Source: a virus. From it: a stretch of DNA of 64,000 bases. Both the position numbers and the translations under genes were made by a program. Numbering within the stretch: position 1 is the first letter of the stretch; each line of letters opens with the position of its first letter. Below are positions 1 through 64,000 of the stretch, piece by piece. Under the pieces are notes generated by a model. The model saw nothing but the letters and a program-made list of their open reading frames with translations, made no database searches and was not told the DNA's origin. The DNA lies in the IMG/VR virus record IMGVR_UViG_3300025280_000026, positions 1 to 64,000 of that record, one strand, 5' to 3'.

Positions 1-132
1 AACCAGGCCCAAACTCCGTCGGCCGGCCCGTCGCAACAACTCAGAACACCACGCACCGAAATGGCGACCCCAAGCCCAGGAACTGGCCCGGGTACCAGGA
101 ATGGTGGTACTACCGGTAGAGGTGGCTACTAA
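1..132 (+). CDS. 3' end of an upstream gene (partial), Pro/Gly/Thr-rich tail ending ...GRGGY
   Basis: Frame 1 is open from base 1 to TAA 130-132, which overlaps the next ATG (TAATG coupling). Confidence 0.7.
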   Translation, partial: NQAQTPSAGPSQQLRTPRTEMATPSPGTGPGTRNGGTTGRGGY

Positions 133-3100
133 TGTCAATTGAAAAACTGTATATAAATACACACTTTATAACAAAGAATAAACAAACCCCGACCCGCGTG
201 GATCTCCTTGCGAAGCATCGTGGTTATTTTTATAACTTGGAAGGAGGCATGCAAGGTGGCCAAGGTACTACGGAATTCAATGAAAAAGGAATTACCGTTT
301 CTTTTGGAACACCAACAGAAGTAGGTGCTAACGCTTATGGAGGCTGCTTCGAGTTCAATGACATTTATAGATCATATCCAGTTTTTATAAGGTCCAGTGA
401 TGTTACAACAAAAGATCCAATTCAGGGCGCCCCCGATGGCCCGCCTAGAGACAAAGCCGGCAGGACATTAGGAATGTGGACCAAGCTTTTGTTTGGCACC
501 GGGCCAGATGGAACAGATCCTTTGATTCCGGTGATGCTCGCCGGCGGTACAGAACTAATACCATTTGGCCAAGATGGTTTATTAACAAAAGCGTTTTTTA
601 ATACAAGGTATTATGATTATTCTTTTAAGCAAATGATACCAACAAGTCCACAAATGGCGGTACAAGGCGCAAACGGCATGGGCAGCGTCTTGAACCAGTT
701 CTCGCCCTCTCACCAGCTTGCCTCATCATACTCTTATTACGTAGAAGAATACGAAGACTATGTGGCGAATACAGAAATTGGTGAGATTTCTTTACCATAC
801 ATATATAATTTTATTGATGAAATTCATAATTCTAACTTAGATAATCCCTTTTCCTCCTTAGAACAAACAAAGACATTCTTTTGGAATGATCCAAAATGTA
901 ATATGTTTTTGGGAGGGAGCAACACCCCAGTTATTCTTTTCAATGACGCGGGTACTACTACACCATTCGCGCTAAACCTCCCCAGCAATGGATTCGGGCT
1001 CGATCCCCAGGTAGTTGATTTCGCGCCTTCTATAAGCGAACCGTTTAGAGATATAGCACAATTCCAACAAAAAATGTTAGGCGCTAAACTGGACAATATC
1101 GATACTTTATACGAAGGTCAATATAACAAAAATATAACTCCTAGATTGCAAGAATATTTTAAAAAATGGGCCCTTGAGGCTTCATTGCCATCAGTTCCAG
1201 TAGTAAAAGAGGGAGAGGAGTCTCTTGAAGCGCAGTTCGGAGGTTCTGAAGAATATTTATACACAATTGAAAGAGCAAAAAATATTAGAAAACTTCTTGA
1301 ATATAAATATAAAAATATCTTTTTTAGACAATCAGAACTAATGGATTATAATAATACCAAAGACTTGTTTCCAATGGCCACCAGAATTAGCGTTGATAAC
1401 ATACCCAATATTAATTCTGATGATGGTTGGCTCAGGGTATCCACAGCAAATAATAGTTTCCGAGGTTTGTTAAAGTCCTGGAAGTTTTATGAAAACGTTT
1501 TTGAAAAATTGGCCGATACAACAGCACAACCTTTTTTAAAGGCTTTCATCGGCGGAAAAGCTCAAACCGAGGAAGGGTATGATTCAGAATATTTATATCC
1601 TCGCACTTTAGACGAAGAAGACGATTCCTTTGATGGAAGAACAAAATTTACTACAGTAAAAATTAATAATGAAACAGGTAAAACAACCGCGGAACTGCCT
1701 TCAAATGTTAAAATGCTTGATTTCAAAGAATTTATTAAAGAGTTGAAAGATCCTGATGGAGATTATGTTTATAAAGAAGAAGGTGGTTTTGACGTAGGTG
1801 CTGAAAACCACAAATCAATCAGGTATGCAGCAGTCGGAATTAATAAAGAATTAGGCCAAGGAGACGGTTATGTTGAAGGTTCTATACAAGATCCGGTAGA
1901 ACAAGGCGGCGGGCCCGCGCCGCTATTGGCTGACTATTTTTCGCAAGACATATATGATTTTGTTCATACAATTTTTGATGTTTCAGTGATGGACGTGCAG
2001 TGGCCAGACGGCTCCGGCGGAGCCGGCTCCGGCACCGAGGATCCCCATATGTTCTTTAAAGCATATAGTGAAATTTTAGGCATTAGAGTATCGAAGCACG
2101 AAATAGATGAAACAACCGGAGAACCAAAAGCACAACCAATACAAAATATATATTTCCCAAACAGTTCTTTAGTTGATTATAACGCACAAACTGAACAAAA
2201 AATGTTTCCAACATGGGAAATTGATTATCTGGATAGTCACGTAAAATATGGTAAAAAATATCATTATAAGACTCATCTGATAACAGCTGTTATTGGGAAG
2301 AGATACTTCTATAGAAATTTGACTGCACCACACCTGGATACTGATGGCGAAAAACAATATTTTCAAGCGACACTAGAGATGGTTGTTGAACCGTCTGTAG
2401 TTATAATGGAGGTACCTTATTCAACTATAGGAACAGTACCGGTTATAAGCCCACCACCGTTACCGCCGTCACCCGAATTCATTCCTAGTCAAGAAACTCC
2501 TGGAGTTGTAAAAATCTTGCTTTTGAACGACAATACCAGTGCCTACCGCTTTCCAATGCCTGTTGAAGATTACGATAAAGAATTTTATAGTTCTGTGATT
2601 TCTTCCCAAAATTTGACAGGCGACCATGCCGGAAAAATATTTTTTGCAAGCGATGAGGACGTCTCCGGATACAGAATTTATAGGTTGGATGAAAAACCTT
2701 TGGCGCTAACTGATTTTGCTGATTCTTATACATTTGTAAGTACTGATCTCGACGCCACTCACTACAATGATGTATTAAGTTTAAATACAAAATATTATTA
2801 CATGTTTAGAACAATTGATGGCCACGACGGGCCCTCAAATCCATCCCATATATATGAATTGGAACTGGTATCTCTAGCCGACGGTGTTACTAATATAGCT
2901 GTTTACCCCGTAATTAAAGTCTATACAATCAGCGAGTTTTTTAAACCAGAAGCCTTTCCAAACAAAAGAACGTTCAGAAGATATATTCATATTAAACCTT
3001 CTAAAAATCAATCTCAAATTTCTAACCTTGAAAAATTATTATCTGATGACGCTTACAAATTATCCATAGAAGATCCAGACACAGGAGAAATTACAAAAGA

Positions 3101-3380
3101 ATTCTCAGATGAATGGAATAAATATTCTGAAAATTATACAATTAAAAAGACAGAGTTCCCGACTTTCGGCGCTGCGTCCCCCGAAGGAAGATATATCATT
3201 GGTTCAAAAATAGGCCACGGTGTTTCTACACTTAAAAATAGAAAAATTAAAATTAGATTAACATCTAAACAGACAGGGCGTAAAATGGACTTGAATTTAA
3301 ATTTTAAACATACACACTTTCCGTATGATCCAAAACATCCGGATAAAAATGAAAATGTGCCCGATCAAGAGGATATTTAA
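132..3380 (+). CDS. Large hypothetical virion/baseplate-associated protein with FN3-like C-terminal region
   Basis: 1082 aa ORF; PPLPP linker then GYRIYR...LNTKYYYMFRTID..G.SNPS (FN3-like pattern); next to structural genes. Confidence 0.5.
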   Translation: MSIEKLYINTHFITKNKQTPTRVDLLAKHRGYFYNLEGGMQGGQGTTEFNEKGITVSFGTPTEVGANAYGGCFEFNDIYRSYPVFIRSSDVTTKDPIQGAPDGPPRDKAGRTLGMWTKLLFGTGPDGTDPLIPVMLAGGTELIPFGQDGLLTKAFFNTRYYDYSFKQMIPTSPQMAVQGANGMGSVLNQFSPSHQLASSYSYYVEEYEDYVANTEIGEISLPYIYNFIDEIHNSNLDNPFSSLEQTKTFFWNDPKCNMFLGGSNTPVILFNDAGTTTPFALNLPSNGFGLDPQVVDFAPSISEPFRDIAQFQQKMLGAKLDNIDTLYEGQYNKNITPRLQEYFKKWALEASLPSVPVVKEGEESLEAQFGGSEEYLYTIERAKNIRKLLEYKYKNIFFRQSELMDYNNTKDLFPMATRISVDNIPNINSDDGWLRVSTANNSFRGLLKSWKFYENVFEKLADTTAQPFLKAFIGGKAQTEEGYDSEYLYPRTLDEEDDSFDGRTKFTTVKINNETGKTTAELPSNVKMLDFKEFIKELKDPDGDYVYKEEGGFDVGAENHKSIRYAAVGINKELGQGDGYVEGSIQDPVEQGGGPAPLLADYFSQDIYDFVHTIFDVSVMDVQWPDGSGGAGSGTEDPHMFFKAYSEILGIRVSKHEIDETTGEPKAQPIQNIYFPNSSLVDYNAQTEQKMFPTWEIDYLDSHVKYGKKYHYKTHLITAVIGKRYFYRNLTAPHLDTDGEKQYFQATLEMVVEPSVVIMEVPYSTIGTVPVISPPPLPPSPEFIPSQETPGVVKILLLNDNTSAYRFPMPVEDYDKEFYSSVISSQNLTGDHAGKIFFASDEDVSGYRIYRLDEKPLALTDFADSYTFVSTDLDATHYNDVLSLNTKYYYMFRTIDGHDGPSNPSHIYELELVSLADGVTNIAVYPVIKVYTISEFFKPEAFPNKRTFRRYIHIKPSKNQSQISNLEKLLSDDAYKLSIEDPDTGEITKEFSDEWNKYSENYTIKKTEFPTFGAASPEGRYIIGSKIGHGVSTLKNRKIKIRLTSKQTGRKMDLNLNFKHTHFPYDPKHPDKNENVPDQEDI

Positions 3381-3410
3381 TCAAAATGGTTGGTAACGTT
3401 TCGGATACAC

Positions 3411-3448
3411 ACTATTTATAAATACAAATAAATATTTGAAACTAATTA
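3411..3448 (+). promoter_or_regulatory. Putative late promoters: ACTATTTA 3411-3418, overlapping T4-type TATAAATA 3417-3424, and ACTAATTA 3441-3448
   Basis: Motif recurs upstream of many structural genes; followed by SD AGGAG. Confidence 0.6.
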
Positions 3449-3475
3449 ATAATTAGCGAATACAGGAGTTAAATA

Positions 3476-4471
3476 ATGGCGTTCTTAGACAATTCTGGTG
3501 ATATAATTTTAGATGCCGTGCTGACCGATGCAGGAAGGCTGGCATTAGCAAGAGGCGACGGCACATTCAAAATTGTATCCTTTGCACTAGCCGATGACGA
3601 GATCGATTATGGTCTTTACAACAAAAACCATCCAAGTGGTTCTGCTTACTATGATTTGGAGGTTTTGCAGACTCCTGTGTTAGAGGCTGTAACTAATAAC
3701 TCTGTCAGCTTAAAATCAAAGCTGGTTTCGTATTCTGACCCAAATATACTTTACATGCCAGTTCTTAAAACAAATACTGTTGCCGATGGAAAGAACACAA
3801 AACTGTCGACAGATACTGCAGCCACAGGATTATATGTAATTGCAGTTGATCAAACAACGATGAACAAAATTGGCACAGTTAATGCCCAACCGGGTGTCTT
3901 AAATGGGGTGAACCCATCACGCCGCGCTTCGTACATTCGGATTGACCAAGGTCTAGATACAACTGAATTACCTAAAGACAGGAGACTGTCGCCAGACCAA
4001 CTTGAAACTCAGTACACTATTGAAATGGATAATAGATTAGGATTTCCTGTAAGTTTGAATGGAAACCAACGTCCCAACCTGAGATTTATCGATGATGATA
4101 ATATTGCGACGTATCTTTTATCTAGTACTAGAGACCGCGGAGGCACTCTCTCCTCCACCGGTGGCTTTGTTAGCGATGTTTTAGGACAGTCCCGAGAAGA
4201 AATCTTGACTCAAGCTACAGACACAGAGAGTGTATTGGCCGGCCCACCGGGATCTAAAATACAATTTAAAATGGCTACGACAATCGACTTACAATCAGAT
4301 ACAAATTACTTTTTGTTTAAAAGGCTAGGAAGTACTAGTACTTTTACTGATTCCGCTGGAGTGACATTTAATATAAGATTTATTGACACGTTAATTAGAG
4401 TAACCGCCCTAACAACTGGTTATTCGATTGATGTGCCGGTAAGGTTTATTAAATATGACTCTTCGCTTTAA
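3476..4471 (+). CDS. Conserved virion structural protein (baseplate/tail-associated)
   Basis: N-terminus MAFLDNSGDIILDAVLTDAGR..LARGDG.FKI..FALADDEIDY resembles a conserved large-phage structural family; SD AGGAG. Confidence 0.6.
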   Translation: MAFLDNSGDIILDAVLTDAGRLALARGDGTFKIVSFALADDEIDYGLYNKNHPSGSAYYDLEVLQTPVLEAVTNNSVSLKSKLVSYSDPNILYMPVLKTNTVADGKNTKLSTDTAATGLYVIAVDQTTMNKIGTVNAQPGVLNGVNPSRRASYIRIDQGLDTTELPKDRRLSPDQLETQYTIEMDNRLGFPVSLNGNQRPNLRFIDDDNIATYLLSSTRDRGGTLSSTGGFVSDVLGQSREEILTQATDTESVLAGPPGSKIQFKMATTIDLQSDTNYFLFKRLGSTSTFTDSAGVTFNIRFIDTLIRVTALTTGYSIDVPVRFIKYDSSL

Positions 4472-4495
4472 AATAAATGAAAATGGAGAATAAAG

Positions 4496-5671
4496 ATGGC
4501 ATCTACTTATAAAACTTTTGGAAATGGAGATATCCAAAATACGAGAACACTGTTACACGAATCAATTCCGATTACTGGTTCCATAACATCGGGTACATAT
4601 TTACCAAGTTACCCAGTGGAAGGGAATATCAAGAACTACTCCCACAATATGTTTCAATCTGTATATGATTATCCATATTTAAGTTCTTCGGCAAATCATA
4701 TATTTGATATATCATTAGGCTACTCTTCACAATCTCCAGTTTCATCTTCCAGCAACAAACATAACGCGAAGAAAATTAACATTTATAATACTTTTGCTCA
4801 ACAACTAGTTGGCTATGAGGCGACCGGTTCTTCGAAGAAAATCAAAAGATTTGATAAGGACGGAGATGAAACAACGACAACAGATAAAATTGATGAAGCT
4901 TACTTCCTTACATTCTCACGACTGTTAACAAAAGATGAGATTAAGAAAGGATCTTTTAAATTAGATCTTGGAGTAAGTGGTAATTTTTGGAAGCCATTCC
5001 GCAAAGCTAGAATTCGAATTGATGATGCACACGCCGCCGGCGCCGATGGAAATTTTAAAATTAATTCACCGGCCGGTGAATATGCAATTCTAAAAGCACG
5101 TAATCTTACGACGAATGATGGCGGGGCAGGAGGCCCCATCAATCATAATTCTGGCAACTCTGATAAGAACGGAGTTAGCGTTGGTTTGATTTATTATCAA
5201 GCCGGTATCGTTGTACTCACAGCCTCTATTTTCCAAGCCGCCGGCCTAGGTCTTTTGAGCGCATCTGTTGCCGATGCCTCGGTTGGACCCAACCTGGTTG
5301 CTTCGGGTACTGCCGCTAACGCAGGTCCACATATGAAAGCACACCTCACCGGCACCACAATATCCGGCGCCTCAGATGCTTTCCGAAACAGGTTATATAA
5401 CGTTCAGTTTAATAACACTACAGAGTTACATTCAACTCTTTATTTCTGTCGTGTTAACAATACTGATTTTAATTATAGTACAAATCCAACATATGTATCT
5501 TCAAGTAAAGTCGTTGTTAAGGAAGCCGCTTTAGATCAATCAGTATCTTATATTACGTCCGTTGGTCTTTACGGAGCTAATAATGAATTGCTAGCGGTTG
5601 GCAAGCTCTCGGAACCCCTTAAAAAGACTCCTAATAATGAACTGACTTTAAGAGTAAGATTAGATTATTAA
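4496..5671 (+). CDS. Virion structural protein (baseplate wedge/fibre-attachment-like)
   Basis: C-terminal YITSVGLY..NNELLAVGKLSEPLKK...LRVRLDY; paralogous to the next gene. Confidence 0.55.
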   Translation: MASTYKTFGNGDIQNTRTLLHESIPITGSITSGTYLPSYPVEGNIKNYSHNMFQSVYDYPYLSSSANHIFDISLGYSSQSPVSSSSNKHNAKKINIYNTFAQQLVGYEATGSSKKIKRFDKDGDETTTTDKIDEAYFLTFSRLLTKDEIKKGSFKLDLGVSGNFWKPFRKARIRIDDAHAAGADGNFKINSPAGEYAILKARNLTTNDGGAGGPINHNSGNSDKNGVSVGLIYYQAGIVVLTASIFQAAGLGLLSASVADASVGPNLVASGTAANAGPHMKAHLTGTTISGASDAFRNRLYNVQFNNTTELHSTLYFCRVNNTDFNYSTNPTYVSSSKVVVKEAALDQSVSYITSVGLYGANNELLAVGKLSEPLKKTPNNELTLRVRLDY

Positions 5672-5692
5672 AAGAAGAAGAAGAATGAAAAC

Positions 5693-7372
5693 ATGCCTTT
5701 CTACAAATTTGAAAAAAATGATAAATTCTTTAATATAGTCAAAGCTTATCCTAAAAATACATTTTCTGTTTGGAGCGGCTCTGTTTTCTACAATAATCAA
5801 AGCTCTTCAGTCCCACGCCGCGGCGCCATAGCCGACGGTGTAACCGGCGTGGATCCAGATCAAAAAAGTGGTTATCTTAATTTGTTTGAGGCCAATGTGA
5901 ACAGAAGATACGGCCAGGGAACACAAGATAATGGCACTGATATATCACTAATCACGCCGTTCCGGATTAAAGACGTTGGCGATTTAACTTCATTTAAAAA
6001 CATTGGCCAAGATAAATATTTTGCCGATTATGATCAAGGAGACACATTAGTTGGTTCGTACCCTTTAACTTCTAGCATTACGAGAATATTTTATAATTAT
6101 GCAGGAAATGATTATAAAAGTACTGGTGGCCACCTTTCGATCGATTTTCCTATTATAGGAGGGGATGGTGCAATAAGAGCTAATAAATTACCGAATGATA
6201 CTTACACGCAAGTTATTATGTCTGGCACTACCGACGGTCAAAAATTGAACTGGATCCTCGGACCCGGCGGCTGGACACTCGCCGGAAACTTTTATAAGAC
6301 AGTTTACAATGGAGCTGACGGCAAAGGCATAAAGAATATTTTCTTTTCTGGTTCGGTATGGTACGACAATGAAAAGAGTGTGCCCTTCGGCGGCCCTCCG
6401 TTGACGCCTGGTACACAACTAGTTTATGACTCAAAAGGTCGACGCCGCCGCTATTTAGAAGCGCTTAAAAATACATTAAATTATTATACATATTTGAGTC
6501 CTCATTATAAGTATGTTTCACACGTGCGTAAGGATGGAGAGAGAAATTTTGGTAAAGTTAGATTAAACATGATCAGCATACCTTCAATTTTTTATGGTTC
6601 TTCAATTAAAAAAGGATCTGTTTTTCTTAAATATTATATAACTGGCACTCTTGTTGGTGAGTTGGCGGATATTAAAAGAAATGGAGAACTTGTGCAAGTC
6701 GGCCCCACTGGTAGCACTGGAAGCGGTTCCATTGCAGGTGTCGCTCTTTATAATGAAGGTGTGTTGCTTCTTACGGCTAGCCACGATTTAAGTCATCCGA
6801 ACGGCCCACAACATACAGAAAAATATATTTCTGAAGGAGCAAAAGTTGCAGCTGATTATCCTAATTGGTTATACTGGGGTGCCTCCATGCGAGAGACCAC
6901 GATATATAATTCTGGTTCTGCCCCAACAGTCTTAGATGTTCGTGCAATGAGTGGTTCTTACGGCACGTGGCTAACACAACCAGTCTTTTGTCCTTCTTCT
7001 AGTTTCTCTTTGGAGTTCCAAGGAACCAACCACGTTAACACAATGACAATGTTTGCACACGCCCCCAAAGGCAAATTAAATCATTCGAATAATTTAACAT
7101 ACCTTGATTACGAAAGTAGTATAACAGGCAGTAGTCAATTCGGCCCAGAAACCAGCAAGAGAAGTTATGTTGAATATGAAAAAGTCAAGATCAAGAACAC
7201 AAGCAAAAGTCAATTTAAAAATTATGAGGAAGATTTTGAAAAACAGGTTTACATTTCTAAGATAGGTATATATGACAAAGATAAGAATTTAATTGGTATC
7301 GCAAAACTTGCCAACCCTATTAAAAAGAAAGAAGACAGGGATTTTACATTTAAATTAAAGCTTGATATTTGA
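5693..7372 (+). CDS. Virion structural protein, paralog of 4496..5671
   Basis: Shared SIKKGS..L, G...Y..G...LTAS and YISKIGIYD..KNLIGIAKLANPIKK...FKLKLDI motifs. Confidence 0.55.
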   Translation: MPFYKFEKNDKFFNIVKAYPKNTFSVWSGSVFYNNQSSSVPRRGAIADGVTGVDPDQKSGYLNLFEANVNRRYGQGTQDNGTDISLITPFRIKDVGDLTSFKNIGQDKYFADYDQGDTLVGSYPLTSSITRIFYNYAGNDYKSTGGHLSIDFPIIGGDGAIRANKLPNDTYTQVIMSGTTDGQKLNWILGPGGWTLAGNFYKTVYNGADGKGIKNIFFSGSVWYDNEKSVPFGGPPLTPGTQLVYDSKGRRRRYLEALKNTLNYYTYLSPHYKYVSHVRKDGERNFGKVRLNMISIPSIFYGSSIKKGSVFLKYYITGTLVGELADIKRNGELVQVGPTGSTGSGSIAGVALYNEGVLLLTASHDLSHPNGPQHTEKYISEGAKVAADYPNWLYWGASMRETTIYNSGSAPTVLDVRAMSGSYGTWLTQPVFCPSSSFSLEFQGTNHVNTMTMFAHAPKGKLNHSNNLTYLDYESSITGSSQFGPETSKRSYVEYEKVKIKNTSKSQFKNYEEDFEKQVYISKIGIYDKDKNLIGIAKLANPIKKKEDRDFTFKLKLDI

Positions 7373-7384
7373 TATCATAATGAT

Positions 7385-7921
7385 ATGATTTTAGGACTAG
7401 ATGTAAGTACAAGTATAACTGGCGCAACAATACTTGACAAAGAAGGTAATGTTGTTTATAATGAAGCTTGGGATACAAGAAAATTTAAAAATTTCTTTAA
7501 GAAGGTAGAATATGTTAAAGAACACATTAGCCAGCTTTGTAACGGTGGCTACGGAATCAAAAGAGTATTTATCGAGCAATCTCTCCAATCTTTTAGGCCT
7601 GGATTCTCATCTGCAAAGACTCTTTCAACTCTTGCTCGTTTTAATGGGGTGGTGTCGTGGTTGGTATATGGAGTATTACAGATTGAGCCTGAATATATAG
7701 CAGCAACTAGCGCAAGAAAAACGTGTGGGATAACAGTTCCGAGAGGACAAAAAGGAAAACAGGTTGTAATACAATATGTACTTGACAATATCCCAGAGGT
7801 TGTTATAACTTATACGAAGAATAATAATATTAAGCCCGAATGTTTTGACAAAGCAGATAGTTGGGTAGTCGCTAGAGCAGGTTATAATACGTGTCAGAAG
7901 GAAGAAAAGTTGGCATCCTAA
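7385..7921 (+). CDS. ruvC: RuvC-like Holliday junction resolvase
   Basis: ILGLDVSTSITG start, VFIEQ, D.ADS..VA acidic catalytic pattern. Confidence 0.8.
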   Translation: MILGLDVSTSITGATILDKEGNVVYNEAWDTRKFKNFFKKVEYVKEHISQLCNGGYGIKRVFIEQSLQSFRPGFSSAKTLSTLARFNGVVSWLVYGVLQIEPEYIAATSARKTCGITVPRGQKGKQVVIQYVLDNIPEVVITYTKNNNIKPECFDKADSWVVARAGYNTCQKEEKLAS

Positions 7922-8835
7922 GAAAAGTCTTAGGTAATTTTTACAATTCAACTGAAGAGCTTCTTTTTTTCTGTCCAAAGTGCAATCACCACAAAAGAAA
8001 ACTATCGGTTAATGTTGGCAAAAATGTTTTCAAGTGTTGGATATGCGATTATCGTGGCATCTCAATACGTAAGCTAATTAGGAATCATGGTTCGTTTAAA
8101 GATCTTGCCGCGTGGTCTGAACTAACTAGTGAAGTTGACATATCATGTTTTAGTGCAGATCTTTTTAAAGAAGACCAGCCTTGGGAAGAACAGAAACTAG
8201 AGCTTCCAAAAGAATATATTTCCTTAGCTAATAGAAATTCATCGATGATTTCTCTAAGAGCAAGAAATTATTTGGCCAGCCGTGGTATTACAAAAAGAGA
8301 TTTTGTACGATGGAAGATTGGTTATTGTGAAACTGGTGAATACGGTGGACGTGTTATTGTTCCATCTTTTGGTAAAACTGGTTATGCAAATTATTTTATT
8401 GCCAGAACATTTATTGGTAATTGGAAGAAATATATGAACCCTCCAGCAAAACGAGATATTATCTTTAATGAGCTTTATTTAGATTTTGATAAAGATTTGG
8501 TTATTGTGGAAGGTGTTTTTGATGCCATCGTCTCCGGCCCTAATTCTATACCGATATTGGGATCAACGTTGCGAGAGAACTCTAAATTGTTCCAAGAGAT
8601 TGTTAAAAACGATTCAACAGTTTATATTGCTTTAGATCCAGATGCAGAGAAGAAAGCAGTATACCTAATTAAAAACCTTTTAAATTATGGTGTGGAAGTA
8701 CACAAAGTAAATATTGCTCCACACGGCGACGTCGGCGAAATGACAAGAAATGAATTTGAAAAGAGGAAAGAACAGTCTACGCTTGTGACTTCAGAGGACT
8801 ATTTACTTTTACATTTGAGTAGTCTTATGGGTTAA
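7891..8835 (+). CDS. dnaG: DNA primase (Zn finger + TOPRIM)
   Basis: CPKC...CWIC zinc ribbon; YFIAR, KYMNP, VEGVFDA, ALDPDA TOPRIM motifs; GTG start. Confidence 0.9.
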   Translation: MSEGRKVGILRKVLGNFYNSTEELLFFCPKCNHHKRKLSVNVGKNVFKCWICDYRGISIRKLIRNHGSFKDLAAWSELTSEVDISCFSADLFKEDQPWEEQKLELPKEYISLANRNSSMISLRARNYLASRGITKRDFVRWKIGYCETGEYGGRVIVPSFGKTGYANYFIARTFIGNWKKYMNPPAKRDIIFNELYLDFDKDLVIVEGVFDAIVSGPNSIPILGSTLRENSKLFQEIVKNDSTVYIALDPDAEKKAVYLIKNLLNYGVEVHKVNIAPHGDVGEMTRNEFEKRKEQSTLVTSEDYLLLHLSSLMG

Positions 8836-8900
8836 GTGTTTTAGGTTTTCTTCTTCGAAGAGACTATTTATTACTAGCAACATTTCATGGAGGAAATAAA

Positions 8901-8990
8901 ATGGAAAGTTTAGTTCAACTCGTTAAAAAGAATTGGTTACTTGTCGCCGCCGCGGCCCTCGTTCTCTTGGTAGTGCTTCGTAGCTGCTAA
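8901..8990 (+). CDS. 29-aa single-helix membrane peptide MESLVQLVKKNWLLVAAAALVLLVVLRSC (not in ORF track)
   Basis: GGAGG SD just upstream, ACTATTTA motif at 8863-8870, hydrophobic stretch. Confidence 0.65.
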   Translation: MESLVQLVKKNWLLVAAAALVLLVVLRSC

Positions 8991-9031
8991 TGCCTTATAA
9001 AGTAAAAGGCAAAAAGAAAAAAGGTTAAATT

Positions 9032-9532
9032 ATGCAAATTGAAAAATCTAGATTAAAACAAATTATCAAAGAAGAAATGGACCGCTTAGAAGAAACTTTT
9101 ATGGTTGAACATAGTTGTGCCAATCATGTTTATGAAGACAAGACTGGTCAGCGTGGTACAACATTAGCTCATACACTATGTGAAGATGGTACAGTAACTC
9201 ATTATGATGTAGAATTCGATGATGAAATCAAATTGAATCTTCCAGTTTCTGATTTAACAATTATTACAGAACGAGTCCACAGTCACGCTGCCAAAATGCC
9301 AATGCCTGGATCCGACGGTGGCCATGAAGGCAAAATGACTAAAGAACAGTTAATTAATATGGCCGAACAAGCTCAAAAGCTTTTAGCCATGATTGAAAAC
9401 GGCGAAGAACTCGAAGAATGGGTGCAGCTTAAAATTATTAAAGCTTCAGACTATATAAATTCAGTATATAATCACTTACATGGTGAAGAAGTATTACACA
9501 GCATGGAATCTGGTGGAGGATGCGCAGAATGA
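9032..9532 (+). CDS. Hypothetical (candidate internal head) protein with LKQIIKEE leader
   Basis: His/Cys domain (HSCANHV...THYDVEF) plus EGKM..QL...EWVQ.KI..A.DY domain recalled from T4-like phages. Confidence 0.55.
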   Translation: MQIEKSRLKQIIKEEMDRLEETFMVEHSCANHVYEDKTGQRGTTLAHTLCEDGTVTHYDVEFDDEIKLNLPVSDLTIITERVHSHAAKMPMPGSDGGHEGKMTKEQLINMAEQAQKLLAMIENGEELEEWVQLKIIKASDYINSVYNHLHGEEVLHSMESGGGCAE

Positions 9533-9915
9533 GAATAACGAAACAAAGACTTGTTGAATTGATTAACGAAGAAATAGAGAAAGATGCTTTAGAAACGTTA
9601 AATGAATATGGGCCTTATAGCTCAATTTCTCCAGGCGGCGGTACAAATCCTTATTTAAAGAGAGCTACGCACCCAGATCCTATAAATGATTTAAAAGCTT
9701 TGGAAGTCGGTCAGCTTGATGATATCGCAACTTCTGGCATGGACGGTTTGTTTAACAACGTTCAGATAGCTTCGCGAATTTTAGAAGACCTTCCATTCGA
9801 AGAAATCACAAATTCTAATGTAGCGGATACGTTAGTCCAGGCAGCAGAATCATTGCGTACTGCCCTGGACGCAATTGCAACAGATCGCGACCGCGAAGAA
9901 AAGGGATATATTTAG
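9529..9915 (+). CDS. Acidic hypothetical protein with MRITKQRLVELINEE leader
   Basis: Start moved from 9520 to 9529 (ATGA overlap; GGAGG 9 nt upstream). Confidence 0.6.
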   Translation: MRITKQRLVELINEEIEKDALETLNEYGPYSSISPGGGTNPYLKRATHPDPINDLKALEVGQLDDIATSGMDGLFNNVQIASRILEDLPFEEITNSNVADTLVQAAESLRTALDAIATDRDREEKGYI

Positions 9916-9978
9916 TTTACCTTCTAATAAATGTTATTATGTTTGTAACGACATGTTTATGTTAGGCAAGGGAAGTAG

Positions 9979-12900
9979 ATGAGGTTTGCTCATATTGCGG
10001 ACACGCACATCCGCAATTTAAAATATCATAAAGAATACCGTGCGGTTTTTCAACAGATGTATAACAAACTTCGTGAGTTAGAAGTTGATTATATAATTCA
10101 TTGTGGCGATATAGCTCATACAAAGACACAGATAAGTCCTGAATTCGTCGATTTATGTAGTGACTTTTTTAGGAATTTGGCTGATATCGCCCCTACATAC
10201 ATAATATTGGGGAATCATGATGGCAACTTAAGAAATTCATATCGTCAAGACGCTTTAACACCGATTGTTAATGCGTTGGATAAACCGAATTTAAAGTTGA
10301 TTAAAAATTCTGGGGAGGTTATACTCAATGACACTTTTACGCTTAATATTTTATCTGTGTTTGATACTGACAATTGGTCGGATCCTTCCGACAGCACCAA
10401 AATCAATATTGCTCTTTATCATGGCTCCGTTTCAAATTGCCAAACTGATGCTGGCTGGGTTATGGAATATGGTGAAAATGACATATCTATTTTCGATCGA
10501 TTTGATTATGCTTTTCTCGGAGATATTCATAAAACAAACCAACAACTTGATAAAGACGGTCGAATCCGATATTGTGGTTCCACTGTACAACAAAATCATG
10601 GCGAAACGAACGACAAAGGTTTTCTTGTATGGGAAATCGAAGACAAAAAAACGTTTACAGTAGAACACCACACATTGGTCAATCCTAAGCCGTTTATAAC
10701 GATTAACCTCACTCCGAAGGGGCGCATACCAAAAGGCACTGAACTTCCCTCTAAGGCACGTTTACGCCTAGTTTCTGACAATGCCTTACCATTAGATACA
10801 ATTAGAAAGGTAATTGACGTGGCAAAGGTCAGATTTAAACCAGAAGCAATAACATATTTGTGCAGATCTGATGGTTTAGGTGGTTTAAATGGTGAAACTA
10901 ATTCTCTAATACAAGAAGACTTACGCGACATCGCGGTCCAGGAAGGTTTAATAGAAAAATATATTAAAGATTATCAGATTGATAGCGATGTATTACAAAA
11001 GGTTTATGATCTAAATAAAAAATATAATACACTGGTTGAAGAAGAAGAGGAAGTCAGTAGAAATGTTAATTGGAAGCTAAAGCGCGTAGAATGGGATAAC
11101 CTTTTTAACTATGGTGAAGGAAATAGTGTTGATTTTTACGATATGAACGGTGTAGTTGGGATATTGGGAAAGAATTTTTCTGGAAAGTCAAGTATCATTG
11201 ATAGTCTCATGTATACGCTTTATAACACAACATCTAAAAATAATCGACGAAATTATAATGTTATCAATCAAAACAAAGATGAGTGCCGCGGCTGTGTACA
11301 AATCGATATTGGCACCAAAACATATAAGATTGAAAGAACTAGTAAAAAATATATTAAGAAATTAAAAGGTAAAGTTACCAACGAAGCAAAAACTGACGTC
11401 GAATTCACTGTACTTGATAATGCAACTGGCGTTGAACAAGAACTAAATGGCACAAGTAGAATTGAGACTGATAAAAACATTAGAAAGATTTTTGGTACCG
11501 TTGAAGATTTTTTAATGACGTCAATGGCCTCTCAGCTTGGATCACTAAATTACATTAGTGAAGGTTCTACCAAGAGAAAAGAGATTCTTGCCAAGTTTCT
11601 TGACTTGGAAATTTTTGATAAAAAGTTCAAAATGGCCAAAGAAGATTCTTCAGATATTAAAGCCATGATACGACGAATGGAAAAACGAGATTTCGTAAAA
11701 GAAGCGAAGGATGCAAGAACTGATTTGGCTAGAAGTGAGGCGGAAACTTCTTTAAAACAGAAAGAATGCAAAAAACTAGCCAATAGTATAAGCAAATTAA
11801 ATGATAATTTAATAGATTGTGATAAATTAATATCTTCCATTCCAGCGGAAATTATTGATATCATTAGAGTAAACGAAAAACTACAAGATTTAATAAATAA
11901 GATCGATATCTTAGAATCTGACAAAGTTAGTTTGGAAACAGACTTAACACAGAAAAAACAATTTTACGATAAGATGGTGGCTTTTGTTGATGATTTTGAC
12001 GTAGAATCTTTACAAGAAAAACAAGATTTAATTAAAAAACACAGAGAAAGTATTATTGCATTCGAATCTGAGATCGAAACGGAGAGCACAAGACTTAGTT
12101 CATTAAAGAAAAAAGTGAAGTTGCTTGACGAAGTTCCTTGCGGAGAAGAATTTTCGCACTGTAAGTTTATTAAGGACGCATATTCAGCAAAGAAAAATGT
12201 CATCCCAGTACAAGATATAATTAACAAACTAAATTCTAGAGCAGGGGAAGTATCTAAAAGTATCAATGAGCTAAATCCAGCGCAACTAGATGATCATTAT
12301 GAAAAATTTCAGAGAATAACAAAGAAAAGGAATGAAACTCTTAATGAAATCAATGGATTAAAGCTCGATATCGAAAAAACAAAGACACATGTTCTTAGGT
12401 TCAACCAAGAAAAAGGTATCTTGGAAACCAAAAAGCAAGAATACGAAGCTAACAAAGAAGCTATTGAAAATTTAGAATCTTTATTACAACAAAAAATGGA
12501 TTTAGAAACAAATATCGGCCAACATAAGAAAGAATATGAAACATGCCAGCAAGAATCTATGGAACTTTATAAACAAAATGGTTTCTTAGAACAAACATTA
12601 GAACAAGTTAACCTTGATGAGCAAGAATATGAAAATTTGAATGCAGAGTTCACAGCTTATGATTTATTCCAGCGATGCATGCATTCTAATGGTATATCTT
12701 ATGGTATTATTAAGAAGCGTTTGCCTTTAATCAACGAAGAAATATCAAAGATCTTAACAAATATTGTTGACTTTGATATATTGTTTGACAATGGCGAAAA
12801 CAAACTTGATATTTTGATCAAACACTCGCGGTTCGATCCACGTCCTATTGAAATGGGATCCGGCGCCGAAAAAACAATATGCGCGATGGCGATCCGCTTG

Positions 12901-13128
12901 GCTCTTTTAAATGTTTCGACTCTTCCAAAAGGTGATATCTTTATTCTTGATGAACCCGGCACAGCTTTGGACGAAGATAACATGGAAGGATTTGTGAGAA
13001 TTCTTGATATGATTAGCACACAATTTAAGACTGTTTTGTTGATCTCACATCTAGATAATCTTAAGGATACGGTCGAACAACAAATTACAATTGACAAAAT
13101 TGATGGTTACGCATACGTAAATCACTAA
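9979..13128 (+). CDS. Fused Mre11/SbcD nuclease - Rad50/SbcC ATPase (T4 gp47-gp46-like)
   Basis: DTH, GD, GNHD, GDIH phosphoesterase motifs; Walker A GKNFSGKS; coiled coil with central PC...C hook-like pair; GSGAE signature; LDEP Walker B; ISH. Confidence 0.92.
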   Translation: MRFAHIADTHIRNLKYHKEYRAVFQQMYNKLRELEVDYIIHCGDIAHTKTQISPEFVDLCSDFFRNLADIAPTYIILGNHDGNLRNSYRQDALTPIVNALDKPNLKLIKNSGEVILNDTFTLNILSVFDTDNWSDPSDSTKINIALYHGSVSNCQTDAGWVMEYGENDISIFDRFDYAFLGDIHKTNQQLDKDGRIRYCGSTVQQNHGETNDKGFLVWEIEDKKTFTVEHHTLVNPKPFITINLTPKGRIPKGTELPSKARLRLVSDNALPLDTIRKVIDVAKVRFKPEAITYLCRSDGLGGLNGETNSLIQEDLRDIAVQEGLIEKYIKDYQIDSDVLQKVYDLNKKYNTLVEEEEEVSRNVNWKLKRVEWDNLFNYGEGNSVDFYDMNGVVGILGKNFSGKSSIIDSLMYTLYNTTSKNNRRNYNVINQNKDECRGCVQIDIGTKTYKIERTSKKYIKKLKGKVTNEAKTDVEFTVLDNATGVEQELNGTSRIETDKNIRKIFGTVEDFLMTSMASQLGSLNYISEGSTKRKEILAKFLDLEIFDKKFKMAKEDSSDIKAMIRRMEKRDFVKEAKDARTDLARSEAETSLKQKECKKLANSISKLNDNLIDCDKLISSIPAEIIDIIRVNEKLQDLINKIDILESDKVSLETDLTQKKQFYDKMVAFVDDFDVESLQEKQDLIKKHRESIIAFESEIETESTRLSSLKKKVKLLDEVPCGEEFSHCKFIKDAYSAKKNVIPVQDIINKLNSRAGEVSKSINELNPAQLDDHYEKFQRITKKRNETLNEINGLKLDIEKTKTHVLRFNQEKGILETKKQEYEANKEAIENLESLLQQKMDLETNIGQHKKEYETCQQESMELYKQNGFLEQTLEQVNLDEQEYENLNAEFTAYDLFQRCMHSNGISYGIIKKRLPLINEEISKILTNIVDFDILFDNGENKLDILIKHSRFDPRPIEMGSGAEKTICAMAIRLALLNVSTLPKGDIFILDEPGTALDEDNMEGFVRILDMISTQFKTVLLISHLDNLKDTVEQQITIDKIDGYAYVNH

Positions 13129-13139
13129 GGAGAATTAAA

Positions 13140-13340
13140 ATGGAAAAAGTAAAAGCGCTTTTAGATAAAATGACAGAAAAGGTTATCAGTCGCAAGTTTC
13201 TTGCATGGGTAACTGCGACAGTATTGGCTGCTTATAATCGCATTGATTCAGAAGATTGGGTTGCAGTAACTGTAATGTATATTGGTTCCGAAGCTCTGGT
13301 TGATTTGGCAGCTCGTTGGAAACACGGCCCAAGCGCGTGA
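13140..13340 (+). CDS. Small two-TM membrane protein, putative holin
   Basis: SRKFLAWVTATVLA...WVAVTVMYIG; 66 aa; AGGAG SD. Confidence 0.5.
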   Translation: MEKVKALLDKMTEKVISRKFLAWVTATVLAAYNRIDSEDWVAVTVMYIGSEALVDLAARWKHGPSA

Positions 13341-13723
13341 CAGTTTTAAAGAAAGCATGGGTTTGGTTTAAAACACATTGGTATTTACCATTGTTGCTTG
13401 TTTTATTGGCCGTTACATACTTTTCAGGAAGAGCAAGAGTAAATAAAGTACTCAAGATGTTTGATGCTTCCAAAAAAAGCTATGAAGATCAGATAAAAGT
13501 AATCAACGAATCTCACGAGCAAGAGCTTAAAAAGCAAGAAGAATTGTATAACACTTATTTGGAAACAATGAAAAGGTTAGAAAGAGAACATAATATAAAT
13601 CTAGATTCTTTGGAAGAAGAGAAGAAGAAAAAGCTTGATGAAATGGTCAAGAAGTATAAAGGAACTCCTGAAGAATTGGCCAAAGATCTAAGTGAAATGT
13701 TTGGAGTTGATAATAAGTCTTAA
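13337..13723 (+). CDS. N-terminal TM + coiled-coil protein, putative i-spanin-like
   Basis: GTG start overlapping the holin TGA (track start 13316); TM helix then charged coiled coil. Confidence 0.45.
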   Translation: MTVLKKAWVWFKTHWYLPLLLVLLAVTYFSGRARVNKVLKMFDASKKSYEDQIKVINESHEQELKKQEELYNTYLETMKRLEREHNINLDSLEEEKKKKLDEMVKKYKGTPEELAKDLSEMFGVDNKS

Positions 13724-13803
13724 TTATGATGGTTAATTTACTATGTATTAGTATAGCAATAAATTTAGTTTTTATTATTTTGCTATATAGGAACAAGAAA
13801 AGT

Positions 13804-14247
13804 ATGGGAAACAGAAGATTAGGATTAGGAAGATTAGAATCGCTTGTGGAACAACTTAAAAGAGAACTAGCTTTAGGAAGCGCTACTTTAGTAGGCTTTA
13901 AAAGGGCAATAGAAGCAAAAACTGATGATTACACGGTTGTAGAAGCAGATAGCGGAAAAGTACTTACAACTGAGGGCACCGCCAAAAATATTGTGTTCAC
14001 ATTGCCAACTCCAACGACTTCATTACAAGGAATGTGGGTTGAATTTATAAATTGTGCTGATTATGAAATGAAGATTACAGGTGATGCGGGTAAAATGATA
14101 CTCCAAGGTAGTATTACTGGTAACTATATTGACATTGATGAGCCCAACCAGCTCATAGGCGCTAATGCATGGGCAATATGTACTGGCACCAAGTGGTTTG
14201 TTCGTGGCAGCGCGATCTCAGTCAGCCATTGGGATTTCAATCAATAG
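13804..14247 (+). CDS. Small beta-rich head fibre/decoration-like protein
   Basis: Probable ATG at 13804 (track start 13726); YTVVEADSG...FTLP motif shared with 31011..31442. Confidence 0.45.
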   Translation: MGNRRLGLGRLESLVEQLKRELALGSATLVGFKRAIEAKTDDYTVVEADSGKVLTTEGTAKNIVFTLPTPTTSLQGMWVEFINCADYEMKITGDAGKMILQGSITGNYIDIDEPNQLIGANAWAICTGTKWFVRGSAISVSHWDFNQ

Positions 14248-14253
14248 TTAATT

Positions 14254-14739
14254 ATGTGGAATAAATTTTTAGCAATATTATTAAGTTTTACTTTAGTTTT
14301 AATACCTTGTGTAGCTTCGGCAGGGGAAACAGATCCTGACGATTCACTAAATATAAATGGTCGTTTAACGTATCTTGGCAAGGGAGAGAAGACACCATAT
14401 GCAGGAATTTTATTTGACATTTCAGCTGCAACAAAGCTTAAAATAGATAAACAATTTATGGTGCTTAAATTTAAGCTTGAAATGGATTTCCTAAGAAAGA
14501 CGCTAACTGCTGAACATTCTTTAGTTTTATCTAAACTTCAGCTTAAGCACGACACGTTACAATCAAGAACTAGTTCCTTATTAAAAATAAAAACTGAAGA
14601 GATAAACCGTTTGCAAGACCTAATTAAGAAAGATACAAGAAGTTATTCGCATTGGTGGTTTGTGGGCGGTATTATAGCAGGATGTTTACTTTCCATTGGT
14701 ATTTATTATGCCGCCTCTGAGATTGGCAAAAATAATTAA
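14254..14739 (+). CDS. Signal peptide + coiled coil + C-terminal TM protein (spanin-like candidate)
   Basis: Sec-like N-terminus ending ASA, coiled coil, WWFVGGIIAG... TM. Confidence 0.4.
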   Translation: MWNKFLAILLSFTLVLIPCVASAGETDPDDSLNINGRLTYLGKGEKTPYAGILFDISAATKLKIDKQFMVLKFKLEMDFLRKTLTAEHSLVLSKLQLKHDTLQSRTSSLLKIKTEEINRLQDLIKKDTRSYSHWWFVGGIIAGCLLSIGIYYAASEIGKNN

Positions 14740-14754
14740 TAAGGAAATACAAAC

Positions 14755-15531
14755 ATGTCTCGTAGTTCGAGAAGATCAGGAACAAGTAACTTATCTTTTC
14801 ATAAGTTAAAGCGCCAGATAAAAAAACACTCTGGCACAGGTTTCGAATTCGTTCTAGAAGATGCAGACGGCACAGAAGTAACAATATCGAAAAATAAAGA
14901 AGTTAAGTATCTTTCTGGCGGTGGCATAAACATTAATTGGACTGATGTCAGTTCCGGATCCGATTCTGATCCTTATGATTTAACTTTAACTATTGATCCA
15001 ACGGATGCAACAGCAGTTAATGTAGCTGCTAGCGATTTAATTTTAATTGCTGATGCGTCAGACAGCAATAATTTGAAAAAGGCAACTCTTGGTTACGCAT
15101 GGGACGGTACCAGTTTTTATGTGAATGGAAAAATTGGTGTTGGTGTTGTCACTCCATCTTATGCTTTAGATTTGCCTAACAATAGTGATGCGACCGGAGC
15201 CGCCAGAGCAAATGCATTTATAACTTATTCTTCACGAAAACTTAAAAAGAACATCAATCGGATACAAGAGCCGCTTAGTATCGTGAAAAACCTTAGAGGT
15301 GTCACTTTCGATTGGAAAGACACCAACAAAAGAGAAATAGGCCTGATAGCAGAAGAAGTAGCGAAAGTTCTTCCAGAGGTTGTTTCTTATCAAGACGCAC
15401 AGCCTGCCGCCCTCGATTACCCAAAAATAACTGCCCTTTTAATAGAATGTGTGAAAGAACAACAAGAAAGAATTGATTCTTTAGAAAAAAAAGTTGTTTC
15501 TTATGTCTCTGAAAACAATAAAGAAAATTAA
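14755..15531 (+). CDS. Short fibre protein with C-terminal intramolecular chaperone (peptidase S74)
   Basis: YSSRKLKKNI...LRGVTFDWK...IGLIAEEV...DY..I..LLIE..KE. Confidence 0.8.
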   Translation: MSRSSRRSGTSNLSFHKLKRQIKKHSGTGFEFVLEDADGTEVTISKNKEVKYLSGGGININWTDVSSGSDSDPYDLTLTIDPTDATAVNVAASDLILIADASDSNNLKKATLGYAWDGTSFYVNGKIGVGVVTPSYALDLPNNSDATGAARANAFITYSSRKLKKNINRIQEPLSIVKNLRGVTFDWKDTNKREIGLIAEEVAKVLPEVVSYQDAQPAALDYPKITALLIECVKEQQERIDSLEKKVVSYVSENNKEN

Positions 15532-15671
15532 GAGAAGCATTTTTATTGTTTTACAGCCTGTTTTTTTAGGTTATCGTACACTATATAGTTTGATGGAGCG
15601 TGGTGGTTAACAATACCACTGCGTCTATCGAAAAATTAAAAAACAACACATAGTTTAGGAGGGAAAAAAAC

Positions 15672-18600
15672 ATGGCTGTTAAAATTTCTGGAGATAATAT
15701 AGGATTGTCGGGCACTGACGACGATTTATTAACCGTAGCAGATCAATTGCTCACCGTTGCAGGTGAGATTTCTGTTACTACATTAGATATTGGGGGAACA
15801 AACGTTTCTGCTACTGCGGCAGAACTCAATTACGTTGATACCACCGCCGGCGTAAGCGCCGCAAGCAAAGCGATCATCTGCGATAGTAATGGTGATTTTG
15901 AGATGCAGGATGGTGATAAAGTTTTTCTTGGTACGGATGCTGACGCGTCTCTTTATCACGATGGTAGCAACTGTTACTTAAAAAATGGGACTGGAGCAAT
16001 GAAAATTGCAGACCAGACTTCTGGCATCGCGGTCTCGATTGGTCACACGACTTCCGAGACAACGGTCAACGACAATCTTACTGTTACTGGTGATCTTACT
16101 GTTAATGGTACAACTACAACAGTGAATAGTACGACAATTGCTATTACTAGTTCGTTTACGTTTGAGGGTTATGCAGACGGTAATGAAACGACGCTTAGGG
16201 CACTCAATCCTGTTGCTGATTCAACAATATACATGGGTGCTCTGGCAACTGGGTCATATTACATGCCGCTGATCGGAGATGCTCCGACGGCCGCCGCGGC
16301 AGCTGTTACTGCTGCTGAATTTGCACTTCTTGATGGTGGTTCTACTGTTGCGACTGTAACAGTTGCAGATGGTGACGGTGTTCTTTTCAACGATGCCGGC
16401 ACTATGAAACATGTCACTGTCCAATCTCTCTCAGCTTACTTCGACGACGAGATCACGGCAATGCCAAACCTTGTACAAACCAGCGCCCTAAACGCTGGCT
16501 CTATTACCTCTGGCTTTGGCAACATTGACAACGGTACTAGTACACTTGATACCGGCGCCGCCACGGTCGCGAGTTTGGTTTGTACTGCTGCTGGTACTTT
16601 CGGTGGTGGTTATGGCTCCACAGGCGCCACAATCTCAACCGCTGGTGTCATTCAAGCAAATGGCAACATTGAAACTGCTGGTAGTTTTGTTATTGGTTCG
16701 GCCGACATGAGTGAAACCGACTTGGAGAAACTTGACGGTATCACGAACGGCACGGCTGCAGCTTCTAAGGCTGTTGTACTTGATGGTAGCAAAAACATTG
16801 CGACCATCGGCACGCTCGGCTGCGGCGCGATCACCTCGACCGGTAACTCGGCAATGGCTCAACTTACCACATCCGGAAGAGTGATTGTTGACGATACAAC
16901 AGCCGCGACTACTACTACTGATGGTTCACTTCAAACCGATGGTGGTTTAAGTGTCGCCGCAGATGCTGTTATTGGTGACGATCTCATGTTGTTATCAGAC
17001 GCGTCAGTGATCCACTTCGGCGCCGCCAAAGATGTGACGATGACGCACGTCTCTGGCTCTGGTGTCACGTTCACGAATACGTTAGGTGCTGACACCGCTC
17101 TTGGAGCCAAGCCTATGGTTTTGGAATTGGCTACTAAAGAATTGGTGATTACGGACGGCGACAAGGTTGGCGCAATCAACTTTAAAGCAGCTGCTGAAAG
17201 CAGTGGGACTGACGCTATTTTGGTTTGTGCTGGAATCGAAGCCGTTGCTGCTGACACTTTTGCAGCTGACAACAACGCAACGAGCTTGGTTTTTAAAACT
17301 GCTGCTAGCGAGGCCGCGGCCGGAAAGGTTATGATCCATCCTAATGGACACTTAATGCCTTATTCTGATGACCTTTGTGCTCTTGGTCAGTCGAATAACA
17401 ACTGGGCAGATCTTTACTTAGCTGATTCCGCTGTCGCTAACTTTGGCGATGATCAAGATGTTACGTTAACTCATGTTCACAATACTGGCCTTCTTTTGAA
17501 TTCCACAAACAGGATTCAATTCAATGACTCGACGCAATATATTGGTGCAGTTGACGATGCAGCGAATCTTACTATTGCTGCTACAACTGATGTCAATATC
17601 GAAGCCACTACTCTTGATTGTAATGCTGCGCTGGACGTCTCTGGTGTTGCAACCTTAGCAAGTCTTGTTTGCACAGCAGCTGCAACCTTTGGTGGTGGTC
17701 TTGGCGCGTCCGGCGCAACCATAACTACTAACGGCGCAATTTCTGCTGATGGAAGAATCATAACAGATGATACAACAGCCGCCACTAGCACGACTGATGG
17801 TTCGCTTCAAACTGACGGTGGCTTGAGCGTTGCTTTAGACGCCGTGGTTGGTGATGACCTTATCCTATTATCGGATTCATCCGTAATTCACCTTGGCGCC
17901 GCCAAAGATATAACAATGACGCACGTCTCTGGCTCTGGTGTCACGTTCACGAATACGTTAGGCGCTGACACCGCTCTTGGAGCCAAACCTATGGTTTTGG
18001 AATTGGCTACTAAAGAATTGGTAATCGCTGCCGGCGACAAAATCGGTGCAATCAACTTTAAAGCAGCTGCTGAAAGCAGTGGGACTGACGCTATTCTGGT
18101 TTGTGCTGGAATTGAAGCTGTTTCAGAAGGCACTTTTGCTTCTGATAACAATGCAGCGGGTTTGGTTTTCAAAACCGGTGCTAGCGAAGCCGCAGCCGGA
18201 AAAGTTACGATTACTTCCGCAGGACATTTGCAACCCTATTCCAATAATCTTTGTGGATTAGGAACTACATCTTACAAGTGGGCAGATTTGTTCTTGGCTA
18301 GTGGGAGTGTTATCAACTTTAACAGTGGTAATGTCACAATGACGCATTCCGCAGATACTTTATCGCTCAATGCTGGTGCGTCCATGAAAGCAACTAGTTT
18401 CGTCACATACTCGGATGAAAGGATGAAGGAGAATATCAACACTCTTGATAACGCTTTGGATACTGTCTCGAAACTTCGTGGCGTTAGTTACGATTGGAAG
18501 CAAGGTGGCAAGTCTGACATTGGGTTTATTGCTCAAGAAGTTCAGAAAGTTGTACCATCTCTTGTTCACGGTAGTGAAAAAGACGGTTATGCTATGGACT

Positions 18601-18695
18601 ATCCAAGTATGAATGCTATTATTGTCGAAGCTATGAAACAACAACAAGTTCAAATAAATGATTTGAAAAAAGTTATTGAATCGCTTAGAAAGTAA
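15672..18695 (+). CDS. Long tail fibre with internal repeats and S74 chaperone
   Basis: Gly/Ala/Thr-rich; NLTVTGDLTVNGTTTTVNSTT fibre motif; SDERMKENI...LRGVSYDWK...GFIAQEV. Confidence 0.85.
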   Translation: MAVKISGDNIGLSGTDDDLLTVADQLLTVAGEISVTTLDIGGTNVSATAAELNYVDTTAGVSAASKAIICDSNGDFEMQDGDKVFLGTDADASLYHDGSNCYLKNGTGAMKIADQTSGIAVSIGHTTSETTVNDNLTVTGDLTVNGTTTTVNSTTIAITSSFTFEGYADGNETTLRALNPVADSTIYMGALATGSYYMPLIGDAPTAAAAAVTAAEFALLDGGSTVATVTVADGDGVLFNDAGTMKHVTVQSLSAYFDDEITAMPNLVQTSALNAGSITSGFGNIDNGTSTLDTGAATVASLVCTAAGTFGGGYGSTGATISTAGVIQANGNIETAGSFVIGSADMSETDLEKLDGITNGTAAASKAVVLDGSKNIATIGTLGCGAITSTGNSAMAQLTTSGRVIVDDTTAATTTTDGSLQTDGGLSVAADAVIGDDLMLLSDASVIHFGAAKDVTMTHVSGSGVTFTNTLGADTALGAKPMVLELATKELVITDGDKVGAINFKAAAESSGTDAILVCAGIEAVAADTFAADNNATSLVFKTAASEAAAGKVMIHPNGHLMPYSDDLCALGQSNNNWADLYLADSAVANFGDDQDVTLTHVHNTGLLLNSTNRIQFNDSTQYIGAVDDAANLTIAATTDVNIEATTLDCNAALDVSGVATLASLVCTAAATFGGGLGASGATITTNGAISADGRIITDDTTAATSTTDGSLQTDGGLSVALDAVVGDDLILLSDSSVIHLGAAKDITMTHVSGSGVTFTNTLGADTALGAKPMVLELATKELVIAAGDKIGAINFKAAAESSGTDAILVCAGIEAVSEGTFASDNNAAGLVFKTGASEAAAGKVTITSAGHLQPYSNNLCGLGTTSYKWADLFLASGSVINFNSGNVTMTHSADTLSLNAGASMKATSFVTYSDERMKENINTLDNALDTVSKLRGVSYDWKQGGKSDIGFIAQEVQKVVPSLVHGSEKDGYAMDYPSMNAIIVEAMKQQQVQINDLKKVIESLRK
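16875..18306 (+). repeat. Internal in-frame duplication in tail fibre gene (offset 876 bp)
   Basis: ATGACGCACGTCTCTGGCTCTGGTGTCACG... at both 17040 and 17916; outer limits approximate. Confidence 0.9.
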
Positions 18696-18713
18696 TATTG
18701 TTTAGTGTCTAAT

Positions 18714-18741
18714 GAAAAGGCCGGCAACTGCCGGCCTTTTC
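18714..18741 (+). terminator. Intrinsic terminator, possibly bidirectional
   Basis: GAAAAGGCCGGC-AACT-GCCGGCCTTTTC perfect stem after the fibre gene. Confidence 0.85.
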
Positions 18742-18765
18742 TATTTACTTTAAAGGGGGTGTGAA

Positions 18766-19032
18766 ATGTCATCGAAAAAGAAAAATAGAGGACATATTTT
18801 ATCTGCAATTAGACAAATAGATCCGACCTACGAAATAAAAGACAATGTTTATTATTTGGGCCCAAAAGCTTTTGTCGCTAATTCTGTCGTGCAGTGGCTT
18901 GTTGCTAAAATAGAAAATGGCGAATTGGAAAAAGAAAATGTGAATTTTTATGTTGATGCTATTAACAAATACATTAAAGATGAAGTAAACTTACGGTGGG
19001 ATGAAGGCAATTTAGTGATTGAGGGAAAATGA
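18766..19032 (+). CDS. Hypothetical protein
   Basis: 88 aa ORF with GGGGG SD-like run, coupled to the next gene. Confidence 0.6.
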   Translation: MSSKKKNRGHILSAIRQIDPTYEIKDNVYYLGPKAFVANSVVQWLVAKIENGELEKENVNFYVDAINKYIKDEVNLRWDEGNLVIEGK

Positions 19033-19415
19033 AAGAAAAAGATTGGGACTACATAGCTAAAGTTGAGAAAGCAATTGCTAAGAAATATGGCAAAGAAACC
19101 ATACAAAATCCCAATTCTTCATGGGATGAAGAAAAGGAAAAAGATTACATCAATCAGCTTAAAGAATTGGTCAGAAAAGAAGGACTATCTGAAGAGCAAA
19201 TTGAAAAGGCTGAAATCAATGGTTTTTTAGTTCCTAAAAAACTACTTACTAGAGAAACAAATAGAAAATGTCCTGTATGTGATAATTTTTCATTTAAGAT
19301 TAAAGATGATGTATATATGTTAAAATACGAATGCTGCTTTCAATGTTATATAAACTATGTAGAAGATAGGGAAGAACGGTGGCTTTCTGGTTGGAGACCA
19401 AAAGGAGATAAATAA
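19029..19415 (+). CDS. Hypothetical Zn-finger protein
   Basis: CPVC...CCFQC, WLSGWRP. Confidence 0.65.
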   Translation: MKEKDWDYIAKVEKAIAKKYGKETIQNPNSSWDEEKEKDYINQLKELVRKEGLSEEQIEKAEINGFLVPKKLLTRETNRKCPVCDNFSFKIKDDVYMLKYECCFQCYINYVEDREERWLSGWRPKGDK

Positions 19416-19979
19416 ATGTCACAAGCAAATTTAGACGTCATTCGAGGTGTGGCCCAAGCCGCAGCGAATTCATATGACGGAGCGTTAGACGATAAAGGCG
19501 AGCCAATTAAAATTGGCTTGAAAAGAGAAGAGGGACACCTTATTTTAAATTCTAGAACCGTCGATGGGTTTAAAGTCAGATTTCATGGCGATAAATTGCT
19601 TTGTACTTACCAAAGTGAGATTAAGCTTAAGGATGTTTATAAGGGAAATCTTGAGAATGAAATGGAACAAACAATGGCAGATATTGTTAAACATCTCAAG
19701 AAAGAATATAAAAAAATTACCGGCAACGCCTTGGCTTTAACTCCAGAAGGAGAAGTAGATGTTTTAGTTCAATCAACTTCCAGAGTTAGAGTGTTCGTAA
19801 CTGCTAGCAAGGCTTACAAAGTCGGTGGTCTCGATGGTATAGAAGCTGTTGTCCAGCCTTCTAAAGAAAAACTTGAAACTTCATTTAAAAGTTTTCTTGA
19901 CCAAGGCGGCTGGGGGAAGGCTCCTACGAATAAAGAACAAAAAGGTGGTTGGAAGAAAAACAAGCAAAAGGATGGTTGA
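19416..19979 (+). CDS. Hypothetical protein upstream of terminase
   Basis: 187 aa ORF, AGGAG SD. Confidence 0.65.
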   Translation: MSQANLDVIRGVAQAAANSYDGALDDKGEPIKIGLKREEGHLILNSRTVDGFKVRFHGDKLLCTYQSEIKLKDVYKGNLENEMEQTMADIVKHLKKEYKKITGNALALTPEGEVDVLVQSTSRVRVFVTASKAYKVGGLDGIEAVVQPSKEKLETSFKSFLDQGGWGKAPTNKEQKGGWKKNKQKDG

Positions 19980-19984
19980 TAATC

Positions 19985-21568
19985 ATGAGATATCAGCTCT
20001 CCAAAGAAGAAATTGTTAAAGAAATAATCAAATGTGGCAAAAATGCTTCATACTTTATAAACAATTATGCTAAAATTTCCCACCCCCAATTGGGACTAAT
20101 CCCTTTCAACACTTATGATTTCCAAGATGAACTAATCAATGATTTTAACGAACATCGTTTTAATATTATCTTGAAAGCGAGGCAGCTAGGTATTTCAACT
20201 ATAACTGCCGCCTACGTCGCCTGGATAATGATGTTCCGCAGGGACAAAAATGTTTTAGTGATGGCCACCAAGTTTGGCACTGCGTCCAATCTAGTCAAAA
20301 AGGTTAAAAATATTCATAAAAACCTTCCAGACTGGATGAAAATTGCTAAGATTATTATTGATAATAGAACTTCATTCGAATTATCAAATGGCTCACAGAT
20401 AAAAGCGTCCTCAACAACCGCCGACGCTGGCCGCTCTGAAGCGCTTTCTTTGTTAGTTGTCGACGAGGCCGCACACGTCGAAGGTTTGGGCGAACTATGG
20501 ACCGGTCTTTATCCCACTCTATCGACTGGCGGTCGTTGTATCGCTCTTTCTACTCCCAACGGCGTTGGAAACTGGTTTCACCAAAACTGTGTCGACGCCA
20601 TGTCTTCTAAAAATGATTTTAAAATCACGACGCTGTTATGGGACGTCCATCCAGATCGCGATCAAGAGTGGTTTGAGAAAGAAACTAAAAATATGTCACG
20701 TCGACAGATCGCCCAAGAATTAGAATGTAATTTTAACATGTCTGGCGAGACTGTTTTCCATCCAGAAGATATGCAGTTCTTAGAAGCAATGATCAAAGAT
20801 CCTAAGCACAGAACCGGCTTCGATAGAAATTTTTGGATTTGGGAAGAACATGATCCTGGATTTACATATTTGCTTTCTGCAGATGTTGCTAGGGGTGATG
20901 GAAACGACTACTCAGCTTTTCATATTTTTAAAATAGAAACAATGGAGGTGGTTGCTGATTATCAAGGCAAAGCAACACCTGATATTTTTTCTAATTTAAT
21001 CATAAACGCCGGCAAAGAATACGGAAGTTGTATGATTGCTGTTGAAAATAATTCTGTTGGATTTGCTGTTCTGGAGAAGTTGAGAGATCAAGGGTATCCA
21101 AATATTTATTACTCCTATAAATCATCACACGATTATGCCGATCCCGTTACCGCCGAATATTCTAACAACACCGTTGCTGGGTTTTCAACAACCCAAAAAA
21201 CAAGACCTTTGATCGTCGCCAAGATGGAAGAATTTATACGCAATAAACTAATTAAAATATATTCCAGTAGGTTATACAACGAAATGAAGACTTTTATATG
21301 GCACAATGGTCGACCCCAAGCAATGAAAAAGTATAATGATGACTTAATAATGTCGTGTGCAATTGGTTGTTGGATTAAAGATATAGCCTTTACTGTCAAC
21401 CAAAGAGATTTACAATACAAAAAAGCTTTCTTAAATTCCATGACGAAATCTGGTAATATGCTTAATACTGCAATAAAAGGCATGGAAGGCTATAAGTCTA
21501 ATAATACCAGAGAATTAAATAAGAAAAAGGAAGAGCAGGATAAATATATTTGGCTTTTAAAAGGATAA
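19985..21568 (+). CDS. terL: Terminase large subunit (T4 gp17-like)
   Basis: LKARQLGIST Walker A, LLVVDEAAH Walker B, STPNG, DVARGDG.DYS and NDDL nuclease motifs; ATG 19985 preferred over TTG 19949. Confidence 0.95.
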   Translation: MRYQLSKEEIVKEIIKCGKNASYFINNYAKISHPQLGLIPFNTYDFQDELINDFNEHRFNIILKARQLGISTITAAYVAWIMMFRRDKNVLVMATKFGTASNLVKKVKNIHKNLPDWMKIAKIIIDNRTSFELSNGSQIKASSTTADAGRSEALSLLVVDEAAHVEGLGELWTGLYPTLSTGGRCIALSTPNGVGNWFHQNCVDAMSSKNDFKITTLLWDVHPDRDQEWFEKETKNMSRRQIAQELECNFNMSGETVFHPEDMQFLEAMIKDPKHRTGFDRNFWIWEEHDPGFTYLLSADVARGDGNDYSAFHIFKIETMEVVADYQGKATPDIFSNLIINAGKEYGSCMIAVENNSVGFAVLEKLRDQGYPNIYYSYKSSHDYADPVTAEYSNNTVAGFSTTQKTRPLIVAKMEEFIRNKLIKIYSSRLYNEMKTFIWHNGRPQAMKKYNDDLIMSCAIGCWIKDIAFTVNQRDLQYKKAFLNSMTKSGNMLNTAIKGMEGYKSNNTRELNKKKEEQDKYIWLLKG

Positions 21569-21574
21569 CAAAAT

Positions 21575-23509
21575 ATGGTTGACAACAACAGAAACCCTAG
21601 AAATAAAGATAGTACACTATTCAGACAGCTAACCCGTTTGTTTTCTGGCCCGATTATAAATTACAGGAAACAAATCCCGCGTCAGTTAAAAAGAAGACAA
21701 CTAGACAGCTATAAATTTAGATCAGCCAGCGGTCAAAACTTTAAAAAATCTGGCTATAGCCCATATGATAAACTCCAAGCAAACTTTTTTGCCAGCCAGG
21801 CCCGCGCAGATCGCTATGTCGATTTCGATCAGATGGAATACACACCAGAAATAGCTTCTGCACTGGATATTTACGCTGATGAAATGACAACTTCTACAGC
21901 TCTCCGCGCCATGATGGAAATTAAGTGTAACAACGAAGAAATTAAGTCGGTTTTGGATCTCTTATATCATAATGTTCTTAATTTAGAATCAAATTTATTT
22001 GGTTGGTGTCGAACAATGTGTAAATACGGAGATTTTTTCTTATATCTAGACATCGATGATAAGCAGGGCATCAAAAATGCAACTGGTCTACCTTCGCCAG
22101 AAGTTGAAAGGTTAGAGGCAGAAGATAAAACAAATCCAAATTATGTACAATTCCAATGGAACACCGGGGGCATTACATTTGAAAACTGGCAAATAGGTCA
22201 TTTTCGAGTACTCGGTAATGATAAATACGCTCCGTATGGAACTTCAGTTTTAGAGCCGGCCAGAAGAATTTGGCGTCAGTTAACGCTTTTAGAAGATGCA
22301 ATGATGGCATATCGAATTGTAAGATCTCCTGAAAGAAGGGTGTTTTATGTTGATGTTGGCAACATTGCTCCTGAAGATGTTGAACAATACGTTCAGAAAG
22401 TTATGACTCAAATGAAACGTAATCAAATTGTTGATACAAGCAGCGGGCGCGTCGACCTTCGATATAATCCCATGAGTGTGGAGGAGGATTACTTCATTCC
22501 TGTAAGGGGAAACCAATCATCTAGAGTCGAGAGTTTGCCTGGTGGTACATATACCGGCGATATCGATGATGTTAAATATTTGAGAGATAAATTATTTTCG
22601 GCGCTTAAAGTACCTGCATCTTATTTATCGAGAGCAGAAGGAGCAGAAGAAGACAAAACCACTCTCGCTCAAAAAGATATTCGTTTTGCTAGAACGGTTC
22701 AAAGGTTGCAGCGTGTTATAGTATCCGAACTTGAAAAAATTGGTATTATTCATTTGTTTACATTAGGATATCGTGGTGACGATTTGCTATCGTTTAAGCT
22801 AAGATTGAATAATCCATCAAAGATCGCAGAGCTGCAAGAACTTGAACATTGGAGAACGAAATTCGACGTCGCCGCCGCAGCAACTGAAGGTTTCTTTAGC
22901 AAACATTGGATTGCTGATAATATTTTTGGTATGTCCGAAGAAGCACTATTGAAGGTACAGAGAGAAATGTACCACGACAAGAAATTTGAAGCTTCTCTAT
23001 CAAAAGCTATAGAGGCGATGGCTTCTGCACCGCCCCCCGACGCCGGAGGTGGCCCCGGCCCAGGCGCTCCACCTCTCCCTGGTGGAGAAATTCCCGCGAC
23101 TCCGCCTCCTGGCGACGACGCGCCATCAGATGAAGGTGAAGACAGCCCACTATTAGTCGCGCCCCCAGGCGAAGCAACTGCATCACCTGAAGAGGGCCTT
23201 GGCGGAGAAGCCCCTGCCCCGGCAAAGAGGGATGATAATTCTCATTTAACGGTTGGGGCAAAGGACCATTGGTACACCCCAAAAAAATATAGGGGAGGCG
23301 ACCGACGCGACCGCGGGGCTCGCCAAAGACATTTTGTTGCTCAGGGCCGACCCGGATACAAAGATTTAAAATCTCTTGGTGTTGGAATTGTAGCGGAAAT
23401 GGAAGATTTAGATTCTACTTATAATATGGAAGAACAGAAGATAATTCGTAGTTCACAAGAAATAAAAATGCTGATTGAAAGAATGGAGTCAAAAAATAAT
23501 GAAGTTTAA
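21575..23509 (+). CDS. gp20: Portal protein (T4 gp20-like) with Pro/Gly-rich C-terminal extension
   Basis: PYGTSVLE.ARR.WRQL.LLEDAM..YRI.R.PERRVFYVDVGN; EDYFIP; LFSALKVP. Confidence 0.95.
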   Translation: MVDNNRNPRNKDSTLFRQLTRLFSGPIINYRKQIPRQLKRRQLDSYKFRSASGQNFKKSGYSPYDKLQANFFASQARADRYVDFDQMEYTPEIASALDIYADEMTTSTALRAMMEIKCNNEEIKSVLDLLYHNVLNLESNLFGWCRTMCKYGDFFLYLDIDDKQGIKNATGLPSPEVERLEAEDKTNPNYVQFQWNTGGITFENWQIGHFRVLGNDKYAPYGTSVLEPARRIWRQLTLLEDAMMAYRIVRSPERRVFYVDVGNIAPEDVEQYVQKVMTQMKRNQIVDTSSGRVDLRYNPMSVEEDYFIPVRGNQSSRVESLPGGTYTGDIDDVKYLRDKLFSALKVPASYLSRAEGAEEDKTTLAQKDIRFARTVQRLQRVIVSELEKIGIIHLFTLGYRGDDLLSFKLRLNNPSKIAELQELEHWRTKFDVAAAATEGFFSKHWIADNIFGMSEEALLKVQREMYHDKKFEASLSKAIEAMASAPPPDAGGGPGPGAPPLPGGEIPATPPPGDDAPSDEGEDSPLLVAPPGEATASPEEGLGGEAPAPAKRDDNSHLTVGAKDHWYTPKKYRGGDRRDRGARQRHFVAQGRPGYKDLKSLGVGIVAEMEDLDSTYNMEEQKIIRSSQEIKMLIERMESKNNEV

Positions 23510-24353
23510 GCACAATAAAAAGAGAAATACTGCTTTTTTGTTTGAGACCTTAATAAGAGAACTTACGAAGTCTACTCTCGGTAAAGACCACGATAGAAAA
23601 GACACTATTCTTTCTATTGTAAAAGAACATTTTGCTAAAAAAACCATTCTTTCAAAGGAGTTAGAGTTGTATAAATCACTTTATAAAAGCGATGATTTGA
23701 CTCCACCTCTTGCCGAGAAACTTTTAAAAGAAGTAAAAAGAGAACATAAAAGTTTAGATCAAAAAAAGATTTTTGAAGCACAGTCTAAACTTATTAGAAA
23801 AATTAATAGAAAATTGTCAAATAAAGTATTTTCTAATTTTGTACCAAATTACAAAAACCTTGCGACAATACATCAGATTTTTAATTCAAAAAACGCGAAC
23901 CCCAAATCGCGTATCCTTTTAGAACAAAATTATATTAAAATTATATCTTCTAGTATAAATCTAAAAGAAAACATCCTCGCCCCGGTTGATAAATTAACGT
24001 TTAAAACTTTTATTAACAAGTTCAACGATAGATATTCTGCAGATCTTTTAAAAGAACAAAAATCGCTTTTAAAATATTATATCACTTCTTTTACAGATCA
24101 GGGTTTAGAATTAAAGATATTTTTAAATGAAGAAATTGATAGATTGAAGAAAGAGCTTCATAAGACGATCTTAACTGAAACCGTGCAAAACGATAAAAAG
24201 CTTTTTGGCAAAACTAAAAAAGTTTTAAATATCGTTGAAAATTTCCGCAATAGAGAAGTTGATAATAAAATGGTTGAAATTATTTTAAAAGTTCAAGAAC
24301 TCGTAAAAGAGACCTCAAATTATGGCAACAAAGAAAGTAGTAATAACAATTAG
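23499..24353 (+). CDS. Conserved hypothetical head-module protein
   Basis: KHNKKRNTAFLFETL start; ATG 23499 (track start 23475). Confidence 0.65.
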   Translation: MKFKHNKKRNTAFLFETLIRELTKSTLGKDHDRKDTILSIVKEHFAKKTILSKELELYKSLYKSDDLTPPLAEKLLKEVKREHKSLDQKKIFEAQSKLIRKINRKLSNKVFSNFVPNYKNLATIHQIFNSKNANPKSRILLEQNYIKIISSSINLKENILAPVDKLTFKTFINKFNDRYSADLLKEQKSLLKYYITSFTDQGLELKIFLNEEIDRLKKELHKTILTETVQNDKKLFGKTKKVLNIVENFRNREVDNKMVEIILKVQELVKETSNYGNKESSNNN

Positions 24354-24909
24354 AAAAGGCCCGGGGGTATCGGCAACACCTCCACCCGTTCCCCCGCCCG
24401 AGCCAGAAAAAAAACCACAGGCCGAGGTGTCTTTAAAAATTAGAAAGACGCTGGATGGAAATTATATAATTTTTGACCATACAGATGTTGATATTGTTGT
24501 ATCGCCTACACAAAACAAAATTATTGTTTTTGCAAAAAACAATTTTGATGATTACGTTTACGAGGTACAAGATAAATTATTTAAATTTCTTGTGAAAAAG
24601 GGTATAATAGATCCAAATTCGGTCCAAGGTGGAAACGTCTTTATGTCTATGGAAGGTGCAATCTTGCCAGCAAGTGAAAAACATGATGCAATTCAAATGA
24701 GCATATTAAATGTGGCTAGATTCATTGAAAACGAAAAGCCAGAATATTTGCTCCGCAAAGCATATGAGGAAGAAGATGAAAGAAGACTTACTGAGCCTGG
24801 TCCAGAAGATTCAACCGAGTTTGATCCAGAGAGGTTACACAAAGCGCAAAAGGGTTCACATCGTCCTGTCATGCGCCCATACGGAATAAGCTCGATTTAC
24901 AGAATCTAG
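24322..24909 (+). CDS. Hypothetical protein
   Basis: 195 aa ORF overlapping the previous gene. Confidence 0.6.
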   Translation: MATKKVVITIRKGPGVSATPPPVPPPEPEKKPQAEVSLKIRKTLDGNYIIFDHTDVDIVVSPTQNKIIVFAKNNFDDYVYEVQDKLFKFLVKKGIIDPNSVQGGNVFMSMEGAILPASEKHDAIQMSILNVARFIENEKPEYLLRKAYEEEDERRLTEPGPEDSTEFDPERLHKAQKGSHRPVMRPYGISSIYRI

Positions 24910-24929
24910 TAATTGAAGAGAGACTTAAA

Positions 24930-25265
24930 TTGGATTTATTATATTTTTTATTGATTGCGTATGGAATGACGCAAGTTATTGTAAGTGGCACCATTTTTGA
25001 TAAAATTAGACCATCCAAACAATGGCTTAATGGTTTCGGCCAACTTTTCCATTGCGCATTATGTATGGGCTTTTGGGTTGGTGTATTTTTGTGGAGTATT
25101 AATGGCTTAACAGAACTATTTAGCTTTGAATATAATATAATTAATCCACTATTACTTGGATCTTTGTCATCTGGAACTTCATATTTGCTTTATACAATAA
25201 TGGGGGATTTCGGAATACGCTCTGAACAAATGACAAATGTTTTTCATAGACAACAAGGAAGGTAA
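24930..25265 (+). CDS. Membrane protein with CxxC (DUF1360-like)
   Basis: LFHCALCMGFWVG plus three hydrophobic segments. Confidence 0.55.
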   Translation: MDLLYFLLIAYGMTQVIVSGTIFDKIRPSKQWLNGFGQLFHCALCMGFWVGVFLWSINGLTELFSFEYNIINPLLLGSLSSGTSYLLYTIMGDFGIRSEQMTNVFHRQQGR

Positions 25266-25267
25266 AA

Positions 25268-25405
25268 ATGAGAAGACAAAATATCGCAGAAGTAAGACGC
25301 TGCTGTAAGGGAAGCAAAAACACGCAAGGGAGAGCCTTGCAAAAAAATTCTTATTATAAAAGGAGTAACAAAAATGAGTATTTGGAAAGAACAAAAAACA
25401 GGTAA
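25268..25405 (+). CDS. Possible small basic protein MRRQNIAEVRRCCKGS... (45 aa)
   Basis: AGGAAGG upstream; not in ORF track. Confidence 0.35.
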   Translation: MRRQNIAEVRRCCKGSKNTQGRALQKNSYYKRSNKNEYLERTKNR

Positions 25406-25517
25406 AGGTAACGCAGCGAAGGGTACGCCCACGACGAAAACCAATGTCGTGCCTCCAGCTTGGAAAAATGGTAAAGGCGCTGTTAGGGGTGATAAAGGCA
25501 AGGCCGCTAAAAAGTAA
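25374..25517 (+). CDS. Small Lys/Gly-rich protein MSIWKEQKTGKGNAAKG... (47 aa)
   Basis: AAAGGAG SD; fills the gap before the protease; not in ORF track. Confidence 0.6.
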   Translation: MSIWKEQKTGKGNAAKGTPTTKTNVVPPAWKNGKGAVRGDKGKAAKK

Positions 25518-25530
25518 AAGGCTTGATTAA

Positions 25531-26184
25531 ATGACACAAAAACTTTTACGAGAATATTTTGAATTATGTCCCGATGGGAATTGTGTACTTGATGTATTAA
25601 CGGAAGGTGAACGCAGATCCTTGCAAGAAGGCGCGGTTTTTCTCGTAGGTGTTTGTCAAAGGGCAGGTGTCAAAAATGGCAATGGCCGGATCTATAAGAA
25701 GTCGACTCTTGAAAGAGAGGTGGAGAAATACCAGGCTTTGGTACAAGAGCGCCGCGCTTTAGGAGAGTTGGACCACCCAGATGATTCAGTTGTTAATCTT
25801 AAAAACGTATCTCATCTCATGACAAAAATGTGGTGGAAGGGTGACGACGTTATGTGCAAACTTGAAGTAATGAACACTCCATCCGGACAAGTCCTCAAGG
25901 AGCTTATAAAATCAGGTATTAAATTAGGGATTTCCTCCAGAGGCTTGGGTTCTGTCAAAAATCACGGCGGGCAAACAATTGTAGAAGATGATTTTAAATT
26001 GATTGCATTTGATATGGTTTCTGACCCGTCGACGCCCGGCGCCTGGGTCGGCCCGGAAAGAGGTTCTAGCTCAAACCCAGATTTGGCAGATGTTCTGGCA
26101 AAAATGTCTGAGAATATAACTTTGAAAGAAAGCACCGCAAACGGCAAGCTTAATGAAGTTCTAGATGATATATTAAAGAGCTAA
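25531..26184 (+). CDS. gp21: Prohead protease (T4 gp21-like)
   Basis: NGRIY, ALGELDHP, GISSRGLGS, FDMVSDPSTPGA. Confidence 0.95.
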   Translation: MTQKLLREYFELCPDGNCVLDVLTEGERRSLQEGAVFLVGVCQRAGVKNGNGRIYKKSTLEREVEKYQALVQERRALGELDHPDDSVVNLKNVSHLMTKMWWKGDDVMCKLEVMNTPSGQVLKELIKSGIKLGISSRGLGSVKNHGGQTIVEDDFKLIAFDMVSDPSTPGAWVGPERGSSSNPDLADVLAKMSENITLKESTANGKLNEVLDDILKS

Positions 26185-26194
26185 GGAAAATTTA

Positions 26195-26593
26195 ATGAAG
26201 AGAAATGAAATTAAAAGCATTATCAAGCCGATAGTAAAAGAATGTATAACTGAACTTTTGTTACAAAAAGAAGGCATTTTGTCGAACGTCGTATCAGAAG
26301 TGGTCAAAGGATTGCAAAGTCCAATCTTGGAATCTAATAATTTTGATAAAAACGAACAGACCGAACAAGAGTTGTCAGAGCTTGAAGCAAAATATGAATT
26401 GGAAAGACAAGAACGTATCAAAAGATTAAATGAATCTGTTGGTAGCAATTTCTTTAAAGGAACGCGCCCCGCGCCTACAGATAATGCATCTCAATATGAC
26501 CCCTTGTCTGGTATTAGCGCACGAGATCCTGGTGTTGATATTAAAGGCATCATGGCCATCGCCGGAAACAAATGGAAGAAACACACAAAGTAA
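26195..26593 (+). CDS. Hypothetical head-module protein
   Basis: MKRNEIKSIIKPIVKECITE leader; DPGVDI motif. Confidence 0.6.
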   Translation: MKRNEIKSIIKPIVKECITELLLQKEGILSNVVSEVVKGLQSPILESNNFDKNEQTEQELSELEAKYELERQERIKRLNESVGSNFFKGTRPAPTDNASQYDPLSGISARDPGVDIKGIMAIAGNKWKKHTK

Positions 26594-26599
26594 AATATA

Positions 26600-26848
26600 A
26601 TGAGCAAAAACAAGCCAGTAAACGTCGAAGTAACACTAAGACATGTGAGAAACGACCCCAACAAATTGATTAGAAAGTTTATAAAAAAAGTTAAAAAAGA
26701 GAAAATATTAGAGGAAGTTAAAGGCCGAATGTACTACGAGAAGCCTTCATCAAAAAGAAGACGAATGAAAAAACGAAAATTAGAAAACGCAAGAAAAGCT
26801 CAAAAAGAGCAAAATAAAAAATTAAACATACAACCAATGAAGAGGTAA
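26600..26848 (+). CDS. rpsU: Ribosomal protein bS21 homolog
   Basis: V.V......LIRKF.KKVKKE.ILEEV..R.YYEKPS.KRRR bS21 signature. Confidence 0.85.
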   Translation: MSKNKPVNVEVTLRHVRNDPNKLIRKFIKKVKKEKILEEVKGRMYYEKPSSKRRRMKKRKLENARKAQKEQNKKLNIQPMKR

Positions 26849-26854
26849 AAAGAA

Positions 26855-27343
26855 TTGGCAACTACAATCAAATCATCAACGCTAACTGTAAGTCTTGTTG
26901 AAGATATTTTTCTCAACGGAAGCCAACAAGGCTCGAAAAATACACTAAGTATTAGTGGCATAAAAGATGTATTTAAAAGAATAATTACTATTGCAGCAGA
27001 TGATGACGCTACAGTTCTAGTTTTTAAATCTACAACAGCCATTGCAGACGGAGCATTAGATTTGCAGAACGTGAAATATATTCGTGTAACGAATTTGGAT
27101 GATACTAATTCTGTTGGTCTCTCTTTACAACTAGATTCAGATGAAGATAATAGTGCTGCAAATGAATCTTGTACTATCCTGTTAGAAGCAGGCCGCAGCT
27201 TTATAATGGGAACGCCTGATGAAGGAATTCATGTGGATGATGATTCAGCTGGTATATTAACAGCGCTAACGGATCTAGAGAGTATTATAATTAATCCGGG
27301 CGCCAATGCCGGCTCCGTGGAAGTGTTTGTAGCTTCCGCATAA
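26855..27343 (+). CDS. Acidic beta-rich hypothetical virion protein
   Basis: TTG start with GAGG SD; YIRVTNLD motif. Confidence 0.55.
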   Translation: MATTIKSSTLTVSLVEDIFLNGSQQGSKNTLSISGIKDVFKRIITIAADDDATVLVFKSTTAIADGALDLQNVKYIRVTNLDDTNSVGLSLQLDSDEDNSAANESCTILLEAGRSFIMGTPDEGIHVDDDSAGILTALTDLESIIINPGANAGSVEVFVASA

Positions 27344-27407
27344 AAAGGATTTTTAATGAAAAACAAACTAAATATTAATAACAGAATAATTATATTGGAG
27401 AATTTAA

Positions 27408-27869
27408 ATGGCAGTACATAAATATACAAGCTGGGGAAGGACAAGAAGCCCTAAGAATATAGCTGGAGACCCAGGTACCGCGGTTACTTTAGAATCAGAT
27501 ACCGACAATCTGCTCACAAGCAATAGCGATTATAAAACTGTAGGCTATGCCACAGAGAATCAAAGATATTTACATGTTCTTGTTACCGACCTTAATGACA
27601 CCGCTCCTGCCGCACTAACCGTATTTGGATATTGTCACGCTTTTGAAAGATGGTTTGAGATAGCGGAAACAGAAGCCGGAGGCGAAGGTCAAAACACTGC
27701 AAACGCCGCGGCCTCCATAACAGTGGCTGATTCTGGAAGGGCTGTTACTGCTCAGGTTCCAAGCGATAGGGAATACCGGGTCTATGAAATACGAGGAATA
27801 GATCGAGTTGCTTTTGTACATGAAGACAGCACTGAAGTCGATGTTTTCGCCGCTTGTAGCACCTTTTAA
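27408..27869 (+). CDS. Hypothetical (probable virion) protein
   Basis: GGAG SD; 153 aa. Confidence 0.55.
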   Translation: MAVHKYTSWGRTRSPKNIAGDPGTAVTLESDTDNLLTSNSDYKTVGYATENQRYLHVLVTDLNDTAPAALTVFGYCHAFERWFEIAETEAGGEGQNTANAAASITVADSGRAVTAQVPSDREYRVYEIRGIDRVAFVHEDSTEVDVFAACSTF

Positions 27870-27898
27870 AATCAAAATGGATTTTATAGCTAACAATT

Positions 27899-27906
27899 AC
27901 TATTTA
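27899..27906 (+). promoter_or_regulatory. Putative late promoter ACTATTTA for scaffold/MCP
   Basis: Recurring motif, 36 nt before the ATG. Confidence 0.6.
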
Positions 27907-27941
27907 CTAACAGTATGTACTATTTTCAGGAGAAATAATTA

Positions 27942-29093
27942 ATGTCCTCAATGTTAGAGCAAGCTATTGTTGATGCAAATGCATTGAGAGACGTAGCGAT
28001 TAAAACAGCTGAATCAAACTTGGTTGAAAAATATTCAGAACAGATTAAAGAAGCGGTTGAAACGCTTTTAGAACAACCAATGCCGGGCGAGGAAGACCCC
28101 ATGGCCCCAATGACCCCCGGCCCCATGGCGATGGATCCTGCAGCTGCCGGAATGGCAATGCCTCCGCCCCCAATGGGAAATGAAGGTTCTCCTGAAGATG
28201 AATTGGACGTCCCTCTTGGAGCTACCGAAGGCGAGAAACTATGCCCTTGTCCTGAAGAAGAAAAAATTGTAGTTGTTAATTTACCTGAATTAATTAAACA
28301 AGCTGAAGAAGAAGCAGGCGAAGGTGTTTCTCCTGAAGAAGTAGAACAATTCGGTACAGAAGTAGAACCAGAGGAAGAAGAAGAGGAAGAGGAAGAACTT
28401 CCCATGGGCTTGGAAGAATCAATTGAATTGCCAGAAGAATATTTATATGATATTCTAGAGTCATTAAAAGTAGATGTCAGCCCATATTCTGTTCGCGATG
28501 GCTGGACCGGCACACCAACCGCTGCTATAGAAGAAGCAGAGGAATTAGAATTAGCTCGTCAACAAAGTGACGAGGTTGCTGAAGACCTAGAGGTACTTCA
28601 GACGGCAGTTAAAGAACTGCACGAAACAAATGAATATTATGAGAATATGCTACTAGAAGCTAAGAGTTATATTGATGCTAGGGAAAACGATCACCAAGCT
28701 AAATTAAACGAAGCCGCCGGAGTTTTAAATGAAACTAAAAAAGTAGCGTATATTCTAAAGAATAAATTGGACGAAGCGAACTTAACAAATGCTCGTCTAT
28801 TATATACAAATAAGGTTTTATCAAACAGCTCTTTGAATGGGCGACAAAAAAATCAAATTGTCGAAGCTTTGATAAACACCGAATCTGTTGAAGAAACAAA
28901 AACAATATATGAGACTCTTCAAAGCGCAGTGGGCAGCACCAGTAAATCAACTAAAAGACAGCCGAAATCACTGAGCGAGGTAGTTAATAGAACTTCAACA
29001 ACAATGTTGCCTCGATTGAATGAGGGACAAGAGAAGCAAGATACGTCGGCTTCAAACCGATGGAAAATCTTAGCAGGAATAAAAGACAATTAA
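27942..29093 (+). CDS. Prohead core/scaffold protein (gp22-like)
   Basis: Very acidic with poly-Glu tract, coiled coil, NL.NARLLY.N and RWKILAGI end; directly upstream of MCP. Confidence 0.8.
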   Translation: MSSMLEQAIVDANALRDVAIKTAESNLVEKYSEQIKEAVETLLEQPMPGEEDPMAPMTPGPMAMDPAAAGMAMPPPPMGNEGSPEDELDVPLGATEGEKLCPCPEEEKIVVVNLPELIKQAEEEAGEGVSPEEVEQFGTEVEPEEEEEEEEELPMGLEESIELPEEYLYDILESLKVDVSPYSVRDGWTGTPTAAIEEAEELELARQQSDEVAEDLEVLQTAVKELHETNEYYENMLLEAKSYIDARENDHQAKLNEAAGVLNETKKVAYILKNKLDEANLTNARLLYTNKVLSNSSLNGRQKNQIVEALINTESVEETKTIYETLQSAVGSTSKSTKRQPKSLSEVVNRTSTTMLPRLNEGQEKQDTSASNRWKILAGIKDN

Positions 29094-29122
29094 AATTTTA
29101 AAAATATAGGAGGAAATTAAAA

Positions 29123-30880
29123 ATGTCTGTTTTGCAAAAGTTGACTGAAGGTCTTGTTAAACGTGATCTCCAGAAGGAAGGTGCTGCTCTCATGGATAAA
29201 TGGGAAGCCACAGGTCTTCTTGAGGGTCTTAACAGTGACCACAATAAAAATACAATGGCTCGCTTGCTTGAAAACCAAGCTTCTGAGCTACTTAGAGAGG
29301 CCAGCTCAATGGCAGCTGGTGACGTCGAAGGTTTTGCTTCCGTAGCATTCCCTATCGTTCGTCGTGTCTTTGGCGGTCTTATCGCCAATGATCTTGTTTC
29401 CGTCCAACCGATGAGCTTGCCTTCGGGCCTCATCTTCTTCATGGACTTCACATACAACGATGGCCGACTCGGCGTCGACTCTGGAGATTCCCTCTACGGT
29501 GGAGGCGTTGTTGGTAAAAACATCATCAGCGGTACATCGGATATCACTGAAGCAGGCGGCGGGTTCTATAACCTTGCCAACCACTATTCTTCGGTTACCG
29601 CTTCCGCCGACGTCACCGTGAGCGCTCACGCAACGTCGGGCGACGTCCCGGGCGCTACAGGTGTGGATGTTTCTGCATTCACCGAAGCCCATAAGAAAGA
29701 TGTACGTTTTGATGCGGATTTGCTGGCCAACACATCTTACAATGTGCGCCATTACACCATCGATGCTGACGAAGATCTCGAAGGTCTTAATCATGATGCT
29801 CTCGGAGCTATTAATTGGACTAATTTGGGCGACACAACTAATGATAGTGTTGTTCGTCGTTTGACCAAATACGTTCGTAGCACAGGCCTGGTTCACCTCT
29901 ATGTCCAAGCTACTGACGGCGCCGGGACCGACGATGCCGGAGGTTCTAAAACAATTGTTTATCCAGTTAAGGATACTTTTAACAAAAGCAACCTTGGTGC
30001 TGTTGTTGGTTCAACCCCGTGGGGACTTGAAGCTGCTGATAATAGCTTCCGTCAATCTGACAACGTTGACTGGGATCAAAATAGTGGCGCCGGCGACAAG
30101 AACAGGATTCCTGAGATTGACATCAAGGTCGACAGCGTGTCTGTCACCGCGATGACCAAAAAGCTCAAGGCCAAATGGACGCCTGAGCTTGGGCAAGATC
30201 TCAATGCTTACCACAACCTCGACGCGGAAGTTGAGCTTACCTCGATTCTTTCTGAGCAGATTGCTCTTGAAATCGATCGTGAGATTCTCAACGACCTCGT
30301 TCAAGGTGCAACCGCTGGTACGTATTACTGGTCTCGTTCACCTGGTTTATTTGTCGATAAGACAGCTGGTACCGAGCTTGGTGCTACTGCTGCTGCCCCG
30401 GATTTCACCGGTACAGTTAGTGAGTGGTATGAGACACTTGTTGAGACAGTCAACGATGTGTCGGCTCAAATTCACCGTAAGACTCTTCGCGGTGGAGCCA
30501 ATTTCCTCGTGACTTCACCAGAGGTTGCCAATATTCTTGAGTTTACTTCTGGTTTCCGCGCTAGTGTTACAGCTGATGCCGATCGTGGTGTCGTAGGTGC
30601 GGTTAAGACAGGTGCGCTTAGTAAGAAATGGGACGTTTACGTCGATCCTTACTTCCCGCGTAATCTTGTTCTTGTTGGTCGCAAGGGAGGAAGCTTCCTT
30701 GAGAGCGGTTATGTATACGCTCCTTACGTGCCCCTGCAAGTCACGCCTACCATCTTTGGTACGGAAGACTTCACGCCACGCAAGGGTGTGATGACCCGCT
30801 ACGCAAAGCAGATGGTCCGTCCTGATATGTACGGTCTCGTCGTGGTTCGCGGATTACTTGGTGAGTCTGGCGCAAGCTAG
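29123..30880 (+). CDS. gp23: Major capsid protein (T4 gp23-like)
   Basis: KWEATGLLEG, VSVQPMSLPSGLIF, KKLKAKWTPELGQDL.AYH..DAE.EL, YAPYVPL, PRKGVMTRY. Confidence 0.97.
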   Translation: MSVLQKLTEGLVKRDLQKEGAALMDKWEATGLLEGLNSDHNKNTMARLLENQASELLREASSMAAGDVEGFASVAFPIVRRVFGGLIANDLVSVQPMSLPSGLIFFMDFTYNDGRLGVDSGDSLYGGGVVGKNIISGTSDITEAGGGFYNLANHYSSVTASADVTVSAHATSGDVPGATGVDVSAFTEAHKKDVRFDADLLANTSYNVRHYTIDADEDLEGLNHDALGAINWTNLGDTTNDSVVRRLTKYVRSTGLVHLYVQATDGAGTDDAGGSKTIVYPVKDTFNKSNLGAVVGSTPWGLEAADNSFRQSDNVDWDQNSGAGDKNRIPEIDIKVDSVSVTAMTKKLKAKWTPELGQDLNAYHNLDAEVELTSILSEQIALEIDREILNDLVQGATAGTYYWSRSPGLFVDKTAGTELGATAAAPDFTGTVSEWYETLVETVNDVSAQIHRKTLRGGANFLVTSPEVANILEFTSGFRASVTADADRGVVGAVKTGALSKKWDVYVDPYFPRNLVLVGRKGGSFLESGYVYAPYVPLQVTPTIFGTEDFTPRKGVMTRYAKQMVRPDMYGLVVVRGLLGESGAS

Positions 30881-30899
30881 TCATTAAGTGACACATATT

Positions 30900-30928
30900 A
30901 AGCCCCACCTTCGGGTGGGGCTTTTTTT
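30900..30928 (+). terminator. Intrinsic terminator with cUUCGg tetraloop
   Basis: AAGCCCCACC-TTCG-GGTGGGGCTT followed by T run. Confidence 0.95.
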
Positions 30929-31010
30929 GATTTAATTGGATTTAACAAATCCAACAAACTATTTACTACTGATTGATAAGGCAGAAAGCCCTTTAAAAGG
31001 AGAAACGAAC

Positions 31011-31442
31011 ATGAGTAAATTAGGAAGATATTCAGCAGACAGAAAAAAGGTACAAAGTCTAACTGCGGCTTATACCGTTACAAAAGCCGATTGCGGAACA
31101 ATTTTTGTGCTTAACCTTGCAGCTGGTTTTACCGTCACTTTACCGACCGTCGCTGACGCCGGCAAAGGCTGGTGGTGTAAGTTTATTGTTGGCACCAATT
31201 GCTCAAGCGGTAATTATATTATCACGGAAGCTACCGCAACTGATACTAACGTATTAGTCACACAAATTAATGAGCTGGAAACCGATACCAACGACGACGG
31301 ACCCAGTAGCACGGGTCATACGACTATTACTTTGCCCAACGCCACTGACACTGTGGGTGATATGATAGAGGTTGTTTGTGATGGAAGTAATTTTTACTGC
31401 CACGGACAGACCGCTCTCGATGGCGGCGCTGCCCTAGCTTAA
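31011..31442 (+). CDS. Head decoration/fibre-like protein
   Basis: ATG 31011 with AAAGGAG SD (track start 30936); ACTATTTA at 30958; YTVTKADCG...TVTLP. Confidence 0.6.
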   Translation: MSKLGRYSADRKKVQSLTAAYTVTKADCGTIFVLNLAAGFTVTLPTVADAGKGWWCKFIVGTNCSSGNYIITEATATDTNVLVTQINELETDTNDDGPSSTGHTTITLPNATDTVGDMIEVVCDGSNFYCHGQTALDGGAALA

Positions 31443-31471
31443 TAGATAATAAAGACCTTATCAAAAACATC

Positions 31472-31505
31472 AAGCCTCGTGTTCTTATTGAACATGGGGT
31501 TTTTT
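31472..31505 (+). terminator. Intrinsic terminator
   Basis: GCCTCGTGTTC-TTATT-GAACATGGGGT (G-U pairs) followed by T run. Confidence 0.7.
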
Positions 31506-31545
31506 GTTGTGTTATACTATTTATTATCAACCAAGGAGGCCTAAA

Positions 31546-31935
31546 ATGGGCAAACGTAGAAGAAGACTTCATAGTCCAAAATACGCTAAGAAATACGCCA
31601 AGGTAAGAGAAACTTATAATCGTTTAAGAGGCGTTGTAACAGCTGCAGAAGCTGATGGTGTAGTGACACCCGAAGAAGTAAAAGTAATTGAAGAAGTTAA
31701 ACAGGAAGTTGTTGAAGCAGTAGCAGAAATTAAAGCCGAACCAGTCGTTGAAGTCAAACCAAAACCAGTTGTTGAAGTCAAACCAAAACCAGTTGTTGAA
31801 GTCAAACCAAAACCAGTTGTTCAGGCCCCTAAAAAATCTTTATTCTCAAGAACAACAAAAAAAGCGTCTGCAAGAAAAGCACCCGCAAGAAAAAAAGCTG
31901 CAAAAGTAACTAAGAAGTCTTCCATTAAGGAATGA
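31546..31935 (+). CDS. Basic-acidic-basic low-complexity protein with histone H1-like Lys/Ala tail
   Basis: AAGGAGG SD, ATG 31546 (track start 31504); ACTATTTA 31516; KKASARKAPARKKAAK. Confidence 0.65.
   Translation: MGKRRRRLHSPKYAKKYAKVRETYNRLRGVVTAAEADGVVTPEEVKVIEEVKQEVVEAVAEIKAEPVVEVKPKPVVEVKPKPVVEVKPKPVVQAPKKSLFSRTTKKASARKAPARKKAAKVTKKSSIKE
31741..31821 (+). repeat. 24-bp tandem repeat x3.4 (PVVEVKPK)
   Basis: CCAGTYGTTGAAGTCAAACCAAAA units. Confidence 0.95.
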
Positions 31936-31987
31936 TATGGGTTTTCCCTTCATGAGAACTAATTACTCTTGATAGGAGAACTTATGA

Positions 31988-33286
31988 ATGGCTGTACCTA
32001 CTTTAACACCGAAAAGACAATCAAGCGCAGTGATTTTGCCATCAACAGGGACGATTGATGACGCAAAAACTTCAACGAACTATGCCTTTGGTATTTATTC
32101 TATAGTTGGCCAACCCCTGTATGATGATAATTTTGTCCATGGCGCCGTCGATCAAATATCCTATACCTATAAAAAACTTGGTGGCGATGTACTTGATATT
32201 GAATTAACACCAGGCAATATTTATACAGCATATGAAGAAGCTGTACTAGAATATTCTTATATTGTTAATATTCATCAAGCCAAAAATGCTTTGCCAAGTA
32301 TGCTGGGCGCTACAACTGGTACTTTCGACCATGACGGCAATCTTTCTGGAGAGGACGGGAGTGCTTTACTTGCTAGTTTAGATGGAAAAAGAATAGAACT
32401 ATCTTATCCAAAGTATAAATTTACTTATTGGAAAAGAGTTTCAGAGGGTTTTTCTACAGAAGCCAACATTGGCGGAACAGAAACAATTAGATCTGCTTCT
32501 TTCTCTGTCTCAACTGATGTACAAGATTACGATTTACAATCCATTTTAACAGGAACTCTTGGAGGAGCCGGCGAATTATTAGAAAAAAACAAAAAAGTTT
32601 CAATTAAGAGAGTTTTTTACAAGACACCTCATGCTATGTGGAGATTCTATGGTTATTACGGTGGGATCAACACGATTGGAAATTTGTCGACATATGGAAT
32701 GTATTCAGATGATTCCACATTTGAAGTAATCCCCGCGTGGCAAAATAAATTACAGGCCATGGCCTATGAGGATGCAATTTATACTAGAAATTCTCATTAT
32801 TCTTACGAGATTAAAAACAACAAGTTAAGAATATTTCCAGCCCCGGTTGGAAACTCAGCGAGCAAATTTTGGTTTGAATATGTCGTCCAAACAGATCCTT
32901 GGGATGAGGACGCCTCATCTGGAGGAAAAGCAAATACCGATGGTGTTAACAACATGAACACGCTTCCCTTTTCCAACATTCCTTATAAAAATATTAACTC
33001 TATTGGCAAGCAGTGGATCCGCAGGTTCGCCCTATCTCTCACAAAAGGCATGCTTGGTCAAGTGAGAGGCAAATTTGCTTCGATACCCATACCAGGAAAC
33101 GACCTCACGCTCAATGCTAGTGAATTATTATCCCAAGCACAAAATGAACAACAGGTTCTTAGAGAAGAATTGAAAACAACGCTCGATGAACTGACATACA
33201 AACAAATAGTCAGTGATCAAGCAACTATGTCAAATCAAGTTACCGAAACAAATAAACATATACCGATGGGTATATATCATGGCTAA
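31988..33286 (+). CDS. Neck/head-tail adaptor (gp13-like)
   Basis: LGG.VLDIELT, WIRRFAL.L.K.MLG.VRGKF..IP.PG..LTLN..EL; synteny; ACTAATTA 31958. Confidence 0.8.
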   Translation: MAVPTLTPKRQSSAVILPSTGTIDDAKTSTNYAFGIYSIVGQPLYDDNFVHGAVDQISYTYKKLGGDVLDIELTPGNIYTAYEEAVLEYSYIVNIHQAKNALPSMLGATTGTFDHDGNLSGEDGSALLASLDGKRIELSYPKYKFTYWKRVSEGFSTEANIGGTETIRSASFSVSTDVQDYDLQSILTGTLGGAGELLEKNKKVSIKRVFYKTPHAMWRFYGYYGGINTIGNLSTYGMYSDDSTFEVIPAWQNKLQAMAYEDAIYTRNSHYSYEIKNNKLRIFPAPVGNSASKFWFEYVVQTDPWDEDASSGGKANTDGVNNMNTLPFSNIPYKNINSIGKQWIRRFALSLTKGMLGQVRGKFASIPIPGNDLTLNASELLSQAQNEQQVLREELKTTLDELTYKQIVSDQATMSNQVTETNKHIPMGIYHG

Positions 33287-33299
33287 AAGGAGAGTGTAA

Positions 33300-33791
33300 A
33301 TGGCTACCGATAATAAATGGAAGCAGCCAAAGTCGCCTCCACCACCCTTGTTTGCCGGTGAAAAAGAACGCGACTTGGTTAAACAAGTTAATGATGAATT
33401 GATAGAGCGTGTCATCGGCCAACAAATATTATATTATCCGATTGATATGGAAACAACAAATTTTCACCCTCTTTATGGCGAAGCACTTAGCAAAAGCTTT
33501 TTGCCGCCAATAAGAGTTCATGCTTTAATTGATTTTGAAGGGTTCCAAACTACAACAGAAACTTATGGGTTAGATAAAGATGCCAGTATAACTGTACATT
33601 TTCACAAACGCCGACTAACCGAAGACCAAAATCTATATGTCCGTGAAGGCGATTTTGTTCTCTATGGACAACAATATTATAAAATTGTTTCGCTGGCGGA
33701 ACCAAGAGAATTATTTGGTCAAGCAGACAAAAGAGTAGAAATTTCAGCCAAATGTATTAAGGTAAGGGAGGGAATGTTCGATGCCAACTAA
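33300..33791 (+). CDS. Head closure/neck protein (gp14-like)
   Basis: ELIE..IGQ..LYY, LYGEA..K.F..P, EGDFV; synteny. Confidence 0.75.
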   Translation: MATDNKWKQPKSPPPPLFAGEKERDLVKQVNDELIERVIGQQILYYPIDMETTNFHPLYGEALSKSFLPPIRVHALIDFEGFQTTTETYGLDKDASITVHFHKRRLTEDQNLYVREGDFVLYGQQYYKIVSLAEPRELFGQADKRVEISAKCIKVREGMFDAN

Positions 33792-34659
33792 TGAAGCTGA
33801 AATACCTTTTGGACCATCAACTATCGAGACAATAGATTATGCGGTATTTAATTGGGTTAACGATCTACTAGATATTCATTCTGAAACAAACAAAGGTTTC
33901 AAAAAAGTACCGGTGATCTGGGTCTCGGCTGAAAGATCATTTCAAATAAAAAATGATATTGATTTACGGGAAAAAACAGGTGTTTTCTCTTTCCCGGTGA
34001 TCACACTAGAAAGAACAAATATGGTTAAATCTTTGAATTCCAAAGGCGCCATCTATGGAAATGTCTATCCAGTTGATGATAATAAAGGCGGATCAATAGC
34101 CATAACAAAACAGATTAATCAATATAAAAGCAGCAATTTTATCAATGCCGATTCTGGCCGAAGTACATCAGATCCATATCATAAATCAAGAAGAACGGGT
34201 GTTAGATACGCTATTAAAACAGAACAAAAACCAAAAATTGTGTATGAGACAATAACAATTCCCATTCCAGTTTATGTTAACGTATCTTATACTATTGGTA
34301 TAAAAGCAGAATACCAACAACAATTTAATGAAATTATAACTCCTTTTATGACCCGACCTTCTGGTTTAAATTATGTATCCTTGAACCACGAAAGACACGT
34401 TTTCGAGGGCTTCTTAGGAGAAAATTTTTCACAAACAAGCAATGCTGGCGCCCTCGCCGAAGAAGAAAGAAGATATGAAAGCAATGTTGATTTTAGAGTG
34501 CTTGGGTACCTCATTGGAGACGACAAGAATCAAATAACGCCGAGAGTAGTCCGAAGACAAAACTTTGTGGATGTTAAGATCCCTCGGGAACATGTGATTC
34601 TTGGTGACATTCCAGAACACACCGGGTCTCTGAGCAGCGAACCTTTCTACAGAGAATAA
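33781..34659 (+). CDS. Tail terminator/sheath stabiliser (gp15-like)
   Basis: KVPVIW...ER, P.I.LER, P.PV.V.VSY.I; synteny. Confidence 0.7.
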   Translation: MPTNEAEIPFGPSTIETIDYAVFNWVNDLLDIHSETNKGFKKVPVIWVSAERSFQIKNDIDLREKTGVFSFPVITLERTNMVKSLNSKGAIYGNVYPVDDNKGGSIAITKQINQYKSSNFINADSGRSTSDPYHKSRRTGVRYAIKTEQKPKIVYETITIPIPVYVNVSYTIGIKAEYQQQFNEIITPFMTRPSGLNYVSLNHERHVFEGFLGENFSQTSNAGALAEEERRYESNVDFRVLGYLIGDDKNQITPRVVRRQNFVDVKIPREHVILGDIPEHTGSLSSEPFYRE

Positions 34660-34769
34660 GATTGCTAAAAGATGGAGTTTTGAGTTTAAAATTACTATTT
34701 ATTAAAGAAGTTAGTATTAATCTAAACTCTATTGAAACACCAAGTTTCGCATAAATAGGAGAAAAATCC

Positions 34770-37700
34770 ATGGCTGAGAAAAAGTTTAAATTCGTATCTC
34801 CAGGAATCTTTGTCGACGAAATCGATGATTCTGGTATACCAAATTCAGGTGGAGACATTGGACCTGTCATTGTCGGCAGATCCACAAGGGGCCCGGGCAT
34901 GCGCCCAACAAGAATCGAATCTTTTTCTGAATTCGTTCAAACATTTGGTGCACCCACACCAGGCAATGATACAGAAAAAGATGTTTGGAGAAGCAATAAC
35001 CCCGCTGGCCCAACATACGCCGCTTACGGCGCTCAAGCGTGGCTAAAAAATAACAGACCTCTTACTTTCGTGCGATTAATGGGAGAAGAACACCCCTCGG
35101 CTGCAACTGCGGGGAAAGCCGGATTTAAAACAACCAATACGTTCAACAACACTAATTCTAGCAATGGTGGAGCTTACGGTCTTTTCTTAATTAATTCGTC
35201 TTCGATTCAAGGCGATCAACAAAGCTCGCCAGGAAATTTCCCAACTGGTACATTAGCTGCCATATGGTATTTGCAAGCCGGCGCCATGGCCCTTACTGGT
35301 AATGTACCAGTCGGAGCGCTTGGAGGTGACGATGATGTCATCGCCACTGTAGCGCACTCCAGCCCAACAGCTTCTGTCGGTGGTTTTATTCAAAATGCAG
35401 CGTCTAATGAGTGGACAATTATTCTTAATGACGGCACCGACACCGACGCCGGCGCGGGCACCTGTACAGGTAAGAAATATACTTTTAACTTTGACAGAAA
35501 CAGCTCAAAGTTTATTCGAACCGTCTTTAACACAAATCCAGTCCTAACTAATTCAAACATCGCTAGCACACAGCAAAAATACTGGCTTGGTGAAACTTTC
35601 GAAGGATCCGTCGCTAAATATATTACAAGCGGCTCTGGCGCCGGGACAGTGTTTGGTTTCATCGCAGGATTGGGTACATCCGATACTGTAGGACACCATC
35701 ACCGACAAATGCCGGCACAGCCTTCAAAAACTGGTTGGTTTATCTCCCAGGATTCTAGAGCAACATACACTGATTACACGGCAGATGGCACGACTTATGT
35801 AAAGCAATTATTCAGGTTTGTTTCCCTTGACGATGGCGAATGGTCGCAGAGCAACCTTAAAATTTCTATTGCAGATATCAAAGCACCTAGAAACAGCTAT
35901 GAAAAATATGGTTCTTTTAGCGTTCTCGTCCGCGATATTCGAGATTCTGACAACGCTCCTGGTATTGTTGAAAAATTCACCAATCTCAACTTAAATCCTT
36001 CTTCCGAAAACTTTATCTCTAAAAGAATCGGTGATCAACATTTGGTTTGGGATAGTGAACTTAGTGTTCCTGGTGGTGTCGCTCGCTACAAAATGCGTGG
36101 CGATTATCCGAATGTCTCTAGATTCTTTAGAGTTGAGCTTAATGATGAAGTTAAGCTTGGATTAGACACCCCAGAGCTTCTTCCATTTGGAGTGAGAGGG
36201 CCAATGCGCTATAAAGGCTGGTCCTTTAAAGGCCGCGACATACAGGCTTACCAAATTAATCAAAAAACTTCTGTCGCTGCCGCGGCAGCCTCGGTAGTAT
36301 TTCAATTTTCTGATAACTCCAGCGATGAGACTACATTTACATTTACAGATGCACTAGGGACGTCAGCAACGTTTGAAGTTGATCGTGTCGCCGCTGACGG
36401 CGCCTCAGTCGCTGGCGCCATCGCCATGTCAGGCTATGCAAACAGCGGAACAGGGCTTGCAACCGCGCTTGAAACCGCGCTTGATGCATCTGATCTGCGA
36501 ATTGATACAACCCGATCAACCGCAAAATTGACCCTTACAATGCAAGACGCCGGCGCCTCTGGTAATACACCGATCGTAACTGCTGGTGGGGTTGTTAATG
36601 TTGATGACTCCTCGCAAGGAGACGCTATGCCAACTCAATTCGAGGGTGGCTCTGACACCATGGGCCCAGCACACACGGCTGCTACTTTATTCCTTGAAAC
36701 CGATCCGGGAGTAGTACCTTATAAGCATGGTATACATAAAGGTGATGTCGACGGCGCCGGTAACGCCTGTGCTCCACATGCTGCTGGAAAGAATCCAATT
36801 GCACCACATAGTATCCCTGCTCACAGTGCTTCCGCAGCAGCCTATTCGGCTGTGCCAAGACAAGCGCTATCTGGAGCTTTCGTATTCCCAACAATTTCTA
36901 TGAGGTCTTCTTCATTAGATGGTAACTTAAAAGATAGAACGGATGCATTCTTCGGCGCAACCTTTAATCGCCTTGGCGAAGCAACAAAGTCTAATCTTTT
37001 TGATGAAAGCTCGATTGATGTTGTCCGAGCCCTCGCTGCGACTTATTCTAAAAACTCGTGGGATCCCCCCGCAGAAGCTACTGCAGTTGAACACGCTTGG
37101 ACATTTACTTTGGACGACCTTCAGAAAGCAACGTCGTCCGATTTCCTTGCAGCTGCATATGTTTCTGGCTCTAGAGTAAGTGGAGAATCATTTACGGCAG
37201 CTTCTGGTTCTTACCGTGAAGTTCTAAATAATGGATATGATAGATTCACAGCAGCTCTTTATGGTGGATTTAATGGCCTAGATGTAACGGAAGCCGAACC
37301 TTTTGGGAACCATAGATTAGATGATAGCACAAATGTAAAAGAGAATTACAGCTATTACTCAGTGAAAAAAGCAATTGATGCAATTGCCGATTCCGAATCA
37401 GCTGAAATGGATCTCTTGGTTGCACCTGGCATCACAAATCCAAGCATTACAGAACACATGATTAACGTGTGCGAGAATAGAGGAGACGCCTTAGCTATTA
37501 TCGATATTGAAAGCGATTACATACCTCGTTATGAGAGTAATTCTGCAGAGGCTAGCCGAATCGGTACAGTCGTTTCTGCTGTCAACACCTTTAAAGATAG
37601 AGGGCTTAACTCTAGTTACGGATGCGCTTTTTATCCATGGGTACAAGTCAGAGACTCAGCATCAGAAACTTTCCCAGGCAAACTAGTTTGGATGCCACCT

Positions 37701-38270
37701 TCGGTCGCTGCCTTGGGCACATTCTCAAGCACACAGCGAAACGCCGAGTTATGGTTTGCTCCTGCAGGCTTCAACCGAGGAGGTCTCTCTGAAGGTGTGT
37801 CTGGTCTAAATGTTGTTAACGTGCGACAAAGGTTAACTTCTGTCGATCGTGACAGGCTCTATGGCGCGAATATCAACCCCATCGCGAAATTCCCATCGGA
37901 GGGCATCGTGGTCTTTGGCCAAAAAACGCTTCAGGTCACTCCTTCCGCATTAGATAGAATCAATGTTAGGAGACTGCTCATTTTCCTTAAAAAGAGAATT
38001 TCTAGAATTTCTGCTAGCATTTTGTTTGAACCCAATGTGCAAACAACGTGGGATCGATTTTTGGGTAGAGTAAATCCCTTGTTAGAAAGCGTGAAGGCAC
38101 GATTTGGCTTGGTAGACTTTAAAGTTGTTTTGGATTCCAGCACGACTACAGATGATCTTATTGATCAAAATATCCTTTATGCTAAAGTTTTCTTGAAGCC
38201 GACTAAGGCTATTGAGTTTATCGCACTAGATTTTGTAATTACAAATACCGGTGCGTCATTCGAGGATTAA
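34770..38270 (+). CDS. gp18: Contractile tail sheath (gp18-like) with large insertion
   Basis: FVSPGIFVDEID; WFAPAGFNRG; RDRLY..NINPI; GQKTLQ..SALDRINVRRLL; KAIEFIALDF; ACTATTTA 34694. Confidence 0.95.
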   Translation: MAEKKFKFVSPGIFVDEIDDSGIPNSGGDIGPVIVGRSTRGPGMRPTRIESFSEFVQTFGAPTPGNDTEKDVWRSNNPAGPTYAAYGAQAWLKNNRPLTFVRLMGEEHPSAATAGKAGFKTTNTFNNTNSSNGGAYGLFLINSSSIQGDQQSSPGNFPTGTLAAIWYLQAGAMALTGNVPVGALGGDDDVIATVAHSSPTASVGGFIQNAASNEWTIILNDGTDTDAGAGTCTGKKYTFNFDRNSSKFIRTVFNTNPVLTNSNIASTQQKYWLGETFEGSVAKYITSGSGAGTVFGFIAGLGTSDTVGHHHRQMPAQPSKTGWFISQDSRATYTDYTADGTTYVKQLFRFVSLDDGEWSQSNLKISIADIKAPRNSYEKYGSFSVLVRDIRDSDNAPGIVEKFTNLNLNPSSENFISKRIGDQHLVWDSELSVPGGVARYKMRGDYPNVSRFFRVELNDEVKLGLDTPELLPFGVRGPMRYKGWSFKGRDIQAYQINQKTSVAAAAASVVFQFSDNSSDETTFTFTDALGTSATFEVDRVAADGASVAGAIAMSGYANSGTGLATALETALDASDLRIDTTRSTAKLTLTMQDAGASGNTPIVTAGGVVNVDDSSQGDAMPTQFEGGSDTMGPAHTAATLFLETDPGVVPYKHGIHKGDVDGAGNACAPHAAGKNPIAPHSIPAHSASAAAYSAVPRQALSGAFVFPTISMRSSSLDGNLKDRTDAFFGATFNRLGEATKSNLFDESSIDVVRALAATYSKNSWDPPAEATAVEHAWTFTLDDLQKATSSDFLAAAYVSGSRVSGESFTAASGSYREVLNNGYDRFTAALYGGFNGLDVTEAEPFGNHRLDDSTNVKENYSYYSVKKAIDAIADSESAEMDLLVAPGITNPSITEHMINVCENRGDALAIIDIESDYIPRYESNSAEASRIGTVVSAVNTFKDRGLNSSYGCAFYPWVQVRDSASETFPGKLVWMPPSVAALGTFSSTQRNAELWFAPAGFNRGGLSEGVSGLNVVNVRQRLTSVDRDRLYGANINPIAKFPSEGIVVFGQKTLQVTPSALDRINVRRLLIFLKKRISRISASILFEPNVQTTWDRFLGRVNPLLESVKARFGLVDFKVVLDSSTTTDDLIDQNILYAKVFLKPTKAIEFIALDFVITNTGASFED

Positions 38271-38339
38271 TAAAAAATGGGGGTGAAATATGTTTCACCC
38301 CCTAATTAAAAGTAGAACATTTTTTGGAGGATTAATACA

Positions 38340-38888
38340 ATGGCAACAGGATATTGGGCGGATCAAGGCATACAGCCGAAAAGACAATATAAATGGATAT
38401 TACAATTTAGTGAACTAGGCAGCCAAACCGGCCTTATGTCGCTACCACAATGGATTGTTAAAACCGCTAGCAAACCCTCTTTTACCATTGGCGAATCCTC
38501 ACATTCATTTATTAATCATACTTTCCATTTCCCTGGCAAGCTCACATGGTCAGCTGTTGATGTGACCATGGTTGATCCTATCTCTCCCAACGCCTCAGAG
38601 GCACTTATGGAGGCCATCAGGGCGTCTGGCTACGCTTACCCGAATGAAAACCAGGGTAACGAATCAGCTGGTGTTTCTTTTAGCAAGGAAGCCGCCGTTG
38701 GCACTTTGGGTGAAGTAAAACTGATCCAACTTGGTAATACAATGGCGGAACGAATTGAAGAATGGGTGCTACATAATGCTTGGATCAAAGATGTTAATTT
38801 TGGTAGCCTTTCATATGATACGGAAGAGTTAACCAACATTAGTTTAACTTTACGTTATGACTGGGCCCGATTTAATAAATTAAGTTAA
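38340..38888 (+). CDS. gp19: Tail tube protein (gp19-like)
   Basis: PKRQYKW, KP.F.I, PGKLTW..V.VT.VDP, EEW.L.NAW...VNFG.L.Y, LTLRYDWA. Confidence 0.9.
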   Translation: MATGYWADQGIQPKRQYKWILQFSELGSQTGLMSLPQWIVKTASKPSFTIGESSHSFINHTFHFPGKLTWSAVDVTMVDPISPNASEALMEAIRASGYAYPNENQGNESAGVSFSKEAAVGTLGEVKLIQLGNTMAERIEEWVLHNAWIKDVNFGSLSYDTEELTNISLTLRYDWARFNKLS

Positions 38889-38897
38889 AATAAAACA

Positions 38898-38926
38898 TTA
38901 ACGCTTTGTTAAGCTTATTGTATAAT
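38898..38926 (+). promoter_or_regulatory. Sigma70-like promoter TTAACG-17-TATAAT
   Basis: Consensus -10, 17-nt spacer. Confidence 0.5.
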
Positions 38927-38957
38927 CTATTCTAGAGTTAATTTATCGAGGTGAATA

Positions 38958-39848
38958 ATGTCTAGAAGAAATAACCGTGCCAGAGCAGGAAGCACAGAAA
39001 AAAAAGTTCCTGCTGATTCTTCTGTTGAGGCTACTCTAGCCTCACAAAGTGACGAGAGTGGTTCAAGTTTGCTGTCTTTCGTGACACCAACAGAGTTTGT
39101 TCAGTTGCCTTCGAAGGGCAAATTTTACCCTTCAGAACATCCTTTACATAATAAAGATGTTGTTGAAATTAAGTACATGACTGCGAAACACGAAGATATT
39201 CTGACTTCACAAACCTTGCTCAGGAAGGGAATCGCTATTGATCGGTTATTAGAAAGTCTTATTTTAGATAAAAGTATAAAATTAGATAATTTGCTTATAG
39301 GAGATAAAAATGCAATTACAATAGCAGCCAGGAAAACCGGCTATGGAAGTGAATATGAAACTTCCATGGTATGCCCCGGCTGTGGCATAAAACAAAATCA
39401 TTCTTTTGATTTGGACGAGTTAAAACACAACTTTCCTTTTGAAGAAGAACTAGAAGAATTTAATATAGAATTAACTGCAAATAATACATTTTTAATTAAT
39501 TTGCCCCAAACAAAAGTTGCTTTAGAAACTCGTTTGCTTAGTGACGCAGATGAGAGAGTATTGGAGAAGACAAGCAAAATGCGTAAAAAGCACGGTCTCG
39601 GCCGTGGAGAAATTACTTTAACCGATAGATTAAAAGCGGTTGTGTTAACAGCAGATGGAGAAACTAATAGAAATATTATAGAGGAATTTATTGATAATAT
39701 GCCAGCTCTTGATGCTAAATTTTTTAGAGCGGCGTATGCCGCGTTAACCCCAAATATCGAAATGAAACAAGAATATCGGTGTGATTCTTGTGGACACGAA
39801 GAGGAGGTAGATGTGCCCCTGTCGGCCGACTTTTTTTGGCCTGGGTGA
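38958..39848 (+). CDS. Baseplate hub/tail assembly chaperone (gp26-like)
   Basis: LPSKGKFY, MTA.HEDIL, L..GD..AI...AR...YG, two CxxC, ends FFWP. Confidence 0.8.
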   Translation: MSRRNNRARAGSTEKKVPADSSVEATLASQSDESGSSLLSFVTPTEFVQLPSKGKFYPSEHPLHNKDVVEIKYMTAKHEDILTSQTLLRKGIAIDRLLESLILDKSIKLDNLLIGDKNAITIAARKTGYGSEYETSMVCPGCGIKQNHSFDLDELKHNFPFEEELEEFNIELTANNTFLINLPQTKVALETRLLSDADERVLEKTSKMRKKHGLGRGEITLTDRLKAVVLTADGETNRNIIEEFIDNMPALDAKFFRAAYAALTPNIEMKQEYRCDSCGHEEEVDVPLSADFFWPG

Positions 39849-40032
39849 TGAGTATATTGAATCTGTTTATGAACAATTTTTCTTGCTTAAATACCACGGT
39901 GGTTGGAGCTTTATAGAAGCATATAATCTTCCCATACCTCTAAGAACATGGTTTATTAATCGTTTGGCAAAACAATTCGAAACAGAAACAGAGGAAATGG
40001 AAAAAGCTTATAAAAAAGCAAAAAAATCTTAA
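39811..40032 (+). CDS. gp51-like/GT-like chaperone extension, possibly produced by frameshift
   Basis: YEQFF.LKYHGGWSF.EAYNLPI.LR.WF; overlaps the upstream gene across a T7 run. Confidence 0.65.
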   Translation: MCPCRPTFFGLGDEYIESVYEQFFLLKYHGGWSFIEAYNLPIPLRTWFINRLAKQFETETEEMEKAYKKAKKS

Positions 40033-40036
40033 TAGT

Positions 40037-40069
40037 AAGCCGGCTCTCATGCCGGCTTTTATTTTTTTT
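40037..40069 (+). terminator. Intrinsic terminator
   Basis: AAGCCGGC-TCTCAT-GCCGGCTT followed by TTATTTTTTT. Confidence 0.9.
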
Positions 40070-40106
40070 AATTAACTACTTATTTATATGATATGAGGAC
40101 TAGCGT

Positions 40107-40442
40107 ATGAAAAACGACATAATCGAAATTAATTTAGATATCAAGACCGTTGAAAAACTAGAAGAAGGAGTTATGCACGTTGCTCCCGCCGCACTCGGAG
40201 ACGCTGTTAAAATAGCTTTATGGGATATGTTTGGATATCAGGCGGCACCTTCAATTGATTTGAAAGGAACACCACAACAAATTAGTGCTTTTGTTACTGC
40301 TCTAAGCGGGGAAAAGAAGTACTTAGATTCTGTCATGCGAAATGGTCTTGATAGTCCTTCAACATACAAGAGTAAATTTTCGTTGGAAAATGCTATTGGT
40401 AATTTTGAGAGAGAAACTGGCTTAGAATGGCCAATTAAGTAA
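40107..40442 (+). CDS. Conserved hypothetical protein upstream of tape measure
   Basis: ACTACTTA 40075; GAGG SD; ends FERETGLEWPIK. Confidence 0.65.
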   Translation: MKNDIIEINLDIKTVEKLEEGVMHVAPAALGDAVKIALWDMFGYQAAPSIDLKGTPQQISAFVTALSGEKKYLDSVMRNGLDSPSTYKSKFSLENAIGNFERETGLEWPIK

Positions 40443-40455
40443 TCGGGGCTTTTAA

Positions 40456-43065
40456 ATGGATGAAGATCTGAAAAATTTATTAAGGGATTTGATCTCTAAA
40501 CTGAATCAAACCCCTCCAACCACAACGGGCCCCCCACCGGGTCAACCACCCGGAACGGGCCCGGTTGGTGGTTACGCCGGCGGCGCCGGTGCTAACATAC
40601 CCACTCCACAGGATGCTGCAACCATACAACAAATTGGTGAAATGGAGGCTCGACGCAAAAATTATTCAGATGGAATTGCCAGAAGCTTGGAACAACAGCG
40701 CAGCATCGCAAAAAACATTGAAAGTATAATACAGAGAACCCTCAAAATAAAAAGAGAGGAAGAAGCCGCAGCTAGAAATTTATATAATGAGCAGCAAAAA
40801 GTGGTTCGGGTATTAGAAGAGGATTTGTCATTATCCAAACAGAATTCTTCTGTGACTCAATCGGAAATACAAGCAAAGCAACAAATCTTATCTCAGCACA
40901 AAGGGGAACTACAAGATCTTAAAACAAAACTTGAGTTGAGTGAACGTAGCGCTCAATTAGCTCAGCAAGAAGCCTCTCTTATAGCACAGGTTGAGGCTAG
41001 AACCCAATCTCTTGTTTCCACGTTATCACAAGGTATTTTAACAGCCAATGCTGCTAGCAAAACTGGCATGTTCGGTGCATTATTCGGTTCTGGGTCTGGA
41101 GCCGGCTTCTTTGAAAAGCTTAAGACTTCTGGAAAAGCTATAGGCCAAATCGCTTCCCCTTTGAACGCTTCTTTAAGCGTGGTTGGGTACCTTACCGATG
41201 CATTTAAAAAATTATTTTGGGCGACAGACGAAACCGCTGCTAAATTTAGAAGAGCTACAGGCGCCGGCCAAGAATATACCAAGGTCTTAACTCAAACAAT
41301 ACAAAGAAACACGCGCTTTGGAATCATAACCGAAGAGGCCGGCAGGGCCATGACAGCGCTTCATACTCAAATGAGAAGTTTTTCCGGCGCCACTGACAGC
41401 GCCCAAAGGTCGGTTATAGACTTAACATTGCGAATGACTCGCTTGGGTGTTTCTGAACAAACTACAGCCCGAATGACAGATATGCTTACCAAAGCTATGG
41501 GGATGAATATAAATCAAGCCATCGCTGCCCAAGACAAAATAGCTGTATACGCTCGGCAGATTAAAGTGAGCGAACAAGAAGCTGCCCAGGCATTTTTGCA
41601 ATTCTCAGGTGCTTTGGCAGCCCATGGCCCGAATATGATTAATGTTTTTAAAGGCTTGATTTCGCAAGTTAAACAAACAGGGGTTGAAATGAGTTCCCTT
41701 GTTAATATCGCCAACCAATTTGATACATTTGAATCTGCAGCTGCTTCAGTAGGTAAATTAAATGCATTACTGGGCGGTAGTCACCTGAATTCTCTTCGAA
41801 TGGTGAATGCAACGGAATCAGAGAGAATAAGATTAGTTGCAGAAGCTGTCCGAGCGTCCGGAGCTAATATTAATGCCCTTGGTCGTTTTACACAAAAAGC
41901 ACTTGCTCAAGCCATCGGCGCCAAAGACTCTGCAGAAGCAATGAAGATCCTTCGCGGACAATTAAATATGTTAACTCCTGCAGAATTACAAGCTGCAGAA
42001 GCGATGGAAGCGAATAAACGAAAAGCAGAAGAAAACATGTCGATTCAAATGAAGTTAAAGACAATTTTGTTGTCCTTGGCCAATTCTCTAATGCCACTTA
42101 TCGAAAAATTGCATGAAAATAGAGATGCAATTGTTGATGTTATTACCAGGGTCGCAGCCTTTATGCAGAAAAACGGCGCTTTAATAGCTCAGTTCGCTAT
42201 TCTTTTTCCTGTAATACGAACTGGAGTTTCTCTTGTTGGAGGCCTCTCTACAGCTTTTAGAGCCATGGGTGTAAGCGCCGGCGCCGCAAGATTGGGTATA
42301 CTGGGCCTCGGCGCCGGCGTACTTTATTTTGCAACACAGTTGTTGAAACCTATGTTCTCACCATCCGCGATCCGCGCCACTCCAGAATTCGCTGATGATA
42401 TAAAAAAGCTTGGTGACAAAGCTTTGCTTGCACAAAGTCCAATGCGCGACCTGGGCGTGGAAACAGGTAAACTGGCAAGAAATTTATCTATAGGCGCCCA
42501 GGCCACAGCTCAGTTGGGTAGTGCTTATGAAGTTGTTGGAAAGCATTCTTCCAAAGCCGCCAGTGGGGTACGAGCCGTATCCTCTGCCGGCCGAAACGCC
42601 AGCAAGGATATGCAAAAAGCTGCTAATAGCACTGCGCAATTGGCTTTCGGCGTCCAGTCAATACAAAAAAATGTTGATAAGTTGAACACTGCTAAATTGG
42701 CTGATTTCGGTCAAAAAATAAACCTTGTGACTGAAAATCTAAATTTGACGGATGCTCAAAATGAAAACATTCAAAAAACAGTGACAAATATTAATAGGGT
42801 AGCAATGGTGGGCCAACAAGCCACCGAGCATGCCTCTGCAGCCGGCGTAGAACGCCTTGCCGTGGCTGTTAATAAATTTAATTTAACGCAAGTAACTCAA
42901 ACGACACAAACCGCTGCAGCAGCTTCTGCCGGTGGTCAAAGGAACGTCATCATCGAGACGCCCCGGGATGTAATCGTAGACTTAGACGGGATTACTGTCG
43001 GTCGTGCAGCGCTGCAATTTATAGACAAAGAAAGAAGTTCAAGAACCTTGGTCGGTCGGTCATAG
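40456..43065 (+). CDS. Tape measure protein
   Basis: Ala/Gln-rich helical; FDTFESAA..VGKLNALLGG; hydrophobic segment; position. Confidence 0.8.
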   Translation: MDEDLKNLLRDLISKLNQTPPTTTGPPPGQPPGTGPVGGYAGGAGANIPTPQDAATIQQIGEMEARRKNYSDGIARSLEQQRSIAKNIESIIQRTLKIKREEEAAARNLYNEQQKVVRVLEEDLSLSKQNSSVTQSEIQAKQQILSQHKGELQDLKTKLELSERSAQLAQQEASLIAQVEARTQSLVSTLSQGILTANAASKTGMFGALFGSGSGAGFFEKLKTSGKAIGQIASPLNASLSVVGYLTDAFKKLFWATDETAAKFRRATGAGQEYTKVLTQTIQRNTRFGIITEEAGRAMTALHTQMRSFSGATDSAQRSVIDLTLRMTRLGVSEQTTARMTDMLTKAMGMNINQAIAAQDKIAVYARQIKVSEQEAAQAFLQFSGALAAHGPNMINVFKGLISQVKQTGVEMSSLVNIANQFDTFESAAASVGKLNALLGGSHLNSLRMVNATESERIRLVAEAVRASGANINALGRFTQKALAQAIGAKDSAEAMKILRGQLNMLTPAELQAAEAMEANKRKAEENMSIQMKLKTILLSLANSLMPLIEKLHENRDAIVDVITRVAAFMQKNGALIAQFAILFPVIRTGVSLVGGLSTAFRAMGVSAGAARLGILGLGAGVLYFATQLLKPMFSPSAIRATPEFADDIKKLGDKALLAQSPMRDLGVETGKLARNLSIGAQATAQLGSAYEVVGKHSSKAASGVRAVSSAGRNASKDMQKAANSTAQLAFGVQSIQKNVDKLNTAKLADFGQKINLVTENLNLTDAQNENIQKTVTNINRVAMVGQQATEHASAAGVERLAVAVNKFNLTQVTQTTQTAAAASAGGQRNVIIETPRDVIVDLDGITVGRAALQFIDKERSSRTLVGRS

Positions 43066-43078
43066 GAGGTAATTAATA

Positions 43079-43834
43079 ATGGCAGTATGGAGTAGTTCGG
43101 ATGTTAATGACACAAAAAGTTTTGAAGACATAATTTTCACTTATGCTTCCATTAAAGGGGGTCAACATCATTATAGGGTTAAATTTAGTGCCTTTGTTAC
43201 TGGCTTTTCAGATAATTTTACTCAGGCTTGGTCGACAACTAGCGTTTATGGTAAACAAGACTCTATTGAAACTTATCAAGGCACTCGCCGCATGATAGAT
43301 TTATCATGGGATGTGCCTTCCAACGGCCCAAAACAAGGTTGGGGGAATATGGTGAAACTCGAAACTTTGATTAAAATGCTATATCCAATGTACGATGTTC
43401 AAAGTACAAGAATAAACGCTGCTACAATTAACAAACCTCCTCTTTTGAGGCTTAAATTCGCTAATTTAATTAAAAACCACAAAGGCGAAGGCCTGTTAGG
43501 ACATGTTAATGGTTTTACTTTTAACCCGAGCATGGAACATGGCATGTATAATACAAATAATACCCGGCAAAAAGCCATAGGAATCCCCAATTTCGGACTG
43601 ATCCCAAAAGTTTATAGTATGAGATGTCAATTTACTGTCCTTCACGAGCAGGATTTAGGATTCAAAAGCAGCGACAATAGATTTTTCAACTCAATTGGTG
43701 ACGGTGAGTCGGGCTTCCCCTATGGTTTTACAGGCAAGCGGGCCGAAGTAGTTGCGGTTAACAAAGGCACAACGGTCAGCCCCCCATCAACCGGTGTGAC
43801 CACGGGCCAAGAGAAAAAAATAACAGGAGGATAA
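43079..43834 (+). CDS. Baseplate tube-initiator-like protein (gp48/54-like)
   Basis: FSDNF...W....VYG..D....YQGT.R.I.L.W; PPLLRLKF.N. Confidence 0.65.
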   Translation: MAVWSSSDVNDTKSFEDIIFTYASIKGGQHHYRVKFSAFVTGFSDNFTQAWSTTSVYGKQDSIETYQGTRRMIDLSWDVPSNGPKQGWGNMVKLETLIKMLYPMYDVQSTRINAATINKPPLLRLKFANLIKNHKGEGLLGHVNGFTFNPSMEHGMYNTNNTRQKAIGIPNFGLIPKVYSMRCQFTVLHEQDLGFKSSDNRFFNSIGDGESGFPYGFTGKRAEVVAVNKGTTVSPPSTGVTTGQEKKITGG

Positions 43835-43838
43835 TAAT

Positions 43839-44183
43839 ATGGCTTTCGTCAAAAGAAATTCAAATAGAAACGTTATATTCAACAAAAAAAGAGTCTATAA
43901 ATCTTTTTTTGATAAAAGATATATTGATAGGATTGAACATTATGACACTCCTGTTTTATACTATCCAGAGCAAGAAGAAATAAATGAGTTTGAAATTGTG
44001 AATGTGATTTGGAAAGTGGGCGATAGGTTTTCAAAACTGGCTCACGAACATTATGGAAATTCAAGATTGTGGTGGGTAATCGCGTGGTATAATAAGAAAC
44101 CAACGGATTCTGATGTAGAACATGGAGATATGATTGAAATACCATTCCCACTTCAGGCTGTGATGTCTTCTTATGGTTACTAA
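43839..44183 (+). CDS. LysM-like baseplate wedge protein (gp53/tail X-like)
   Basis: GDRF.KLAHEHYG..RLWWVIAWYN...GD.IEIP. Confidence 0.8.
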   Translation: MAFVKRNSNRNVIFNKKRVYKSFFDKRYIDRIEHYDTPVLYYPEQEEINEFEIVNVIWKVGDRFSKLAHEHYGNSRLWWVIAWYNKKPTDSDVEHGDMIEIPFPLQAVMSSYGY

Positions 44184-44202
44184 TTAAAAAGGATAGGATA
44201 AA

Positions 44203-47200
44203 GTGGCGAATGTAGTTAAATTAACTGGCGTATTTGGTAACCTCAGAGATCTGTTGAAGAATGAGAAAGTGTGTAACGGCAAAATCAAGGGTCTGACTGA
44301 CGATCAGGTCGATGATGCTGAGCACATTGCTCATCTTCTCGCCATCCAAACCCTCGGCGATCGAGTTGGGTTCTACTTCAATCTCTTACGTTTGCCGCTG
44401 ATGCCTACTGGCGCCAACAAACATATTATCCCAGGTTTAAAACCCGGCACGGACAAAGAACCCGCCGCCATCACGCCGGAACAGCTTTTAAGTTTTGGTG
44501 TTGCTCTAAAAACTGATTCATCTGCTGATCCTGCAAACTACAAGGCGACAATTGAAAATTTAGCAAAACAACTTATTGGTGGTAGTAACCATGTTCTAAA
44601 CAAAGCATTTCTGCACCAACTTATTACTAATAAAAGTACAGGCACCGACGCCAAAAGCAATAAAATTGGTTCCGTAATAAAGGAGATAGATAAGCTTATC
44701 GCCCTCGGTGCCAACACTCTTCGCGCGCGCCAGAAAGACGCCGGCTCCGCTCTTGGTTTCGTCGATCTTCGAGCCTTCATCGGCGGTAAACTTCCAGTAG
44801 GCTTGGGTTTAAACCCAAAATTTACAAGCAACTTGGTAAAATTTTTAGATGCCCGCTTTGCGTTAACATTAAATGAAATCAAGTCTCCCATCGATAAAAC
44901 AATATTTGAAAGACTTTTATTCGAGACTTTAGCAAAATGCGGCGAAACGAACGAGGCTTCCGGCATTCTAAAATATTTAATGGATCCTGGCACAAACGTC
45001 GCTCCACCAACGCCCTTCGTCACCGGCGACAAGATCGACCTCCCCGACGACAATACAGCAGGAACAAGACCTGTTGGTTTTTATCTCGGCACCCAAGGCG
45101 GCCAAAACGCGCTCGGTTTCACTTCTGATAGCGTAGCTAAACTTACAAAAGCATTTTTAGTTAGTATCAAGGACCAGAGAATAGTAATCAACGACAGCAC
45201 CGTCTCAAGCACCGGCAGACTTAGTTCATATTACGCAGTTTTCATAGACAAATTCGACCCCATATGTCGCGAGTTCGTCGACCCAACAAACGATTCAGCC
45301 ACCAACGTAGCCGAGCAGATCGGCAACCCTCTAGAATTAAAAAGAAGGCGCCTACAAAATATTAGATGTGTTTTACCTTTATTCGAGCACCTTTATTCAA
45401 GTCCGAATGCGCAAACTTTAAGGGATCCCGGCCTCGTTGGGGTATATTCAAAACATTATACACACACGCTGGGATCACAAAAAACCACCTCAACAAAACT
45501 TCCTAGAAAGTTTTTTGCAAGTACTCAACATCCTTTAGTTTTTGCACATACGAAAAATGTTGATTTTTTTATTAATAAATTGTTTAACTACGACACAACT
45601 GGTAAAAAAGTAAAAACTTTTTTGGAAACTACAAACACTGATATTTCTTTTCTTCAACCTAGAATCCGCATCTACAAAGTATTATATGATGATGAAAGAA
45701 ATGAGATAGAGATACCGATTGAGTTTTCAAATAAGATAGAAATCGTCAAGCCTTCTGGTGTTTATGAAAGGGAAAATGCTGGGATCAAACGAATTCGTAT
45801 AAATAGACTAGGACAAACCCCCGCAACTTTTGATAAGTGGATTTCGGTCGATGCTAGTTTCATATTTGATAGCGTTAATGCCTTCACAAAATGTCGTAAA
45901 TCAAATAAAGAATATTCTTATGTTGATTTATTGAGGAGACCCATTAAATATACTCGAAATTCTCCGGACCAAATAAAAACGTACCTCAAACAAGCAAAAG
46001 AAGTATCAACCAAAGATGATATAAAGAAATTTGCTGAATACATGAATTCAGTTAGTTTAGATGTATACAATCCAGAATATTTTGAAATAAAACTTGAAGT
46101 TGGCTGGTCTTTTAACGAACAAGTTTTCGTGAATTCAAGAGACCGCGGTGACCTCCGTCGCGATTTAAAGGATTTTTTGAACAGAACAAATTTAGTTTTG
46201 TATTTATATTTGACAACACATAACTTTACATTTCGCAACGATGGCACCATCTCCTTGGATATTAAATATATGGGCCGCGCAGCTGCGCAGCTAATGGATT
46301 CATTTGATACTAATGTATTCCACACGCCAAATTTGAAGTATTATAGAAGATCTTCCCAAGCTCTGTCTGAGTTGCTTGACATATCATCTGGTCTAAAAAC
46401 TAGTGATGGTGGACTTGAACCCGAAGATCAGAAAAAGCTTCGTCAAATGAAAAATCGATTGACTGCCAAATTGAGTCAAGAGAGATCTGAATTAACCAGT
46501 CAATTGTGGAAACGCTTGGTCGACCAAGAAAAAACATTGCTTCAACCGGCAGAGGTAGAAGGGAAAGATAAACCCACACATATGTTGAAACTAACAATGC
46601 CAGAACACTTTGCCTTTTTTGATGCGAACGCATTGAAAGAGGAATTCCAAATTAATCTGCCCGGATCCCAGGAGAAGGAATTCGAAAACAAATCCGAAGA
46701 AGTTGTTTTAGATCCAGCTTTAATTATGGCTCATTACCGTGCTAAGTTGAAAGGTTCGAATGCCAAGCCAGGGGATATAATGCAACTAAGCGTTGTTAAG
46801 AAAAACGGACATTTTCAAGGCGAAGAGGGAGTTCCCCAAACCGCCGATGAAGCGTCGAGGGCATACGAAGAAGGCGATATTTTGAGGCCTGAAGACTTTG
46901 ATGCACAGCAACGCGACTCCGATAAGGAGATGGAAGCACTGCCTTTCCAAAAAACATATATGAATAGGAAGGAAAAACAGAAGAAAATAGATGTGTATTG
47001 TATGAGATACGGATCCGTGATACACACTGCAGTGCAAAACATATGGCAATTTAATCCAGAGGGGTTGAGGGACATAGTTATAATGTTGAGCGGCACCAAA
47101 TTTCGGTCTGTGGTCGCAGGCGGAGGCGCCAGATACATGAACTTTGCCGATGTTCCCATTTTGTTTGAAGACTGGAAACGCTTTATATTGGATAAAACCG

Positions 47201-48003
47201 TTAACAAGAAAAAGGTTAATTATGCTTTAATTGATTTTATAAGAGATTCGATGATGGAACTTTTAATTCCGGCAATGGGCGCGATGCAAACTGGATGCAA
47301 AGATGGATCTCAAATTGTGTCGCCTCTGAGGGGCGTGCGGCCGAAGCTGACTACTTTTTCAGCCCGTCGCCCAAAAGCGTTACAGACTACGAACGGACGC
47401 ATTGCTGTTAATTTAGATGTCCCCGGTAGCCACCTTAAAGTCGGGCAAGACTTGTTAAACAACAAAGATATCTTGTCCGACACTAAAGGAGACTTAAAAC
47501 ACTTCTTGGTTATATATGATTCTGGTTTTTCTTACGATGCTGAATTCGAGAAGAAAACTTCGAGGCCTAAATTATATGATGAAAACTTAAAACACAATAT
47601 TCCACATTTTTTCATTGGTGCGAACAAGGGAATTCTAAGAACCATATCATTCCAGAAATCAAGTGTACCATTTCTCCAAGAGGCGAAAGTTCTGGACCGC
47701 GGCCATACTGATTTTGGACTCCTCCGCGAAAAATATGATTGCACTTTAGAAGTTGTAGGTGACGCCCAGTTCCATTGCGGTATGAGATTTTATTTGGATC
47801 CAACTTTCACGGGTATGTCTTCTCAAAACATAGATGTAGTACAGGGTGTTCTCGGCCTGGGCGGTTATTATGATATTATAAACGTAAATTCAGATATAAG
47901 CGACAACGGTTTTAAAACCACCTTGGTTGGTTCGTGGCAGGCTTTCCGCCCCGGGTATAATCCTGAAAGAGATCGCGTTGACCCTTGTAAAGAAATACCT
48001 TGA
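44203..48003 (+). CDS. Large baseplate hub protein (gp27/late-control D-like C-terminus)
   Basis: C-terminal YDC.LEVVGD..F..GM.FYLDP...LGLGGYY.I..V...I....F.T.L; follows the LysM gene. Confidence 0.6.
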   Translation: MANVVKLTGVFGNLRDLLKNEKVCNGKIKGLTDDQVDDAEHIAHLLAIQTLGDRVGFYFNLLRLPLMPTGANKHIIPGLKPGTDKEPAAITPEQLLSFGVALKTDSSADPANYKATIENLAKQLIGGSNHVLNKAFLHQLITNKSTGTDAKSNKIGSVIKEIDKLIALGANTLRARQKDAGSALGFVDLRAFIGGKLPVGLGLNPKFTSNLVKFLDARFALTLNEIKSPIDKTIFERLLFETLAKCGETNEASGILKYLMDPGTNVAPPTPFVTGDKIDLPDDNTAGTRPVGFYLGTQGGQNALGFTSDSVAKLTKAFLVSIKDQRIVINDSTVSSTGRLSSYYAVFIDKFDPICREFVDPTNDSATNVAEQIGNPLELKRRRLQNIRCVLPLFEHLYSSPNAQTLRDPGLVGVYSKHYTHTLGSQKTTSTKLPRKFFASTQHPLVFAHTKNVDFFINKLFNYDTTGKKVKTFLETTNTDISFLQPRIRIYKVLYDDERNEIEIPIEFSNKIEIVKPSGVYERENAGIKRIRINRLGQTPATFDKWISVDASFIFDSVNAFTKCRKSNKEYSYVDLLRRPIKYTRNSPDQIKTYLKQAKEVSTKDDIKKFAEYMNSVSLDVYNPEYFEIKLEVGWSFNEQVFVNSRDRGDLRRDLKDFLNRTNLVLYLYLTTHNFTFRNDGTISLDIKYMGRAAAQLMDSFDTNVFHTPNLKYYRRSSQALSELLDISSGLKTSDGGLEPEDQKKLRQMKNRLTAKLSQERSELTSQLWKRLVDQEKTLLQPAEVEGKDKPTHMLKLTMPEHFAFFDANALKEEFQINLPGSQEKEFENKSEEVVLDPALIMAHYRAKLKGSNAKPGDIMQLSVVKKNGHFQGEEGVPQTADEASRAYEEGDILRPEDFDAQQRDSDKEMEALPFQKTYMNRKEKQKKIDVYCMRYGSVIHTAVQNIWQFNPEGLRDIVIMLSGTKFRSVVAGGGARYMNFADVPILFEDWKRFILDKTVNKKKVNYALIDFIRDSMMELLIPAMGAMQTGCKDGSQIVSPLRGVRPKLTTFSARRPKALQTTNGRIAVNLDVPGSHLKVGQDLLNNKDILSDTKGDLKHFLVIYDSGFSYDAEFEKKTSRPKLYDENLKHNIPHFFIGANKGILRTISFQKSSVPFLQEAKVLDRGHTDFGLLREKYDCTLEVVGDAQFHCGMRFYLDPTFTGMSSQNIDVVQGVLGLGGYYDIINVNSDISDNGFKTTLVGSWQAFRPGYNPERDRVDPCKEIP

Positions 48004-48030
48004 ATTTTGTTCACGAATGATAATTAGAGT

Positions 48031-49509
48031 ATGGCCTCATTAATAAACATTTTCGAAATAGCGGACTACGAAGATATTAAACAGTCTTTGCCAATCAACG
48101 GCGCATCTCCCGTGATCACTACAAATGTTATAGATTTCTCCCAGCCAGGAGCTAATTTATACGGCAAAGTTGATCGAAGAAATGAGGCAATAGTCCCAAA
48201 AGTATCAAACAATAATTTGCTCACTGTCGACGGTTCTCAGGCTCTAGGGATGATATCTGTCGAAGCCAACACCCAAGTTTTTGATTTTGTTGCAGATGCA
48301 TACAACGATATGATTGATTATTTACAATCCGTTCGTTTCCGTGCTGGGGAATATTCTCCTGATTCATATGAAGACGAAGATGGAAATACTAGGCAAACTT
48401 TTCTAATGAACTTATCCCCGTCTGGAGGATATATTAACCCGAAAGCATTACATTCAGAACATTTAGATATTATATACGATCATTTTGTTAAAGTATATTT
48501 GGGTAAAAAAAGCAGACATAAACAGATAAACGATCACAAAGATTTTATAAAGATGTTCGTGAATTATGTTTTTAGTGATCTTTTTACGAACATTGCTAGT
48601 ATAAATTTATCTTCCCATATAAAAAAATCACTCATTCCAATTGAATGCACTGGTTTGGTTGTAAAGGTTGCCGCTCCCGTGGTTGAAGACCAAGTTAACA
48701 ACAACCAATATTTTTGGAGGGATCCTAATTTCAGTTTGTATGTATCAACAGCTCACAAATTTGGCTTTTATGTTGACAAAGATCGTCCTTGGATGCTCGT
48801 CGCCAATTTGGGGTCTAGAATAATGGATAGTTATCTCCGAGCGAGAGGTTCTTTTTTGATTAAGGATACTTCAGAAAGTGGTAAAACACACCCCGGGGGT
48901 TTGGGGCATATACACGAATATGAAATCGATTCTCGTGGGGATGGTAGAACAATTTCAACTTCCGCCGGCCCTGATCACACACATACTATTAAAAATTATT
49001 GTGTTAAATATGCTTTGAAAGAGTTACCGCATCCGCATGATTTACCAACACAAGATGTATTTACAAAATATTATGAAAGGGCCCAATTAAACGAGCTTAA
49101 AGAATTAATAACTTTGCTCCATAGGATGTATTCAAGTTATATAAACCAAAACCCTCAGAACGTTGTCAACTTTTTTGAAGCCGGCAAACTTGTAAAGAAA
49201 AGCACTTTCCGTAAAAATGTTTCAGAACAAGAATTCAGCCTGGCTCTATCTGAGAAAAATTGGATTAGATTTTATTTTGATTTAAAAATCAACGAGGAAA
49301 AATTATTTCTCAAGAGAAGTAAATATTTAAAAATTCTCCGTAACGCACAAGAAAAAGTCCTCTCCAGTACTAAACAAGAAGCAGTAGAATACATTAACGA
49401 GGAAATTAACAAGCGTTTGTTTTATTTAGTTCAAGGTCCGAACGTTAATAAATATTATCATAACTTACCAGGGCCCAACACGCTAAAAAAACTAGCAGAA
49501 TATTTCTAA
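48031..49509 (+). CDS. Hypothetical protein with His-x-His cluster
   Basis: FGFYVDKD.PW.LVANL; GHIHEY...DHTHTI...HPHDL. Confidence 0.6.
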   Translation: MASLINIFEIADYEDIKQSLPINGASPVITTNVIDFSQPGANLYGKVDRRNEAIVPKVSNNNLLTVDGSQALGMISVEANTQVFDFVADAYNDMIDYLQSVRFRAGEYSPDSYEDEDGNTRQTFLMNLSPSGGYINPKALHSEHLDIIYDHFVKVYLGKKSRHKQINDHKDFIKMFVNYVFSDLFTNIASINLSSHIKKSLIPIECTGLVVKVAAPVVEDQVNNNQYFWRDPNFSLYVSTAHKFGFYVDKDRPWMLVANLGSRIMDSYLRARGSFLIKDTSESGKTHPGGLGHIHEYEIDSRGDGRTISTSAGPDHTHTIKNYCVKYALKELPHPHDLPTQDVFTKYYERAQLNELKELITLLHRMYSSYINQNPQNVVNFFEAGKLVKKSTFRKNVSEQEFSLALSEKNWIRFYFDLKINEEKLFLKRSKYLKILRNAQEKVLSSTKQEAVEYINEEINKRLFYLVQGPNVNKYYHNLPGPNTLKKLAEYF

Positions 49510-49537
49510 TTGTCTTATTAAGCAGCGTGTTTATCTT
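49510..49537 (+). promoter_or_regulatory. Sigma70-like promoter TTGTCT-16-TATCTT
   Basis: Same architecture at 51576-51603 (TTGTCT-16-TATTAT); both have GTGYT just before the -10. Confidence 0.5.
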
Positions 49538-49554
49538 ATTGAAAGAGGTTTGTT

Positions 49555-50745
49555 TTGTATTTTCAAGTCATTGACGATAAGACAGAGTGCATTGGCGTTT
49601 ACGCAAATGAAAAAATATATTATGACGAGATGCCAAAGGGCATTTCAAAGACATGGAAGTATACTTCGATCCTACGCGATAGAAATGATATAGAATATGC
49701 TAGTTTATATTGTGGCGGAGAAAACTTGGAAAAAGCATGTCCAGAACATTTGCAAACGCGATTACACAATGTGCTTGACCGCTTCAAAGCATATTTAATT
49801 TCGTTTAAAGAAGCAAAGATATCGTTATATGATAATTGCTTTTACGATTTAGTTCCAGAGAGGTTCGTGTTAAAATATTGTGATGTGAAAAATCAAATTA
49901 CAAAATATATTTTTGAGAATTACGACAAGCCCAAGAATTATAATTTTCTTGTCTCTCTAAGCAAAGTTCTGGAAGATATTAAATATCGAGCCCTTCAATT
50001 GGATTTTGATGGTTTTGATTTTGGTTCTGTGGGAGGAAGGGCCTTCCATAAAAAAATCAAGCAAATCAATCCTTATATCGCATATGATATTTTTGGTTCT
50101 AGAACTGGACGCTTAACAACCAAGAAAAAAAGCTTTCCTATTTTGACTCTAGACAAGAAATATAGGGGCACCTTAAAACCAAATAACGACTATTTTGTCG
50201 AATTAGACTTTAACTCAGCCGAGATCAGGACTTTCTTGGCCCTCCAAGGCCTCAAGCAGCCCAAGGAGGATATTCATACCTGGATTGGTGAGAACGTCTT
50301 TAGGGGCCAAATAACCCGTGAAGAAACAAAGAAGAAGTTTTTTGCATGGTTGTACAATCCTGAAGCAAAAAATGAGGTTCTGGAGAAAATTTTTGATAAA
50401 AATAAAATATTAGAGAAATATTGGGATGGTGAACAAGTTGAAACACACTATGATCGAAGAATAAAAGCTGGTAAGAAGCATGCCTTGAATTATTTAGTAC
50501 AGAGTACCACAAGTGATTTATTTTTGCGTCGCGTGATCGACATATGGGATTTTTTGAAGGGAAGGTTAACCCACGTTGCTTTTTGTATACATGATTCGTT
50601 GATATTAGATTTTTCTATAGAAGATAAGCCACTACTAGAAGGGATTATCGATACATTTTCAAATACAGAATTAGGGAGATTCAAAGCCAATGTGAGTATT
50701 GGAAAGAATTTTGGTGAAATGAGGAAACTAGAATGGAAACAGTAA
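49555..50745 (+). CDS. Minimal family A DNA polymerase-like protein
   Basis: TGRL; motif A LDFNSAEIR; motif B REETKKKFFAWLY; NYLVQST; motif C IHDS; no exonuclease domains. Confidence 0.8.
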   Translation: MYFQVIDDKTECIGVYANEKIYYDEMPKGISKTWKYTSILRDRNDIEYASLYCGGENLEKACPEHLQTRLHNVLDRFKAYLISFKEAKISLYDNCFYDLVPERFVLKYCDVKNQITKYIFENYDKPKNYNFLVSLSKVLEDIKYRALQLDFDGFDFGSVGGRAFHKKIKQINPYIAYDIFGSRTGRLTTKKKSFPILTLDKKYRGTLKPNNDYFVELDFNSAEIRTFLALQGLKQPKEDIHTWIGENVFRGQITREETKKKFFAWLYNPEAKNEVLEKIFDKNKILEKYWDGEQVETHYDRRIKAGKKHALNYLVQSTTSDLFLRRVIDIWDFLKGRLTHVAFCIHDSLILDFSIEDKPLLEGIIDTFSNTELGRFKANVSIGKNFGEMRKLEWKQ

Positions 50746-51593
50746 TAGGTTTAGGTCAAGCTGGTTGTAAAATAGCAGAACAGTTTGCAAAATATCCCCA
50801 GTATGACGTTTATCGAATTGATTCTGAAAAGAGACAGGGAAACAAATTTAAACATATTAAAGAATGCGATTCACATGAGGAGTATGAGAACAAGTGTCCT
50901 TCATTCAAAAGATTTTTTAAAAATGTAAAACCACCTTATCTTTTTATACTTTCCGGCGCAGGATCCATTTCTGGCTCGGCCTTAAGAATAATGGAACAAT
51001 TAAATTCTGATGATATATACGTTCTATATATAAGGCCAGACACCTCGTTACTATCCGAGATCAAGAAAAAGCAGGAGAGAGCAGGTTTTCATGTGTTACA
51101 GGAATTCGCTCGTTCTGGGTTGCTCAAAAGAATGTTTTTGGTTGATAACACAAAAGTAGAAGAGCTTATACAAAATCTTCCAGTAATCGGTTATTATGAT
51201 AAATTAAATGAAATGATAGTATCTGTGATGCACATGATAAATTGTTGCATGAATTCTAAACCGGAGCTTGAAACATTCGACGATCCACCAGAAACTGCGA
51301 GGATATCAACTTTGGGAATTGTTGAGCTAGAAACGGGCAAAGAAAGTTTATTTTTTGATTTAAAAATGCCTCGTGAAAAGGTATACTTCTATATGATTCA
51401 TGAAGATAAATTAAAGAATGACGGAGAGTTATTAAAGACCATAACGAGCCAAGTTCGCTCAAGGATGGAAGGTGGCAACATACAGACGTCATTTGGGATA
51501 TACTCCACGGAATATGAACAAGGGTACGTTTATGTTCTTGCACACACTTCTTTAGTACAAAATGAAATTTTTTATTTGTCTGATAAGAATTAG
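50733..51593 (+). CDS. Divergent tubulin/FtsZ/PhuZ-like protein
   Basis: VIGLGQAGCKIA T1 loop and LVDN; signature GGGTGSG degenerate (SGAGSISGS). Confidence 0.75.
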   Translation: METVIGLGQAGCKIAEQFAKYPQYDVYRIDSEKRQGNKFKHIKECDSHEEYENKCPSFKRFFKNVKPPYLFILSGAGSISGSALRIMEQLNSDDIYVLYIRPDTSLLSEIKKKQERAGFHVLQEFARSGLLKRMFLVDNTKVEELIQNLPVIGYYDKLNEMIVSVMHMINCCMNSKPELETFDDPPETARISTLGIVELETGKESLFFDLKMPREKVYFYMIHEDKLKNDGELLKTITSQVRSRMEGGNIQTSFGIYSTEYEQGYVYVLAHTSLVQNEIFYLSDKN

Positions 51594-51675
51594 TGCTTAT
51601 TATTTATACAGCGATAATCAACCTAGATGTTCAGAAAATTAGCTGGGCATACTATACCAAAAAAGGAGAATTTAC

Positions 51676-52428
51676 ATGGGTATTGATATGAAGAAGATGA
51701 AGTCAAAGCGGGAAGCTTTGCAAAACCGTGGAAGCGGTGGGAGTAACAAGGAAATGTTTTGGCGTCCTCAAGACGGCGAGACCACAATCCGCATTGTCCC
51801 AACTGAAGACGGTGATCCGTTTAAGGATTTCTGGTTCCATTATAATGTGGGCAATAATCCTGGGTTTTTGAGCCCGAAGAAAAACTTCGGTGAGGATGAT
51901 CCCCTTGATAGTTTTGTAAGGAGTCTCTTTAAGGAGGGTTCAGATGATAGCATCAAGATGGCCAAAAGTTTGATGGCCCGCCAACGTTTCTTCGCACCAG
52001 TCTTGGTTCGAGGGGAAGAGGACAAAGGAGTCCGTGTCTGGGGCTTCGGCAAGATGGCTTATCAAGAGTTGCTTAACCTTGTTCTCAATCCAGACTATGG
52101 TGATATTACTGATATCTCAGAGGGTACCGATTTGGTAATTACTTACGGCAAACCCCCGGGAGCACAATTCCCGCAAACGACCATTACGCCTCGCCGTCGG
52201 CCGTCACCCTTGTCAAGTGTCAAGAAGGATATCAAGACGTATCTTGAGCAAGTACCTGATTTTACTACGCTTTTCGAGCGTAAGACCCCGGTACACGTTC
52301 AAGGAATGCTCGATGAATTCCTCTTGGGCGAAGAAGCAGAGGAGAATTCAACGGAAACTAAGAAGTATAAAACAGATACTGACAAGGCATCTTCCGTTGA
52401 TGAGGCTTTCGCAGAATTTCTTGGTTAA
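51676..52428 (+). CDS. Single-stranded DNA-binding protein (gp32-like)
   Basis: FWRP..G...IRIVP, GVRVWGFGK, DYGDITD..EGTDL, acidic C-tail VDEAFAEFL. Confidence 0.85.
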   Translation: MGIDMKKMKSKREALQNRGSGGSNKEMFWRPQDGETTIRIVPTEDGDPFKDFWFHYNVGNNPGFLSPKKNFGEDDPLDSFVRSLFKEGSDDSIKMAKSLMARQRFFAPVLVRGEEDKGVRVWGFGKMAYQELLNLVLNPDYGDITDISEGTDLVITYGKPPGAQFPQTTITPRRRPSPLSSVKKDIKTYLEQVPDFTTLFERKTPVHVQGMLDEFLLGEEAEENSTETKKYKTDTDKASSVDEAFAEFLG

Positions 52429-52436
52429 TTCCAAGA

Positions 52437-52470
52437 ACCACAGGGAGGCATAGGTTTATCAGGTGCCTCA
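52437..52470 (+). repeat. Structured direct-repeat element, copy 1
   Basis: ACCACAGGGAGGCATAGGTTTATCAGGTGCCTCA; stem GAGGCAT/GTGCCTC. Confidence 0.9.
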
Positions 52471-52535
52471 ATTTTCATTAATGGGATGACGGTTGTATAA
52501 TAACCAAAATATCCCCTAACTACAAGGAGAATAAA

Positions 52536-53837
52536 ATGAAAAAAATTAAATTAAATCTGCCGCCTGGGCAGCCATTCTTAACAAACGGGAATGGAGTATA
52601 CGACGTGTATGTAATACCGTCTTTGGAATGCGGATTAGACCAAATACCAAAAGGTCTGAATCCTCGGGATCTGGACCCGGAGTGTACAAAAGTTAAAAAC
52701 ATCAAGGCCAGCTTTTTAAAAAATGACAATATGTTTATAACCAAGTGCGGTGGCATGCAAGTTACTATAGATAACGACTCTTTTGAGTTCGATTCAAATA
52801 ATAGTTGTGTCACTTTCACTTGCGAATGGGGTCATAATCCACCACGGCCGATCGCAGAAGGTCGATCTGGTCATTATGATGGTCAACATAGTGGGTACGC
52901 TATAACCACGGCTCTTCAAGAAAATCCAAATGTTAATGAGGAGGTTAAGGTGACCCTCGTGGAGCAGCGCGTGTTTAAAACTATTGATGAAAACCGCGAC
53001 GCCACCAACTGTTGGAATGACAGAACCAATCAAAAGCAGTCTAGCGAACAAAACATGCGAGGACTTTTTGATGATCTGAAAAGCAATATCAAATATACTG
53101 ACCTTAAAAATATTGGATGGAAACAATATCAGAAAAACGTCAATGGTGAGAAAATAACTGCCGCGAATGAGGTACAACAAGTCATCAGACTTTTATCTAC
53201 CTACTTCCCTCTAACTTATGAACCGGGCCTTGGTGTTCCTTATATCGCGACACTTCCTAAAGCTGGAGAGAAAACAGCGATCAATATGTTAACAAACGAC
53301 AAATATAAGCCGTATACTCTTCCCACACAAAAACATGTGGATTATGTTTTAGAACTGTCTGATTATATTCAGAGCACTATGGAGAATATTTTGGGCAGTG
53401 ATTTTAATGAATTTCCATTAATTAAACAATCCGGCGCCAAGCAGCTTCTTAAGCAGCCAAGCAAAAGAAGATTTTTTAGAACAAATTTATTCAATGGTCA
53501 GGAAGCCATCGGTGCCCTTAACAAAGACTATATTTTGATGTTCGTATACGCAGTTGTTAGTAACTGCTATGAATGGGATGAAAAGAGACAAGAATATGAT
53601 CAAAAGCATTCTATTGCCTCCGCAAAAGCAATCTGGTCTGAATACGGCAAAAGGCTGCTCGATGAAGTTAATAGAGATTTTATAGCGTCTTTTGCAAATT
53701 CGAGCAAATCGAGAAAGTCTGATTTTGTTAATCAGCACACCAAGTGGGGTCTACTCTCACACTTAATTTTCAAAGGAATGAGGGATAACAAGTGGAAGAA
53801 TAGAATCAATACTTCTCTTAAAGCAAAGGCAGCTTAA
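52536..53837 (+). CDS. AIPR/ParB-Srx-superfamily-like protein
   Basis: NPR...KNIKASF....MF..KCGGMQV...GHYDGQHS pattern resembles the AIPR core; AAGGAG SD; TATAAT at 52496. Confidence 0.55.
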   Translation: MKKIKLNLPPGQPFLTNGNGVYDVYVIPSLECGLDQIPKGLNPRDLDPECTKVKNIKASFLKNDNMFITKCGGMQVTIDNDSFEFDSNNSCVTFTCEWGHNPPRPIAEGRSGHYDGQHSGYAITTALQENPNVNEEVKVTLVEQRVFKTIDENRDATNCWNDRTNQKQSSEQNMRGLFDDLKSNIKYTDLKNIGWKQYQKNVNGEKITAANEVQQVIRLLSTYFPLTYEPGLGVPYIATLPKAGEKTAINMLTNDKYKPYTLPTQKHVDYVLELSDYIQSTMENILGSDFNEFPLIKQSGAKQLLKQPSKRRFFRTNLFNGQEAIGALNKDYILMFVYAVVSNCYEWDEKRQEYDQKHSIASAKAIWSEYGKRLLDEVNRDFIASFANSSKSRKSDFVNQHTKWGLLSHLIFKGMRDNKWKNRINTSLKAKAA

Positions 53838-53844
53838 ATGCCAC

Positions 53845-53877
53845 ACCACAGGGAGGCATGGGTTTATAGATGCCTCA
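53845..53877 (+). repeat. Structured direct-repeat element, copy 2
   Basis: ACCACAGGGAGGCATGGGTTTATAGATGCCTCA; stem GAGGCAT/ATGCCTC. Confidence 0.9.
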
Positions 53878-53896
53878 TTCAATATATGGAGAAAAA

Positions 53897-54997
53897 GTGG
53901 CCAGGAAAGCTAAAAAACTAGGAAAGCTCAGCATGGATGACATGCGAAACCTAATCAACAGAAAAGCAGGATTAGACGTTGCACACGATCTGAGAGAAGA
54001 GAATCCAACTGAAGTAAAACAATGGATTCCAACTGGATCAACTTGGCTGGATAATATCATATGCAGAGGCAAAAAAGCAGGAATTCCTGTTGGCAAGATA
54101 TCAGAGATTGCTGGACTAGAGGGATCCGGAAAATCATGGATGGCTGCAGAAATCGCCACCAACGCTCAGGAAATGGGCATAGACGTCGTTTACTTCGATT
54201 CTGAATCTGCCATAGACCCAAGCCTCTTGGAGCGCTTAGGAGTTGATTTAAACCGGTTCCTGTACGTTCAAGCTTCGAGCGTGGAATTTGTGTTGGAAAC
54301 GATTGAGGAACTTCTTGGTTCGAATGATGGCCAAATGTTGTTCATTTGGGATTCGCTAGCTTTAACACCGGCAATTACAGATGTGGAGGGTGATTTTAAT
54401 CCCCAATCATCGATGGCTGTCAAAGCTAGAATTTTGGCCAAAGGCATGTCGAAGCTGACAGTACCAATCGCGAATACACAATCAACGTTTTTGGTACTAA
54501 ATCAACTTAAAACAAATATCGCATCCAATCCTTCACAAAGGATGCAAATAATGACTACTCCGTATGTGACCCCAGGTGGAAAAGCAATGCATTACGCATA
54601 TTCACTACGTATCTGGCTTACTGGTCGCAGGGCTAAATCTTCCTTTATTATGGATGGCGACGACCGCGTAGGATATCAGGTGCAAGTGAAACTTGAGAAA
54701 TCACGTTTCGGAACATCTGGTCGAAGATGTCATTTTAAGATTATGTTTGCTGGAGAAGTTGGTATCCGTGATCAAGAGAGCTGGCTAGAAGCGTTAGCCG
54801 GTTCTGAAAACCTAACACAATCCGGTGCATGGTATACTTTACGTTATGAAGATGAGACCACTGAGAAATTTCAATCAAAAAATTGGGTTGAAAAAATAAA
54901 TAGCAATGAACGCTTTCAAGAAAGAGTGTTGGAGCTAATGGAAGAAGAGATTGTTCGGAAATATCAAAAAAAGACTGAACAAACCTCGACTGCATAA
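53897..54997 (+). CDS. recA: RecA/UvsX recombinase
   Basis: WIPTGS..LD, GIP.GKISEIAGLEGSGKS, FDSE, WDS, NQL, TPGGKA, GAWY; GTG 53897 with GGAG SD (track start 53870). Confidence 0.95.
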   Translation: MARKAKKLGKLSMDDMRNLINRKAGLDVAHDLREENPTEVKQWIPTGSTWLDNIICRGKKAGIPVGKISEIAGLEGSGKSWMAAEIATNAQEMGIDVVYFDSESAIDPSLLERLGVDLNRFLYVQASSVEFVLETIEELLGSNDGQMLFIWDSLALTPAITDVEGDFNPQSSMAVKARILAKGMSKLTVPIANTQSTFLVLNQLKTNIASNPSQRMQIMTTPYVTPGGKAMHYAYSLRIWLTGRRAKSSFIMDGDDRVGYQVQVKLEKSRFGTSGRRCHFKIMFAGEVGIRDQESWLEALAGSENLTQSGAWYTLRYEDETTEKFQSKNWVEKINSNERFQERVLELMEEEIVRKYQKKTEQTSTA

Positions 54998-55079
54998 ATT
55001 GCTCCTGCGCCCAACCCCTAATATTAGTTTTTAAGCAAGAGTTTTTAAAAACTAATTAAATGTACACGAGGAGAATCGT

Positions 55080-55445
55080 ATGTCTAAAATAATTAAAAAT
55101 ATAGTTGCAGAAGTAATTGCAGACAAAGTGCAAGAAGCCGAATGTCTTATCCACACTTCTACAAAAGAAAATTTAACCGATGTCTTAACTTCTATCCGAG
55201 CAATATCGGGAGTTACAATTGTTAATTTAGTTGGCTCTTCACAAAAAGTTTCGGAAGGTAGAACAGCATCATATTTGAAAATTAAGTTTATACCCAATAT
55301 AACTTCTTCTGATAGCTATGTAAGAAACCTGGCGGATTACGTAAGAAATCTTCCAAGCGTCTTCACCTTCGAAGTCAAGAAAGTTGAAAACCTCAAACAG
55401 AAATTGGCGCGCAGGAAGCAACAAAAAGATATAATGAGTATTTAA
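55080..55445 (+). CDS. Hypothetical protein (ACT/ferredoxin-like pattern) under a late-type promoter
   Basis: TDVLTSIRAISGVTIV; ACTAATTA 55051; GAGGAG SD. Confidence 0.6.
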   Translation: MSKIIKNIVAEVIADKVQEAECLIHTSTKENLTDVLTSIRAISGVTIVNLVGSSQKVSEGRTASYLKIKFIPNITSSDSYVRNLADYVRNLPSVFTFEVKKVENLKQKLARRKQQKDIMSI

Positions 55446-55461
55446 AGCACTAGAGGAAAAA

Positions 55462-56439
55462 TTGAAAACTAAAAGATTGCTGTTAATTGATCAGCTAAAC
55501 TTGTTTTTTAGATCTTACATTGTTGATCCTTCTTTGTCCACTAATGGCCAACCCATTGGAGGTTTAAAAGGAGTGATAAAGGCATTGCAAAAAATCATCC
55601 GCGAGGCGAAACCTGATGAAATTATTATTTGTTGGGATGGCCGCGGAGGTTCTACAAAGCGCAAAATTATAAATAAAAATTACAAAGAAGGCCGAAAGCC
55701 CCCACGCCTTAATCGAGGGGACAGAATTCTTACAGAATCAGAAGAGCGAACAAACAAAGTGTGGCAACTTCAGAGGTTAACTGAATATTTCAATGAAATG
55801 CCGTTAATACAATTTATGTTCGATGGGGTCGAGGCCGATGACGTAATCGCTTATCTGGCAAAACACAAATATTATGAAGATTGGCAAAAAGTAATTGTTT
55901 CAAGTGACAAAGATTTTTTTCAACTTCTAGACACAACTACAGTTCTTTACAGACCAGTACAAAAACAGGTCTTAAACATGAAGACTTTAATAAAAAAACA
56001 CAATATACATCCTAATAATTTTGCTCTTGCGAGAGCAATGGTGGGTGATAAGAGTGACAATCTTGAAGGTGTAGGTAATATTGGATTAGCCACGGCCTAT
56101 AAAAGATTTCCTTTTTTACTGGATGAGAAGCCAGCTACCTTAACCGAGGTTTTAGATTATTCTAAAGAGCAGCTTAAAGAAAAAAAACTCAAAGCATATG
56201 AAAATATTATTAACAACGCTGATATCTTAAAGAGAAACTACAAGATGATGCAATTATACGCTCCCATCCTGGACATAAATGCAAAGAAAATACTTCGCGA
56301 GACAGTGCAAGGAGCAAAAATTAGTTTTAATAAAACAGAGATTATTAAGATGATGACACAAGATGGTTTTGGAGAGGTAAATTTTAATGAACTATTTGTC
56401 CATTTTAATAAGATAGTGGTTGACCAGAAAGCCATCTGA
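55462..56439 (+). CDS. 5'-3' exonuclease / T4 RNase H-like flap endonuclease
   Basis: LLIDQLN, WDG, YKEGR, EADDVIA, SSDKDF.QL, GDKSDNLEGV..IG..TA. Confidence 0.92.
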   Translation: MKTKRLLLIDQLNLFFRSYIVDPSLSTNGQPIGGLKGVIKALQKIIREAKPDEIIICWDGRGGSTKRKIINKNYKEGRKPPRLNRGDRILTESEERTNKVWQLQRLTEYFNEMPLIQFMFDGVEADDVIAYLAKHKYYEDWQKVIVSSDKDFFQLLDTTTVLYRPVQKQVLNMKTLIKKHNIHPNNFALARAMVGDKSDNLEGVGNIGLATAYKRFPFLLDEKPATLTEVLDYSKEQLKEKKLKAYENIINNADILKRNYKMMQLYAPILDINAKKILRETVQGAKISFNKTEIIKMMTQDGFGEVNFNELFVHFNKIVVDQKAI

Positions 56440-56448
56440 CCTTATATT
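56420..56448 (+). promoter_or_regulatory. Sigma70-like promoter TTGACC-17-TATATT
   Basis: Near-consensus -35/-10 upstream of the helicase. Confidence 0.65.
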
Positions 56449-56462
56449 ATATCTAAAGGAAG

Positions 56463-57836
56463 ATGATGAAAGAAGAACAGGTTAATTTTGCAAAATATGG
56501 TAAAAGTTTTCAGGAAACATTAGCTCAACTAATATTAGAAGACCGGCCTTTTGCAGACCAAATCGAGGAAGTTATTGATGTTAACTTCTTTGAATTAAAA
56601 TACCTTCGTGTTTTTATAAGTAAAGTATTTGAGTATCGAAAAAAATACGGGGTACATCCAACTAACAAGATTATAGCATCCGTGTTAAGAACGGAGCTGG
56701 ATAATGAGAATGAAGCTGTCCAAAAACAAGCAAGAGATTATTTTGCTAGGACACTTGCCAGGCCGGCTTCAGACACAAAATACATCAAAGAGACTAGTCT
56801 TGACTTTTGTAAAAAACAAAACTTAAAAAGAGCAATTTTGAAGTCTGTTGAGTTACTTCAGTCGTCGTCTTATGATGAAATTAAGGATGTCATTGATGAA
56901 GCTTTAAAATTGGGTGTTGATAATAATCACGGTCATGATTTCAAAAAGGATTTTGAACTTCGTTATACACTCCAAGCACGAAACCCTGTTTCGACTGGTT
57001 GGAAAATAATTGACGGCATCACAAAAAATGGTTTAGGCAAAGGAGAGTTGGGAGTCATTATTGCTCCAACCGGCGCGGGTAAATCAATGGCCCTAGCCCA
57101 CCTCGGCGCCATCGCTGTGAAGAATGGTAAAAGCGTCGTGCATTATACTTTGGAGCTTTCTGAAGCAATCACTGGCCAAAGATACGATAGTTGTATAAGT
57201 GGTGTCAGATTAACCGATCTTCTTTCAATGAAAGATATGGTGTATGAAAAAATTACCGATGTTGAGGGATCTCTGATTATAAAAGAGTATCCAACTCGTT
57301 CAGCAACTATAAATATTTTGCGCGCTCATCTAGAAAAATTAAAAAAAAGAAATCAAGAAATCGATGTAATTTTAGTGGATTACGCCGATCTGCTCAAACC
57401 TACATCAAATTATAAAGAGAAAAGGACTGAGTTGGAGTCTATTTATGAGAGTCTAAGAGCTTTAGCGCAAGAATATAATTGTCCAGTATGGACAGCATCC
57501 CAAACTAATAGATCTGGACTTAATGCAGAAGTTGTGACAATGGAATCGATTTCAGAGGCTTTCAGTAAATGTTTTGTTGCAGATTTTATACTTTCCATCT
57601 CTAGGACGATCAAAGATAAAAATGCAAATACCGGTAGAATGTTTGTTGCGAAGAACCGCAACGGCGTCGACGGTTTAGTATATCCAATTTTTATGGAACC
57701 AGCGACCGTCAAAATTAAAGTATTCGAACAGGAAGAAGATGCCGCCGAACTGTTGAGAGAAAAGACTCCGAAAGAACAAGCTGATGCAATAAAAGAGAAA
57801 TATAAGAATTTTAGAAGACAAGCAAGGGGGGCGTGA
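56463..57836 (+). CDS. dnaB: Replicative helicase (DnaB/gp41-like)
   Basis: APTGAGKS, YTLELS, VDYADL, WTASQTNR, KNRNG. Confidence 0.93.
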   Translation: MMKEEQVNFAKYGKSFQETLAQLILEDRPFADQIEEVIDVNFFELKYLRVFISKVFEYRKKYGVHPTNKIIASVLRTELDNENEAVQKQARDYFARTLARPASDTKYIKETSLDFCKKQNLKRAILKSVELLQSSSYDEIKDVIDEALKLGVDNNHGHDFKKDFELRYTLQARNPVSTGWKIIDGITKNGLGKGELGVIIAPTGAGKSMALAHLGAIAVKNGKSVVHYTLELSEAITGQRYDSCISGVRLTDLLSMKDMVYEKITDVEGSLIIKEYPTRSATINILRAHLEKLKKRNQEIDVILVDYADLLKPTSNYKEKRTELESIYESLRALAQEYNCPVWTASQTNRSGLNAEVVTMESISEAFSKCFVADFILSISRTIKDKNANTGRMFVAKNRNGVDGLVYPIFMEPATVKIKVFEQEEDAAELLREKTPKEQADAIKEKYKNFRRQARGA

Positions 57837-57840
57837 ATAA

Positions 57841-59697
57841 ATGGAAGTAGCATCAAAGATTTTATCAGATATAGCAGTATACATGAAATATGCAAGGTAT
57901 TTACCCAAAAAGAAGAGAAGAGAAACTTGGCAGGAACTTGTTACGAGAAACAAGAATATGCATTTAAAAAAGTATCCTGACTTAAAAGATGAAATCGAAG
58001 AGAGCTATAAATTTGTTTATGCTAAAAAAGTTTTACCATCAATGCGCTCTATGCAATTCGCTGGCAAACCGATAGAGGTTGCACCTAACAGAATATACAA
58101 TTGTGCCTACCTGCCAATTGATGATTGGCGTTCTTTTAGTGAAACAATGTTTTTGTTGCTTGGTGGAACGGGCGTTGGATATTCAGTGCAAAAACACCAT
58201 GTTGAGAAACTTCCAGAAATACGAAAGCCGAACAAGAAGAGAACCCGCCGGTATCTTATTGGAGATTCAATTGAAGGGTGGTCAGACTCTATTAAAGTTT
58301 TGCTGAGAAGCTATTTCGAGGGCATGTCTGATATCAGATTTGATTTTTCTGATATTAGGCCGAAAGGAAGTCTTTTAATTACATCTGGTGGTAAAGCTCC
58401 CGGCCCCCAACCTCTGAGAGAATGCTTGGTGAAAGTCAAAGGAATACTAGATGAAAAAGAAAATGGCGACAAACTTACGACCATCGAGGTTCATGATATT
58501 GTATGCCACATCGCAGACGCCGTTCTCGCCGGAGGAATCCGTCGCGCAGCTCTCATTTCTCTTTTTAGCGCAGATGATGATGAAATGCTAGCGTCAAAGG
58601 CTGGGAACTGGTGGGAAACAAACCCACAAAGAGGAAGAGCGAATAACTCAGTTGTTTTGATGAGACATAGAGTAACGAAAGAATTCTTCATGAATATTTG
58701 GGAAAGAGTAAAAGAATCTGGCTCCGGCGAACCTGGTTTTTATTTTACCAATGATAAAGATTGGGGGACAAACCCTTGCTGTGAAATAGCTTTGAGACCA
58801 TATCAGTTTTGTAATCTTACTGAAGTCAACGCTAGCGATCTGGAAAGCCAAGAGGAACTAGAAAGAAGAGTACAAGCTGCAGCTTTTATTGGCACCTTAC
58901 AGGCCGGATACACTGATTTTCATTATCTTCGTGATATTTGGCAGAGGACTACGGAAAAAGATGCTCTCGTCGGTGTCTCGATGACCGGAATCGCTTCAGG
59001 CAATGTTCTTGGTTTAGATATGTCTCAGGCTGCAAAAGTTGTTAAACAAGAGAATTTAAGAGTTGCCGGCTTGACAGGGATAAACAAAGCAGCTAGAACA
59101 ACAACCGTGAAACCTGCAGGCACAACCTCTCTTACGCTTGGAACCTCAAGCGGTATTCATGCATGGCATAATGATTATTATGTCCGACGGATCCGCGTCA
59201 ACAAAGCGGAAGCGATATACACTTATCTTTCTATACGCCACCCAGAGTTATTAGAAGATGAATTTTTTAGGCCGCACGATACTGCTGTGATATCTGTTCC
59301 GCAAAAAGCACCACCCAGTGGAATTACAAGACAGGAAACAGCACAAAATCTTTTGGAGAGAATCAAAAAGGTTAGCCAGGAGTGGGTCAAAACCGGCCAC
59401 AGGCGAGGACAAAATACACATAATGTTTCTGCTACCGTTACGGTTAAAGAAGAAGAATGGAACCACGTTGGCCAATGGATGTGGGAAAATAGGAGATGCT
59501 ACAACGGATTGTCTGTTTTACCACATTCAGAACACACATATAAACAAGCGCCCTTCGAAGATTGTTCTCGCGAGAAATATGATGAGATGATCAAAACTTT
59601 ACAAAAACTTGACTTAACAAAAGTGGTAGAGATAGAGGATAATACAACTTTGGCCGGCGAACTTGCTTGTTCAAGTGGCGCCTGCGAAATAAAATAA
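57841..59697 (+). CDS. nrdJ: Class II (B12-dependent) ribonucleotide reductase
   Basis: RRETW, YNCA, GG.RRAA, TNPCCEI, CNLTEV, VKPAGT, C-terminal ACSSGACE; no NrdB or NrdG adjacent. Confidence 0.9.
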   Translation: MEVASKILSDIAVYMKYARYLPKKKRRETWQELVTRNKNMHLKKYPDLKDEIEESYKFVYAKKVLPSMRSMQFAGKPIEVAPNRIYNCAYLPIDDWRSFSETMFLLLGGTGVGYSVQKHHVEKLPEIRKPNKKRTRRYLIGDSIEGWSDSIKVLLRSYFEGMSDIRFDFSDIRPKGSLLITSGGKAPGPQPLRECLVKVKGILDEKENGDKLTTIEVHDIVCHIADAVLAGGIRRAALISLFSADDDEMLASKAGNWWETNPQRGRANNSVVLMRHRVTKEFFMNIWERVKESGSGEPGFYFTNDKDWGTNPCCEIALRPYQFCNLTEVNASDLESQEELERRVQAAAFIGTLQAGYTDFHYLRDIWQRTTEKDALVGVSMTGIASGNVLGLDMSQAAKVVKQENLRVAGLTGINKAARTTTVKPAGTTSLTLGTSSGIHAWHNDYYVRRIRVNKAEAIYTYLSIRHPELLEDEFFRPHDTAVISVPQKAPPSGITRQETAQNLLERIKKVSQEWVKTGHRRGQNTHNVSATVTVKEEEWNHVGQWMWENRRCYNGLSVLPHSEHTYKQAPFEDCSREKYDEMIKTLQKLDLTKVVEIEDNTTLAGELACSSGACEIK

Positions 59698-59719
59698 CAG
59701 CTTATTAATCGGAGATCAT

Positions 59720-59980
59720 ATGAGACCTTGTAACCGACACATTTTAATTAAACCCATGGAAGAAGAAGAAAAAGAAATTGCGGTATTGGTGCCTGATAAT
59801 TTTAGGGCTAAAACTACTTCTTTTATTAAAGCAAGAGTAGTAGACTGGGCAGATGATATAAATATACAAATGCATGAAAATGCTATAGTCGTCGTTAACT
59901 CTAGTATGATAGAAGAGATTGTGTTGGGTGACGAAAAATATCATTTAATACTAGAAAATTATGTTTTAGGCTATTTTTAG
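59720..59980 (+). CDS. groES: GroES-like co-chaperonin (gp31-like role)
   Basis: MRPCNRHILIKP...VLVPD...YHLILENYVLG. Confidence 0.7.
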   Translation: MRPCNRHILIKPMEEEEKEIAVLVPDNFRAKTTSFIKARVVDWADDINIQMHENAIVVVNSSMIEEIVLGDEKYHLILENYVLGYF

Positions 59981-60058
59981 AAAAAACTGTTTTTTCTAAA
60001 AATATTAACTACTTATCCGTATGAATAATTTAAACAGCCACTATCTAGGAGTTAAAAT

Positions 60059-60649
60059 ATGAATTCGTTAATTGTCGCCTTGTTGGCAACTCAAATCACA
60101 GCCGCAGGTGTAAACATTAATAAAGAAGACGTGACGTACTTCGAGATTGCTGAACAAGCAATCTTTAATTGTCCGACGTATAAGAAGGGCCCAGCCAATA
60201 TACGGCCGACGGTCGTTTTTGATCTTATCGGAATCGAGAGAAAGTTTAACGTGCCCACACATATGAAGGGAATGTTATTAGCACATGCATGCACGCATGG
60301 AAGCCTTGCCGGCGACGTCAAAACCTTGCGCTATTGGAAAACAAAAAATATACTTGAAAAAAAGAAAGATATTTTAAGTATTTCCCCTCCCCAAAAATTA
60401 ATTAGATTTAATCGTTTTCATTACCAAAGAGCAGCTGATATTTGGATGCGCCGCGTAATCAAAGAATTACCAAAAACAAAAAAAAAGTGCGCAAAATTTG
60501 ATGAATCTTGTAGCTGGCTGAACGCGTGGCTTGGCAGTGTTAAAAACTTTAAAAAAGTACCAAAAAAAGAAGTAAAATTGTTAAGAAAGTGGCATAAAAG
60601 AATCGAAAAGAATCGCCAAACAAAAAATCATGTAGCATGCGGTTGCTGA
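60059..60649 (+). CDS. Exported basic protein, possibly a degenerate transglycosylase-like fold
   Basis: Signal-like N-terminus; FNVP...GMLLAHACTHG where ES would be expected; ACTACTTA 60008. Confidence 0.4.
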   Translation: MNSLIVALLATQITAAGVNINKEDVTYFEIAEQAIFNCPTYKKGPANIRPTVVFDLIGIERKFNVPTHMKGMLLAHACTHGSLAGDVKTLRYWKTKNILEKKKDILSISPPQKLIRFNRFHYQRAADIWMRRVIKELPKTKKKCAKFDESCSWLNAWLGSVKNFKKVPKKEVKLLRKWHKRIEKNRQTKNHVACGC

Positions 60650-61473
60650 AAACCCCTTTATTTAGATGGAATGAAATTGTAATCGGAGGCAATACAAATG
60701 CTTTTTTCTACGCCAGTAAAAAGGGTTGTCACATCATCCCTAATATTATGGATATCCCTCTTGCTCACAACGGGCCGAGTTTTGCGAATGATTTGGGGGT
60801 GAACCTAAACTCTAGTGAAGACGAATGGCGGTTCATGGCTTACAAACTTAATCGAAGAGGTCTGAACCCTTTTACCAATAAAATAAAACATATACGTATT
60901 GACGAACCAAACAAGCAATTAGTCGTTAACATTGGCACTCCAAATATATTTTATATATCATATGATGAACTTCGTGTGTTCGATACTGAAAACGTTTCCG
61001 GCCTCTCTTTTGAATCTCAAGAAAGAGTTTTAGGATATCAAGTATATGATTGGTTTGATGTTCGTTCTGGAATGAAACACGGGCTGGATTTTATAGAAGA
61101 TCCAAACTCAAATTTTGTTAAGAAAATACACTTTTTCTTGTCAGAAAGAATTGATGGAAATTATGATAAAAAAGATTTGGTAGCTGAATCGTTTTTGTCG
61201 GAAGAACAAATACATGACATAGATTACTCAGATTCAATATCTAGGTTGAAAACAATTAATATGATGAAAGGCGCCGGGATTAAAGGGAAGAAAAACGGCC
61301 TTGGAAGCCATGCATCGATCAAACTTGAGTTGTGGAAACGTGAGATTAAGAAGCTTAAAAGTATAAAAAGTTTTCAAAAAGGTGATATAATAATTGACGG
61401 ACGTCCACTTGAGGAAATAAAAAATGAGTTTTCATCTAGCAGGGATTGTGCCTCTCGCCGGCCACCCTCTTGA
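60637..61473 (+). CDS. Hypothetical protein with degenerate Rossmann-like start
   Basis: EIVIGG..NAF.YA; VYDWFDVRSG. Confidence 0.5.
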   Translation: MRLLKTPLFRWNEIVIGGNTNAFFYASKKGCHIIPNIMDIPLAHNGPSFANDLGVNLNSSEDEWRFMAYKLNRRGLNPFTNKIKHIRIDEPNKQLVVNIGTPNIFYISYDELRVFDTENVSGLSFESQERVLGYQVYDWFDVRSGMKHGLDFIEDPNSNFVKKIHFFLSERIDGNYDKKDLVAESFLSEEQIHDIDYSDSISRLKTINMMKGAGIKGKKNGLGSHASIKLELWKREIKKLKSIKSFQKGDIIIDGRPLEEIKNEFSSSRDCASRRPPS

Positions 61474-62248
61474 TTATAAAATGCCCTGGCATGATGCTAT
61501 GATGCCTGTTGGTCCTGATTATTTAGCTGTCGAGCGAAGTGTTGTGGAATGCGCCAACGCTGGCTGTGAGACTATTTGGATTATATGTGATAATGATATT
61601 CAGCCTCTGATTCGTCATCGGTTGGGCGAATACGTGCAAGATCCTGTTTGGGTGACGAGACACTATTCGCCTAAAAAAGGGGATCATAAAAAACCAATTC
61701 CGCTATACTACGTTCCAATAAATATAAGAGACAGGGGTAAAAAGGATAGTTTGTCGTGGAGTATACTACATGGTGCTTACATCGCAAATAATATTTCTTC
61801 AAAGATGAGTAATTGGCTCCGGCCAAATAAGTTTTATGTTTCTTTTCCTTATGGTTATTATGGCCCAACACTTGTCAGGCAACATAGAGATTTAATATCT
61901 ACAAATAAAAACTTTTTTATTTCACATAACGATAAAACTGCTATTGACGGAGAATTTTTGGGGTTTACATTTGGTTACGATGACTATGAAAAATTATTAA
62001 ACAACTTTAGAGGTATCTATTCCAACCATGCACATGAAACAAATTTAAAATTTTCATTGGAGGAAATATTTAATGTGTTAGATATAAAAAACTCAAATGT
62101 TGTTAGTTTTATGAATTACTGGAAGTTGGATGGTTGGGAAAATTATTGTGCATATATATCAGAGCAAGGTCATAGGACGAAAAGACCATCAAAATATATC
62201 TTAAAATACCACGAATGGAACGATATTGGTGTTGACGAAACTAATTAA
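61424..62248 (+). CDS. Divergent sugar-nucleotidyltransferase-like protein
   Basis: LAGIVPLAG...P...MMPVG...AVERSV.ECANAGCETIWII; lacks GxGTR. Confidence 0.6.
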   Translation: MSFHLAGIVPLAGHPLDYKMPWHDAMMPVGPDYLAVERSVVECANAGCETIWIICDNDIQPLIRHRLGEYVQDPVWVTRHYSPKKGDHKKPIPLYYVPINIRDRGKKDSLSWSILHGAYIANNISSKMSNWLRPNKFYVSFPYGYYGPTLVRQHRDLISTNKNFFISHNDKTAIDGEFLGFTFGYDDYEKLLNNFRGIYSNHAHETNLKFSLEEIFNVLDIKNSNVVSFMNYWKLDGWENYCAYISEQGHRTKRPSKYILKYHEWNDIGVDETN

Positions 62249-62254
62249 TAGTGT

Positions 62255-63898
62255 ATGAAGATAGGCGAAATATTAAATAAAAGAGGGGAAAGTTTGCTTT
62301 TGGAAGCAACCGATCCCACTCAACTTGAAATCGAACAACAGGCCCTTTCCATGGCCAAAAAGTACAATGTCCCTTTCGACATTGTTATGCGCCACATGTG
62401 GATTGAGAGTGGATATAAACTCAGAGCGCGCAGCCCAAAGAACGCCTATGGTTTGATGCAGTTGATGCCAGGCACTGCGAAAGACCTCGGTGTCGACCGT
62501 AACAAGTGGGCCCAAAATATAGAAGGTGGTGTTAAATATTTGCGCAGTTTATACAATACACTTGATAATCGCGCTCTTAGTCTGAGCGGGTATTGGAAGA
62601 AAGAGGGCGCGAATTTGGGACGCTTCGGCGCAAAAGGAATTAAGGATAAGTGGGAAGCAGTTGCGGTGGCTTATTTTTCCGGCGGCGGCGGGTTTAACCA
62701 GGTCGCCGCCCGAGCTGCCAAGGCTGGCTATCTAGACGAAAATGGCATGATTGACTGGAAAAGATACAGTAAAGAAACGGGTCGTTACAAAAGAAGAGTT
62801 CGTTATGCAAGAGCCGTTCATGATCCAGACCACTACAGACAAAAACAACGGCGCCGCAGACATTCGTCTTACAAGGTTGCGGTTCCAAAAGAGCTTATAA
62901 GCAATATTGGATTAAAAAAATTTGGGCTAGCACCTGATCCAAAAAACACAAAAACTGTAATCATTTCAGGCAACTCTCATGGTATGTTTATGAGCAAATT
63001 TGTCGAACAGAAGTATGAAGATTTAGGCAGAAGAACCGGCACTCATTATAAGATAATTACCATCCATGCGCCCCAAGGCCATGGCGGGGAGTTACCTGCT
63101 TTGAATTCGAAAATGGAAAATTTGATTCCCGAGTTAAAAGGGAAAAATGTCGCAGCTGTTATACACATCGGTTCCAATCGCGATCCAGTACTAGAAGAGT
63201 TAGTTGATAAGTATCAATCTGTTTCGGACAATGTTGTGTTTATAGGAACGCCAGAAGCTAGGAAAACTAGGTACCTCAAGCCGAATAAGGCATATAAACC
63301 TTATGCGGATAGAATAAAGTGGAATCAGGAGTTAAAAGAAAAATTGGGTGATCGCAAAGGTGTCAAGTTTATCGATACTCATGGTCTAACAACTCAGAAA
63401 GATTTACGCGATAACGTGCACTTACGTAGCAAAGCATACAAAAACCTCTATGGTGCCATAAATTCTCAAATAACATACGACCCAGATATTGATAATAATC
63501 AAAGTGGCTCCCCAGGCGGCGCATCTGTTGTTAAACCGCTCCCCAGAGACAAAATAACACCATCTGTTGGTTCTACACCTTCCCCCGGCCGCTTTGTTCA
63601 TGGATTTACTAAAAAAGAATTCCCCAAATTCGATTTTGGTAAATTTTATAAAGAGCTGGATAATGTTTTTATTGATAAAGGTGGCGCCACAGGGATGTTG
63701 TCAAAACATGGACAAGATTATGCTTTCGGAAGAGAACACAAGGCAGCATGGGACGCTCTGCAAACAGCCAAAGCCAAGACCCCCGTGTCAACACCGGCAC
63801 CACAAATTGTCGACGCAGACGACGAGGCAATAAAAAAAGATATTGATATTGCTGCCCAAGCAGCCGTTGTCGAAGTATTCAAGAAATTCAAAATATAG
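62255..63898 (+). CDS. Lytic transglycosylase (SLT) fused to SGNH hydrolase
   Basis: IES catalytic Glu, AYGLMQLMP, NIEGG.KYL, AYFSG; then GNSH, IGSN.D, DNVH. Confidence 0.8.
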   Translation: MKIGEILNKRGESLLLEATDPTQLEIEQQALSMAKKYNVPFDIVMRHMWIESGYKLRARSPKNAYGLMQLMPGTAKDLGVDRNKWAQNIEGGVKYLRSLYNTLDNRALSLSGYWKKEGANLGRFGAKGIKDKWEAVAVAYFSGGGGFNQVAARAAKAGYLDENGMIDWKRYSKETGRYKRRVRYARAVHDPDHYRQKQRRRRHSSYKVAVPKELISNIGLKKFGLAPDPKNTKTVIISGNSHGMFMSKFVEQKYEDLGRRTGTHYKIITIHAPQGHGGELPALNSKMENLIPELKGKNVAAVIHIGSNRDPVLEELVDKYQSVSDNVVFIGTPEARKTRYLKPNKAYKPYADRIKWNQELKEKLGDRKGVKFIDTHGLTTQKDLRDNVHLRSKAYKNLYGAINSQITYDPDIDNNQSGSPGGASVVKPLPRDKITPSVGSTPSPGRFVHGFTKKEFPKFDFGKFYKELDNVFIDKGGATGMLSKHGQDYAFGREHKAAWDALQTAKAKTPVSTPAPQIVDADDEAIKKDIDIAAQAAVVEVFKKFKI

Positions 63899-63906
63899 AA
63901 GGTAAA

Positions 63907-64000
63907 ATGAATATCAATATCAAGACTTTAATAGGCAACACGCCTTTGGTAAAGATCGCAGAAAAGATTTATGCAAAGCTAGAAACGTATAGCCCATCCG
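63907..64000 (+). CDS. cysK: Cysteine synthase (PLP-dependent), 5' partial
   Basis: MNINIKTLIGNTPLVKIAEKIYAKLETYSPS matches the CysK/CysM N-terminus; truncated by the window edge. Confidence 0.8.
   Translation, partial: MNINIKTLIGNTPLVKIAEKIYAKLETYSPS

What the first reader, a model, noticed from the sequence alone, without database searches (positions are those of the whole stretch)
62240..63898. Lytic transglycosylase fused to an SGNH esterase: self-unblocking peptidoglycan enzyme
Seen: an intact SLT domain plus SGNH blocks GNSH (62969-62980), IGSN and DNVH (63410-63421), a late promoter and a cleavable-looking LLLEA leader. Known: MurNAc C6 O-acetylation blocks lytic transglycosylases, and bacterial Ape1 O-acetylesterases are SGNH enzymes that relieve this. 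Inference: one polypeptide de-O-acetylates then cleaves the wall, countering a host defence, possibly as head-packaged cargo for entry.
Basis: partly seen in the sequence, partly recalled or inferred. Interest (0 to 1): 0.8.

Follow-up and report, generated by a model that had tools for sequence, protein, structure and literature searches.

The report
Phage transglycosylase fused to SGNH esterase
A marine T4-like phage encodes one protein joining a cell-wall-cutting lytic transglycosylase to a true SGNH-fold esterase with all its catalytic residues, most likely to strip the acetyl groups that block such cutting; no activity has been measured.

Summary
ORF 62255-63898 (+, 547 aa) has an SLT lytic transglycosylase domain (Pfam E 1.2e-15, catalytic Glu51 in an E-S motif). 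It also has a 180-aa domain that Pfam barely detects (E 0.066) but which is an SGNH hydrolase. The domain model (pLDDT 89.7) matches only SGNH structures (best Z 16.5), and a family profile hits PDB GDSL enzymes (E 7.5e-5).

The family is tiny: 16 clusters among 1.84 billion proteins, all from uncultured, mostly marine, metagenome data. Its members are fused again and again to peptidoglycan hydrolases: SLT in front, SLT behind, or Amidase_2. The nearest structures include the peptidoglycan O-acetyltransferases PatB and OatA. However, Block II keeps the esterase-type glycine that those transferases lack. De-O-acetylation of MurNAc ahead of transglycosylase cleavage is therefore the best reading, but it is inferred.

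The "late promoter" is a phage-specific ACTAATTA motif. The motif is real and enriched between genes, but here it lies only 7 nt from the ATG. There is no T4 TATAAATA box.

Head packaging is circumstantial. A gp21-type protease is present and leaders are shared among unrelated proteins, but there are no virion data. A separate amidase is the likelier endolysin. I rate this a new variant of a known kind.

The parts
62240..62247 (+). ACTAATTA copy of the phage-specific ACTA[ACT]TTA motif. It overlaps the stop codon of the upstream ORF and lies 7 nt before the ATG.
   Evidence: 22 copies on +, 1 on -, 10 wholly intergenic although only 4.2% of the contig is non-coding. Promoter function was not shown.
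62255..63898 (+). ORF of 547 aa (P0001): leader, SLT domain, basic linker, SGNH domain, Pro/Ser linker, conserved C-module, acidic helical tail.
   Evidence: The same protein is seen on 14 contigs, and near-identical contigs occur in further marine runs.
62255..62305 (+). N-terminal leader MKIGEILNKRGESLLLE (residues 1-17). It ends in L-L-E|A, which fits the L/I-x-E site of T4 gp21-type proteases.
   Evidence: Homologues have related leaders ending LLNE|A or FIQE|K. The cleavage rule is from PMC9026906. Cleavage here is inferred.
62351..62698 (+). SLT lytic transglycosylase domain (residues 33-148). Catalytic Glu51 is at 62405-62407.
   Evidence: PF01464, E 1.2e-15; E 1.4e-17. Glu51 is invariant in A1. 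PHROG matches are to virion and tail lytic proteins.
62747..62938 (+). Highly basic linker of low model confidence (residues 165-228; contains RYKRRVRYAR and KQRRRRH).
   Evidence: sequence; pLDDT below 50 for residues 165-228.
62942..63490 (+). SGNH-fold esterase-type domain (residues 230-412).
   Evidence: pLDDT 89.7, pTM 0.86. (top 50 all SGNH/GDSL, best Z 16.5). (76 Foldseek matches at E <= 1e-3). (PDB GDSL lipase 3p94, E 7.5e-5).
62969..62980 (+). Block I, G-N-S241-H (nucleophile Ser241).
   Evidence: Invariant in A1. Aligns with GDS of the distant member P0019.
63077..63088 (+). Block II, G275-H-G-G278 (oxyanion-hole glycine retained).
   Evidence: It aligns with GVGGET of P0019. PatB and OatA replace this Gly with Ser or Asn (PMC12148441, PMC5697884).
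63170..63178 (+). Block III, G306-S-N308.
63410..63421 (+). Block V, D386-N-V-H389.
   Evidence: His389 is the only invariant column across all 15-18 family members.
63587..63769 (+). Conserved C-terminal module GRFVHGF..FDFxKFY..G.DYxFGREH..A..AL (residues 445-505). It is also found on an unrelated protein (P0007).
   Evidence: No fold or family was found for it.

Best explanation
The gene encodes a bifunctional cell-wall enzyme of a marine T4-like myovirus.

Shown: an N-terminal family-1 lytic transglycosylase (SLT) domain with catalytic Glu51. It is followed by a compact SGNH-fold domain with nucleophile Ser241, oxyanion residues Gly278 and Asn308, and an Asp386/His389 pair.

Inferred: the SGNH domain is an acetylesterase that removes O-acetyl groups from C6 of MurNAc in peptidoglycan. 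The transglycosylase needs the free C6 hydroxyl as its own nucleophile to form the 1,6-anhydro bond. One polypeptide therefore unblocks the glycan and then cuts it, which lets the phage deal with hosts that O-acetylate their wall.

Inferred more weakly: it is made together with the structural genes and acts as a virion-associated or accessory wall-breaching enzyme, not as the main endolysin. The phage has a separate Amidase_2 + PG-binding protein for that role. The short N-terminal leader ending L-L-E|A may be removed by the phage's gp21-type prohead protease.
For: - SLT domain above Pfam's cut-off, with Glu51 conserved in all homologues.
- SGNH fold: model pLDDT 89.7; all 50 best VIA matches are SGNH/GDSL enzymes with Z 11.5-16.5; Foldseek agrees; the family profile hits 15 PDB SGNH proteins, best E 7.5e-5; 11 of 18 family members match Lipase_GDSL_2.
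- All four SGNH blocks are present and conserved.
- Link to peptidoglycan: the exhaustive HMMER search found only 16 clusters. Among them the domain is fused to SLT at the N-terminus (P0001, P0009, P0011; the N-terminal regions of P0002, P0005 and P0012 align with or resemble it but do not reach Pfam's SLT model), to SLT at the C-terminus (P0015, P0016) and to Amidase_2 (P0010).
- Structural neighbours include PatB (Z 15.5, rmsd 2.4), OatA-C (Z 14.4) and Ape1 (Z 12.4-12.7). The ESM Atlas structure neighbours are PatB/DUF459 clusters. Three members hit DUF459.
- Esterase and not transferase: the Block II Gly is retained, whereas PatB and OatA carry Ser or Asn there (PMC12148441; PMC5697884). 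No MBOAT or AT3 donor partner is in the contig.
- Not the main endolysin: Amidase_2 + PG_binding_1 lies at contig 73534-74433.
- Virion link: the SLT part best matches PHROGs of internal-virion and tail lytic proteins; the ACTAHTTA motif is shared with structural genes; a gp21-type protease is present; leaders are shared with unrelated proteins.
- The fusion is bridged by contigs from other runs.
Against: - No activity, substrate or expression data exist.
- The fold does not discriminate substrate. Lipases, xylan, sialate and O-antigen esterases score as well as the peptidoglycan enzymes.
- P0001's own match to Lipase_GDSL_2 is below the Pfam threshold.
- It is not an Ape1 relative by sequence, and it lacks Ape1's inserted carbohydrate-binding domain.
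- The host is unknown, so whether its peptidoglycan is O-acetylated is unknown.
- Two family members (P0015, P0016) lack the Block III Asn and the Block V Asp.
- The gene lies in the replication and metabolism region, not the structural module.
- The ACTAATTA motif is only 7 nt from the ATG, with no Shine-Dalgarno sequence.
- [LIVFM]-x-E occurs by chance in about half of N-termini.
Confidence: 0.5

Rival explanations
1. The SGNH domain is an esterase for another envelope ester: a phospholipid, lipoprotein or LPS acyl ester (helping outer-membrane disruption at lysis or entry), or O-acetyl groups on capsule, EPS or O-antigen, as in phage tailspike deacetylases. On this reading the fusion to SLT only keeps two envelope enzymes together.
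For: Top fold matches include lipases, carbohydrate esterases CE2 and CE3, a sialate esterase and the phage G7C gp63.1 O-antigen deacetylase (Z 11.7), with scores like those of the peptidoglycan enzymes. Virion SGNH deacetylases and predicted lipases are known in phages (PMC5380687).
Against: The domain is fused to three different arrangements of peptidoglycan hydrolases, and never, in the 16 clusters, to a tailspike, fibre or receptor-binding domain. The closest Atlas structure neighbours are PatB/DUF459. For a transglycosylase there is a direct chemical reason to remove the C6 acetyl group.
Confidence: 0.22
2. The SGNH domain is a peptidoglycan O-acetyltransferase like PatB or OatA-C. It would add acetyl groups, for example to limit its own transglycosylase or to protect the infected cell's wall.
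For: PatB is among the best structural matches and has the lowest rmsd. Block III G-(S/T)-N and Block V D-x-V-H fit the OatA motifs G(T/V)N and Dx(I/V)H (PMC5697884).
Against: The defining transferase change (Block II Gly replaced by Ser or Asn, giving a type I turn) is absent: Gly275, Gly277 and Gly278 are invariant in the five closest homologues and Gly278 in at least 90% of the wider family. No MBOAT or AT3 acetyl donor is in the contig, though only about 46% of the genome is held. GTN and DxVH also occur in ordinary esterases (alignments). Acetylation would block the fused SLT domain.
Confidence: 0.07
3. The protein is simply a large endolysin or accessory lysis enzyme released through a holin at the end of infection. 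The N-terminal 'leader' has no targeting role.
For: There is no signal peptide or membrane segment. The gene lies outside the structural module, among replication and metabolic genes. L-x-E motifs are common by chance. Head contents of myoviruses enter the cytoplasm, where a wall enzyme is of no use.
Against: A separate Amidase_2 + PG-binding candidate endolysin exists. The conserved leaders and the C-module are shared with unrelated proteins. The size (547-1002 aa) and the PHROG matches resemble virion-associated lysins.
Confidence: 0.3

Closest known systems
Ape1, O-acetylpeptidoglycan esterase of Neisseria and Campylobacter (PDB 4K3U, 8GLD)
   Same: SGNH fold with a Ser-His-Asp triad and a Gly/Asn oxyanion hole (Z 12.4-12.7). 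Proposed same reaction, with the same biological logic: de-O-acetylation is needed before lytic transglycosylases can act (PMC6174289 and PMC9487903 describe the system).
   Different: No detectable sequence relationship. Ape1 is a periplasmic stand-alone bacterial enzyme with a carbohydrate-binding domain inserted in the SGNH fold (PMC9487903). Here the domain is a compact 180 aa without an insert, phage-encoded, and covalently fused to the transglycosylase.
PatB (DUF459) and OatA-C, peptidoglycan O-acetyltransferases (PDB 7TJB, 5UFY, 6VJP)
   Same: Among the closest structures (PatB Z 15.5, rmsd 2.4, 161 residues; OatA-C Z 14.4). They share GTN-like Block III and DxVH Block V motifs, and act on MurNAc C6.
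   Different: The transferases replace the Block II Gly with Ser or Asn, and PatB has two beta-hairpin wings and an MBOAT partner (PMC12148441). This protein keeps the glycines, is shorter, and no partner is seen.
Virion-associated lysins with an SLT domain (T7 gp16-type internal virion proteins, SLT-bearing tape measure and tail proteins) and two-domain virion lysins such as Staphylococcus phage phi11 Gp44 (endopeptidase + SGNH)
   Same: The SLT part matches PHROGs annotated as internal virion protein with endolysin domain, lytic tail protein and endolysin, and a tape measure protein in the PDB (9b45). A phage lysin that combines a peptidoglycan hydrolase with an SGNH domain has a precedent (PMC5380687).
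   Different: The SLT + SGNH combination was found in no isolate phage record and no IMG/VR contig. The SGNH domain belongs to a separate small family. The phage is a T4-like myovirus, not a podovirus or a Gram-positive siphovirus.
T4 internal proteins carrying a capsid targeting sequence removed by gp21
   Same: The phage encodes a Peptidase_S77 (gp21-type) protease. The protein starts with a short helix-prone leader ending L-L-E|A, fitting the L/I-x-E rule (PMC9026906). Leader types are shared by unrelated proteins. The gene lies away from the head genes, as T4 ip genes do (my own knowledge).
   Different: No virion or cleavage data. The leader differs in sequence from the T4 one. A wall enzyme delivered into the cytoplasm would make little sense.

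Membership tests
SLT / family 1 lytic transglycosylases (PF01464) | Profile match above the curated threshold | tested here: met
   57.6 bits against a cut-off of 21.3, E 1.2e-15, residues 33-148; 59.6 bits in the six-frame search.
SLT / family 1 lytic transglycosylases (PF01464) | Catalytic Glu in the E-S motif, plus the GLMQ and AYNxG motifs (motif definitions from my own knowledge of Slt70-type enzymes) | tested here: met
   E51-S52, G66-L-M-Q69 and A148-Y-F-S-G152 (Asn replaced by Phe). Glu51 is invariant in A1. Activity was not testable.
SGNH hydrolase superfamily | Five-stranded parallel alpha/beta/alpha fold matching solved SGNH structures | tested here: met
   Model pLDDT 89.7. 1vjg Z 16.5, rmsd 2.7, 168 residues aligned; all 50 listed matches are SGNH/GDSL. 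Foldseek agrees.
SGNH hydrolase superfamily | Blocks I (Ser), II (Gly), III (Asn) and V (Asp-x-x-His) | tested here: met
   S241, G278, N308 and D386/H389 are invariant among the close homologues. They align with canonical motifs of distant members and of PDB proteins.
Pfam Lipase_GDSL_2 (PF13472) | Score above the gathering threshold (32.9 bits) | tested here: not met
   14.1-16.4 bits, E 0.014-0.066, for this protein. 11 of 18 family members match at E <= 0.1, best 4.4e-24. It is therefore a divergent sister family within the superfamily, not a member of this Pfam family.
Ape1-type O-acetylpeptidoglycan esterases | Carbohydrate-binding domain inserted in the SGNH fold, and sequence kinship with Ape1 | tested here: not met
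   The domain is a compact 188 aa with no insert. Ape1 aligns only over its SGNH core (Z 12.4-12.7, target length 350-365). No Ape1 chain appears among the sequence hits at E <= 10.
Ape1-type O-acetylpeptidoglycan esterases | Hydrolysis of the 6-O-acetyl group of MurNAc in peptidoglycan | not testable with these tools
   Needs an enzyme assay. Only contextual support is available (fusions to SLT and Amidase_2).
PatB/OatA peptidoglycan O-acetyltransferases | Block II Gly replaced by Ser or Asn (type I turn), per PMC12148441 and PMC5697884 | tested here: not met
   Q-G-H-G-G-E: G275, G277 and G278 are invariant in the five closest homologues and G278 in at least 90% of the wider family; the block aligns with canonical GxGGET.
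PatB/OatA peptidoglycan O-acetyltransferases | Membrane acetyl-donor partner (MBOAT PatA or an AT3 domain) | tested here: inconclusive
   No PF03062 or PF01757 match in the 83.6-kb contig. However, the contig is estimated at 46% of the genome, and a host partner cannot be excluded.
T4-type capsid-targeted internal proteins | gp21-type prohead protease in the same phage | tested here: met
   PF03420 Peptidase_S77, 115.7 bits, E 7.8e-35, in the ORF 25531-26184.
T4-type capsid-targeted internal proteins | Short N-terminal propeptide ending in L/I-x-E | tested here: inconclusive
   L15-L16-E17|A18 is present, but such motifs are frequent by chance. Support comes from leaders shared among unrelated proteins.
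T4-type capsid-targeted internal proteins | Presence in the head and cleavage during maturation | not testable with these tools
   The phage is uncultured. No proteome is available.

The most novel reading that the evidence does not exclude
Marine T4-like phages use portable N-terminal leaders, cut by the gp21-type protease, together with a shared C-terminal module, to load a changing set of cell-wall enzymes into the virion. These include SLT-SGNH, Amidase-SGNH, SGNH alone and an unrelated enzyme body. The SLT-SGNH fusion would then be an injected 'unblock-then-cut' tool against O-acetylated peptidoglycan. That would be the first phage-borne counter to this wall modification and a new class of head or virion cargo.
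Probability: 0.2. Interest if true: 0.8.

Novelty: new variant of a known kind. Interest (0 to 1): 0.55.

Why it matters
O-acetylation of MurNAc blocks lysozymes and fully blocks lytic transglycosylases. Bacteria that use it need a separate esterase (Ape1) before their own transglycosylases can work. A phage protein that welds the two activities together would be natural evidence for that coupling. It would also be the first indication that phages counter wall O-acetylation enzymatically, and a ready-made template for lysins active on O-acetylated, lysozyme-resistant walls.

The SGNH domain defines a very small, so far unnamed, metagenome-only family: 16 clusters in 1.84 billion proteins. It occurs almost always next to a peptidoglycan hydrolase. 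The shared leaders and C-module hint at a modular delivery system in non-model T4-like phages.

Tried and rejected
- IMG/VR scan with A1: no relative. GTDB genome scan with A2: no relative. Search for shorter stand-alone relatives by word index: none; the exhaustive search later found P0013.
- tblastn against isolate phages found only SLT-domain matches covering 21% or less of the query.
- The whole-protein AF2 model was poor (pLDDT 54.8) and its Foldseek list was noisy. I replaced it with the domain model.
- C-terminal module: no Pfam, PHROG or Atlas lead. It has no second copy in the contig.
- P0007 (same leader type and same C-module, different body): no Pfam, PHROG or NCBIfam match.
- Canonical T4 late promoter TATAAATA: 15 copies in the window, none near this gene. 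Sigma-70 and terminator scans were at background level.
- No RNA holder is listed among the public runs, so nothing can be said about expression. The laid contigs were near-identical, so they gave no test of selection.
- Lysozyme (PF00959) and Peptidase_M15_4 searches of the contig found nothing. The contig is only about 46% of the genome.
Full report
**What is there.** The window is the first 64 kb of an 83,587-bp linear viral contig, estimated at about 46% complete. It is a distant T4-like myovirus.
- It has a gp23-type major head protein (phrog_138, E 4e-73), a T4 baseplate protein, a tail sheath, gp32, a UvsX-like recombinase, a DnaB-type helicase and a class II ribonucleotide reductase.
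- The head protein is nearest to those of Flavobacterium phage immuto, Microcystis phage Mel-JY01 and Rhodothermus phage RM378.
- The DNA recurs in many marine metagenome runs.
- All genes lie on the + strand.
- The finding is the ORF 62255..63898, 547 aa. It starts 6 nt after the stop of the preceding ORF. A PALP-family (cysteine-synthase-like) gene follows at 63907.

**Check of the observation.** The SLT domain is solid: PF01464, residues 33-148, E 1.2e-15, with the E51-S, GLMQ and AYFSG motifs.

The second domain is almost invisible to Pfam (Lipase_GDSL_2, E 0.066, covering only Blocks III-V), so it needed independent tests.
- Five full-length homologues (41-43% identity over residues 215-547) keep IISGNSH, QGxGG, IHxGxN and DNVHLR invariant.
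- An exhaustive HMMER search of 1.84 billion representatives with the domain profile found only 16 clusters. The most distant ones carry canonical GDS, GxGGET, GxND and DxxHP motifs in the aligned positions.
- One of these (P0020) passes Pfam's Lipase_GDSL_2 threshold. In all, 11 of 18 family members match that family at E <= 0.1.
- A family profile hits 15 PDB SGNH/GDSL proteins, best 3p94 at E 7.5e-5.
- The domain alone, folded with an 18-sequence alignment, gives pLDDT 89.7 and pTM 0.86, with the expected five-strand alpha/beta/alpha order.
- All 50 best matches of an unbiased structural scan are SGNH enzymes, Z 11.5-16.5. Foldseek gives 76 matches at E <= 1e-3.

Contigs from other runs span the SLT-SGNH junction without change, so the fusion is real.

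**What the SGNH domain probably does.** The fold alone does not name a substrate, because lipases and several carbohydrate esterases score alike. Three lines of evidence point to peptidoglycan O-acetyl groups.
1. Within this tiny family the domain sits behind an SLT domain (P0001, P0009, P0011; the N-terminal regions of P0002, P0005 and P0012 align with or resemble it but do not reach Pfam's SLT model), in front of an SLT domain (P0015, P0016), or behind an Amidase_2 domain (P0010). These are independent arrangements with wall hydrolases. None involves a fibre or spike domain.
2. The enzymes that handle the MurNAc 6-O-acetyl group are among the nearest structures: PatB (Z 15.5, lowest rmsd 2.4), OatA-C (Z 14.4) and Ape1 (Z 12.4-12.7). 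The Atlas structure neighbours are PatB/DUF459 clusters, and three members give weak DUF459 hits.
3. The chemistry fits. A lytic transglycosylase uses the C6 hydroxyl of MurNAc as its nucleophile, so a C6 acetyl group blocks it completely (established knowledge; reviewed in PMC6174289, listed).

On esterase versus transferase: PatB and OatA replace the Block II glycine with Ser or Asn, which flips the turn, and with a hydrophobic wall this favours transfer over hydrolysis (PMC12148441; PMC5697884). This family keeps the glycines: Gly275, Gly277 and Gly278 are invariant in the five closest homologues and Gly278 in at least 90% of the wider family. No MBOAT or AT3 partner is in the contig. I therefore read it as a hydrolase. 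It is not an Ape1 family member: it has no inserted binding domain and no sequence kinship.

**When and where it acts.**
- There is no T4 TATAAATA box near the gene.
ACTA[ACT]TTA occurs 22 times on the + strand and once on the - strand. Ten copies are wholly intergenic although only 4.2% of the contig is non-coding. It typically lies 16-68 nt upstream of structural genes that have a Shine-Dalgarno sequence.
- At this gene the motif overlaps the upstream stop and ends 7 nt before the ATG, with no Shine-Dalgarno sequence. The same layout occurs at 74429. Either the transcript is nearly leaderless or the gene is read from upstream transcripts.
- The phage has another wall enzyme, Amidase_2 with a PG_binding_1-like N-terminus, at contig 73534-74433. 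This is a more ordinary endolysin candidate.
- The size of the SLT-SGNH protein, its PHROG neighbours (internal virion protein, lytic tail protein) and its highly basic linker resemble virion-associated lysins.

**The leader idea.** The phage encodes a T4 gp21-type protease (PF03420, E 7.8e-35). Such proteases cut after L/I-x-E and remove 10-residue capsid-targeting leaders from T4 internal proteins (PMC9026906). The protein begins MKIGEILNKRGESLLLE|A.

Taken alone this is weak, because about half of the contig's ORFs have such a motif near the start. The comparative data are more telling.
- Homologues begin with conserved leaders (MQKFFDSWRDFIQEK...LLNEA).
- An unrelated 584-aa protein (P0007) carries the same kind of leader and the same C-terminal module.
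- A stand-alone SGNH homologue (P0013) starts with KSRLKQIIQEE, nearly identical to the start of window ORF 9032.
- The extra C-terminal domain of the homologues resembles a separate 121-aa ORF of this phage, 55080-55445 (E 1e-4).

This suggests portable end-modules. But there are no virion data, and head contents of a contractile-tailed phage normally reach the cytoplasm. I give head cargo about 0.2-0.3.

**Comparison and novelty.** SLT domains in virion proteins, SGNH deacetylases in tailspikes, and one endopeptidase + SGNH virion lysin (phi11 Gp44; PMC5380687) are known. Peptidoglycan de-O-acetylation by prophage SGNH proteins has been suggested from models (PMC9862828). I found no description or database record of an SLT + SGNH fusion, and the SGNH family itself is unnamed and metagenome-only. 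I rate it a new variant of a known kind, of moderate-to-good interest and directly testable.

**Verdict.**
- The domain reading is supported.
- The substrate and 'self-unblocking' mechanism are plausible (about 0.5) but untested.
- The late promoter is partly supported.
- Head cargo is speculative.

Noticed in passing
window 9032-9532 and 9520-9915: ORF 9032 starts MQIEKSRLKQIIKEE. The stand-alone SGNH homologue P0013, from another metagenome, starts MLLTKSRLKQIIQEE (11 of 15 identical). The same leader therefore sits on unrelated proteins in different phages. ORF 9032 also weakly matches a cytidyltransferase PHROG.
   Followed up: partly
window 55080-55445: A 121-aa ORF preceded by the ACTAATTA motif resembles the extra C-terminal domain (about 150 aa) that the 665-723-aa homologues of P0001 carry and P0001 lacks (30% identity over 89 aa, E 1e-4). 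It may be a split or fused pair.
   Followed up: partly
L002:337-2091 (P0007, TARA contig): A 584-aa protein with the same type of leader (MNQLLENWEEFLNEA) and the same C-terminal GRFVH..FDFDKFY..GREH module as P0001, but an unrelated body containing an S-M-N-K (SxxK-like) motif. No family match.
   Followed up: partly
whole contig; window sites 3411, 3441, 8863, 27899, 31958, 34694, 40075, 44179, 55051, 60008, 62240: The octamer ACTA[ACT]TTA occurs 22 times on + and once on -. It is strongly enriched in the 4.2% of non-coding DNA, usually after a T-run and 16-68 nt before a gene with a Shine-Dalgarno sequence. It is a candidate phage-specific promoter element.
   Followed up: partly
contig 72811-74433 (L005:8911-10533), beyond the window: A ClpP-like protease gene (PF00574, E 4.9e-29) lies directly before an Amidase_2 + PG_binding_1 gene, the likelier endolysin. 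A small hydrophobic ORF (72453-72833) precedes them.
   Followed up: partly
window 63907-64000, running on to contig 64761: A PALP-family (cysteine-synthase-like) gene, E 1.1e-60, lies immediately downstream of the SLT-SGNH gene. It looks like an auxiliary metabolic gene.
   Followed up: partly
window 62747-62938 (residues 165-228 of P0001): The linker between the two enzyme domains is extremely basic (runs such as KRRVRYAR and KQRRRRH) and poorly modelled. It could bind DNA, LPS or the outer membrane.
   Followed up: no
window 59720-59980 and contig 76158-77738: From their sequences alone, these look like a GroES-like 86-aa ORF and a GroEL-like 526-aa ORF (N-terminus MAKSYAQGKELREKILKGINILADNV...). 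Neither was confirmed with a family search that gave a hit.
   Followed up: no
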